A stretch of 64,000 bases of DNA from Raja brachyura (Eukaryota), in NCBI GenBank assembly GCA_963514005.1, contig OY740813.1, positions 10,602,001-10,666,000 on the forward strand. Direction: 5' to 3'. Shown here piece by piece: positions 1 to 64,000 of the stretch; position 1 is the stretch's first letter, and each line of letters opens with the position of its first letter. The notes beneath the pieces were generated by a model, which was given only the letters and a program-made list of their open reading frames with translations, did not search any database and was not told the DNA's origin. Position numbers and translations under genes: made by a program.

Positions 1-194
1 CTCATTTAGCCCTTGTCGTCCATTTAGTGAACCTTTCATGTTTGCTTCGGACTGTTCGGATGTGGCTGTTTGCCTGATCTTCAGATACCAAGCCCAAGGG
101 AGAGAGAATGCAAATTTTCACAACTATGGGAGGCACAAACTGAATGAGTTCAATTATGATAACAAGTCAAAAATACTCACTGTCACCTATTCAG
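1..194 (+). CDS. M6PR/ATG27-like (MRH domain) membrane protein, internal exon, 5' part cut by the window edge
   Basis: Frame from base 2 reads SFSPCRPFSEPFMFASDCSDVAVCLIFRY...KILTVTYS, with MRH-like Cys spacing. It ends at a G|GTAAG donor at 195 (phase 1). Confidence 0.8.
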
Positions 195-339
195 GTAAGA
201 TTTCTCAATTTTTAAACATTTTATGTGAAGGATCCATAAATAAGATTTGAAAACTAAACTTGTAAAGCTGGATGGATGGAGCTTGTGGGTCTGTTCTTGT
301 TCCTAATATTCTAACATCAACAGGTATTAGTCAAATGGG

Positions 340-545
340 GACACAAGGAACTGCAAATGTTGAAATCGTGAGTGAAACACAGTGATGGAGGAACTCAGTG
401 GGTCGGGCAGCATCTGTGGGGGGAACGGACAGGCGATATTTCAGGTCAAGGCTCCTCACCAATCTAAAGGGGCATCCGGACCTGCAACATTTTCTGCCAT
501 TCCTTCCACAGATGCTGCCTGACCCACCAAGTTTCTACAACACTT
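340..545. mobile_element. Penelope-type palindromic non-autonomous repeat (degenerate)
   Basis: gggtcgggcagcatctgtgg ... ccacagatgctgcctgaccc form inverted halves. Same family as the copies at 19053, 43318 and 54461. Confidence 0.7.
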
Positions 546-607
546 ATTTGGGGCAAGTATTAGTCAAGTTGAAGAGACCATATAAAAAACTGAAGAGGTT
601 TGCACAA

Positions 608-730
608 ACAAGGAATTATAGATGCTGATTTACAAAAAAAGACACAAAGTGCTGGAGTAACTCAGCAGGCCAGGCAACATCTATGGAGAACATAGATGGG
701 TGATGTCTCAGGTCAGGACCCTTCTTCAGG
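608..730 (-). mobile_element. Penelope-type repeat, half copy
   Basis: gacacaaagtgctggagtaactcagcagg...gacccttcttcag matches the family consensus. Confidence 0.7.
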
Positions 731-1028
731 ATTAAGGGAATTTGTGCTCTTGTAAAGATTTATAGTTTACAATATATAGATTTATATTGAAGAAATAGGA
801 AAGGAGGGCAAGTGCAGCCTGGGAGGAATTAAGAGAAATATGCCAAGATTATAGCATCTCTTGTATCAGCAACACAAGGCTAATTCCCCCCCCGTAGAAA
901 ATTCCCTCAAATTTCTGACTCTCTTGAGTTTAAAACCTACCACATCAAGAAAGCTACCACAAACTGTTTCTAGTGTAACTTGTTGTCAAATTGTGTTTGA
1001 TAACTCAAAGTAGGTTGAGTTATCAAAT

Positions 1029-1311
1029 CCATAATGTTTGGGACAAAGACCCACCATTTATTTATTTGCCTCTGTACACCACAATTTGAGATTTGTAATA
1101 GACAAAAATCACATATGGTTGAAGTGCACATTGTCAGATTTTAATAAAGACTATTTTTATACATTTGGTTTTACCATGTAGAAATTACAGCAGTGTTTAT
1201 ACATAGTCCCCCCCATTTCAGGGCACCATAATGTTTGGGACACATGGCTTCACAGGCGTTGTAATTGCTCAGGTGTGTTTAATTGCCTCCTTAATGCAGG
1301 TATAAGAGAGC
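1029..1311 (+). mobile_element. Tc1 left-end fragment (IR/DR-type TIR)
   Basis: Closely similar to 42279-42560. The direct repeat ccataatgtttgggaca occurs at 1029 and 1226. Confidence 0.85.
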
Positions 1312-1433
1312 TTTGATGTTTGAAGTGTTTTGGCTTATTTCACTGATCAAAAGGTACCAACAACTGTAAATTATTTTTGTTACTTTGCTCACTTGCAATG
1401 CACAATTTAAATTCTCTTCTTTATACGTTACAG

Positions 1434-1649
1434 CATCACCCAGCAGTTCACGGCAGACAGTGGTTCGATACATTTGCAGCTCCAGTCGCTCAGTGACTCC
1501 CTCTCAAGAGCCAGAGAATCCAGATGTGTTATGGACTTCTATCGATAATCCTTGTGCCTGCCCCAACAGCTGCAAGCATACCGATGTGGGTCCAGGAACC
1601 ATCATCTTAGTAGTGTTCAGCATAACTATTACAGCCTACTTCTTGTTTG
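1434..1649 (+). CDS. M6PR/ATG27-like protein, penultimate exon (end of MRH domain and TM helix)
   Basis: Pyrimidine-rich acceptor ttacag|. Reads ASPSSSRQTVVRYICS...IDNPCACPNSC...GPGTIILVVFSITITAYFLFG, then donor G|GTGGGT. Phase 1/1 matches the neighbouring exons. Confidence 0.85.
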
Positions 1650-1889
1650 GTGGGTTAATGGTGGCTTTCTATCAAGCAGCATTTTTAACATAGAGGTCCT
1701 AATGTGATTCACAGAAATCATCAAAATTACAGGAGAAAAATTAAGGAAAAACAGAGGGAGTGACCAAAAGTTAAATCAAAACTTTTAGTGATGTTCAAGG
1801 AAGGGCTAAAGGAGTAGAGGTGTAAAAACGTTAGAAAGGAACTGCAAAGCATGGGATCTCGATTATTAATAAGATTTGAGATGTTGACA

Positions 1890-2035
1890 GCTGGTACTGA
1901 CCTGGGTTCGATCCTGACCTCAGATGCAGTCTGAAGTGAGTGGATGAGAAAGCGGGATAACATAGAACTAGTGTGAATGGGTGATTGATGGTCAGTGTGG
2001 ACTCAATGGGGCAAAGGGCTTGTTTCTACAAGCCC
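1890..2035 (+). mobile_element. V-SINE (HE1-like) remnant
   Basis: B-box-like gggttcgatcc and a CR1-derived tail ggactcaatggggcaaagggcttgtttc. Confidence 0.55.
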
Positions 2036-2728
2036 TGTCAACTTGCTTTACATTAAAAGGAATAGTGGACGATAGAAGGGACAGCATCAATTGTCGGTCA
2101 AGAATGGGACAGTGGTGGGGCGGGGTTAATATACAAGCAGCCAAATATAACTTTATAGTGGAGTTTCACGTGTTGAGAGAGATATGCGGTGGAAGGGGAA
2201 GATCGGCAAATGATTTAAACCCAAGAATTTAAGGTAAGGTGTTTTGGGACCACGAAACATTATCAATAAGCATAAGATGAAGCACGATTACAATTATCAA
2301 TTAATATACTGCCTTGGTAAAGTGAAGACATTCATTCGGTGGTGGGGAGTGGGGTGGGTGACAGCTCAGTGTACTGAAATAGTGTTGAATGGCCCGAGCC
2401 GTTTAACCAATTCAAATAAGTACAGGAACCTGCTTGTTGGCCAGACTGATATTTATCCCTCCACTAAAACACATAATTTGACAATTTATCGTGTTTCAAA
2501 CCAAATAAGTTATCTCTATTTTGGCTGAAGGAGCATAACATACCTTAAGCCATTCTGATTCATTTTAAATGCTGTTGGACCTTGTTACTAACAAGATACT
2601 ACAAACAATATAGTTTTTTTGGTGCACATGAACCCTTAAGCTGCTAGGTCCCTTGAAGCATCAAATAACTATTTGTTAATGGCAACATGGAAGTGAGGAA
2701 TCTGAAGTCTCTCTGGTTATTTTCTCAG

Positions 2729-2877
2729 GCTTGTGTGCATTCGATCCAGTCAGAACTCCAAATGGCATCGAAATTATTCCCAAGGAAAACATCTGGTTAA
2801 GCTTGTGCTTTGCGTGTGTGGAAAGAAGAAAGAGCACAAGCCAGAGACATAACCGATTAAGCAATATTCCAGATTAG
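2729..2877 (+). CDS. M6PR/ATG27-like protein, last exon (cytoplasmic tail)
   Basis: Acceptor ttttctcag|. Reads GLCAFDPVRTPNGIEIIPKENIWLSLCFACVERRKSTSQRHNRLSNIPD* (TAG 2875-2877). GxExIPxxxxW resembles the M6PR/ATG27 juxtamembrane motif. Confidence 0.85.
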
Positions 2878-3965
2878 CTTCCTTTGATGTGCAATGCACA
2901 CCCACAAAGTATTTGCTGCAAAACATTCAGGTTTCATTTTTCCTTCCCTATTCAGATCGAATGTATTTAAAAAGTGGTGTTATTTTATAGAAGTTAGCTC
3001 TACAGCTTGGAAAGAGAAACGAAAGCATGTTTTGGGAATATTTCCCCATAGATTTAAAGAAAAAGAACTCATGATGGTGCATCAATTATTTCCAAAATCT
3101 TTGCGCTGAGGTTCTGGCAAATGGTTTCCGGGGACTCCTTGTTAAAACCAACACTTTGGGAGTTAAACATTTTAACACGAGGTTGGAAGTAGAATATTTA
3201 TTGCTTATGAATTCACAAATCAATGATAGAAATTCATCCAATGCGTTGTAAGAATTTGGGAGTACAATTACTATGTTAATCAATTGGTGATCCAGAACCC
3301 TGAATGAATGACCCAGTGAATAAATGCAAACCATGGCTGTTCAGGAATTTTTATTTTCAAATGTATTATTTCTACAATCCTTTGAAAATTTACTGGAGGA
3401 TGGGCAAGATCTTTGAAGGATTACAAATTGGCTAGCTTTACTGTAGCTTTATAGTGCGGTCATGGCACGCGGAATGTGCTCTAAAGCTGTAATATTCTAT
3501 CAGATGTTTGGAGCGTCTTAAAAACCTTTGAAAGTGTTTACTGTCTAGTTGTTTGTTGCCTCAAAGGGTTGAATGTACAACCTGATATGTTCCAAGTTAT
3601 ACTTTAAGGTATCAACTCCCTTGTGTATGCTGAATTTGCCATTTGCGGACAATGTTATGAGCTAACAACTGTCGTTAAGTTTCAAAAATACGGAAATAGT
3701 CGGAGTTAGTGTAGGAACCTCTCCAAGGTCCTCTGTTGGTATGATGGTAACAAGTGACCCGTGATGCCATCCAGCAGATGAGCATACTGCCAATACAGAC
3801 CATGTTGCCTTGCGTGAGAGTTAACCATTTAGGCAAGTGAATAGGTCTGCAGAACCATAATAGGAGCCAAGGAAGTTGTGAAACAATAATGATTCCTTAA
3901 TATACCCACTTTGCACATTGCTCAAATTGTGCAATGAAAACCCATATTTTACATTTTTTTCATAA

Positions 3966-4007
3966 AATAAAACACTTGATGCTAAACACAAAATAACAGC
4001 TTTTATT
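3966..4007. terminator. Facing polyadenylation signals (AATAAA + at 3966-3971; AATAAA - at 4002-4007)
   Basis: Both hexamers are directly visible between the two convergent genes. Their use is unproven. Confidence 0.4.
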
Positions 4008-5281
4008 GTTAATACAGGTACCCAATATCATTTCCCAGAAAACACAGTATTACATGATACTGTCCTATAGTTACATTTTAAAATATGAAACAAATAACCT
4101 TAATACAATTTTCTTTAACCATTGTGCATCTAAACATATCTAAATGTTATACAATATTCCAGCTGATAAAACATTTCTATAAATTCCACATCCTCTGGGC
4201 ACTTAAGAAACCTGTACACCCACCTCCATTGAATCACAAAAATAAGTGTCTAAATACTGTATATCATTTTGAATACATTCTATTACACCTTTTTTTTTTA
4301 AACAAAATCATAAAAATATTTTGTCATTATTCAACTTTAGTTGACAGTTAGGTCATTTCAGAAAATGTTAAATCCATCTATTGAAGGGCCTGGACTCCCA
4401 ATGCATAGCTTCAAATCCCCTTCAGAAACATACAAAATACGACAAGTGGAGTGCCAGTTAGCCACACATCATTTGCCCTCAACAAAGAGCTGATTAAAAG
4501 AGGTTGATAAAAGTAATTTATTTCAGTCTATTTAACGTGCTATCCAGGTACAGGTCACATTCAGCAGTTCCGTTAGGGTTGGCATTTAATGAATAAAAAT
4601 AGAGTTAAAACAAACATGAAATAAATTTGAAAGCAGACAAATTTTAAGATTGATTGCTAGTAATTACTATTAGAATCTGCAAAGTACCCCGCCCCTCTTC
4701 CATGTAGTATACAAATGCCACAAACAAACCTTGAGAAAATTCAGGAACAAGTAAAATTTACCTTGGAAAGTAACTAATAATGTTTTGATGATCAATATAA
4801 AGCAGTATACCGCAAAACCAGCTTTGGAAACAAAACAGTCTCTGCACAATTTGTGAAGTAATCAGTAAACCTATTCTATGCCTTTAAAAAACTACCAAGC
4901 CTCCAGAAAACAGATAGCAATAATTCATGAAGCGCACAGTAGATTTCAATTCTTCCTTTACTTCTTTCTCATTCTGAAAGTGGAAAGCATGGGAACCGAA
5001 CCATTTTACAACAATTAGCTGATGAGTTCTCAGTTAACTCTGAAGCTCGAATGGATTTAGCTGCATTTGATTACAAAAAAAAATGCACAGGAAATTTAAC
5101 TCGAGTCCCTTAACAATTAAATGTTCTTTCCTCTACTTCCACTTACTTTAATTGCTTATTTGCTAAAGAATCGTAGAATCTCTGTTCAAAACATCTCCCT
5201 CCCACCAGCACACAAGTGAGCAACACTAGTTGCATAAATTAGTTTGAAACAAATGGCATTTAAAATACATCTTTATTATGA

Positions 5282-5500
5282 AGCACAAATACTGCAGATG
5301 CTGGAATCTTGTGCAGAAGACAGCACTAAAGTAACTCAGTGGGTCAGGCAGCATCTCTGGAGACCATGGATAGTCAACGTTTAGCTAACTGAAGAAGGGT
5401 CCCGAACTGAAATATGGTCCTGACCCAAAACATCACTTATCCATGTCCTCCAGAGCTGCTGCCTGACCTGTTGAGTTACTCCAGTATTTCGTGTTCTGCG
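5282..5500. mobile_element. Penelope-type palindromic repeat
   Basis: gtaactcagtgggtcaggcagcatctctggag ... ctgaagaagggtcccgaactgaaa ... gctgcctgacctgttgagttac. Confidence 0.75.
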
Positions 5501-7124
5501 TTTAGTATGGAGTATGGTCACTTCTTGTTCTCAGCTTATAATCATTTGGAAAAGATTCAAGTAGAAAATACTGGGATGCACTATAGATAGACTATTTATA
5601 ATGTGACATGAAACATCATAACCTTGCTTTCCGTTCATCATTGCAGCCCCTCTTCAAAGAGGGAAAGAACAAGTGGAGGTACGGGAAAATTATAGAACCA
5701 AATGGGTTTATGGCTTTAAGTTAGATTTGGATTTATTATTTACTTCTCAATCTTTTCAATTATCCATCCCTTCTCAATCCACATTAGAATATACAACAAA
5801 TGATTTAAGACTGGACAGTGCGCCATAGCTTTGATTGATTCATCATCAAACCAACCATGGAAGGCATTGTACAACTAGTGCAATTAACGGCAACCAACAC
5901 TGACTTTAATCAATTGTGTCAATTGGTGCTACAATATCTTAAGGTGGTCTATAAAACCTTTGAAATATTGTTTTAATATTTTGATGACTGCTGTGGATAT
6001 ACCAAGGTAATTAATATAGGCCACAACAGCTTCTCAACAATTCGTCATTATCTTATCTAGCCAGAGACTGGCTTCATCAGCGTGGCTAGATGGCACTCCA
6101 CAATCCAAATCTTTTAGTCAGAGGAAATCACAACAGTCCAGTAACATTCTCATTCACTGTAATACCAAAAAAAAGCTGACTTTTTATAAAAGAAAATTAG
6201 AGACATAATCAACGCTTAAATGCAATGTTCTGAACATGTTTTAAATTTCATACAGGTAGATGGGTGGTGCCGTGATTTTGGGCAAACCACTTATCATGGC
6301 AAAAGAAAACAACACAACTAGCCTGCTAGTTGCAAGTACTGCGATACATGGCAAAAACACCTCTCAGAAACATCTTTTTTTTAAAAAAGAGTTCCTACAA
6401 CAGTGGTCAAAATTGGACAGTTTCACAAACAAAAGCAATCACTTAATAGTTAATTAAGAAAAAAAGTCATCAACGTTTAATTGGCAAAATAAGTTGGTAA
6501 AGTAGTACACCTGAGCTCTAAATTGGATTAATAGCTAATACAGTATCTTAATCATGGACTGAATAAAGCAAACTCAGGCCATACCCTACGAAAGCAAAGT
6601 TTCTTCAAGTCAATAGTGGTCTTTTGGAACTCACATTTGTTGGTGCATTGCAGCCCCTTCATTAACAAGAAACCCGATGCCTTACATTATTCTAATCAAA
6701 ACGTCCTGCCTTCCCTTTAAAGTTATGGTTATTATGTAGTATTGTAAGTAAATGCAATTTCCATTGTGGCGACTGCATTTTAGATCTGCCCTTCTTAATC
6801 CCTAGCTTACGTGATCACTTACAAAATGATCTTGGAGGTGGCTTAATACTTCAATGATACTATGGCATTGAGGAAGATTAAGGAAGGGAAACAGCTCATC
6901 CACAAGCTTCTCAATCAAGAAACAAAACCAAACCAGGAAAAAAAAGGAATGAAAAGGCTAGGAGGGTTCAAAGATATATAATCAAAAGACTCAACTACAT
7001 TTGATGAAACAAAGTTGTTTGATCACATCAGTTATCAATAGTTGGCTTTGGTTGAATATAATTGGGTATTTTATTAGCAATGTCAAGCCACAGAATAAGC
7101 AGAGCTCAGAGTCAGTGACAAGGA

Positions 7125-7310
7125 GACACGAGGAACTGCAGGTGCTGGAATCTTGAGTAAAACACAAGATGTTGGAGGAACTCAGTGGGCCAGGGAGAGG
7201 ACAGATGACATATCAGTTCGGGTCTAAAGCAGAGAACAGACCTGAAACATTGTCTGCCCATTCCCTCTACAGATGCTGCCTAACCCGTGTTCTTTCAGCA
7301 CTTTGTTGTG
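7125..7310. mobile_element. Penelope-type palindromic repeat (degenerate)
   Basis: gaactgcaggtgctgg...ggaactcagtggg ... cagatgctgcctaacccg. Confidence 0.65.
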
Positions 7311-8239
7311 TAAAGTGAGTGACAATGGAGTTTGGAATTTATGCATTCAAACTTGACAAATTAAAGTTACCTCATTCAGCGAGCCCTACAGTAATTTGTG
7401 ATCCTACCTCCGAAAACAGGAAGTAGAACTGGAAAAAGTGCTTGAAAAAATGTTTCATTCGAAAATAATTTACTTTAAACTTTGATTAACAGAACACCTT
7501 AATCTCCAATATTCCGTGTGATTGAAACACAATAAAAGTTTGCTAATTTGAAACTTTGATTTGTGGGTGTTTTTAAATGCTGAAAATATTTGGATTTCAA
7601 TATCACCCAAAAATAATCCACTGGGAAAAGGTTGTATATTAGGTAAACACACATACTTACTCAAGTGATTACTTTGATGCATAAGGAGTTACACAAAAGA
7701 TTTTCTATGGATATTCTTATAAGATATAATAACAGTTTGCCTGTCCAATGTGTACTGTGGGATCCTGATCCAACATTCAAAAGGTATTTAAAAAAAGTTA
7801 GAACTTAGTTTAACATTTATATCTAGACATGTGTCACAATGCAACAACTTCAATGGTAGAGAGATGAAATCCTGAAATAATTGGTTTGAAATTGCTGGCC
7901 ATTTTTTGGACAAGCATTGTAAAATAGAACAAATGTTGATGCTGGTGACCACTTTGTACAAGTAAAACTTAAAGAAAACAAATAACTACCAGTAGTTAAC
8001 TATTTAAAAGTATTTAACTATTTTTTTAATTTGATGTACAATTAAATTTTTTTCACTATAATTTTGTCAGAAGAAAATATTGGGTATCAAATCTATAGCT
8101 TTTATTGAACATACATTTATAAGCTGGCTGTACTTCAAGCCCATCAGAACTGTCACAATACAGGCATTTATCTGGTAAAATGTCCCAGATCCTGTTCACA
8201 ACATATGGCGGATTCCAATCTGGCTGTTTATCACCCAAG

Positions 8240-9500
8240 CGGTCTACTCTTAATCATCAACACAGTGATGGAAGATGTTGACGATGATGCTATCAAGAGG
8301 TATTCACTTACCGATAATATGCACACCAATGGCCAGGTTGCATTTCACCAGGACTACTTGGCTATTCAATTGTAGCATGCCCCCCCCACATGGACCAGAT
8401 AGTTGAATTCCAGAAGTGAGAGCAACTGCCCTAACATTGTTACATGTTACCAAGTGTAACATCAAGGGACCCTGGTATAACTAAAGTGAATGACGCTAAG
8501 GAAGACAAAGAACTCCAATGGATGGAGTCATGCCCTGCATAAAGGAAGATGGGTGTGGTTGGTGAAATTCAGGGCATCACTACACTCCACAGAGCCATGT
8601 TCTAGGCCCGCAAATGTTTTGCTGTTTTATCAATGGCCTTCTTTCCATTATAAGGACGGAAGCGGTGATGTTTGCTGATGACTGCAAAATGTCCAATTTA
8701 ATTCATGACTTCAGCAAATTAAACACACACACACAGTAAGACCTAGACTACATTCAGACATGGACTGATAAGTGGCGAGTAACATTCATGTGTCACATTG
8801 CAGTGACCTACGACAAGAGAGTCTAACCATTTCTCCTTAACATTCATGGGCATTATATTCACTGAGTCCTCTACCGCCAACATCTTCCAAATCACCAATG
8901 ACCAGAAAAGCAACTGGCCCAGCAACATAAAATCTGAGGCCACAAGAGCTGGTCAGATGCTGGATATTCTGCAGCGAATTATCCATATCTGATACCCCAA
9001 AGCCTTTCCACCATCAACAAGGCACATAGATGGAATACTCTCCTTTACATGAGGACAGACCCAACAGCTTGCAAGTTCAACACCATCCATTGATTCATAA
9101 CCTATCCTCCATCCTTAATTTTACTTTGCTACCAGCAGACAGTGGCTGCATGGTGTAACAATCTACAAAATACAATGCAATTACTTGCCTTGGTTGTTCC
9201 AACTCCACTTCCCAAATCTACAAACTCTACCAAAAAGAATAAGGGCAGCAAGTGCATGGGAATACTATGACCTGCATGTTCCCCTTCGAGTTGCACACCT
9301 TCTTGATTGGGGAAACCGTAATTGTTCTATCAATGATGGGTCTAATTCCCGAGATTCCTTCCCTAACAGCTGTGTGGGAATAGGTTCACTAAGATGCAGT
9401 GTTTGTTCAGGACAGCTGCCCTTCAACAGCTTTTGAAGAGCTAAAACAGGAAATAATCACTGGACTTGCCTGCATCATCCAGATCCCAAAAGAAAACTGA
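8240..9500 (+). mobile_element. Old degraded CR1-group LINE fragment
   Basis: atgtttgctgatgactgc (MFADDC, RT catalytic motif) at about 8668, with many stops and indels. The 3' part is similar to the reverse complement of 50900-51500. Confidence 0.6.
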
Positions 9501-12500
9501 CATAAAAATAATTAGTATGGAGTGTACTTGTAAAACACACTTTTATGGTAATATTAAACATCTGTGGCAGTTATTGCTCTATATTGTGTGTGGCATGGAA
9601 CAACGTTGTTACTTTGAAACAGGAGGATTAATACAAACACCTCCCTTCAAGAGTTTCAGACAGACCACTGCTGCAGCAATGACTAGCCTAAAACCATGAA
9701 TTATGCAAACTGAGAGTGTTAAAATGCAAGGTGGATGGATTGGAGGGAAGGACCTGGACCAGGGGAGGATGACAAATGGAGATTGGGGTCAGCTCAAGAA
9801 CCAATAGTACCAAAGTACAAAATAGGTAAATAGGGGCGAGTATGCACTTTAATCATCCTAGTAACAGGGGGTTCTAACCATGCCTTGGCACTAATACCCA
9901 ACTTGTTCCTTTTTTTCTATTAACCACAAACCTGAACTAAATGAAGCAATTAAAGCCTGAAGTTACACAAATGGATGTACAAATTGCACCAGTAACCACT
10001 CATGAACATTTTCTTTAATAATTTTTTTGAGTAAAAAGGGGTTCCTAAAACTCTTCCACAAGCTTTTGGTGGTTGATTCTTCTTTCACTCAAGTGTCTCA
10101 AAATTGAATTCAGCTCGTTAGCTCAAGTGTGTTGTGATCAACAAGTTTGGTTAATGACTAAAAGATTCCTGGCTTAAATGTGCACAGTACAAACATGCTC
10201 TCATGTGACAGCAATTCTCAATCTTAGCAGTAACAGATTTGCGGGAAGATGGAAAAAAAATGTCTACTACTCTTCGCTCTTCGTGTAAGCATGCTTAACC
10301 TCACCCTGGAATGTGAAAATCTAGAAGCCAATTTTTTTGGGGTGGAACTTGAAATGGTGGCTGTGTTTCCTCATCACAACCAGCAGAAACACCATGTTCA
10401 AATGACACCATATTTTTTTTTAACCTTAATTATATACGCATGCTGGCCAAATAGGCATTATTTTACGGCTATGAGAACCGTTGCTGTGGCTAAACTATTG
10501 TTCCAAAAAGATTATTTAAACAAATATGCTGACTTAGAAAGTACATTTAATCATCTGTGAACCTGCTGCCTATGTTACCTAAATATGCCCCAGCAGGTAA
10601 AAATTGTTATTTTTTACTTTGCCTTCATAGATAACAAGCTAAAGTTTTTGTTTATACTAGTTGTTACAGAACAGTTATTAAAACAGTACAAAAATCAGGA
10701 CATTATTCATTGCAGCCTTGTGTTCTAGGCCTCAATATACCACAGATACAGATCGTGTACAAGTTAACCATTCACAGTACGTCAATCAAGCTACAATATT
10801 CACAGGTGACATGCAATAGCAAGACGACGTGGATGGTGCAGAAAATGTTAAAATCCTCAAAGTGCATAGCTAACCACTGCCAAGATATTTAGGTGCAGAA
10901 AATGACATCACAAAAGAGCAAAAGCTTCTAGGCATAAATGATTGGAGTAATTTGTTCCATCAGAGGCAACAATGCTGATGGCAGCAAACTGGCTCAGAAC
11001 TGCAAAGTCCAAGATCTGGACAATTAGAATACTTACTCACAGTTAGCCAGAGACGAGCAGTAGATAATGGGTAATGTACAGTGGAACTGGAACATGTAAT
11101 ATTCATCACTAGATCTTGGCACTGGCAAGAATGGAGTGTTCCAGTAGCAATGTTGTAAGGAAAACAGTTATTAATGCTGTGCAGCAGATATCTAACTAAC
11201 TTGGGGATAAACTCTTGGGGTCAAAGGGTTGTTTATTTAATTTGACAGGTCCAGAATCCATTCTGGAAAATAAATTTTGATTTGGAAAGAAACCTTTGCT
11301 TTAAGAAAGCAAAAGTCTGTAATAAAGGACACTTACCAAAGGACTGAAGACACTCTCCATTTTAGAACAGCAGCTTGTGCTCAAAATATAATGTGGTTTT
11401 AGAAAACATCTGCAAAGCAAGGATCGCCTGTAGTTATATGGACAGTGGGTGTAATTCAAAGCCAATATCAGGGATAGGTGTCTAGTTCAATGATCCACTT
11501 CTCATCTCTGCAGAATACACCCATATCTCATTCTGATAAAGTTATTTTAATTACACTAGATGCCACTTACGTGTCTTTTTTTTCCTTGAATATTTCAAAC
11601 CAGCCATTGTCCTTTAAGTGTTCATTACGTACAGGCTAAAACACACGATTGATTTTTATTCCCCTGCACCGTAGATTTAAAATAAAAATTAAGATGAATG
11701 AACTTGCTCCCTGTCTAAAAAGAAATGTACTCCTTTAACTTACATTATTAAAAGAAATATTAGCTGCACAAAGTTGCTGAGTCGCTGCCGAGCATAAAAA
11801 GCATCAGGAGACATGAATAAAATCTTGACTGAACAAAACAAAGTAACATCCTATAACTTGATTTCAGGAGAAATCCAACACCCAAAGCGTACTCAAATAC
11901 TCAGTGCAAAGACTTCACAGTATTGTAAGCATGCCTTAATGGCGTCATGGTTGACTCATTGATTTGGAATTGGAATGATCAGAGTTTTATTTGGGATTGG
12001 AACGCTATGCTTATCATGAAACATAGCTCAATTTTTCCCAGACACCTGGTTCGGATATGAAAAATGATGGTATTGGAATTCTTAAAATTATAGGAAAACT
12101 TGTGTGCTTTTCTTGTGATCAAAATCACAATCTAGTTTGTTCACTAGTAGTCCTGCCATCGCACTGAAGTTTGCGGTAAACACAATTAAGATCTTTAAAG
12201 ACATTTAAAAGCATTTGTTTTCTTAACAGCACAGAAAGTTTCATGGGCTAACATGGGCTTAGTTCACAACCTTGGTCTGCAGATTTTTGCAGGAGAGAGA
12301 TCTTTTATACATGCTCTGGTCTGACATGAAATAATGCCACAGCATCTCATAAAAAATCTGTCCCCTTTTCAACTGATCACAACCAGATGGCATCGGTATC
12401 TAAATATTGTGTTTAAAAGGATTTCTGAAATAAATTTTCAAAGTCAAAAGTGTGTTTTACCTAAAATTCAATCCCAGCATTGGTTCAGTAAATTTTGCAA

Positions 12501-12700
12501 CATAAAACCAATTGCCTATCACTCCAATGCAGTGAGAATCAACATCTGCCAAAACCTGAGGCTATTGGATGGAAACAGCCACCCTCTTCCTCCAGTCCAG
12601 CTGTGTAGGTGGGCGGCATGATCTGGTGAGAAGATTATATGTGCAGTAGACAAGGAGCTTGAATGGAAAGTGGTTAGTAGATCGTTGATCCCCAAGCTTC

Positions 12701-12746
12701 TCAACGGCTCTCGATAACAACAGGCTCAAAGATACCTGCTGACACC
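12701..12746 (-). CDS. EEIG1: EEIG1/FAM102A last coding exon (11)
   Basis: Acceptor ctttgcag|. Reads (R)VSAGIFEPVVIESR*, matching the FAM102A C-terminus RVSSGVYEPVVIESH. Confidence 0.95.
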
Positions 12747-13520
12747 CTGCAAAGAAAGGAACATTTGCTCAATGCAGAATACAAACTAAAAACATAGATT
12801 TCCATTAACCAAAAGCTATTATGGAGCATGTGCAAATTTATATCGGATTTCAGGTGTAGCGGATTGAGGCTTCCGACCGTGGTGGCTGTTTGTGGGTGGC
12901 GCGCAGTTTGGTGTTGGGCAGTGGACAGGTGTCAGTGGGGAGAGAGTGAGCAGTAAAACACTCTTGAAGAGCATTTCAGCATGCAGGGAATGTGAGTACC
13001 GGGCCCATCCCTGGCGCAGTACGTGAGGGTCCGGGGTCTCTGGGACTCCCTGGCCTGTGAATTCCTGCTCGTTTAACCTGCACATCCCTTGACACCACGT
13101 TTCTTCCCACCTGGCCTTGGGTTAAACTAGTTAATATTTACCCCCTTTTCTCGGTTCTAGCGGATAATTGCCAATAACAGACTCCATTATTCCCCCTTCA
13201 ATGATCCATTATATCGAGGATTTATTGTACTAACACGATCACCTGTGTCCTCTAGCTTTACTTCTGTTCCTGCAATAATATATTACATTAAAACAATCGC
13301 AGTTTTAAAGGATCAATGATTTTTTTCGAAACAGGCTCAAGGCAACGCTAAGGGCTAGTCATACAATCGAAGACAATTTTTTTTTTAAGGTAAGTACTAA
13401 AAGATCACGTTAGGGAAAAAAATGCAAACTAGATATCTAAGCTTGAAGATAATTTGGTTATTGTGTGTATAGGGCCTATCGACTACGTTCACTGATCATA
13501 CATCTATAAATAAAACTCAC

Positions 13521-13590
13521 CTGTTTCCCAGCTGAATGCCACTGAGTGCTGTGGTTCCATCTCTACTCACAAACAACCTTAGATTACTGT
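13521..13590 (-). CDS. EEIG1: EEIG1/FAM102A exon 10
   Basis: Reads DSNLRLFVSRDGTTALSGIQLGNR; ttttcag acceptor and gtgagt donor. Confidence 0.95.
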
Positions 13591-15572
13591 CTGAAAATGA
13601 AGTGTAGAAAACATGAACATGCTGCAGAAAAGAAACTTAAAAGCACTATTAAGAAAACTACTAATGCTATTGATGACAACTCTGATATTCAGATTAGAGT
13701 TTAGCATATCAGAAACCAGAGTGAATTATGATCTTAGTTTAGTTTAGAAATACAGCATGGAATCAGGCCTTCCGGCCCATCCAGTCGACCAACAACTACC
13801 CGCCCACACCTGCTCCAGTGCTCTGCAGTGATTGCTGAATTTCACGTAACCACAGCAACCACATGTAGAACTTTTCAAAAATAACAAGGAAAGAAATCAT
13901 TAATTGTTGTATGATCAAATTTGTTGAGAAAGAGGTAAAGACTGTTCTCCCTCAAATAGGGCTTTTTGACTTGCGCCTGATCCTGTTGAACGCGGCAACT
14001 GAACCTTGAATTAAAAGTTAATTCAATGAAATACTATGTCTACTAAATTAACCGTTTGTCAAAAGGCATTTTTCTATAAAATGGTATACACACTCAATTG
14101 CTGGAAAAGGAGAGAACCAGGGAACAATAGAAAGAAAGAAAAACAATGTAAAAAAAGTGTTGGATGTTCTTGAACATTAAAAAATTGTAATTCAATATTT
14201 TAATCAAAGTATAAGTTTTTTTCAAAAAGTACTTTATTTCAAAGATCACTTGCTCTTTACAGTGTGTTTACAGAATGTTTACAGTGAAGTGAATGATTTG
14301 AAAATTTTATTGGGGGCTTTATGGGAATGAGTGAAAAAGTTTCCACACAATGAGCTTTGATGATGCTATTCGTCAAAGCATGATTGAAGAAGATTATGGT
14401 AACTTTCAAAAAGGGTTTGAACAAATACATAAAATGTAAAATACTGTAGATCAGAAAAAAGAAACAAAAAACAGGGTCACATAACGAATTAGATATCTCT
14501 GACAGGCAGCTCTATTCTCTGCCCCATGGCTCTAACACCCGTTTTATCTCTGGCACTAAGAATCCTGAGAATGCTGGGGGTTTTTTTACTTTAAAAATAT
14601 TGTGGTAAGAATCATGGATGAAAGGTCAGCTTGTCGAGAACAGGTCAAACAATTGCTGTTTTATCAAACTTAGGAAAATAGGCAAGTGTTCTTATCTATT
14701 TATTTTCCTTAAAAACATAAACATGGATACAGTTCCAACCATATTATTTCCTTTCCTATAATCGGTCTCTGCTAATATTTAAAAATCAAATAAAAAATAC
14801 ACAGAAAATATTTTCCATTGCAAGTTAAAACTATTTTAGTCTTTACTCCCTCAAACAAATATGTCAGTTGCCTTATTTGCATTACTGCCGCACTGAAGTT
14901 CCATTTGACTTAACCAGTGTTTCAGCAAGTACATTCAGTTTGCTTTTCCAGATCATGGACTGCAAACTCTGAAGAAATGGAAACATTTTGGTCCTCCTTT
15001 GTTTCTAAACAAATTAACATCACTTGTCATGTCATATTATTCATATTTGTACAGGACACCCCTGTGTCAATAACAATGAAATATTATAAAGGAGTAAAAT
15101 TAAATTGCACCAGAGAGTACTATGATAAAAAGCACCCAGATTTCACTGAAATGAGATTTATGGTATTTGAACTGTGCATACAAGGTTCAAAATGAAAGAC
15201 TCAGCAGCCAAATTATAGATTTTGGCTTCTAAACACAATCTTCTGAATTGAAACATGGTTAAAGACCGAAATGTTTATAGATCAGTCACTGCTGTAGTCG
15301 TGTCAGGGAAAATGTGTTTGCCAATTAAGAACATCATGATTGCATCAAATTGGTCTTCATTAATTCTTACTGGAGAATTTGGTACTGTTCATTCAAAATG
15401 GCAACAGTAGATGTTGCAAGAGCCTGAACTTCTCATCAACTGTATTAATCTTCATGAGTACCACATCACCAGAAAATGTCTAGTTTCAAAACTAGTAAAA
15501 CAGTGAAGTTACTTATGATCTCCGTGGTGATATTTATCACCATATGTTTCCTTTACTTTGAAAGTTAGCATT

Positions 15573-16686
15573 ATAGAAACATAGAAATTAGGTGCAGGAG
15601 TAGGCCATTCGGCCCTTTGAGCCTGCATCACCATTCAATATGATCATGGCTGATCATCCAACTCAGTATCCCATACCTGCCTTCTCTCCATACCCTCTGA
15701 TCCCCTTAGCCACATCTAACTCCCTCTTAAATATTGCCAATGAACTGGCCTCAACTACCCTCTGTGTCAGAGAGTCCCAGAGACCCACCACTCTCTGTGG
15801 GGAAAAAAGTCCTTCTCATCTCGGTCCTAAAGGATTTCCCCCTTATCCTTAAGCTGTGACCCCTTGTCCTGGACTTCCCCAACATTGGGAACAATCTTCC
15901 TGCATCTAGCCTGTCCAACCCCTTAAGAATTTTGTAAGTTTCTATAAGATCCCCTCTCAATCTCCTAAATTCTAGAGAGTATAAACCGAGTCTATCCAGT
16001 CTTTCTTCATAAGACAGTCCTGACATCCCAGGAATCAGTCTGGTGAACCTTCTCTGCACTCCCACTATGGCAATAATGTCCTTCCTCAGATTTGGAGACC
16101 AGAAATGTACGCAATACTCCAGGTGTGGTCTCACCAAGACCCTATACAACTGAAGTAGAACCTCCCTGCTCCTATACTCAAATCCTTTTGCTATGAAAGC
16201 TAACATACCATTCGCTTTCTTCACTGCCTGCTGCACCTGCATGCCTACTTTCAATGACTGGTGTACCATGACACCCAGGTCTCGTTGCAGCTCCCCTTTT
16301 CCTAATCGGCCACCATTTAGATAATAGTCTGCTTTCCTGTTTTTGCCACTAAAGTGGATAACCTCACATTTATCCACATTATACTGCATCTGCCAAACAT
16401 TTTCCCACTCACCCAGCCTATCCAAGTCACCTTGCAGTCTCCTAGCATCCCCCTCACAGCTAACACTGCCCCCCAGCTTAGTGTCATCCACAAACTTGGA
16501 GATATTGCCTTCAATTCCCTCATCCAGATCATTAATGTATATTGTAAATAGCTGGGGTCCCAGCACTGAGCCTTGCGGTACCCCACTAGTCACTGCCTGC
16601 CATTGTGAAAAGAACCCATTTACGCCTACTCTTTGCTTCCTGTTTGCCAGCCAGTTCTCTATCCACATCAATACTGAACCCCCAAT
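15573..16686 (-). mobile_element. CR1 LINE, 5'-truncated young copy (RT C-terminal half)
   Basis: ORF 15751-16671 contains SGVPQGSVLGP and KFVDDTKL. It has a 3' UTR with a (TTTCTATG)n tail and a frameshift near the C-terminus. Confidence 0.95.
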
Positions 16687-17159
16687 TATGTACTAAGAAA
16701 TATATTTTTTTTTAGCAGCCTGTAATCCAAATGCTAAAGAAGAGGGGTAAGATAAGAGACAAGAATCATCATTTTCTAAAAATTCTAGGAATTGTGACAA
16801 GGATTTACAGAGCGGCAAATGTTGTACTACTGTTTAGTCAGGATATACTAGCAAATCATCTCCTGCATGTCAAAAGATCTAATCCATTTAGGGATGAAAT
16901 TAATGTACATTTCGAGAGACTATTCAGGAATTGTCAGTATATATTTGGAAAGAAAAACTTGTGTTTCCACAGCATGAAAATAAAATCAATTGGGTAGCGT
17001 TGGTATGTATGGAGTATCTTCTCCAATGTTGTCTGAATTGATAAGAAAATATAAAAGAAAACAAGAATGTCGATTAAATGCAATTAATTCTAACCAGAGA
17101 GATGTAATGAACTCTTTGAAGTAATGAACAATTCTGCTTGTGTTGTAATTTTTTCAAGA

Positions 17160-17640
17160 TGATTTACCAGTGTGGTCCTGTTGAGAATAAGAAGTTAGCA
17201 TAAAGGAAATGAAAATCTCTGGACAGAGTAAAGTAAACAGTAGTAAAATAACTGATTGGGGAACTTGAGTGGTTGAGTGCCAGGAAATTCTGGGTAAGGT
17301 GGCCAGAGATAGTACGAGTACATTGACACGTTTTTAAAGCAGGTGTTCATGCGTATAAATGTGAGACATAAAGATATGAAAAGTGAAACTAGCGTGACTT
17401 AGTACTCATAATTACAGTGTGTTTTAGGTTTGCAATTGATATGTTGGTTTAGGATGGGGAAAAATGTTTCAACATTACTGAAGGGTCACAAAATCTGTGA
17501 AATATTTGGAAAGGACAAGCAGTGTAAGATGGTTACCATTGATTGGCACATTGATATACGTGACACACTCTGAATGAAACAATAAAACTTTTGAACTATA
17601 GAATGCCTGTTTGACCATTATACCTGAAGTTTTTAAATTG
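17160..17640 (+). mobile_element. Highly degraded CR1-like fragment
   Basis: Residual similarity to CR1 ORF2 (cagtgtggtcctg, ggttgagtgccagg...ggcagaga, acagtgtgttttaggtttgc). No ORF remains. Confidence 0.35.
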
Positions 17641-18536
17641 TGTATTCAATTAAACAATTAGTTGCAGCCCCCCCTCATCCTTCCCTTTTAATGTTGAAAA
17701 TGCTTTCTCCTTCCAAGTACTTTTTCCAATTCCTTATGAAAGTTATTACTGAATCGAATCCATTCTTTTGGTAGCACATTTCAGATTATAACATCTTGCT
17801 TAATAAAATCTATTCATTTTGCCTTTAGTTCTTTTGGTGATTCACTAAAACGTTAGAGATTGCTGATGTTTGGTGTGTTACAAGTCGAGACTGGAACTAT
17901 ACAATCATTTAAAAGTGACTGGATTCACATTTAAAAAGGAAATATAAAAGACTACAAGGATGACATTTAACTGACAAGCTAAGATGTAATGAACTCGTGG
18001 ATGTAATGAGTAATTCTGCTGTCAGTAATTTCTTCAAGACAATTTATTTGCGTGGCCTTATTGGGAATAAAAGAATATAAAATTTGGCAACTGTTGAATC
18101 TGCATATTTCCACAATCGTCTCATCAAAGGACCACACATCATTGTGGTCACCCTCCGCAGAAGCCAAGGCACATGACCATTATTGTGCCAGGCTCTCCGC
18201 AGTTGCATTAGTCATGCTTGAGCATAAATGGAGCAGATCAACAGAGACATTTAAATAGTATTTTGCATTCCTAATGAACTTAGTCATATCAGTCACATAC
18301 TAAAAGTAAGCAACAAAAAAGTAGCCTTCTAGAAAGGAGGCAGTTTCTAAATTGGTTATTATTTTAATGTCTGACTGCTATTATGGCTGCTAACGAATAG
18401 CTACTTAGATGAGGTAGATACAGCAAGATATTGCAAATGCTGAAATTCTGCAGACACGCGTGCATGCACATGCACCCCTCAACCCTACGAGTTCTCCAGT
18501 TTGGTTTCTTTTTTGCGCGAGATGTGGTGACAGTTA

Positions 18537-18761
<225 letters not shown>

Positions 18762-19052
18762 CTACATGCTTGAAGGTTATCAGAATAAACACTTGAGGAG
18801 CCTGCCACATAAAAGTTGGCATATTTATTTTCCAAATCTCCCTTGAAAGCATTGACGTCAACAGTCCATGCATAACACTTTGTTTAAGCAAATCACTGAA
18901 GGTCAGTCCAGTGGATGCCCAACAGGTGCACTAGTGCTTTTTCCAGGGGCATCTATATGATCAGGAGCACAAATTATGATTACCCTACGCAGCAGTTGGC
19001 CACAAGGTCAATTGCAGTATCCACATGACTACCTCAGGAGAAGTTATGTGTG

Positions 19053-19245
19053 GGAAGGAACAGCAGATGCTGTTTTAAACTGAAGATGGACACAAAAAGC
19101 TGGAGTAACTTAGTGGGACAGGTTTCTCTGGAAAGAAGGAATGGGTGACATTTCAGGGCGAGACTGAAGAAGGGTCTCGACCCGAAACATCACCCATTCT
19201 TTCTCTCCAGAGTTGCTGAGTTACTCCAGCTTTTGGTGTCTATTT
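19053..19245. mobile_element. Penelope-type palindromic repeat with hammerhead core at 19164-19191
   Basis: Inverted halves flank ctgaagaagggtctcgacccgaaacatc. Confidence 0.8.
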
Positions 19246-20402
19246 TCAGGAGAGGTTAGCTGGTTCAGTGCAAAAACAAATCCTATACCTTCATGATCAG
19301 TTTAGCCTAATACCAAACCAAGCATTTCTCAGTAAGCAATTAAGACAACTAAAGTTGGAGTTTCTATGGCCTTTTCCCCCATCCAAGATCAGATTGGAAG
19401 TCATATTATTATTTTATTCCCATTGATTGCAAAATATTTTGTGGCTCACTCAAAAATAAAGTTAGTCAAAGGTAAGTAAATGCACTTATGAAGCATTGTT
19501 TTATAATTCCATCATTGAAAAAAACAATGCTGATGGCCTCCTTACTATTTATTTCTACATTTTTGAACAATTTTTGCAAGTCTTATAGAATAGTTCAGAT
19601 AAAGATTCAAGTACTTTCTTCTCTGCTCTTACTCATATCATAGCAATTACTGTATCTTGGAGAAGGGTGCAAATTTGCTATCAATTAGTAATAGATTGTG
19701 TGGAGGCACAGATGATCAAAAATAAAACGTGCAGGTTCCACAAATTCATTCCACAGAGGACTTTTGCAGTCGAGAGACAAGTTTGATCCGATCAATATGG
19801 GTCAGATTTGAACCCAGCTTGTTGAAATAAAAAAATCAACTTGCCTCCCCTTCTCTGCAAGGACAGGTTTAGATATAAGGTTACATAGCAACTGAAAGCA
19901 GAAGCTCTTGGTCAGTGGATGGGACAACAAATCATCAGACAAAATAGAGCAAATCTAGGATCCAAATGGCATTGATTGAAACCATCTTTTAGTTAAAATA
20001 AAATGAATCAAGTGGGAGAAAAAATGTAATAGAATGGCACAGCTTTCGTTGAAGGAATATGTGATCCTAATGAAACAACTTTAGAGTGGAGTAGAGTGCC
20101 CTTAAGACTGAATCAATAAAACACACATTAGTTAGAAAATCCAATATGAAGAAATTGCCATATAGCCGAATGTTGCAAAATATGAATATATTAGCAGATA
20201 AGAAAATATTGAATGGTATAAAAACCCATTGTTGTTTACATGAACATAAGACTTCAGACAAACATTTTCTGATCTGGGACAAACACATATCTAAGACTGT
20301 ACAGTGTGGAGTTTGAAAAATGTAATAAGGACAGAATGGATTACAGATCATAACATTAACATTCTTCAAATCAAACTGTACATATAATGTTCCGTGGTCT
20401 CA

Positions 20403-20795
<393 letters not shown>

Positions 20796-20940
20796 TTATT
20801 AGGCAGTACCTGATGCTCCCAGGTATTTCTTGATATTTTTCAAAATGAATAGGAATGGCTAAAGGCCTTCTCCTGTGATGAGGATGTCAGAAGGAAGAAA
20901 TTGTGGTTCAAATGCTTATAAATCCTTCTACCTTGTAATT

Positions 20941-21295
20941 AGAACATAGACAAGTACTTTTCTACAGCACAAGAAAAAGCCCCTCGGCCCAAAAGATCCA
21001 TGCAGAACATGATGCCAAGATACACTAATCTTATTTGCTGGCACACAATACCACTATGCCTACACCACTATCCTTGGCAGCGCATTCCAGGTATCCACCT
21101 CCCTCTGTGTAAAAAAGTTGCTCCGTATATCTCCTTTAAGTTCTGCCCTCTAATCTTTGCAATTCCACCCTGGGAAGGTTCAGACTGTCCACCCTATTTG
21201 TGTCTCATAATTTGATATACTTCTATCAGGTCTTCCCTCAACCTCTGGCATTCCAGAGAAAACAATCCAAGTCAGTCCAACCTCGCTCTTTATAA
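20941..21295 (-). mobile_element. CR1 3' fragment (degraded)
   Basis: Tail agaacataga, followed by cagcgcattccagg...ctctgtgtaaaaaa and tctatcaggtcttccctca, which parallel the intact CR1 3' region. Confidence 0.65.
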
Positions 21296-21782
21296 TTCCT
21301 ACAGAGTTGATTAAAAATAAATATGTTTTTCTCCTGCGAGGAGTTGAGCGAGCAATAACTGCCAGCCTTATTAGAAATTCATGAAGCAATGCCCAGATCC
21401 CTAGACTTGGCTGACCAAATCTATCGACTCCACCAGATATGTACAGGTGACCTGTTCTAGATTACATCTATTTCACTGGCAGAGAAACGTTAATGCCGAA
21501 CCAACAGTTTTCATTGCAGTACAAGGTCATTACTAAAGGTGGAATTTCATTTCTGCATCTAGTTCTGACAGCAACAGTGATAATAACATTTGAAATGTAG
21601 CAGATTTTGATCCTGAAGGGCATGATGGACTACTCTGATTACTCCGCATTCCTGGGTGTGTAGATTTGTGTGATAAGGCTGGAATAAGCCTCATGAGCTA
21701 AATCCAAGAGAGTTTTAGTGCTGTAAACTACGACATTGTTCTTGTTTGAGATTTGCCATGAAATGGTTAACAGTGTCCATTT

Positions 21783-22164
21783 CAAAGATCCTATAGCGGA
21801 GCAAGATAGACCACTCCTGCTAAATGCAATGTAGTACGGAACGGAACGTGGGCCTTTTTTTCATCCATTTCCATAACCGGACCCGACTCGACCCGACTCG
21901 CAATGTAATCAACGTTGCGGGGGATCAGTTTGTGTTAATAAATTAAAATTCTGAAAATTAGAAGATTTTTACCAAATAACTTTTATTTTTACGAGGATGT
22001 TTCCGTAACCGGCTTCCGTCTCCGCACTATTATCCTATGGGATCTTTGGTGCAGAGACGGAAGCCAGTTACGGAAATGGGGCCTTAAATTACCCATGAAT
22101 CTGCCCATGACCGTACTACGTCTTTTTCGTCGAGTGGACTATCTTGCTCGCTATAGGATCTTTG
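21783..22164. mobile_element. Non-autonomous DNA transposon with 8-bp TSD (hAT or P superfamily)
   Basis: About 33-bp TIRs (caaagatcctatagc(g)gagcaagatag.ccactc). Perfect TSD GTCCATTT at 21775-21782 and 22165-22172. Confidence 0.9.
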
Positions 22165-23507
22165 GTCCATTTCATCCATCTGCCCAGTTTGAAATTTGAA
22201 ATTATTGCTCAACTTAAAAAAAGTGTAGTTTGAGGACAAAATCATTCATCAATTTAATAGCAAACGTTATTTTGGCAAATAGGAAATAACAGAGTGAATT
22301 AGACGGCAGAATATTATAACATAATGCCCTTTCACTACTGCACCTCAAGATTGTTATGATCTGGGTGAGATTCAGTTTCACCCTTCTGCTGACTTTAATG
22401 CTCCAACAGATTGAGCTCATTATCCAAGCATAAATATAGTTTAAAACTCTAATCTGGTATTAACTAACACAAATCTCAAATAGACACCAAGCAACTGCTC
22501 ATGTGAATTGAAATTGTTTCTTTAAAACAAAACTGATGCAATAACACAAAAGATGACGAGTCAGGATCTACATAGGACATGGAAAGGTTATACCATAAAA
22601 ATAAATTAAAAGAGAAAAAAGAGCAATCAATCAGTAACTCTAGTATACCCATCCGCAAAATAAGTCAGCATTATTTTAAAGATTAATAATGAAGGTCACT
22701 GCAGTAAAACCTTTGAAGAATTCTCTGCAACAAATTCCTTCTATCTGCTTCACCACATGTGTCTTCATTGGGTCATCCTTTATAATTTGAACTCGTTGAC
22801 TTAATTAAATTAATTGTTTTAGCCACACAATAAGCAAAATGCATTCCTTTCAGAATAGGATTTTATGAATCAGTATCAGCCCCACTACCATGAACGCCTA
22901 TATTGCAGGTGTCGTTGGTGGATAAAGGATACAATTCACTTTTGGAATCTGAATCTATTGAAATTTCTGATGTATTAAAAATGGGAGCAACCAATGCCTT
23001 TGTATTGCACGAACGTCAAATAATTATTTTCTCCCCCCCTTTGGTTCATTCCTTATGCAATGTTGACAATAAATAAATCTCATATATTGAATAATACCTC
23101 TGTAAGGATAATACATTTGGAGGCAAGGATGAGGAATTCCTCCAAAACCCAAGACAAAACTGAGTGTTCCATTCTTAGTCACATACGTTCGAGCTTTTGA
23201 AAACTGGCCTAGTTATTTGCTCAAATCAAAATCATAACTTTATCCCCATTAGTCATCTTTCTGCATTGATTGCGCTGCTCAGCAGCACAACATTTTTCTT
23301 TACATTTATGAATATATCTTTTAACATTCCTATGCACTGAACTGGGAGGCCAGTTAAGGAAAAAATATTCAAAAGAAATTGAACCCCATACCACTGTCAT
23401 CAGGTCTGCATTGATGTACTCAATAGATTCAATTCCTTTGAAAAATGTCTTCAAGCGGAACACAAGGAGTGGCACAATAGAAGGCAGACTGAAAATAGAG
23501 GAAACTA

Positions 23508-23651
<144 letters not shown>

Positions 23652-24377
23652 TTAAATAACATTCAAGGCAAAGGCACAAGGTAATATAATGGAACCAACA
23701 GAATGAAGAATTAAGAAAAAAAACAAATATTTCTTTGCTTGGCTGACTGTTGAGAACATACTGAGCTGGGTAGAAGCAGCCAAAGAGACCAGCAGAAAGG
23801 AATGAAGCATAAACTGCTTTACTGGAGTTGATAATCATCACAATCATCCGCTACTTAAATATTCATTGCATACAATGAATCAAATGTTACAATACACATT
23901 ATATAATCTTGGTGTTCAAAATCTCAGTTTGTGCACTTTTAACAGGGGATTGGGGAAAGATATACATTCTATCAAATATGGCACTGTATTTCAGATATTG
24001 GATAAAAACATGCTGGAAATCTGAAAAAAAAAGAGTAGAAAATGTTGGAAACACTGCAGGTCAGGCAGCGCCTGTGGAAAGAGAACCTTAATTTGTAAAC
24101 ATTACTTCTGCTTCTCCTTTCATAGGTTCTTCCTCACATTCTGAACATTTGCAGAATTTTTGCTTTTATTTCAGAGTTGTGAGGAGGTGTCTTTATGCAT
24201 TGAGTCCTTTTAATCTAAAATTATTTGCCTGAAAGGGTTGGTGAAACTAAATTCCATAGTAAGTTTCAAAATAAATGGTTTAAATAACTGAAAAATACAT
24301 AACAGTTCTCGGCTACAGGGAAAGAGCAGGGAAGTGGTGCTAAATGCAGAAAATGCGAGAAAAACTCAAATCAGGCA

Positions 24378-24418
24378 AGAGCGAGAGCGAGAGAGCGAGA
24401 GCGAGAGAGCGAGAGCTC
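24378..24418. repeat. (GAGC/GA) microsatellite
   Basis: agagcgagagcgagagagcgagagcg... Confidence 0.85.
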
Positions 24419-25243
24419 TCAGACAAAGGTTAGTGAACTACCTATAATGTGAAACTTGCTGATCAATATATTCAGCAGATCTAGCAACAAATTACAACCC
24501 GTCTGAATTACTTTAACAAGAAATCTAAATTCCCTCGTAATATTTAAGTGTTCTTTGCCAAATAGTTGGAATATAAATCCACCAATTATTAATGATTTGT
24601 GGAATCAGGTTCCATCAACCCACACAGATAGTGAATTTTGGATCATAACATCAGTATATTGGGAAACCTTTAAGAACAATAAGTTTCCATAAAGATATTA
24701 GCACATTGTTTAGAGTCTCTGTGAAGTCTTACATCAGCACTCGGTTTACGGAAGCAAAGTGAAATGAATGAGGATAGCTCAGTCAACAACAGTAACATGG
24801 AACAGCACTCAGTCTGTAAAACAACTGATAGTAAAATCAAGGGAAATTAAAATATACCAGCTCAGAAAAATGTCAAGCCTTTAGATTAATGTCCAATGCT
24901 TTATACAAAGTCCCAGTTCTGATCATTTAGTGTTACAACAATCTCAAATGTCAGACTGAATTAAATCTGGGTAGTGCAAATGCTAACATTTTGCTGTAAC
25001 CTACAGGCAAACAGGACTGAATAATAACAATGATGTCTGCCCTGATTAATCAAACGAGTTTGTTGTACAAGATCATTGTTAATATTTTCAATTAGTATCA
25101 TTATTTTGTTAAGACTACACTCGTATTGTAACAAATACAATTTATAGCCAGCTTCTCAGCAGTTCTTCACAGCATGAAAGTTGTACTGAATGGACTCTAC
25201 ATACATTTAAGTTTTCCTTTCATACAATTGGAGTTTCTTTTAC

Positions 25244-25395
25244 CTGAGTTGAGTGGAGGCCGAGGTTTTGGCTGCCTTACTGAATTCAAGCCCCCAGAGG
25301 CTACATTATTGCCTGTGGTCCCATCTCCTTTACAGTCCAGCTGCAAGGAGCTATCTTGGCCTGGAATCGCGATGGACTTGGCAGTACATGCGGGC
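25244..25395 (-). CDS. EEIG1: EEIG1/FAM102A exon 6
   Basis: Reads PACTAKSIAIPGQDSSLQLDCKG...RQPKPRPPLNS; ctacag acceptor and gtaaaa donor. Confidence 0.95.
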
Positions 25396-27477
25396 CTGTA
25401 GAATACAACAGAAGATTTCTTTAGCAATGTTTAGACATTTCACGTTAAAATAAATGCAACAATGCTCAACAGGTTTTACATCATCCACAGTAAAGCTGCT
25501 ATTGATTAGCATGTGATTAACCACCCTTAAACATTCTGCACTTCCAGCATCAGTGTAATTACTTCCAAGGCAATCAATAGACAATCTTATTAGTTCAAGA
25601 TCTCAATTTTTGGAAGAGAACCTTAATTTTCATAGGGACACACTGCAACATTGCAACTCAATAGTTAATTCTCTCTTTAGATAATTTGCCCTTTTTCTTC
25701 CTGTATCGGAACTGACCATTACTGTCCATCATCATTTTGACTCCATTTTTATTTTGCTCTTTGTATAGCCTGACTGCCCGATTATGTCCCACAACCTTGC
25801 AATTAGAAATACAAAGAAAACCTAATCCTACCCACTACTCTGCTGCATTAATTTGTTTGGGCTCATGCTATCACAAATATTCCTTCTGTTCTACACATCC
25901 CTCCACCAAGTTTCCCTGTCACTGAAAGCCAACTTATTTTCCCTTTCCAGTTCTAAAGACATGTCTTGGACCCAAAATCTTAACCGTTTAACAATACACA
26001 GGACCAAATTTACCAGAGGGCAGCACAGAGCGAATGAGAAAACACAGGCAGAGTCAAACTCGACAACAGTTAAACAAAATGGAGAGATCCAACTGGTGAA
26101 GATTCCTTGGAATCTTAATTGCCTTGGAAACTGCAGTAAATTATCCCCAACATCAGATTGTAATCCTCTGTTGAATTAACTAATTACATGACAAAACAAT
26201 GTTTTGTAAAGTGCTGTGCAGTTAAAAAACAGCAAGGGGCTGTTGAAAAGGTTGGCTTGGACAAACGGGTGTTTGTGAACTCACAGCTTTCTGCCACAGC
26301 TGTGTGCTCCAACCATTACGATTACACTGTCTGCTGCAAACTTTGTCTCTGATAAGAAAAGAGTCTTTAAAGTTAGAAACCTGAGGATCCAAGTCCCATT
26401 TCAAGTAACTGAGCATAATCTCTGATGATTTAAATCAGCTGTGAGAACACCATCTCTTCCCACAAAATATGCATTGAAATAAACAAATTCTTCATTCTAA
26501 ATTCTAAAAATTATATTAAGATAAATGTTAAAATATGTTATTAACATGAAAAGTTTAGAATGAGAGAAAGAGACAGCAAGTAACACCTAATGGATACATA
26601 CAAGGCTTGTAAGTCAGAGACTTATACCTAAATAGTATGTCAAACTATGAGGAAATAAAATGTTAAGTTCTCTGCAACAACTTGCAGCATTTCTCTTTCA
26701 CCCATCCTTCTTTGCCTTGTGGATTATTATTTGGGTATAAGGTTTGTTGGAGATGGGCAGCCTTCCAAATACTTGTTCATAAAATCATTCTTTATGCTGG
26801 CTCCACACAGGCCAACAATAGTCATGATCACATCCAATTATTCCACACACATTTTATCAAAGACACGGATTTTATATACTTTTGGACATAGTAACATAAC
26901 AAATTGTATCTTTCACTGCTAATCATTAGGAACCCCAAACATGGTGTTCATGTATAAAACTGTGCAGTTTGAAGGTAGTGGTCATAAGAACAGAAGCAAG
27001 ATTTCACACAATGCTGAAAATTAGTTTTTCCATCCTGCTGTGGTTGATATTTTGAACCTTTCAGAAGTATTTTTGGAATCTATTTTGAAACATCTTTTGG
27101 GATAAATTGGAGCTCTCAAAAACGGTTCTTTTTAAGAGAAAACATATTTTCTGTGGTTGTAAAGTAACCCTAAACTTTTGCAAATTTTGATTTATTAATA
27201 AAGCTGAACAATAAATTTAATGTGAAATAAACTGAAAGTTAAAAAACAAAATAATGATCCTCTCAAACCTTTATATTTTTTATTTAAGAGTCTTGGCAAA
27301 TGTTTGTACTATATCCAGTGCTACAAAACTCGTGCTTGTTGCTACGGTTGTTACTATCATAAAGGGCAATTGTTTCAGTTTTGACTGCTGATCAGAAAGA
27401 TCAGAATTTTATGAATTTTAAGTGAGATGACAACACTCATTTTCATTTGAATCCTCAAATTCAAATTTAACCCTACG

Positions 27478-27545
27478 GTCACTTATCCATTTTCTCCAGA
27501 GATGCTGCCTGACCCGCTGAGTTACTGCAGCATTTTGTGTCTATC
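27478..27545 (+). mobile_element. Penelope-type repeat fragment
   Basis: ctccagagatgctgcctgacccgctgagttactgcagcattttgtgtcta. Confidence 0.7.
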
Positions 27546-28794
27546 TCAACCCTGTGGATCCTGGGCATTTCCAGCATGATTTGGAGGGAGCACGATTTAG
27601 TACAACAAAATAGAGAGAAAAATAACCTTGACCTTATGGATTTGGAGATAATATTTATTGCCTTTTGGCTCACTGCATGATGAAGATTAGATATCCTCTC
27701 TCATTACATCACCATCCAATTAAATTTCATGCATTGATTTTTTTTTAAATGTACAAAAAAAAAACAACAAAGCAAGAGTTCAAAATATAACAAAAATTCC
27801 CTAGAGGAGAGAAAAGAGAAAATTGGAGGTGGCGGCAAGAGAAAAACGTTGTTCCATCAATAGCGTTTTCCCTACCCCTTCATGAACAAAGGAGGAGTGG
27901 AATGGGCCGGGAGAGAGATTGAAATATTTCCCACCTCGAACCAAATAATGTCCAGGAAGGAAGGACACTATCCTTTATGGGATTACGGTTATTTAACAAT
28001 GTGCTCTCTGAATTTAATTTGAGGATTTCAACATGTATTTTTTAGTAGGATCTTCAGAATGAATCTACCAGCCTTTAATATCAAATGTTAATTGATCTTA
28101 AATGGTGATTTAGAACAATATTTAAGACAATTCTAGTCATTGAATCAATTAATTATTTTAATATTTCCATTCCCCATTAAGATTTTTGCGAAATAATGTG
28201 AAATTTAACAATGATTGTAATTTTGATAAGCAAGTATATGTTATGTGTAGTACCGCATATTTATTCCAACCATGCTTATCTCACTTTATCACTTTTCCCG
28301 GTTGTCACTACGCCAACAAGACACTTACTCAAGTGTATTTTTAGTATGCAGTTCATTATCTGGACAATTGGCGTATATGCATCTGAAAAACGTCACCCGA
28401 CCTGTGGTTTGGCTGTCATTCAGCTATTGTTCAATATATTGAATGCACTTAGAACAAGAGTAGGGTCAGGAATTCATCCGTCACAATAGCTGCATTAACA
28501 GATCACTTGATTCTTTACGTAATCTGTTGACAAAAACCCGAGCATGAAATGTTTCCACTCACCAACTGATCACTTTTTCATTCCATCACCTTTAGATGGA
28601 AGCCTCCTTTACATCTTTTCACCGTCAGAGTGGATCCAGTTTTTAAAAATGATGGCAATCATCAATAAAGTTAGTTTGACGGGAACTTCCTTGAACAAGT
28701 TATTTTGCAAGGAATAGTGATTTAATGCTACTACTGTCATGACATCTTCTGACGTCCATTCTCCCTCACATTGCCTACAAACAAACTTTAACTA

Positions 28795-29870
28795 GTTTAT
28801 GTTTTTTAGTTTACAATTACGGCATGGAAACAGGCCCTACGGCCCACACCAATCATGGATCACCTATTCACACTAGTTCTGTTATCTACTTTCGCATCCA
28901 CTCCCGACACCCTACAGGCAATTTACAGAGGCCAAACCACCTACACACCTGTATGTTTTTGGGATGTGAGAGGACACAGTACCCAGAAGAAACACTTATT
29001 ATTGGAAACACTAACCCAGGGATTGGCAGCCTCGCCAACAGTCTGCCTGTTTTTTTTGTTACTTTTTGGTCTGTTTTGAAAGTTTGTTTTAATGTTCTCC
29101 GTTTTGTTTTATGTGGGGGAGGGGGATCGGTTTTTCAATCTCTTACCCTGCTAGAGATGCAATTACTTTCCGGGTTGTATCTCTGGTCGCTCTGCGGCCT
29201 AACATCGTGGAGCTGGAGGCCTTGCTCGGGACTGACTTTGATCCCCACCCCGGGGCGTGGAGTTACCATCTGAGCCAATCCCTTGCCTGGGATCGCTCCA
29301 ACTGTGGCCTGTGAACTTTACCATCAAGAGCTCGCAGTCTCGAGAGAGAGACCATGGATGTCAGGAGCTCCAACGACACAGAAGGTTCGACCAGCCCTGA
29401 CCCAGGGTCAGATCGCTTGGCGCGGGGGAGCTGAGATTACCCTCCCCCCCGATGCAGGAGTGATCGCCCCAGCAAGGAGGGCCCGAACGCTGTCGGCTAC
29501 GGGAGTAAGATCGTCCCGTCAACGGAAGGCTCGAGGCCGCCGACAGAGGGAGGACAAAGATGGGAAGAGATTGAACTTTTTTTTCGCCTTCCATCACAGT
29601 GAGGAATGTGGAGGAGTCACTGTGGTGGATGTTTATGTTAAAATGTATTTTGTGTGCCTTGTTGCTTTTTATTTGTATGTCTGACTTGGCAAATGAAATT
29701 CCTCGTATGTTGCAAAACGTACCTGGTTAAAAAGTATTATTGTATTGTCTTGTTTTATGGTCACAAGAAGAATGTACAAACTCCACACAGACAGCACCTA
29801 AGGTTGGGATTGAGCCCACGTTTCCCGCGCTTTGAGGCAGCAGCTCTACCAGCTGCACCACTGTGCTGCT
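28795..29870 (-). mobile_element. V-SINE (HE1-like) split by an insertion at about 29025-29750
   Basis: The CR1-type tail and V-domain lie at 28795-29000. The tRNA-derived head is at 29757-29870. Confidence 0.8.
29025..29750 (+). mobile_element. GC-rich non-autonomous retroposon (related to 35265-36045)
   Basis: Shares a T-rich 5' part, catcgtggagctgg, the 3' hairpin ccatcacagtga..tcactgtggtgg and a (tattg)n tail with the 35265 copy. Confidence 0.7.
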
Positions 29871-31069
29871 CATAGCCATCATAATTGAAGAAGTGTTCCA
29901 TTAAAATTTACCAGAGATAAATATTTAGATTAGTGACTATTAATTAAAAAAAAAAAATTCTATAAGTTTCTTTAAATATCAGTGTCTACACTTAGTATAT
30001 AGAGAGCAATGTACAGCTCAATTACACTCAATAATTATTTTTGGAATGCAACTAAATCAATAAAAGTAAAATCCCACGGCAGGAGAGTTTAAAACCAATT
30101 AGCGGCATCTAACACAGTGCAACATACATCCATTTTGAAAGATTCACCGATTTTGTTTCTGGTCACATATGACAATCCCCAAAATAATGCATTTTTACCA
30201 TCTTTGATCTACAGGAATCCCTGGAAAAGTAGTCTATTTGAGAACATCCCAATCTTACAGACTCAGACAACCGAGGCTTCCTAGAGACTATAGAATTCAC
30301 AACCCCATTAAAATTAGCACAAATTAGATGCTCTATTCACCAATTTGCTTGTATACATTTTTACCAACTCTTGCTTCCAACTCTCTACTCTTCAAACAAT
30401 TGCATCACAAACAGCAGGTAATGCCAACTGAGAATCCTATTTTAGCCATTTTGTTAAGAAGTTTCTATTTGGAGGCAAGTGATCAAACACTCAAATTAAA
30501 CCGGTTTTCAATGGGTTCTTTTTATTTCAGTTTCCATTAATGTTTGGAAAGCTCATTTCTTTACAAAGACTCATAACATTATTTCATTATATTAGTAACT
30601 GTTTCATTTTGTATATTAGAGGACAGATGACCTAGATTCTCATTTTAAAAAATTGTCTCTCATAACATCTAGCGCCTGGATTTGAGGGTGCGAGGACAGT
30701 CAAAGTGCAAATAGATTCCCATTCCTTCTCTCCAGAGTTCCTTCCTGTTCTGCTGAGTTACTCCAGCATTTTGTGTCTACCTGCAAATAGATTTCTGCTG
30801 CTCTCCCATCAACTGCTGATTCATAGATATTGCAAACAAGAGGAATGAGGCATAGACCTAGGACACCGTGAACTGTTACTCTGCTGGTAATCCTGCATCA
30901 ATAAATGTCTCTGGAGAACATTAGATCAAGTCAAAAGACATTTGAGATATGGCAGTGAATTCATTGCTCTTAAACTATAATATTTGGAAAAACCTGCTTT
31001 CTTTTGTTGTATGAACCCAGCCTCATCTGTGCAGAGTTCATGAACTAAGGTGGGCATTAAAACACTTAC

Positions 31070-31116
31070 GTTTTGAAGCATGGATCTCCTGACAATAGTT
31101 GCATACCTATAGTGAC
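31070..31116 (-). CDS. EEIG1: EEIG1/FAM102A exon 5
   Basis: Reads VTIGMQLLSGDPCFKT; ttttgcag acceptor and gtaagt donor. Confidence 0.95.
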
Positions 31117-31231
31117 CTGCAAAACAAAACAGCTTGTGTAAAAAAATGATAAGACATCTGCTAAAATAATCATCACCTGTAGCCCTGAGAATAGCAACTG
31201 ATTGAAGGATTAAGCAGCAATCTGCTCATCA

Positions 31232-31610
31232 GGAGGATGAGGGGTGATCTTAGAGGTGTATAAAATCATGAGGGCAATAGATTGTGTAAATGCAGAGTCT
31301 TTTAACCAGAAAAGGGGATTCAAGAACCAGTGGACATAGGTTTAAGGTAAGGGGGGGGAAGATTTAATAGGAACACAATGGGTAACTTTTCTTTACACAA
31401 AGTGTGGGAGGTATATGGAATGAGCTGCCAGAGGAGGTAGTTGTGGGTACTATCACATGTTAAAAAAAAAAAAATTGATAGGTACATGGATAGGATAGGT
31501 TTGGAAGGATATGGGTCAAATGCAGGCAGGTGGGACTAGTGTAGATGGGGCATGTTGGTTGGCATAGGCAAGTTGAGCCGAAGGGCCTGTTTCCAGCCCA
31601 AATGACTTAA
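31232..31610 (+). mobile_element. CR1 3' fragment
   Basis: ggaggatgaggggtgatctt (RRMRGDL-like) through the tail gccgaagggcctgtttcc. Confidence 0.8.
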
Positions 31611-31698
31611 TTGCTCTAGTGATTTAATTCATAATCAAATAATCTCAAACAGAAATACTAGAAGTCATCAAAAACTCAAGTCTTATAATTACTATAAT

Positions 31699-31792
31699 TC
31701 TGAAGAAGGGTTTCGGCCCGAAACGTTGCCTATTTCCTTCGCTCCATAGATGCTGCCTCACCCGCTGAGTTTCTCCAGCATTTTTGTCTACC
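31699..31792 (+). mobile_element. Penelope-type repeat half copy with hammerhead core at 31700-31727
   Basis: ctgaagaagggtttcggcccgaaacgtt followed by the family consensus. Confidence 0.8.
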
Positions 31793-32401
31793 TCCTATAA
31801 TTAGTTCCAGTTTAATAATATATTTTGAAAGTGGGTTGGACTGTGCTGGACCAAACCTGCATTTCTCCTGGGATGGTCACAGTCACATCTTATATTTTGT
31901 TGCAGGGCTGGCAGTGCCCAGCTGGCTGTACTGTTGTGGCTGCTAAGTAAGACAGAGCAGTGTGCAAACAACGCCTAGACCAAATGAAGGCCACAGACTA
32001 CCCTGATGGCTTAGTGAAGGCTTGTGCTGCCTGGCCTTTCTAATGTTTCCAAATGTTCACAATCACAGATATTTAGGTACAACAGAATAATATTTAAATG
32101 ATGATAGAAATTTAAAAAAAATAAGGAAATTAAGACTCAGAAATGCATTCAACTTTACAAATGTATTTTAATTATCTTTAAGGCTTTAATGAGGTATTAT
32201 AAAAAAACTTTTGGAGAAGATTGGTGATCCTACTCATGAGTGTGTTACGCCAGATGTTCCAGCTGTGGCAGTCATAAAGCTGTAGGAATAGTTATAAGTA
32301 AATCTGGTCATTCAGCCCAGTGTATTATGGAGCTCTGAGTGCTATCACGTCTCGACGTGCAAGTGCAGAAATCCAGAAGACAATCACACATACACTGCAG
32401 C

Positions 32402-33381
32402 CAGGCACATGCCGTGAGTAATTACTCAAGGTAGGCAGTCAGCCGGCTTTTAAAAAAAATCTTAAACCGCGCATGCGCAGATTGTTCTCTTCGTAAAAAA
32501 TAAGTAACAATTCAATTTTTCCAAGGCTTCTCAATCGCCTTAATTTATTAATTACTGAATGGGTGGGAGACGGAGGATGAAGGCAGCTGGAGAGATAGTG
32601 GGAAAAACGGGAGCACACCGGGACGTTGAATCAGTTGTCATCTTATTGAATGGCAATACTAATTCAAGGGTCCAATTAGAGGGAGAGTTCCTTTCACAGC
32701 GTGTGGGGAGTCTGTGCCAGGGGTTAAAAGCGGGGAGGGCAGGAGTGTTGAGAAGGAAAGGGTCGAAGATCATATCAGTAACTCACTCACCGTTGCCGCA
32801 GCGCTCCGGGCACGGACAGCAGAACTGGCTGCCACTTCCGGGGATAGAAGCAGCTCAGGTGACTGCGAGTGGCCGCCGGGACCCGACAACAGAACCGGCT
32901 GCCACTTCAGCCCCTTCTGCTGGTCCCCACTCACCTCTGGCAGTGCTCTCCGTCTGAATATTTCTCACCTGCCGCTCGCCGGCTTCGCTCATGTCAACCG
33001 CGTCCCGCAAATCCTTAAATTCCCACAGCCAAGTAACCTCAACTGGTCCCGTGAACGCGCTGTCGGAATTTAAAGATTTGCGGGAAGCCGGCCGGCGAGC
33101 GGCAGGTGAGAGATGTTCAGACGGAGAGCACTGCCAGTAGGATGCTGCGCATGCGCAGTTATGCAAAGGCAGAGTTTCTGATGCCTTCAGCCCCGCTTGA
33201 AACTGACGGTTTCCAGCAGCGCTGACGGCACGTGTGCTGCAGAGAGCTTCCCGTGTTCCTAGCGCTGCGGAAGAGATCGATCTCTTAGATAGGCATAATT
33301 CTCCCATGCCTTTACTATTTATATTTAATAATTGCCATTTCATGCAGTGCCTACCTTGCCTACCCTGACGGCACGTGCCTG
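32402..33381. mobile_element. Non-autonomous hAT-like DNA transposon
   Basis: 14-bp TIRs caggcac(a/g)tgccgt with subterminal caaggtaggca at both ends. Perfect 8-bp TSD ACTGCAGC at 32394-32401 and 33382-33389. Confidence 0.9.
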
Positions 33382-33469
33382 ACTGCAGCTAACTGGTGTT
33401 CCTCAATGGAATCGCATGCTACCCAGTGACTTCAGTCCTATTATGTATTGGAAGTTGGGGGGATAATTT

Positions 33470-34200
33470 GCTTTCTCTTTGTTAGTGGTGTGGTGATCTA
33501 TTGATGACCACAGTGCAATATTCCTTCAATGCCGTCTAGAGTCCAGACAGCAATCCACCTGCTATCAAGGCCCAGGGAGTGTAGGTACCCGAAATGCAAC
33601 ATGTTAGTATGCTGGTACAACACATAGGCGGTTGGAGCACAAAGGAACGGAATTCATGCTACAACAGTGTGGGGCTTTTATATGACCACATCTGATAACA
33701 TTGCACTGTTCTGGTCTCCTTGCCTAAGAATACATCACGTTGGAACAATGCAATTGAGGTTTACTCTATTTAATCCCTGCCTTTCAAAGAATGCATGCAT
33801 ATAATGGACCAATACTTTAAAACTAAATCGGCTGAAATTATGTGAAAAATGTTACACAAGTACCATTCCCTTTTTTAGAAGAATGAGAGGTGACCACGTT
33901 GAAACATACATGATTCTCAGGCAGTGACATGCTAAACAGCCATTTCCTCCGACTGTGGTCCAGAGCTAGGGTCTTTAGTCTCCGGATCAGAAACTAAAGT
34001 GATTTGTTTTACACCAACTCAGCACGTTGCAAATGTTTGGGCATCCATAGTTCCTTGAAGTATAGAATTTTAATGGTAATTTAATATATTTAAGGCCAAG
34101 ATTGAAGCCAAGATCACGCAGGGAATCACAAGGTTGTGACACCAGATAGAAAATTGGGCAAGGCATAAAACCTGCCCTGATTTTATAAGAAACTTAATAA
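33470..34200 (+). mobile_element. Old degraded CR1 fragment
   Basis: gaccacatctgataacattgcactgttctggtctcc (RPHL..C..FWSP-like) and agaagaatgagaggtgac. Confidence 0.6.
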
Positions 34201-34289
34201 TTTTGAACATTCACATTCAACTAAGACTTTGTTTTAAATATATAATTGCTTTTTCTACTTTATACATCAATGTTCTCTATCAGCAATTA

Positions 34290-34445
<156 letters not shown>

Positions 34446-35264
34446 TTATCCTGACCAGTACTTGTGGACAACAAAACCCATTGAAACCAAAACTAATTTA
34501 TCTTCATGTTTTTAAACCATAACTATAAGATGTTCTCACTTTTTCTAAAACAGTGTTGACTATAACCATTACTGGAAACAGTCTAACACACAATCGGTTC
34601 ATTGTTATTCAGATTTAAGTCCTTAATCCAGAACTTCATTTTTCCATTCTACAATAAAAATAAGTTTTCACAGGCAGGAAAACTGCCTGAGCAGATAGAT
34701 GTCTCTACAAACAGGCAGCATTTTTCCAGGAAGTACTGTAAAACAATGCTTATGCAGTAATGATTAACCAGCAAAATGCACTGTACATGCCGATTTGGTC
34801 AAGCAACAGCAAAAACTATTCTATAATCACTCTTAACAATAAATATAAACTAAACACATAGGTGTACATTTGACTTGAAAAATCAGACCTTAAAAGCTAC
34901 ATTTCTTTGTAAACCACAAGATCAGGTCAAATCCAAAATTCAAACTCTAGTTGATAAATGGGGGAAAAAATGACAGAAATTTAAAAGACTAAAGGAAGAG
35001 ATTTATTTATAAATGGGATTTAAACAAAAAAAAGTACAGTATTGTTCATCAGTAAACAAATTGCAAATTCTATTTTGCAGATATGGCAGTGTTCCACGTG
35101 GCAATATTGTAACTACATTCATCGCTAAAAATTAGAAAACAACAAATAAATTACACACTAAAGTTATCCTGTGAACGTGAAAACCTGATTCATGAAGGGA
35201 TATTGGTAAAAAGATCAAGATATTTGAGAAAATCTAAATCTGGTTTCATCTGGTTTACATTGGT

Positions 35265-36045
35265 GTGCAAGATGGCGGCGCCTCGCGGCAGCAGGCTCTG
35301 CAGTCCGTCTGTCTTTTAATTTTTGTCCTGTTGAGTGTATAGTTTGGTTGTAGTTTATATATACAGCTAAAAACAATATATGTGGGGCCGGGGGGGGGGG
35401 GGTGGAACTTTTAAATCTCTTCCCTATACGGGGGACCCGACCTTTTCCCTGTTGGGTCTCCGTTGTTGTTTGGGCCTAGCCCCGTGGAGCGGTCTCCAAC
35501 TGGAACGATCTGCGGGCTCACCATCGTGGAGCTGGCTGACTTCGGAGCGTGGAGAGCTGGGGTGACGCGCGGCTGCAACCCGACTTCGGAGCTTCAGAGG
35601 CTCCAGCCGCAGGCCCGGTGGACGTTGACATCGGGAGACCGCTTTTCAGAGCTCCCGCAACGACAACTTCTCCCGCCTGAATTGCGGGGTTGAAAACGAC
35701 CCGGAGCGGGGCCTTACATGGCCCGGCGCGGCTTTAACGGCCGCGGGACTTGCCATCGCCCGCTGGGGGCTCCAACATCAAGACCCCTAGAAGGGCCTTA
35801 CATAGCCCGGCGCGGCCTTAACGGCTGCGGGACTTGACATCGCCCGCCGGGGGCTTAAACATCGGGAAAAGAATGGAAAACAGAAGAGAGCAAATTACTT
35901 TGCCTTCCATCACAGTGAGGGGGAGATTCACTGTGATGGATGTTTGTGTAAATTGTGTTAATTGTGTGTCAAATATTGTGTGTCAAATTTTGTTTGAACT
36001 TCATTTGAGGTTCAAATGACAATAAACAGTATTGCATTGTATAAA
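35265..36045 (+). mobile_element. GC-rich non-autonomous retroposon with internal ~84-bp tandem duplication
   Basis: Starts caagatggcggcg. The duplicated unit is at about 35709-35778 and 35793-35863. It ends with a 3' hairpin, aataaa and a (tattg) tail. Confidence 0.7.
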
Positions 36046-36581
36046 GTATTTGGAATAATATACTAACAACAATGATATCAAAGTGCTTTCAATGAAGATG
36101 TCCCTCTTACGGTCACGTTTTCTCCTTTACTATGAGCTCAGGTAAAACAGCTAGCTACTGCAATTAAAACAAATTACATAATAATTTTTTTTAAATCTCC
36201 TTTAAGGTTGTTATGTACGTAGGGAGTCAGGGTAAGTCACTGTCTTTATAATGAAAAAACAAGCATGGAGTTCAAATGTGTATCCATTAACATAATTTAC
36301 AGATGCATTGATCTACATAGTCGTGAATAACAATCAACTACCCGTGATTCAAACTAATTACCATAATTGATCAATTCTTATCCGGTTGCTAATCAACTAA
36401 AGCAAACAGAGAATATTATAATTTTTTGCTCGGGGAATTGAGTACCAAAGCAGGGAGGTTATGCTTCAGTTAAGTAGGGCACTGGCAAGACACATTGTGC
36501 GCTTCTGCTTATAATATTGGTCCCTACATGTAAGGGAGGATATAAGTGCCTTGGAAATAATTCAGAAAAGGATTTACCAAA

Positions 36582-36962
36582 CTTAGATTAGATTAGATTA
36601 GATTCTTTATTTGTCATTCAGACCTTTCGGTCTGAACGAAACTCTGTTCCCCTGCAAGTCAGTCCCGCGGTTCAACCGAGCTCCATGAATGGGCCGGTTC
36701 AACTCCGCGGCCTGGGGGGTCCACCGGGCCCGTGGTCGGGCCGCTGCAACCGCTCCGGGACCGAGTCGGGTCGCCGCCCCGGGACCGAGTCGGGTTTCCG
36801 CCGCCGCCGCTGCTGGGACCGCTCCGGGACCGAGTCGGGCCGCCGCCGCCGCAGGAACCACTCCGGTAGTCGGGCCGCCGCTGCTGCTGCCGCCGCCGCT
36901 GCTGGAACCGCTCCGGGAGTCGGGCCGCCGCCGCCGCTGCTGGAACCGCTCCGGGAGTCGGG
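36582..36962 (-). mobile_element. 5'-truncated retroposon with (AATCT)n tail and GC-rich ~40-bp minisatellite body
   Basis: ttagattagattagattag plus tttatt on the + strand. Repeated unit ccgctccgggaccgagtcgggccgccgccgcc. Confidence 0.65.
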
Positions 36963-37297
36963 AGTTTATTATGAAAACTTGTACCTGGAATGACTAATTT
37001 GTCTTATCAGGAAAGGTTGGATTGACTGGACTTGATCTGGCTGGTATTTAGAAGAGTAAGAAGTGACTTGATTAAACATATGGTCCTGAGGGATCATAAC
37101 AGAGTGGACATGAAGAAGATATTTCCTCCTGTCGAAAATTTAGATCCATGGGCCATTGTTTAAAAATAAGGGATTGCCCATTTAAGACACAATTGAGGTG
37201 CATTTTTTGGGAGGGGAGGGGTCGCAAGTCTTTGGAACTCCTCCTCGAAAAGGGAGACGGAAGCAGTCTTTAAAATATGTGAGACAGAGATATTTAA

Positions 37298-37420
37298 GAA
37301 AGAACTGCAAATATTGGAAACATCGAAGGTAGACAAAAATGCTGGAGAAACTCAGCAGGTGAAGCAGCATCTATGGAGCGAAGGAATAGGTGACGTTTCG
37401 GGTCGAGATCCTTCATCAGA
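37298..37420 (-). mobile_element. Penelope-type repeat half copy
   Basis: gaaactcagcaggtgaagcagcatctatggagcgaaggaataggtgacgtttcgggtcgagatccttcatcag. Confidence 0.8.
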
Positions 37421-37690
37421 TAGATGGGTTCTTGATAAGCATGGGGATGGAAGGTTACACGAGAAAGGGCAATTGTGATTACAATCAGATCTACAATATT
37501 ATGAATTTGCAGAGCTGGCTTGTGAGGTTACATAGTCTACCCCTGCTTTTAGTTCGTTCATATGAATGTTCATCATTTTTTTCTCCCACCCCATCACATA
37601 CACAAGATTATACTGTGCTTTCTACATAGAGGTAAAAGTGCACTTGTGCATTTGGGTTATCGAAATACTGCACTACTTTCCCAGCTATGA

Positions 37691-37981
37691 GGGTGTCATG
37701 GTGGCGCAGCAGTAGAGTTGCTGTCTTAACAGCACCAGAGACCCGGGTACGATCCTGGCTATGGGTGCTTGTCTGTACATTCTCCATGTGACCTGCGTGG
37801 GTTTTCTCCAAGAACTTTGGTTTCCTCCCACATTCCTGCGACATACAGGTTTGACTTGGTATAAATGTAAAAATTGTCCCTAACGTGTGTAGGGTAGTGT
37901 TAATGTGTGGGGATCGCGGGTCGGTGCGGACTCTGTGGCCCAAAGGGCTTGTTTCCATGTTGTATCTCTAAACTAAACTAA
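37691..37981 (+). mobile_element. Full-length tRNA-derived V-SINE (HE1-like)
   Basis: A box tggcgcagcagt, B box gggtacgatcc, V-domain cgtgggttttctcc...ggtttcctcccacattcc, CR1-derived tail and (taaac)n end. Confidence 0.85.
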
Positions 37982-39399
37982 GCTATCTGATATTCAATGT
38001 ACCCAAAAATAGATAAGTGCCTCTAAGGGTCAATGCAATATAGTTATCCCATAACCAACCCATATTGTTTATTTAATAATGTTCCACTCTGAGACGGGCA
38101 TCATACAAGTATCCTGTTGCTGTCGTTACAGCAAGTATGAACGGGAGAACAGGAAAAAGGTAAGATAATAAATTCAAACTACGAACTACACAAATCTCCA
38201 AAGAGTCAAGTGGATTCTTAATAAGTTTCTAACAAGAGGATGCCTTATCAGCATGGTGCACAAATACTTCCTCAGGCTGGGGAAACTTAAAAGTCTCTTG
38301 TCATTCAAGATTTATGTCAGAAAACCTATCATGGTAAGCAAATGCCAGGAAAGGTTGCATTATTCCCGAAGGCAAAAATATGCTGAAATTATTAAATACA
38401 CAAGTATCCATTGTAGCTTGATCCATTTGTAGTTGAAATGTCAGGCAAGCTCATTTCTGGAGATGGAGGAAAAGAAATTGAAAAGTCCTTCAGCAGTCCT
38501 TCTGATTGTTTCAGCTTTAACGTGCTGCAAACATAATGTAATTAACAGAAGGCACCAAATACAAGAAGGAATGAAGTGGGGAAATAGAGGGGGGGGGGGG
38601 AAATAATGTGTTTTAAAACTGTCTGGTGATAGGGCAAGGATAGGCAAAATAATTGAGAAAAATATATAATCTCTCTTAAAAGAATTATTCTCACATAATT
38701 CACCATGGCAAAAAAAACACTAAGCCCTTGTTCACAGAAAAAATACAGATACAAAACAGAAGGAAAACCAGTGTTGTCTGTACCAAATATAATCCATATT
38801 TATATAGTTTTTCAGCTATATGTAAATTTAAAAAAACCTTTCACTGTCCAGATTTTTCGTGGGCAAGCTGCCATTTAAATTCACTGTATTGTACTTGATC
38901 CGAAACCCAAGGTCAATAAAACTAAGGAGGCAAATCTATCACAAATTATCAGAGTCTAAGCATGCAATTCCTCATTTAGTTTCCTGCTTTAGTGCGATAA
39001 CACATTTATTGACCCTACCAATTTTAATATCAAGATACCAAATGCAGTCGATTTCTTAGTACGCTGTATCTGGCAGAAGGAAAATTCCTTGAATCATTTA
39101 GCAGCATGAAGCAGTCAACGTTCTGGACTGATGACCCTGGAAACCAGAGCAGGAAGACCAGCAGAAAATAAATGAATATGCGCAAACATTTCTTTAAATG
39201 GAGGGAGGGAAGGGTAAGGATTCATTCCACAAGAAGAAAAACCAGTTCAGGGTAATTAAAGGTTCAGGGTATTTAAAATAAAGTCCAGATCGGCATGCAA
39301 TATTCAGCCTTAGAATCTCAAAATGTTGTACCACATTTAAAATGCTTGCTCTGCATGAAACAATACAAAAATATTATATATCATATATCCTCTCTCTTA

Positions 39400-40162
39400 A
39401 GGGGCTGTCCCACTGCGGTGACCTAATCCACAAGTTAAGAAGAGTGTCTTCGACCTTCAAGCTGGAGGGCACTCGCCTGGAAAGTCTCCAACTGGATCGA
39501 ACGTCCGCGTTGAAACCGCGAGCTGGATGGAACACACAAACTCACAGCAAAGGCGGGGGCCAGGGAAAGCGGGGGAGTGCTGTCTGCACGATGAAGAGGA
39601 AGGTAAACGGCTGCCACAGTGTACGGTAAGTCCTTTAGAGAGCACGGAGGGGGGGTGGGAGAGAAGGAGAGAGAAAGAGAGAGAAGGGGAGAGAAAGAGA
39701 GAGAGATAGAGAGAAAGAGAGAGAAGGGGGGAAGAAGGGATGGAGAAGCAGTGGAGACACTTTAAGAAGTATAATAAAGTTTAGCGGGCATTTTACCTAC
39801 CGGTCGGTTTTCCTGGGTCCTGAAAACTCCAATGAGCCAATCAAAATGCCCGGTCAGCGAAGGAGATTGCCTACGGCTGCCCTCGACTGCCTGTAACTAC
39901 ATAGTGACCCCACTCCTCTGTACTACGAGTTCAAAAGGACCATGCCGACCATATTTTACTCGCGGAAAATTTTTCAACAGCTGAAAAATTTTCCGCGACC
40001 TAGCTGTGGCCACGAGTATTCGGGAACTTCCCTCAAGCATGAAGGAGAGTTCCAGCGTCCACATAGGACCTCCTAGGACCACGTGGCGATCATGCTGCGA
40101 GTTTGAAGGTCGAAGACACTCTTCTAACTCGCTGATTAAGCTGCCCAAGTGGGACAGCCCCT
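39400..40162. mobile_element. PIF/Harbinger MITE
   Basis: TIRs aggggctgtcccact extend imperfectly for about 65 bp (gaagagtgtcttcgaccttcaa). 3-bp TSD TTA. Internal (GA)n tract. Confidence 0.9.
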
Positions 40163-41355
40163 TTAGCTTATTTAATAAAAATACAGACCACATTCTTCTA
40201 CGTTTTTCAAAAGTACTTAAAAGATATCCTCATTTACTGCCTAGCAAGAGATGATCTCAAGATAAGCGTTTTTATTTGCATTACTGCCTTGATGATGTCT
40301 CAAGATGAATATTCACTATTTGTAGCAAAATGATACTCTTAAAAATTCAGTGATGAACTTGGTGCATATCGAATAACCCAGCTGAGGTCATGGTCAAAGG
40401 GAAATGTGCATTTACATTAACTGCAGCCTCACCATAGCAACTGGAACTGGCAACACTGTGACTGCTAGAAAAATTATTTCACTGTTGAGAACCAGAATGA
40501 TGGACAATTCAATTTATTCCTTTTCAGGTACAATGGAAAGTGATTTAGTATTATTGAGGAACATTATTTTAATTCGATTACCATTCACTTTTGTGAAGAC
40601 AAACAATTTTTTTTTGCTCCATTTTACTGGAATAAAAATTATGTTTTTTTTATTGGGAGCTATTTACTATATTTTTACTAGGAGCCAAAAATCTTAGTGC
40701 ATCTGGAGATGACAATAAGCATGGCCTATTCTGCTGCATTTACTAATCTCACAGTTAATCTGAAGAGTGAACAGAAAGGGATTGCATTTATATTGAAGTT
40801 CACCATATTTCTCACAAACACTTTAAGCAGTTATATTTGATGTGGCTTACTTAAAATTACGGGGAATACATCAAGCACATCATTTTGCACACATAGTTGG
40901 ATAGAAAGGGGGACTGAGAGATCATATTTATTTTTAATTTTAAAATTAAATGAATTACAATCTAAATCTGTGAAAAATCAGGATAACGAGCTACTAGGTG
41001 ACTTCTTTAATGTTTGCCCCAACTGGGAAAATATGCAGACAACGATCTTGGTTAAACATCCTATCCAAAGGGATATGGTGTTGACAAGTACAGTATTCAC
41101 TCACTGGTGCGTTGGGAGTATCAATTGAAATTATGTTCTGAAGGTCAGGATTGGGAATAAACCCACAAACATTTGACACGAGTAAGAACTGTTTTACCTG
41201 AAACACGAGTCTCTGGTTTGAAAGCAACATTTGCAATTGATTTGACAAGTGGAAATTTGTACTAAAAATAGTAACAACAGAAGTGAGAGCAGCCTTGATA
41301 AATTGATGCCTTTAAGCAAAGCGGTTTCCTAACAAATTAGCATTTTCTTTCTTGC

Positions 41356-41637
41356 TTTAGAATTTAGAGATACAGTGTGGAAACGGGCCCTTCGGCCCAC
41401 CAAGTCTGCACTGACCAGAGATCACCCCATATGCCCCCAATATCCAACACATTAGGGTCAATTTACAGGTCAATTAATCTACAAACGTGTACGTCTCTGG
41501 AGTGTGGAGGAAACCAGAGCACCTTGAGAGAAAACCCAAGCATTCACATGGAGAATGTACAAACTCCGAACAGACAGCACCCGTAGTCAGGATTGAACCC
41601 GGGTCTCTGGTTCTGTAAGGCAGCGACTCAACCTGCC
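41356..41637 (-). mobile_element. V-SINE (HE1-like)
   Basis: Reverse complement of the 37691 family; B box gggttcaatcc on the - strand. Confidence 0.85.
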
Positions 41638-41751
41638 AATTTGCCAATTTGAACGTTGAACAGTAGTAACATCTGGACCAAATTAACTCTTGAATTTTGC
41701 ATCAAAGCCTCAGGCTTACACACATCATATGCAGGAGGTGTGTAACATTAC

Positions 41752-41781
41752 CTTAGAGAATGCCTTTCCACCTTTGAGTTC
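41752..41781 (-). CDS. EEIG1: EEIG1/FAM102A exon 3 (30-nt micro-exon)
   Basis: Reads ELKGGKAFSK; ttgttgcag acceptor and gtaatg donor. Confidence 0.93.
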
Positions 41782-42627
41782 CTGCAACAAAATAAGAAGG
41801 ATTAGTAATCATTTTTATAACTATTATTAGCTTTATACAAGGACAATATGAATATAAGAAAGATCACTAGTATATTGAAAGTGCTCTAGATATCTGACTT
41901 TTAAATGAAGCCCCCAAAAAATTAATATAATTTTAAAACAAGATTTTAACTGGAAAACGACAGTCACGATGATGAAAATGTTATTACATTACAAAATGGA
42001 TCAACTATTTAAGCAGGTGAAGCATCTTGTGCATTAGAGCCAAACCTTTGAGAACAGCAAAAACAAAAAGGGTAAATGAATGATCAAAATGTCCAATAAG
42101 ATTTTTTCTTTTTGTGGGCAATGGAAAGTGATTTAGTATTATTAGGGAACATTCTTTTAATTAGACACTAAATACCAGAGTAACTCAACTGGGCAGGCAG
42201 CATCTCTGGAGAACACGGATAGCGGATGTTTCAGGTCACAGGACCCTTCTTCAGAGTGAAAGTCACTGACAGTGCCCTCCATAATGTGTGGGACAGACCC
42301 GTATTCATTTATTTGCCTCTGTACACAATTTGAGATTTGTAATTAAAAAATGTAAATCACATGGGGTGAAAGTGCACATTGTCAGATTTTATTAAATGCT
42401 ATTTTTATACATTTTGGTTTCACCATGTAGAAATTACAGCTGTGTTTATACATAGTCCTCCCATTTCAGGGCACCATCATGTTTGGGACACATGCGTTCA
42501 CAGGCATTTGTAATTGCTTAGGTGTGTTTAATTGCCTTCTTAATGAAGGTATAAGAGAGCTCTCGGCACCTAGTCTTTCCTCCAGTCTTTCCATCATCTT
42601 TGGAAACTTTTATTGCTGTTTATCAAC

Positions 42628-43846
42628 ATGAGGACCAAAGTTGAGCCAATGAAAGTCAAATAAGCCATTATGAAACTGAGAAACAAGAATACAATTGTTA
42701 GAGACATCAGACAAACCTTAATGTTACCAAATTCAACTGTTTGGAACATCAGTAAGATGAAATAGTGCACTGGTGAGCTTACTAATCACAAAGGGATTGG
42801 CAGGCCAAGGAATACTTCCACAGCTGATGACAGAAGAATTCTCTCTATAATAAAGAAAAATCCCCAAACTTCTGTCCGACAGATCAGAAACAGTCTTCAG
42901 GAGTCAGGTGTGGATTTGTCAATGACCATTGTCCGCAGAAGACTTCATGAACAGGAATACAGAGGCTACACTGCAAGATGCAAGATTATAGTTTGCCAGG
43001 AACTACTTAAAAGAGTAACCACAGTTCTGGAAAAAGGCCGTGTGGACAGGTGAGACGAAGATTAACTTATATCAGAGTGATGGCAAGAGCAAAGTATGGA
43101 GGAGAGAAGGAACTGTCCAAGATCGAAAGCATACCACCTCATCTGTGAAATACAGTGGTGGGGGTGTTATGGCCTGGGCATGTATGGCTGGTGAAGGTAC
43201 TGGCTCACTTATCTTCATTGATGATACAACTGCTGATGGTAGTAGCATAATGTATTCTGGAGTGTATAGACACATCCTATCTGCTCAAGTTCAAACATAC
43301 GCCTCAAAGCCCATTGTGGAAAAAAGAACTGCAGATGCTGGTTTAAATCGAAGGTAAACACAAAATGCTGGAGTAACTCAGTGGGTGAGGCAGCATCTCC
43401 GGAGAGAAGGAATGGGCGACGTTTCGGGTAGAGACCCTTCTTCAGACTAATGTCAGGGAGGGGGAGGGACAAAGATAGAATGTAGGCAGAGACAGTAAGA
43501 CTAGTGGGAGAAACACTAGTCTCTCATTGGCCGGCGGTTCATTCTACAGCAAGACAATGATCCCAAACATACGGCTAAAGCAACAAAGGAGTTTTTCAAA
43601 GCTAAAAAATGGTAAATTCTTGAGTGGCCAAGTCAATCGCCCGATCTGAACACAATTGAGCATGCCTTTTATATGCTGAAGAGAAAACTGAAGGGGACTA
43701 GCCCCCAAAACAAGCATAACCTAAAGATGGCTGTAATACAGGCCTGGCAGAGCATCACCTGAGAAGACACCCAGCAACAGGTGATGTCCATGAATCGCTG
43801 ACTTCAAGCAGTCATTGCATACAAAGGATATGCAACAAAATACTAA
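42628..43846 (+). pseudogene. Tc1 transposase pseudogene
   Basis: MRTKVEPMKVK*...GRPR...WTGETK...QQDNDPKH...WPSQSPDLNTIEH...KGYATKY*. Several stops, a deletion, first catalytic D changed to G, and an insertion at about 43318-43520. Confidence 0.9.
43318..43520 (-). mobile_element. Penelope-type repeat inserted in the Tc1 transposase
   Basis: Family consensus with hammerhead core at 43418-43445. Flanked by an approximate duplication c(c/t)cattg. Confidence 0.85.
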
Positions 43847-44310
43847 ATTTGACTACTTTCATTGACATGACATTGCTGTGTCCCAATACATGTGACTATG
43901 TATAAACCCTGCTGTAATTTCTATATGGTGAAACCAAAATGTATAAAAATGGCCTTTATTAAAATCTGCCTGTGCACTTTAACCACGTGATTTTTTCCAT
44001 TACAAATCTCAAATTCTGAAGTACAGAGGCAAATAAATAAATGATGGGTCTTTGTCCCAAACATTATGGAGGGCATTGTATCTCGGTTTTCCTGAGATGC
44101 TGCCTGACCCACTGAGTTACTCCAGCACCATGCCTTGCTGGCTAAGACAACATATGCAGGTCTTTGTTTCTCCATTACTTTAATTTGGTTGTCATACACT
44201 TTTGCGAAGGCCCTGGTCTATACTTTCTGTAAACAATGCGGATCATGTGGAAACAATCACTTTTCACAATAAAATAAAGTTCACCAGAAAGGGAAATGTA
44301 TTTTACCTCA

Positions 44311-44559
<249 letters not shown>

Positions 44560-44654
44560 CTAGTTTTTTTCCCGGGGTGTGTCATCCTCCCATCGCTTCT
44601 TGACCAGTTGTTCTTTGGCATAACCACCAGTGCACATGTCTTCCAATCAAGACA

Positions 44655-44675
44655 GTGTGTGTGTGTGTGTGTGTT
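44655..44675. repeat. (TG)n microsatellite
   Basis: gtgtgtgtgtgtgtgtgtg. Confidence 0.9.
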
Positions 44676-46739
44676 GTGTTCACCTTTATATAGCTGTTTA
44701 ATAGCACCAACATACCAGTATTGGCAAATATGTGCAGGAAATTGCAGGTAGTAAGGGAGGGAGAGCTTCCAAACTCCAATGAACATGTACCAATGCAAGA
44801 TTTTTTATTTTATATGGCCTATGGCAGTTACGGCCACAGTTGTGAAAGGTGCAGTCCTACAGAGGTTAAAATTTAATAGATTTTCCATCAAGTTGCAATT
44901 AAGATTTAGTCAGATCAAGCCAACTGCTCATAAAACATCAATAAAACATTCAGTGGACACAGAAAAGGTCCAGTACATAACCCAACTTTGGGTTTTACTT
45001 GGTCAAAAAATATTGTACCTTTCTTCTGGAAACACAGACTGACTGACAAAGAAATAAAGAAACAGGAGTATGAGAGGTGTGCTATATTTCATATTTTTCT
45101 GTGATAGCAAAATGCAAAAATAAAACGAAAAATAATAAATTCCATTTCTCAGCATCAGTCTTCCAGGACCAGCATAATACAGTTTGAAATTCATATTTTG
45201 CTGCAATGACTAATTGGCAACAATTTTTATACAACATTCTTACCCTGTGCATTTGACAGGATGATGTTTTATACTACCTTTCCTTCAGAGTGGCATATGT
45301 GTTTAGTATGAAACAATGTAAAACTGGGATGATTGGGTCACGTGAAAACAGGCTAGAGAATAAAACAAAATTCAATCTTGAGGCGGTGAGCTGCACACAA
45401 CAATCAGCTAGCACAATTGGGCTGTCAGGCAATACAATGCTTATCTGTGATGAATATAAAAGTAATTTTGATTGAAAGGGGGGAGATCACGGATGGACCC
45501 AGCACAGTGGTGGTAACCCGATCAGTGGCAAGTTAAAAATTGGTGTTTCTTTAAGCTTCACAAAATAACAAATTCAACCTCTTTAAAAATAGACACAAAG
45601 TGGTCAATGTTAAATTTCAACTGCAGTGTTTTGGCAGGAAGAAAGGAAAAACATATAATTCCCAGAAATTTAAATATTTAAAAAATCTGAGTTGAATTAA
45701 TACTGAACAATTTTGGAAACTGTGCACCAATACAGAATCCTTAGCATCGAGTCCTAATCAAAGTCACATCATCAACTACAAATACAATAAAAGGTCAGAA
45801 ATCCCAATGGTCCATGATGTGACTTACTGAGTGATGTTTCCTGTGCTTCCTTTCTATTCACTGGGAACCCGATTTTCACACTGCATTTCAAAAATAATAA
45901 TACTATGGAACATATAAAACACTGATTTAAAGTGCACTAGGATATTAATAGATAAACCATCTCAGTCCAGAAAAATATGAGCGGGCCAATTGTTGGAGCT
46001 TTACTGTAAGTTACACAACAATTATTTTCATCGATCTTAAGAGATAACTCACACCCATATACACTTACAATGGAAGCACGATCGCTCTGGTAATAGGATA
46101 AAAACAGCCCAAAACTATTCACAAAATGTAACATTTGTTCAATCAAATCTTTACTGGTGCGCTTAAAATAAAATAAATCTGCATCATGTTCCCAGGGTCT
46201 CATGAATGGCATGTAAACAGGATTGATAAAAGTCAGAGGCTAGAACTAAAGTTCCATTTACAAAGTTTCGTAATGCTGGGATAATTCAAGATCCCTCCCC
46301 CATTCCCTGTTTATACTTTTGAAACAAAGCCACTGGGAATCAAGAGGAACAAAAAAAAAAGTTTGGCTTCAAAATTTTGCTCCATGAATGCAGCATCAAC
46401 ATTTACATCATGCCTGCCTTCTATATCTGCCACGTCCACAGTGACATGGAAGGAATTTTGTATCATTTTAACATTCAGATTTATGGTCAATGGAGATTAA
46501 TTCAGAGCAAATTCTTAACTTTCCCTGCCTCAACTTCGATTCAACAATAAAAGAGTTACTTCAGCCTTTAAAGTTAAATTTGTTATTAACTCTTTTTGAG
46601 ATTAAGTACACAACCATTCACAAGGCTTTTATGTGCAATAGATATTAACGTTTAAATAACTTAGGCTTGCTATTTGCACAAGAACTGCAGAGGTTTAATT
46701 GAAATGTATTAACAAATGCTTAGCCAGCTTGTAAAGCAC

Positions 46740-47640
46740 ACAAGAAATGGCAGCAGTAGGTGGCCACTCAGTCTCTCAAACCTGCTCCACAATTCAACAA
46801 TTGAATGGCTCATACTCTATCTTGACACTGCTTTCCTGCCCTGTCTTGTATCCCTTGGTGTTCCAGTACAACAAAGTCCTTGATCGTTACTTTTTTTGCA
46901 TTTCTTTCATTTCTTTGTTCTATATCTCTGTCTATATCTCTTATTTCCATTTCCCCCGACTCTGTCTGAAGAAGGGTCTCGACCTGAAACGTCACCCATT
47001 CCTTCTCTCTAGAGATGCTGCCTGCTGAGAAATACTCCAGCATTTTGTGTCTCTTTTCTAACATTATAAACCCTGGCCAATGAAGTCATAGATTCTTAAT
47101 GTCTTCAACGCCCAAAACTTTTATCTGGGCTCGTCAGAAATCGTGCATTTGTACATTGAGTTTTCTCAGTGCCACAATATTCCCTAGGAGCCTATCATTT
47201 CCTGACCTTTGTAGTCCTTCCAAAATGCATTAATATGCACTTTTCTGGTTAAATGCCACATGCGATTGCTCTGCCCACCACTGATTAACAACATCCTGTA
47301 GCTTACAACCATCTCCTCACTATCAACAATACTACCAATGTCCCAAAGGCAATTTTGGACATAATTTGCCAACTTGTTCTGGAACACATGGACTCACTGA
47401 CCTCTTGGACCCGTCTCCCATGCTGGACTTTGTCAAACGCCTTAAGTCTACGTAGCCCACATCAATCACACTGCCCTCAAACACATTTTGTTACATCTTC
47501 AGAAAATGTAACTAAATTGGTCAAACTGGATCTTCCCCTATCAAAACTCTGTTGATATTCTGATTAATTTTAGCCTTTCCAAATGCAGATTAATCATGTT
47601 CCTCAGAATCCCCCCCCCCCAATAATTGTCCTACCACTGA
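46740..47640 (-). mobile_element. Degraded CR1 fragment with a Penelope-type insertion at about 46885-47055
   Basis: CR1-like tail (cacaagaaatggcagcagtaggtggccactca) and ggactttgtcaaacgcc (AFDKV on the - strand). The insertion carries ctgaagaagggtctcgacctgaaacgtc. Confidence 0.65.
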
Positions 47641-47978
47641 CAATAGACACTGCATTATTTTGCTTATTTCAGGATTTCATGTGTTGGAAGTAAGAGAATA
47701 TCTGGAATAGGTGGGCTGACATGCGGAAAGGCAAGATAGGCTTTCTAGCGTCAACAAACAAGAATTGAAAATAAAAGTGTTTATATATTTATAATTCAGC
47801 GAGTACAAATTTTATTCCGCATTTCAAATTTTTGGGTGGCGATTTAGCAAATCTGGTGCAAGTGAATTTCCGTTAACCAAATGGTGGTAATGTGGAGGTC
47901 GCCTGTATATCTTCGAAGTGCCTTTTGTGACAGGGCAGTGGAAGTAGTCTTTGAAAATTTCAAAGGCAGAGGAAGAAT

Positions 47979-50010
47979 CATAGAAAATAGGTGCAGGAGT
48001 AGGCAATTCGGCCCTTCGAGCCTGCACCACCATTCAATATGATCATGGCTGATCATCCAACTCAGTATCCTGTACCTGCCTTCTCTCCACACCCCCTGAT
48101 CCCTTTAGCCACAAGGACCACATCGAACCCCCTCTTAAATATAGCCAATGAACTGGCCTCAACTGCCTTCTGTGGCAGAGAATTCCACAGATTCACCACT
48201 CTGTGTGAAAAATGATTTTCTCATCTCGGTCCTAAAAGACTTCCCCCTTATCCTTAAACTGTGACCCCTTGTTCTGGAGTTCCCCAACATCGGGAACAAT
48301 CTTCCTGCATCTAGCCTGTCCAACCCCTAAAGAATTTTGTAAGTCTCTATAAGATCCCCCCTTAATCTTCTAAATTCCAGTGAGTACAAGCCGAGTCTAT
48401 CCAGTCTTTCTTCATATGGAGGTCCTGCCATCCCAGGAATCAGTCTGGTGAACCTTCTCTGTACTCCGTCTATGGCAAGAATCTCTTTCCTCAGATTAGG
48501 AGACCAAAATTGTATGCAATACTCCAGGTGTGGCCTCACCAAGACCCTGTACAACTGCAGTAGAACCTCCCTGCTCTTGTACTCAAATCCTTTTGCTATG
48601 AATGCCAACATACCATTCGCTTTCTTCACAGCCTGCTGCACCTGCATGCCTACTTTCAATGACTGGTGTACCATGACACCCAGGTCTCGTTGCATCTCCC
48701 CTTTTCCTAATCGGACACCATTCAGATAATAGTCTACCCTCCTGTTTTTGCCACCAAAGTGGATAGCCTCACATTTATCCACATTATACTGCATCTGCCA
48801 TGCATTTGCCCACCCACCCAGCCTATCCAAGTCACCTTGCAGCCTCCTAGCATCCTCCTCACAGCTAACACTGCCCCCCAGCTTCGTGTCATCCGCAAAC
48901 TTGGAGATGTTGCATTCAATTCCCTCATCCAGATCATTAATATATATTGTAAATAGCTGGGGCCCCAGCACTAAGCCTTGCGGTACCCCACTAGTGACTG
49001 CCTGCCATTCTGAAAATGACACGTTTACTCCTACTCTTTGCTTCCTGTCTGCCAGCCAGTTCTCTATCCACATCAATACTGAACCCCCAATACCGTGTGC
49101 TTTAAGTTTGTATACTAATCTCTTATGTGGGACCTTGTCGAAAGCCTTCTGAAAGTCCAGATATAACACATCCACAGGTTCTCCCTTATCCACTCTATTA
49201 GTTACATCCTCAAAAAATTCTATAAGATTCGTCAGACAGGATTTACCTTTCATAAATCCATGCTGACTTTGTCCAATGATTTCACCAATTTCCAAATGTG
49301 CTGCTATCCCATCTTTAATAACTGACTCTAGCATTTTCCCCACTACCGATGTTAGACTAACTGGTCTGTAATTCCCCGTTTTCTCTCTGCCTCCCCTTTT
49401 AAAAAGTGGGGTTACATTAGCTACCCTCCAATCCTCAGGAACTACTCCAGAATCTAAAGAGTTTTGAAAAATCATCACTAATGCATCCACTATTTCTGGG
49501 GCAACTTCCTTAAGTACTCTGGGATGCAGCGTATCTGGCCCTGGGGATTTATCGGCCTTTAATCCATTCAATTTACCCAACACCACTTCCCGGGTAACCT
49601 GGATTTCACTCAGTTCCTCCATCACATTTGACCCCCGGTCCCCTGCTATTTCAGGAAGATTATTTATGTCTTCCTTAGTGAAGACAGAACCAAAGTAGTT
49701 ATTCAATTGGTCTGCCATGTCCTTGTTTCCCATGATCAATTCATCAGTTCTGACTGCAAAGGACCTACATTTGTTTTAACTAACCTTTTTCTCTTCACAT
49801 ATCTATAAAAACTTTTGCAGTCCGTTTTTATGTTCCCTGCCAGTTTTCTTTCATAATCTATTTTCCCTTTCCTATTTAAGCACTTTGTCCTCCTCTGCTG
49901 GACTCCTCCGAGGGAATTTCTCCCAATCCTCTGGTAGGCTGTTTTTTCTGGAAATTTGTATGCTTCATCTTTAGTTTTGATACTATCCCTGATTTCCCTT
50001 GTTATCCACA
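47979..50010 (-). mobile_element. CR1 LINE, 5'-truncated young copy with a complete RT domain
   Basis: 470-aa ORF 48327-49739 contains NYRPVSLTS, LDFQKAFDKV, GVPQG and KFADDTKL. A premature TAG occurs at 48327 relative to the 15573 copy. It sits antisense inside an older CR1 remnant. Confidence 0.97.
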
Positions 50011-50879
50011 GATCAATGGGACAAAAGTTTAGCACGGAATGAGGAGTTGAGATTACAATCAGATTATCCATGAGGTTCGAGGGACTGAAATGCCGACCCC
50101 CTTTCCCCATTTCATATATTTGTATTCACCACATATAACTAAAGACATTTCTCATCGTTTAGTGGGAAATTACTTATTCCTTATTTTGAAACTGAGCCCT
50201 GGTTTGAGCTTCTCTATCCAGGGGAAAAAATCCTCCACATATTTATGTATTATATTATTGTGCAAAGGATAATTTAATTCTCTTGTCAGCTGCACTAGCA
50301 ATATGAATATTGCAAACTCCAGCATCCTGGGATAGAAGACAAAATTCTCCGTTTGTCAGAGGCTAGGAATTGACATTTTCCCATATAACCAAATACATGG
50401 CAAGTGTTAAATCATGGGGTTTGTGTGTAAGAGGCTTGTATGAACAAGGACAATGAAGTGTTAGAGAAAGGTTACAAAGATTTCTTCCCTCATCAGAAGC
50501 CAAAAGTTTTACCAAAATGTATAATGAGAGCATTCGCAAGATTCAAAAAATTATTTCTAAAGGGGGCCAAAAATAGCTTTAAGTAGATCTGGAAAGAGAA
50601 CCACGTAAAATAATTTAAAGGATGCAAAAAAATCTTCCAGCAATAACCATTTCCTGGCAACTTCCTCCATTACATATTCCTGTATGCACATTTATAATGG
50701 AAACTGTGTATGTAATTTTGTCACATTGTAATTACACCTCCCACTAGCATCTTGTAATAACACACTTGCACCTTCAACCTGCCAAGTTTACATAGATCAT
50801 TTCTATTATACGTGACTCAAATGGACGAAAGAAAAACTAAAAATATGAACCAAATGCATAATATAATGAAGACTAAACT

Positions 50880-51600
50880 CAGGTGCCTTCCAAGCCATGG
50901 AAGATTCAAGCACCTTTTTCTATGGTTCTTAAAGGGATGTGGGCTTTGGAGACTGTATTTAATTGCCCTTGAACACGTGCTGGCGAGCTGCTTTCTTGAA
51001 CCTTTGCGGTACATGAGGCGCGAATATACCCACTAAACTGTTCGGGAGAGAATTCTAGGATTTTGACCCAACGACTTTTAAGAACGACAATATATTTCTA
51101 ACTCTTGATGGTGTGTGGCTTGGAGAGTGACTTACAGGTGGTGGTGTTCCTATGCTTTTGCTGCCCTTGTCCTTCCAGCTGGTAGTGGTTCAGGGTTTGA
51201 AAGGTACTGTCTAAATGAAGCTTGGTAAGTTCTGCAATGCATTCTGCAGATGGTACAAACTACTTCAATGTGTCAGTGGTGGAGTGAGTGAATGGTTGTG
51301 GATGCGGTGTGCCTATTAAGCAGGTTGCTATGCCCGGTATTGTGTCGAGCATTGTAGAAGTTGCAAGCCAGTGGCATACCAGTGATAGATATCTTGCAAC
51401 TTTCAAGTCTGTGAAAACTTTGATCTTGAATGGGGGGCTGCTGTAGTGGTTGGCTGATGCATTTGCAGTCGTCATGGGTCATGGTATTGGCAGAGGCAGT
51501 CTTGTGCGATCCCACCACTGCTGGATGAATAAGTGTTTGAGAGCACCCTACAGATGTTGCACATCACGCTTGGTCAGGCCAACCCCTATTTTATTGATCC
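50880..51600 (-). mobile_element. Old degraded CR1-group LINE 3' fragment
   Basis: Similar to the reverse complement of 9000-9480 (ggtggtgttcctatgcttttgctgcccttg). Confidence 0.55.
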
Positions 51601-51695
51601 AGTGCCGCCTGGACACTGGGCTTTAAAGTGAGAAAATACGATATTGCACACCTTCTTGAGCCAAGATTGGGATTTTTAAACAGACTTGCAAGTTG

Positions 51696-51850
51696 CAAGA
51701 TGGCACCGGAATGTAGCGATACTCTGCATGCTGTTCTGGGAGAGAATCTATTGTACTCGTGTTAGTATGATTCGATTGGACAGCATGGAGAACAAGCATT
51801 TCACTATATCTCTATAGGTGATAAAAAATAAACACTAAGCTAAACTAATC
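51696..51850 (+). mobile_element. Short SINE-like element (caagatggc head and Rex-like tail)
   Basis: caagatggcacc... ttggacagcatggagaacaagcatttcactat...aataaac. The tail resembles 53708-53778. Confidence 0.5.
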
Positions 51851-53329
51851 TAGCCTAATATTTATACAGAGCAACAGGATGAGGTAAAGAAATCCATGCC
51901 TTTCAACTTAGAAATCCGAACACAGATTCTCTTTGTACAGTGGAATAGTTATGGTACCTACAGTTTGGAGTTCTACGTTTATTTTATTACTTGCTTCATG
52001 CAAGAATAATTTTAAGCCAGTATTCATTCAATGAATCGTCCAGGGAAATTCTGACATCAAACCATTTCTTGTTCTAACTCACTTATGGTACACTAACGTT
52101 TTTAAGTGACTGAATTAAACTCCAAAAATAAACTACTTTGCTCAAGGTTATGAGACCTTGAGCAATATAATATCATTGCAGAGGTGGAAATCAAGAATGG
52201 AAAGCAGCCAAAATGTATTTAATAGACAGATATCTGATTGACTTTGCACTTTATAAAGGTCAGATTTTAAAAAATCTATAAAAGATAAATAGGTTATGCT
52301 ATTTTTAAAGAGGCTAGGTCACCTTGGAAGTTGTGAATGTCATGGAATTCTATTGCGTTACCAGAATCAGCTAGAGTAAATGGTTTGTGCAAATCAGAAA
52401 TATATCCTTCTCCATATCTGGTCTGTCTCCTTGTTAATCAGTCCTCTAGGACTTTGTAGACCATTATTTAATGTTACAACTTGTGTACAATTGCAGACTA
52501 AGCATAAGATGGCGATAAATTTCTGTGGATAACTGAAAACGGGGAGGGTTATCCACCGTACCTGACAATGGTAAGGTCAAAGGCTGTGGTGAGCTTGAAA
52601 AAGGTCTAATATAATTGCTAGTGCAACAGTCTGCATTTTTCATGGAGCTGTCATGCAGAGTAGATCACCTGTACCAGGCTTGGAAATTAAAGCCAAGTTG
52701 ACAGCTCCATGGCTGCTAACAATAAGCTGTCTTTGGGCTGTTGTTTCTTTTTTCATTACCTCAATCACACATTCGCAATCATTATAAAATGGAGCAAAAA
52801 CACCAGTTGAGACCAGACCTACGCTCAGCTTCAATTCCCATTATAAACACATTACAAAAAATCCCATTGTCCTGGGTTCATAAGGAATTTCAAAACCAAA
52901 ACTAAACAACGTACGGGGAATCTATGGATGGTTAATCTATTTATAACAATATGTTTCCAATCATATTTCAGTTATCATACAACCCATTGTTTTATTTTTC
53001 ATTTATGTTTTCAAATATGGCTCAATTTTTACACAGCAAAATAAGGCGCAAATCTCCACTACCAATGACAATATTACTTCTGGCAGAAATGCTGGAAATT
53101 TGTCCTCAATGGGCGAAGAGGCTCTTTCTCCACACTTCCAAGGCCTAAAGATGAATGTTTATTGATGCCAGGCCAGCTGTACATGTAATTTCCACATGGA
53201 TCTGGTGCTATTAATACTGCAGCTATGTCTCCCAAAGCCCAATTCCAAGCACCCAATGATACAGATACCAAAACTGCGGGATATCGAGGAGTCCCTAGTG
53301 AGAGCCTATCTCTGTCCCGCCAACTCCCG

Positions 53330-53463
53330 TCATCAGTCTGAAGAAGGGTCTCGACATGAAATGTCACCCATTCCTTCTCCCTGGAGATGCTGCCTGTGCC
53401 GCTGAGTTACTCCAGCATTTTGTGCCTACCTTCGATTTAAACCAGCTAGTTCTTTCCTACACA
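53330..53463 (+). mobile_element. Penelope-type repeat half copy
   Basis: cagtctgaagaagggtctcgacatgaaatgtcaccc...gctgagttactccagc. Confidence 0.8.
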
Positions 53464-54460
53464 GAGTGGTATATATGATTTCGGAATGTGGAAGCCATAC
53501 AAAATATATATTTTTTAATGATGATGCAAGGTGAGACAGTTGTATAGAACCAGATCTTTCAGTCTAACTGTATATAATGTTTATACCCATCATAAATATA
53601 CTCCCACTAAAATTGTATCTTCTGGTTTTATACCCATATTTACACATTCTCTACTTCTCACATTTACATTACATTTTCTCCTATGAACTAAAATATAGTA
53701 TATCTGATCTCTTTGGATAGCATGCAAAACAATGCTTTTCACTGTACATGGTACACATGACAATAATAAAACTAAACCGTTATCTGCTACAACTAACCCA
53801 TGTGATTGCAAATTCCACATTATCATTGCTTTGCACTAAATCCTCTTCAGTTCTTTACGTCATTTGATGACTAGCTTACATCACGATTCTGCTTGTTCTG
53901 GACTTATCTAGAAGTGGAAATCATTCACATCTATCCTGTCAAATGCCATAATGAAAAAAATTCGTAAAAGGTATTTTTGTAATCTTCTAACTCCAACTGA
54001 AAGAAAACCTCAGTCTGCTCCATCTATTCTGATGGTCACATTGATTACTTCCCATTTCTTTATAAATACCTGCTATGCTTTGTTCAATGCCAAGATGTTA
54101 AAAGGCAACTAAAAAGAGTAAATACAAAAAAAGGATAGCCAGAGTGCGAGAAGAAGATAGATGCAGATCTGTTGTCAATTTAAAATTACACAATGTGGAC
54201 CATGATACCCGAAAGAGAGGTTACTGTTAGGAAGTAGGAAAATGAGTGTATCGTTTTTATTTGCAACCCTGTGTTTTTCTTGACGGCACTGTACTACAAG
54301 CTCTCCGGTAGCTTGTCCAAATAGCTCTTCCTCATTCTTGAGTTGCAATCATGTTAGTATGCTGAAGATCACGTCAGCCATTGGAAAGCTTCTTCAGCCT
54401 AAATGGACAATGACAGATAGTCACTGATAAGCAGTCGGTTATGCAAACCAATTAACGTGT

Positions 54461-54700
54461 CGGAAGAAACTGCAGATGCTGGTTTAAACCGAAGATTGAT
54501 ACAAAAAACTGGAGTAACTCAGCAGGACAGACAGCATCTCTGGAGAGAGGAAATGGGTGACGTTTCGGGTCGAGACCCTTCTTCAGACTGAAAGTCACGG
54601 AAAAGGGAAACAAGAGATATAGACGATGATGAGAGAGATATAGAACAATGAATGAAAGATATGCAAAAAAGTAACGATGATAAAGGAAACAGGCCATTAG
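54461..54700 (-). mobile_element. Penelope-type repeat, long form, with intact hammerhead core at 54559-54586
   Basis: The - strand reads cagt-ctgaaga-a-gggtctcgaccc-gaaacgtc-accc. The upstream part matches 46885-46965. Confidence 0.85.
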
Positions 54701-54717
54701 ATGCTTGTTACTACTTA

Positions 54718-55304
54718 AGGGCCTGTCCCACCAGCATGCAACTCGATGCGATTAGCGCGACCTAACGTGGTCGCTTGAGCCGTCCGGCGTCGCGGGGCCG
54801 GTCCCACTTCGATCGCGGGAGCCGTGCGGAATTGTGCGGAGTTCGTCCCGAGTTCGTCCCGATGCCGCGCGGGGCTCCGAAAAACCGACAATGTCCAAAA
54901 ATCCCGCGCGGCAACGGTTTGTCGGCTCGCAGTCGCCGCGACATTTACATACCGCCCGGACATCGTGCCTCCGTGAAACTATTCGTAAGTGCCTCCGTGA
55001 CCCTCTATGTGTGTGGCTCCGTGGCCCTGTATGTGTGTGTGTCTCGGTGCCCCTCTCTGTGTGCCCCTCTAAGTCCTGCGAACTTACCTTGGACTTGCTT
55101 CAAGTTCGCCTCGCTTTGCGCCGCGTTGCGCCACTCACCCAACCTCCGCGCGGCCCCTACTGCCGGTTTAGTTGCGCTTGCCGCATACAGGCGCATGCTG
55201 GTGGGACCGGACCTGTACAGGAGATCACCCGACCTCCGCGCGGCCCCCGCTGCCGGTTTGATCGCGTTCATCGCATATAGTTGCGTGCTGGTGGGACAGG
55301 CCCT
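54718..55304. mobile_element. PIF/Harbinger MITE (GC-rich)
   Basis: TIRs agggcctgtcccaccagca(t/c)gcaact. TSD TTA at 54715-54717 and 55305-55307. Confidence 0.9.
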
Positions 55305-56629
55305 TTACTCTAGATAAAATTGAATCATAGCACAGGGAAGGCAGAGAACATAAGATATTTTCCATATGTAGAAGTCTTGTGAGTGGTGGAATACTTCACT
55401 GAGTATTTGGACAAGATATATTATTTGATGGCTGGATGGAAAGGGATCCTTTGTGGTTTTTTGGCAGATAACATAAAAAAGACATGGCATTCATGCATAA
55501 TGGGTTTTTCCTGGAGAAAGGGCAAGATTTCAAACGTATTCCTGCAGATCAAATAGCTAGCCTGCAAGATTGAAGTGAAGTGTACTTGACAATATTGATT
55601 TTACTCATGATTATTATACTAACAAAGTAACTTTGCCCTTCATATTTTTCAGCTACACCTACTTTCCATTGTTTCCAAATCAACATTAAACAATTTGATA
55701 ACAGATCATTATTGTTGTATTAACGACCATTATCAGAAGGGTATCACAGTATGATGCAGGTGAATGTTATTTTCATCTTGTCGCAATAACCTTTTGAAAG
55801 CAATCCTACAGAAACAGTTGTAGCAGATTTTTTCAATATCGGATATAGTTGAAAATACGAAAATGTAATTTTCAAAAATAGGACCAAAAATGTCATACAA
55901 AATATGAGACAGAGATCCCAATCATTAAAAGTATCTATCAATTCTTAAAAGGGTTAAAAGAACAATCATAATTTGCTTTAGACCTGGAACCATTGGTTGG
56001 GTGCTAATGTTCAGTTGGATTCAGTCTTTTGGAAATAGTCACAGCTAAATCTCACCCATTTACGCAAAGAGGAAATACATTACTTTCTGAATGTGACTTT
56101 CGGAAAATCAGATTTCTCCCAAAAGTAAATGTTATTTCAGCAGGTAATTATCCAAGCACAATTATAATTCCAAGCATTTTTTTGTTACAGAGCTTCTAAC
56201 TTTATGAATCAAACAGAACATTTTGGAAATAATAACGATCTAGCCAAGTTTTCAAAATGACAGGGGCAGCTAAAAATTTAAATGAGGAGACACCCAGAAA
56301 TACAGAACTCCAACATCATAGAGCAAGCTATCACAGCCTGTCTAAACAAAGGAATAGCTTGCAATAAATAGAGTTAATATTCCAGGTGAATGTTGTTTTA
56401 CTAGTACTAGACAAACAGTCAATGTGAAATATTCGCCCATTTCCACAGGCGCTGACTTACTTGCTGGTTATTTCCAGCATTTCTTGTCTTATTTTAATTT
56501 TCCAGCACTTGCAGTTTTTGATTACAATGTACAATACATAATGAACATCTATTTCTCACCAGCCACTTTTCACAAAACTAAGTATTTATACATTCCCAAA
56601 CTAATCCAGCATAATCTGCAGCTCAGACA

Positions 56630-57800
56630 ACATTGGTTTGTTATCATTACGTGTGCCGAGATACAATGGAAGACTTTGTTTTGCCTACTCTCCAGGCAAA
56701 TTATACTAGACAGGAGTACATTGGGCAGTGCAAGAGAAAGGGAATAGAGTGCAGAATATAGTATTTCAACTACAGAGAAAGCACTGTTTAAAATAAAAGT
56801 GCAAAGGCCACAATGAGGTACATTGGGAGACTGGGAGTACATCCTTAGCAAATGAGAGTCCGATCATAGTGGGGAAGAAGCTGTTCCAGTCATTGAGTCA
56901 TACAGCATGAAAATAGGTCCTTTGGCCCAACTTTCCAAGCAAGATGCCCCATCTGCACTAGTCCCACCTGCCCGCATTTGGCCCCTCTAAACATGTCCTA
57001 TCCATGTATGTGTCCATGTACCCATCCTAGGATCTGGTGGTACCCACCTTCAAGATTTTGCATCTTCTGTCCACAGGAGATTGAAGAGAGAATATCCTCC
57101 CTTGACCCTTGAATGCACTGCTTTCCAAAGGCAGTATGAAGTGAAGTGTATGGGGATGAGGGGCGGGGGAGCCTGGTTTGCACCATATACTGGGAAGCGT
57201 TCATAACACTCTGCAATATGTTGTAGTATTGGGCGGAGCAGTTGCATACCACATTGCCATGCATCTGAATTTCTATGGTGTATCTGGTAGAAATTGCTAA
57301 GAGTAATTGAAGAGATGCTGAATTTCCTTCACCTTCTGAGGAAGGAGAGAATTTGATGTGCTTTCTTTGCCGTTTCGTCAATGTGGTTGGACTGGGACAA
57401 ATTGGTGTTGATATTTATACTTCAGGTATTTGAAGCTTTCGACCATCTCAATTACAGCACCATTGCAATAAACTGGAGGGAAGTACTCCATCTCACTTCC
57501 TGAGGTCAATAACCATCTCCTTTGTTTTGCTGACATTGAGGAAGAGGTGGATGTTTTGACACCATGTCATTTAGCTCTCTATCTCCTTCATGTAGTTTCG
57601 TCACTGTTTGAGATCCAGCCCACTTCTGTGGTGTCAGCTGCAAACTTGTAATGCAGTAAGACCAGAATGTTGCCACACATCGCAAGTATATGGGGAGTAT
57701 AGCAAGGGAATGAGCACCCACCCTAGCTGGGCATCAGTGTTGAGAATTATCTTGGTATACGTTTTATCACCTATCCTTAATGCAGTCGAGGATGCAGAGC
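56630..57800 (-). mobile_element. Rex1/Babar-like LINE fragment with a CR1/SINE tail inserted at about 56890-57020
   Basis: The - strand reads ...LNTDAQLGWVL.PLLYS.YT.D... and KFAADTT (a KFADDTT derivative). Degraded. Confidence 0.7.
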
Positions 57801-57907
57801 GACAGTGACCTCTCTTGACATTGAAGCAGCATAGGATTGAATGTGGCATCAAGCAAGTCTGATATAATACTAAAATATACAGGAACTGAAAAGTTGATAG
57901 GATACAC

Positions 57908-58330
57908 AACATAGAAAATAGGTGCAGGAGGCCATTCAACCATTCGAGCCAGCACCGCCATTCATTGTGATCATGGCTGATCGTTCCCTATCAATAACCC
58001 GTGCCTGCCTTCTCCCCATATCCCTTGACTCCACTAGCCCCTAGATCTCTATCTAACTATCTCTTAAATCCATCCAGTGACTTGGCCTCCACTGCCCTCT
58101 GTGGCAGGGAATTCCATAAATTCACAACTCTCTGGGTGAAAACGTTTTTTCTCATCTCCGTCTTAAATGACCTCCCCTTTATTCTAAGACTGTGGCCCCT
58201 GGTTCTGGACTCGCCCAACATTGGGAAAATTTTTCCTGCATCGAGCTTGTCCAGTCTTTTTATAATTTTATATGTTTCTATAAGATCCCCCTCATCCTTC
58301 TAAACTCCAGTGAATACAAGCCTAGTCTTT
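57908..58330 (-). mobile_element. CR1 3' fragment
   Basis: acatagaaaataggtgcaggaggccattc... is collinear with 47979-48400. Confidence 0.9.
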
Positions 58331-59436
58331 AGCTTTAACATTTATTTAAAAAAACCTGCAGTTCCACTTTTCAGTGCTTAAGTCTAAAATCTCTTTCAGC
58401 ATTTATGGTAGAACAAAAATAAACGATATGGCTACTTGAAACATGGTAAATATTACCATCAAGAAATGAGTGAATCCTGTGAAAGGAAGCTCATCAACAC
58501 CTCCTCTGCTATTAACACACACATGTCAATCTTAGATGCTTAGCAAGTAAAGAGGAAAATGCATTTGCTCCAAGCCAACTTCACATTCAATAGTATGCAC
58601 AAGACACTAAGGGGCGATGCCAAATAAATACTTTTCTCCCATCCTAAAAAATAAGGTCAAGATAATGAACTGGAATATTCCAGTTTGGAAAGGTCAAAGC
58701 AGTATAAAGCAAGTTCCCACTGATTTCCATGCAGATTATCAGACTGGGAAGAAAGAATTTGCATTCATAACTATTCAAAGCCTTAGGATGTCAACACACT
58801 TTGCAGCTGACTAAATACGTTTGGAAGTATGGTTTAGGAAGCATGGTAGCCAATATAATAATGACCAGCTACTTTCAGTTTCGCTAATTTAAATTGCAAA
58901 TGTGAAGATTCCCCCTGCACTTAAGAAGCAGAAAAGGATCAGTGGCACCAGACTAGAAGGAGGTTTGATTTAATGTCACTTGCTTAAGAGTGCTGCAGCC
59001 CTTAAATGCTGCACTAGTGTAGCAATAAGAGTAATGGGGGTAATAGAGTGCTAATCAAGACCACCCAATTTTGAGTGTTTTATTTAATTAGTGGGAAACA
59101 AAAACATTTCATCTGGTCCAACAAGGTCAAAGATTTAAAATATCAGCAAAGGATTAGAGGGCAATTGTTGAGAACGTTTTTTATATGCAAAGATGTTAAA
59201 ATGTGGAGTGCGTGGACTAAACAAAAATCAGACTGATAGAAACCTCCCAAAAAGCAATTCAACATCTATTTAGAGGAATATGAAGAAAAGGCTGGGATAT
59301 GGGACTAAACTGGCAGCTCAGAACAGGCACAAGAGCCGTCAGCCAAATGGCCTCCTTCACTGGAATGTCATTCTACAAATGACATCAGAGAAGTAAACCA
59401 AGTCCAATCATTTTCTATTTCCTTATTTCCTATTAG

Positions 59437-59535
59437 CCTATTTCCTTCACTCCATAGATGCTGCCTCACCCGCTGAGTTTCTCCAGCATTTTTGTCTACC
59501 TTCGATTTTCCAGCATCTGCAGTTCCTTCTTAAAC
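59437..59535 (+). mobile_element. Penelope-type repeat fragment
   Basis: ctccatagatgctgcctcacccgctgagtttctccagcatttttgtctacc. Confidence 0.8.
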
Positions 59536-60404
59536 ACCAATCATTTTCAGCTGCTTCTTCAATTACTCCCCTTCATTAGGTCAGAAGTAGTGCAGTTCCA
59601 CACATATATCTTCAGAAAATTAAACAGAAACATTGATGACCTCAAAGGATCAATCAACCTCACACACCAAGAGTCCAAACGCATCCATTTCACAACATTA
59701 TGCCTATTGGCTAAAGAATAACTGGATCAACCAGCTCATTACAGTAAAGGTTATTGTCATATGCACGAGTAACAATTGCGGATAGATTAGAAGGGCCTAT
59801 CCTGATAATTAGATGCTGCTTACAGACCATATGTTATACCACAAGGATTAACCGAGTTAATTTATGAGGGTTGATAAATTTAGTTTATATTCAATCAGGT
59901 TTAGCTGGCTTAATGAAATATTGGGGCAACAGTAAAACAAATGCTGTATCAAGCTATGAATGGATTTAATGAATGGATAAAACAATGTTTTATTGTTGCC
60001 CCGATGTTTAGTTAATTCAATATCTACATTCCAGGTCGCTTAAGTTGCCCAATATTGGATCAAATTCTGACTGGCCAATATTTAAACGCATGCGATAGGA
60101 TTGAGATTTCTCCTCTCCAGCAAAATATCACACCGCCGACATCCCTGTTGGTTTTGCCAATAGCAATGTCCTCCTCTACAATCAGAGATTGAACCACATT
60201 ACACAGTTGTATTCTCCATTGCTAAATTAACAGATTATTAAATACGCATTAATCCGAACGTTTTGCTCAACGCCATAGGGGTCGGATTTTGAGAAATATT
60301 TTGTAACATTAACTTCAATTAATACATTAATATTTTTTATTCAGCATATCACTGAATACTCAAACAGCTCAAACATATGCAATGTAGAAAGTATTCCAAT
60401 AGGT

Positions 60405-60545
60405 CGACACAAAATGCTGGAGTTACTCAGCAGGACAGGCAGCATCTCTGGAGAGAAGGAATGGGTGACGTTTCGGATCGAGACCCATCTTCAGACTGAT
60501 CAGTCTTTGATTTAAACCAGCATCTGCAGTTCTTTCCTACACAGG
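60405..60545. mobile_element. Penelope-type repeat
   Basis: gacacaaaatgctggagttactcagcagg...gacgtttcggatcgagacccatcttcag...ccagcatctgcagttc. Confidence 0.8.
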
Positions 60546-63369
60546 TATTCTGACAGGTTGCATCGTGACCTACTACAGCAATTAACAAATATTACCCACT
60601 CCAAGAGATGATCTTGGTCGTCTGCACACTTGAAACATTTCAGACCACAGTGTTAAGTAAAGAATTCTAAGATTGTGATCAGCACATAAAGAATGTGATT
60701 ATATATCAAGTGGCGTGTGACTTGGAGGCAATGATGCTCCAGTATTATTATAGTTTTAAAAGTGGGGAGCTCTGTGATTTGTTACAGGAGAACTGAAAAA
60801 AACTGCTGTCATAGTGCAACAATTTAATATTACAAAAGATACATTTTAATAAGAAATGCCCCAGTGCTTTGCCAACAATTAGAAAAGCAGAAAGTAATGG
60901 AGCTGCTTCACACAGCATACAAAAACACAATGTTTGAAAAACGCCATTGTTACAACATCTCCAGAGAACGCATTCCGGAAATACCAAGAGGAAACTAGTC
61001 GGTATTGATTGCATTTAACTGGAGTGGATCTCTCACTGAAATGCATTACATTCTATTCAATTAAATCATAGATTGATGTGTGGAACAAAATCGATGACTT
61101 AATAGACTAAAACCAGATTTATCAATGTCAAATGCGGTTTAGCAATGGCCAATGGCCTAGATGAAAATTTAAATTTGGAAGGGCAGGAGGAGCAAGATAA
61201 CAAACTGAACCTGGCTGTACTCTTCCCAACTACTCGCAGATAGGGTTGGCGAAAGGAGAATTAAAAAGGAAATTTAAAATTTGTAATATCTGAGATATCC
61301 TGATCATTAAAGTAAACAAACTGTCATAATTCATCTGTAGCCCAATGCATCTACATGAGGGGATTCTGAGAACACTAATAAACAACATCATATTATCATT
61401 ACTACATTTGAACAGCATTGAAGTTGCCTTTTAAAATCAATCTAAAGAAAGACCTCTGATCTAAATAAGGCTATAAACTCAAAACATTTCCTTCAATTCT
61501 GCGCAAGTTTTGTGGAAATAGACTCAGGAAGAAGGTAAGTCAACACTGTACTGAAGGCGCAATTTATTGCAAATTCCTCTGCTTATAAACTTCCTTATCA
61601 AGATAAAACAACATAAAAACTATATATATTTATGTATTATTCTAAACAATTACTTACTTAGAAATACAATTCAAAAATGTTGCAATATAATACTGACATC
61701 CACTAAAGAGGAGACTGGACAAACAAAGTTAGTCTGCTCTAAGACATAGCACTCAGCTTTTACATAATTTGACAGTAACTTCTCTACTCTGTTGACAGTA
61801 CCAGACAACAGTACCAATATGGTTCCCTCCAAGTCTGATCCAGTGGCTGCGGGTCAATAAAATAGTGGCATCAGTTCAATTCCATTGCTTTGCATTGCAT
61901 TACACAGATGGAAGAGGAATTATTGGTGAGATTGGCTAGTGGGGTAGGAATGTACTGCTGAATTTGTACTTTTATTGGAAACTTACTGGTGACATTTGGT
62001 GAAAGGTATACTTGGCTTTATTCAAACTCTTAATTTTAAAGACAATGTACAATCGCTCACACCGTGCACAATATACAACTTTAAGACACACAACGATCAA
62101 TAACAGTTAGATTTGTACCTTCCCTTGTTTTTGTTTTACTCCTGGGCACAAGATCTCTCCTTGTGCACTTTGGGCTGTAGAGCTCTATGGTCCCAGGTTC
62201 AAGTGGTATGCATGGATTTAATACAGAGTTAAAACCCAGTTTCTAAGGAACATCTCCCTACCATTCCCTCTACTCGCCTCGTCCGAGACAGTACCACAAC
62301 AACAATCCAGGGTTGATCCATTTCGTTAATCGTCAGGCAATTACAATTGGACTACTGTCTATTAAGGCACCACCTCACCAATTGTGCAGCATCTCAGTAA
62401 TTGGTAGAGCTCATCATAGGCATAGGCATAGCATTGGTTCCTCCGACAGGTCAGATAAGGATCTCACTCTTCATGTGATCTCATGGCCAAGTGCAGACAT
62501 TTTGCCTTCTGGTTATCTCCAATTATCATAGTTAAAAACACACCCACCTATTGTCTTACTCTGGAGTATTTTCCTGTTATTGTAAATTAGTATGTCGCCT
62601 TATTGAGAGATTAAACAGGTCAGCAAAAGCTATGAAACCCATGCTTTGAAGGAAATGAGTTGATATTTTCATAAGCTGCTCTAGTCAAGCTACTGCTCAA
62701 GTGATTTTTTTAAAACCATGTTAATTACTAAATATCATAACTGTGACACAATTCCGTTGCATTTTAATGAGTCCACATAATATCTTTAATCTCTGATTAT
62801 AAAGCAAGTTCTGTAGATTTTTTGATTGGGAGAAAAAATGTTCCCAAAAGAGAATTGATTGTACGGCAAAGTGGGCAGATTCTACAGCTCAGGATAAATC
62901 AAAATAGCTTTTGCGGTTATAATCACATAACATCATGGTTGTGTACCATGTGACATTAGCGTTCAACTGAGAACTGCAGACATTACAACTAAAGGATTAA
63001 TTAGGCTGAACTTGAGCTCTTACACACAACAAAGTTACTGTATTGTAAAATGCGAGTTGAATAAGAATAAGATTAATATTGTCTGTGCAATGCTGTGGCA
63101 GTCTGGTGCCATGTTAAGATAGACACCTTTTTACATTCACTTTTCCACAATTCAAAAGCTGCTGTTGATTAACCATTGTTTCAGCTAAAATATCCAATAA
63201 TTTAGTGGAACAATCCGCCCCATTGAGAACTGATGGCCTAGTAAAGCTGAATTTGGAAAGCTACAGGACTGGCTTGCCAATAAACCTTTTGCTTGGATCA
63301 GCATTTGTCAGCCTGCTTAATCTGTAGTGCATTGCACTTAATCAAAATAAAATAAAAATTCAAACAATT

Positions 63370-63413
63370 ATAATCAAACACATTTCACAAACATAATCAA
63401 ACACATTTCACAA
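63370..63413. repeat. Perfect 21-bp tandem duplication (period 23)
   Basis: ataatcaaacacatttcacaa occurs at 63370 and 63393. Confidence 0.9.
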
Positions 63414-64000
63414 CTGTTGTGTCATTAAGGAAATAATTATAGAACAGTCTGTGCATTTACCTTTGACACAGGCCAAGAAATTATTTGTAACATGAGAAAT
63501 GGAAAATAATTTTGTACATGGGGAATTTAAAGCTTGAGCTATAAAATGTCCCAAATCAGTTGCCTTTTTAGAAATAAGACATAGATTTGCTCTGCTAACA
63601 TTGTAACATACTGTTTGATGCAACTTTTCTTCATCACTAAAGTAAAATGGTAATTATGCCACTCGATAATTGCTTCTCAAGTTAGTTTTATTAGACAAAA
63701 TGTTTTGGTACCACGCACCATCGAACTCAACATGAGCAGGCTTCAATAATAGCACATTTTATACAGGTAAAAAGATTGTCAATCACTTCTATGTGTGTTG
63801 TCATACACTTCAATGTGCATTTGACATAATCACACTCTCGGTGGCAAGGTATGGATTTTTACATATTTTTGCATTTTAAAGTAACAATTTTATGACGACC
63901 AAATTAATTTTCCTCCAGGGATGAATAAAGTTCTATCATATCGTATGTAATGCTCCACAGGCATGAGACGGCGAAAAAAACTGGAAAAAGAGGAAGAGAG

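Follow-up and report, generated by a model that had tools for sequence, protein, structure and literature searches.

We propose, with a probability of roughly three in four, that the hammerhead-bearing repeats of the window (the whole 64-kb stretch of Raja brachyura DNA that was analysed) are decaying end pieces of a Penelope-like element (PLE), probably of Neptune type, most likely produced when uncut RNA, probably beginning a few bases ahead of the motif in the pseudo-LTR (pLTR), was reverse-transcribed. The motif itself is almost certainly a minimal type I hammerhead residing in the pLTR of an endonuclease-bearing PLE, a known kind of arrangement.

The minus strand at 54586-54559 reads CUGAAGA-A-GGGU(CUCG)ACCC-GAAA-CG-UC, exactly as the original prediction gave it, and the cores at 43445 (-) and at 31700 (+), the latter with a GUU triplet and a UUCG loop, are also as it described them. 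The focal and the young copies share the features of the class, namely the extra base A (9-10.1), the G10.1-C11.1 pair and the ACGU palindromic stem III, which supports the assignment to the minimal hammerheads of Penelope type. A strict hammerhead descriptor matched seven times in the window and not once in any of 200 shuffles, and an Rfam scan of the window matched no hammerhead model, returning seven unrelated weak hits. With a profile built from 67 real copies of the family we found 21 segments in the window, grouped by hand into 17 loci (Table 1), and self-BLAST ranks the family as the most covered in the window, in keeping with the earlier estimate of about 15 copies of its most abundant repeat. 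Core and stem II are kept in 7 of the 14 window segments that cover the core, and no tandem hammerhead array is present among the window's 17 tandem-repeat rows. Two details had to be revised: the copy at 19164, taken for an AUC-triplet variant, is a decayed copy that has lost the ACGU palindrome through a CpG change (ACAU), and the copies at 46966 and 60467, taken for decayed ones, keep all core bases (at 46966 and 60494) with one G-U pair in stem II. Positions in the element are counted below from the C of CUGA as 0, which places the scissile bond between +27 and +28.

Table 1. Copies of the hammerhead-bearing repeat and the host gene exon in the window
Feature	Positions	Strand	Evidence
Core of the minimal type I hammerhead, made up of CUGAAGA, an additional A, stem II of 4 bp, GAAA, palindromic ACGU and GUC	54559..54586	-	sequence; strict descriptor; same sequence as in the two pLTRs of intact elements
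Focal copy, a 3' end truncated on its 5' side (some 3' UTR, pLTR, long tail), from an older PLE subfamily; sense, in intron 1 of the EEIG1-like gene	54458..54709	-	profile match E 9e-74; 80-85% identity to young pLTRs
Short copy in intron 2, sense, with intact core	43317..43460	-	profile search
Short copy, 6-nt loop II, palindrome lost	42162..42268	-	profile search
Short copy with intact core, stem II having one G-U; inverted tail piece before it	60400..60543	-	profile search
Longer copy with intact core, ~85 nt of 3' UTR and stem II closed by G-U	46883..47054	+	self-BLAST, profile search
Short copy, GUU/UUCG subfamily, short 3' end	31697..31795	+	profile search
Head-to-head inverted pair, joined at hammerhead's 5' edge	19050..19260	.	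self-BLAST, profile search
Head-to-head inverted pair, decayed	5290..5497	.	self-BLAST, profile search
Head-to-head inverted pair, decayed	343..545	.	profile search
Overlapping inverted pair, strongly decayed	7130..7306	.	profile search
Short decayed copy	607..730	-	profile search
Short copy, stem II mismatch	37293..37424	-	profile search
Short decayed copy	53326..53462	+	profile search
Fragment without core	27478..27551	+	profile search
Fragment without core	30718..30786	+	profile search
Fragment without core	44089..44169	+	profile search
Fragment starting near scissile bond	59436..59535	+	profile search
Host gene exon 2, NT-C2 domain	44350..44493	-	domain match

Upstream of the repeat one reaches the final codons of an ORF for a reverse transcriptase (RT) with a GIY-YIG endonuclease. 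Searching the genome at the protein level yielded numerous open frames, of which some have 1,203 codons, and 16 regions were fetched. In two of these, L083 and L089, an intact ORF is flanked on both sides by the identical 28-nt core, so that the autonomous partner sharing the repeat's end, which the original prediction had called for, is found in the same genome. The 1,203-codon protein carries DKG and YIDD, a CX4CxxC linker (residues 1070-1078) and, at its C terminus, a GIY-YIG domain with CCHH. Pfam recognizes RVT_1 and GIY-YIG in it, the latter weakly and below the cut-off, which it exceeds in L030; 540 homologues were found, and a PDB sequence search with the ORF gave 0 hits. PLE hallmarks are present, that is, pLTRs from partial tandems, an inverted 5' copy and a 30-40-bp tail. 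As a CX2-5CxxC linker before the endonuclease marks Neptune or Nematis PLEs (PMC8557442, as excerpted), the element may be called Neptune type, a label taken from the linker motif. At L084-L085 (C18:46.36-46.38 Mb) the element forms a head-to-tail array with a period of 3,965 nt and a hammerhead in each unit, the ORF being frameshifted; such an array of full-length elements is a natural site for dimeric cleavage.

The young short units equal the autonomous pLTR base for base and have no diagnostic sequence or lineage of their own. The focal copy, decayed and ~250 nt long, reaches 125 nt upstream into the PLE 3' UTR, and these two observations speak against the separate non-autonomous element that had been envisaged, even though the short units, with their fixed ends and target duplications, resemble a fixed-ended class. 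By its sequence the focal copy belongs to an older subfamily; the intact masters found are of the young subfamily. No remnant of the PLE ORF was detected in the window by tblastn of the 1,203-codon ORF. A 7-bp target duplication considered around the focal copy was rejected, as its upstream match sits within a neighbouring repeat. A GC-rich repeat with internal 90-nt duplications at 54717-55308 adjoins the focal copy, and its end looks similar to a MITE terminal repeat. The window also holds LINE reverse-transcriptase fragments at 15575-16692 and 47974-50125 (313- and 482-aa frames), which we take to be CR1/L2-like, and a 112-aa frame at 43019-43357 without a Pfam hit that looks like a fragment of a Tc1-type transposase. 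A near-perfect 29-bp hairpin at 22000-22076, whose Rfam microRNA hit lies far under the gathering score, is probably a small inverted-repeat element.

A second, very young endonuclease-bearing (EN+) PLE family, which includes the genome's best-scoring GIY-YIG protein, was considered as the partner of the repeat and rejected, since the two have no DNA in common. It forms head-to-tail arrays interleaved with telomeric repeats (the telomeres of this genome are TTAGGG), its 3' end running into CCCTAA repeats, at L023-L029 and L017-L022 (the C8 end and the C19, C21 and C24 starts) and also at the ends of C2, C14, C17, C18, C23, C29 and C31 and on both C1 arms. Its 760-aa ORF2 (RT and GIY-YIG) is 32% identical to that of the hammerhead-repeat PLE and overlaps a 602-aa ORF1 with a weak SGNH/GDSL hit, upstream of which lies a hammerhead-like motif of its own. 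Published telomeric PLEs are mostly endonuclease-deficient, and our literature search found no publication matching a telomere-embedded EN+ family.

The abundance of the hammerhead repeat was sampled in sixty 10-kb stretches picked by round coordinates, a sample outside which the chromosome ends lie. It contains 241 segments, a density of 4.0 +/- 0.4 per 10 kb, which together span 28,983 of 600,000 bases, and extrapolation to the 2.70-Gb genome gives ~1.1 million segments and 4.8% of the sequence, the halves of inverted pairs being counted separately. Exact genome counts for the young subfamily are 18,255 with a 63-mer and 55,173 with a 36-mer. Core and stem II are intact in 29 of the 149 sampled segments that cover the core, which extrapolates to ~130,000 genome-wide, compared with the ~4,000 minimal hammerheads reported in coelacanth and ~9,000 in Xenopus (PMC4209133, as excerpted).

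Most young copies are units of 95-135 nt that begin at the 5' edge of the hammerhead and stop at either of two tail ends of the PLE. Across 217 hits, 130 start between -15 and +4 and 6 between +25 and +34. We anchored 38 young copies downstream of the ribozyme, within +44 to +79; contig C1 contributed its first 30 and the random sample another 8, and some of them are the two halves of a single pair. Of the 38, 29 have their start at -8 to +7, 7 continue far upstream and 2 start at +37 and +41, with no end between -9 and -52 and none at +28. Among the older copies upstream conservation drops from 77% at -1 to background at -6 (119 anchors). The fixed 5' ends lie between -4 and +2 relative to the first C of the core, the edge being spread over ~8 nt and blurred by junction microhomology. 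The 3' ends fall into two classes ~35-40 nt apart, at +90 to +96 (55/103) and at +127 to +131 (24/103). When 90 short copies were examined, 60 of them from loci fetched because they looked short, 28 had an inverted piece upstream and 62 had no inverted partner; duplications of 8-17 bp flank 27 of the 62, and 13 of these end within -5 to +3, while about half of the 27 cases involve fillers of 2-30 nt or distant, probably chance, duplications. Target duplications at the borders of short copies argue that the short units were inserted as such.

As the 5' edge is sharp and no ends occur just upstream of it, a transcription start is the simplest account, and we lean towards transcription beginning at the hammerhead's 5' edge. 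The TCAGT/CCAGT found there resembles an initiator, and such a start site would fire in any pLTR; a DPE-like match at ~+25 to +31 was set aside as a promoter element, being too weak. Excerpted reports describe internal promoters in PLE pLTRs (PMC2377424, PMC3846280). The element's protein would then start copying the RNA internally, from either tail site, and by running off the 5' end of the RNA after 95 or 130 nt it would produce the 95-135-nt unit, read-through RNA giving rise to the longer copies. In the anole PLE, according to excerpts of PMC11167929, RT starts internally, the tail is tied to two internal RT start sites, cleavage is protein-assisted and unprocessed RNA is the main template. 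Since an RNA starting at -3 has only 2-3 bases for stem I, cleavage would need the element protein, as in the anole PLE; the ribozyme would be inactive in free RNA and in host introns, cutting at most rarely and probably only when protein-bound. The search for a cap signature at the 5' ends was equivocal: a G precedes 15 of 28 hand-tallied starts at -2 (p=0.007) and 10 of 24 at -3 (p=0.08), and a lone extra G is found in only 2 of the 27 duplication-defined junctions. Contigs assembled from public runs, classed as RNA by guess, have loose ends at -4 in other organisms and are uninformative on starts, strand and level; the 195-nt skips seen in them occur in a probable DNA run too.

The fixed edge could instead be the place where reverse transcription of a long RNA stops and folds back, stalling after a folded or protein-bound hammerhead, with cDNA ends that pair via CAG-N-CTG. 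This would explain well the head-to-head pairs, which are centred on CAG-[T/A]-CTG, and the inverted piece upstream of those 28 of the 90 short copies; the anole protein is described as cutting and extending both strands (PMC11167929, as excerpted), and palindromic inverted junctions have been interpreted as self-priming in excerpts of PMC3846280. However, the other 62 lack such a partner, no young copy ends at -9 to -52, and a structural block should act at the hairpin's 3' side, not once the core is copied. We consider such a stop or fold-back rather unlikely.

Less probable still is that the edge is a 3' splice site and that short copies derive from spliced RNA, as would be suggested by the upstream pyrimidine tract ending in CAG (CAG/UCUGA), by bases -2 to -4, which are similar to exon-end frequencies, and by the intron of D. 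virilis Penelope, which ends at helix I (PMC4209133, PMC2377424, as excerpted). Yet 13 of the 27 duplications adjoin the core and leave no room for an exon, the fillers share no sequence, and no GT..AG is present on the sense strand among the joints listed (15 of 56).

Were cleaved RNA the template, copies would start at +28. A young copy was scored as an apparent start when neither of the two bases before it agreed with the element; genome-wide this gave 232 at +28, 145 at +30 and 231 at +32, hence no spike at the scissile bond and less than 1% of young copies. Inspection, which covered the +28 set, showed that of thirty cases ten had a mutated core, ten were inverted junctions and ten were apparent starts, three of the last in one tandem array. 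Cleavage as the origin of the fixed 5' edge was rejected on the absence of +28 ends among the 38 anchored copies and of a genome-wide spike. Insertions of 2-8 nt are found at the scissile bond, and 4 of 13 such copies (the young copies L312, L315, L316 and L324, four loci possibly of one source, in a tally of this bond) carry AAA there, a possible scar of cleavage, oligoadenylation and rejoining. At L291:1410-1690 a complete short unit is followed by three tandem repeats of +28 to +88, starting at the scissile bond. The AAA insertions and this triple stutter are compatible with rare cleavage, as weak hints.

Among 125 copies, G12, which lies in a CpG, reads G in 67 and A in 49, and as other CpG guanines are retained in 60-76%, its retention is like that of any CpG, indicating that inserted copies decay without protection of the catalytic base. 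Core positions outside CpG have a mean conservation of 0.93, a value that the best block downstream also reaches (0.93) and that exceeds the mean for the downstream part (0.87); this level fits conservation in master elements only. The covariation alignment comprised 96 sequences: the focal copy, one young copy and 94 anchors, which remained of the 119 once those whose 5' register is broken had been set aside. In it 86.8% of helix cells are paired, but the covariation score is reached by 135 of 500 shuffles in this single family dominated by decay, and pair-keeping variation is limited to U-A/U-G at the base of stem I. The expectation that stem II pairing is kept while its loop varies held in that loop II is more variable than stem II, but covariation does not rise above the shuffles. 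ViennaRNA, which ignores tertiary contacts, gives stem II a probability of 0.001-0.07 and the dimeric hammerhead ~-6 kcal/mol vs -20 to -21 for the best two-strand fold, so that in free RNA the hammerhead is predicted not to be the favoured fold.

The host gene, which we take to be EEIG1/FAM102A, has further exons at ~41781, 34346, 31086 and 18698, with exon 1 ~33 kb beyond the window. Mapping of the exons bore out that the intact minus-strand copies at 54586 (intron 1) and 43445 (intron 2) are both sense to the gene. Family segments within the gene show no strand bias (13 sense vs 14 antisense), and the seven intact window cores are likewise divided, four sense and three antisense. Given the lack of strand bias, the CpG-like decay of G12 and a hammerhead that is not the favoured fold, pre-mRNA cleavage by the intronic copies, which the original prediction had thought possible, is unlikely; the lack of a 5'-end excess at the scissile bond also disfavours it. 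The repeat's hammerhead probably does not cut the RNA of its host gene, and as an intronic ribozyme regulating that gene the repeat is probably of no importance. The broader reading, in which an independent non-autonomous element carries an active ribozyme and host pre-mRNA is cleaved by it, is very improbable: the 29 of 149 sampled copies that retain core and stem II (~130,000 by extrapolation), the AAA at the scissile bond and the weak cleavage of related minimal hammerheads as dimers (PMC4209133, as excerpted) would favour it, but nothing diagnostic exists beyond the pLTR, the host gene shows no strand bias, G12 decays neutrally, stem I has 2 bp, solo copies lie kilobases apart and ends do not spike at +28.

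The motif, its PLE context, the solo and inverted copies and the tail are already published; our literature search found no description of this elasmobranch family, which supplements, Repbase or Dfam may hold. With the metazoan PLE hammerheads of Cervera and De la Pena 2014 (PMC4209133), as excerpted, the repeat shares the type I core with the extra base 9-10.1, G10.1-C11.1, the palindromic 15.2-16.2 and no loop 3, the location in both pLTRs and a mostly dispersed occurrence, solo or as opposite-strand pairs. Helix I is of 2 bp here and in D. virilis, unlike the 4-5 bp of the Schistosoma families, and the fixed 5' edge seen here goes unmentioned for minimal hammerheads in the excerpted text. 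Poseidon PAc of Anolis carolinensis (Frangieh et al. 2024, PMC11167929, as excerpted) has in common a pLTR hammerhead, two 3' ends defining a 30-40-nt tail and copies of uncut RNA; its ORF starts at stem II, whereas here the start is ~160 nt downstream of the core. The CX2-5CxxC linker present here is absent in Penelope/Poseidon, as far as the excerpted sources go. The Neptune/Nematis EN+ PLEs (Craig et al. 2021, PMC8557442, as excerpted) share the single ORF with RT, CX2-5CxxC and C-terminal GIY-YIG with CCHH, the partial tandems, the inverted 5' copy and the tail, but the ORF is longer here (~1,190 aa, with a Pro-rich N-terminal stretch) and the inspected flanks show no microsatellite targeting. 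Non-LTR retrozymes (bioRxiv 10.64898/2026.07.22.740005, as excerpted) likewise have a type I hammerhead, a PLE pLTR origin and no coding capacity; they are tandem units each with a hammerhead, whereas the window copies are solo or head-to-head.

The role of PLE hammerheads is an unsettled question (PMC8557442, PMC11167929, as excerpted). A young family that has intact masters and over 55,000 near-identical copies offers a DNA record of both RNA ends, with counts beyond those of small families, and these counts, in which the template is almost always uncut, argue against cleavage and circularisation as the main route. As a repeat at ~5% of the genome, the family is also relevant to repeat annotation. 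We tentatively suggest that the 95-135-nt unit may be a complete run-off copy from a 5'-edge initiator to the internal RT start, in which the ribozyme would form the first 31 nt of a capped RNA, rarely cut in the RNP and leaving scars such as oligo(A), and that solo units with promoter activity could constitute a self-seeding SINE-like class. If solo units do keep promoter activity, there would be ~1 million such copies, and possibly no ribozyme motif would be more abundant in a vertebrate genome than theirs.
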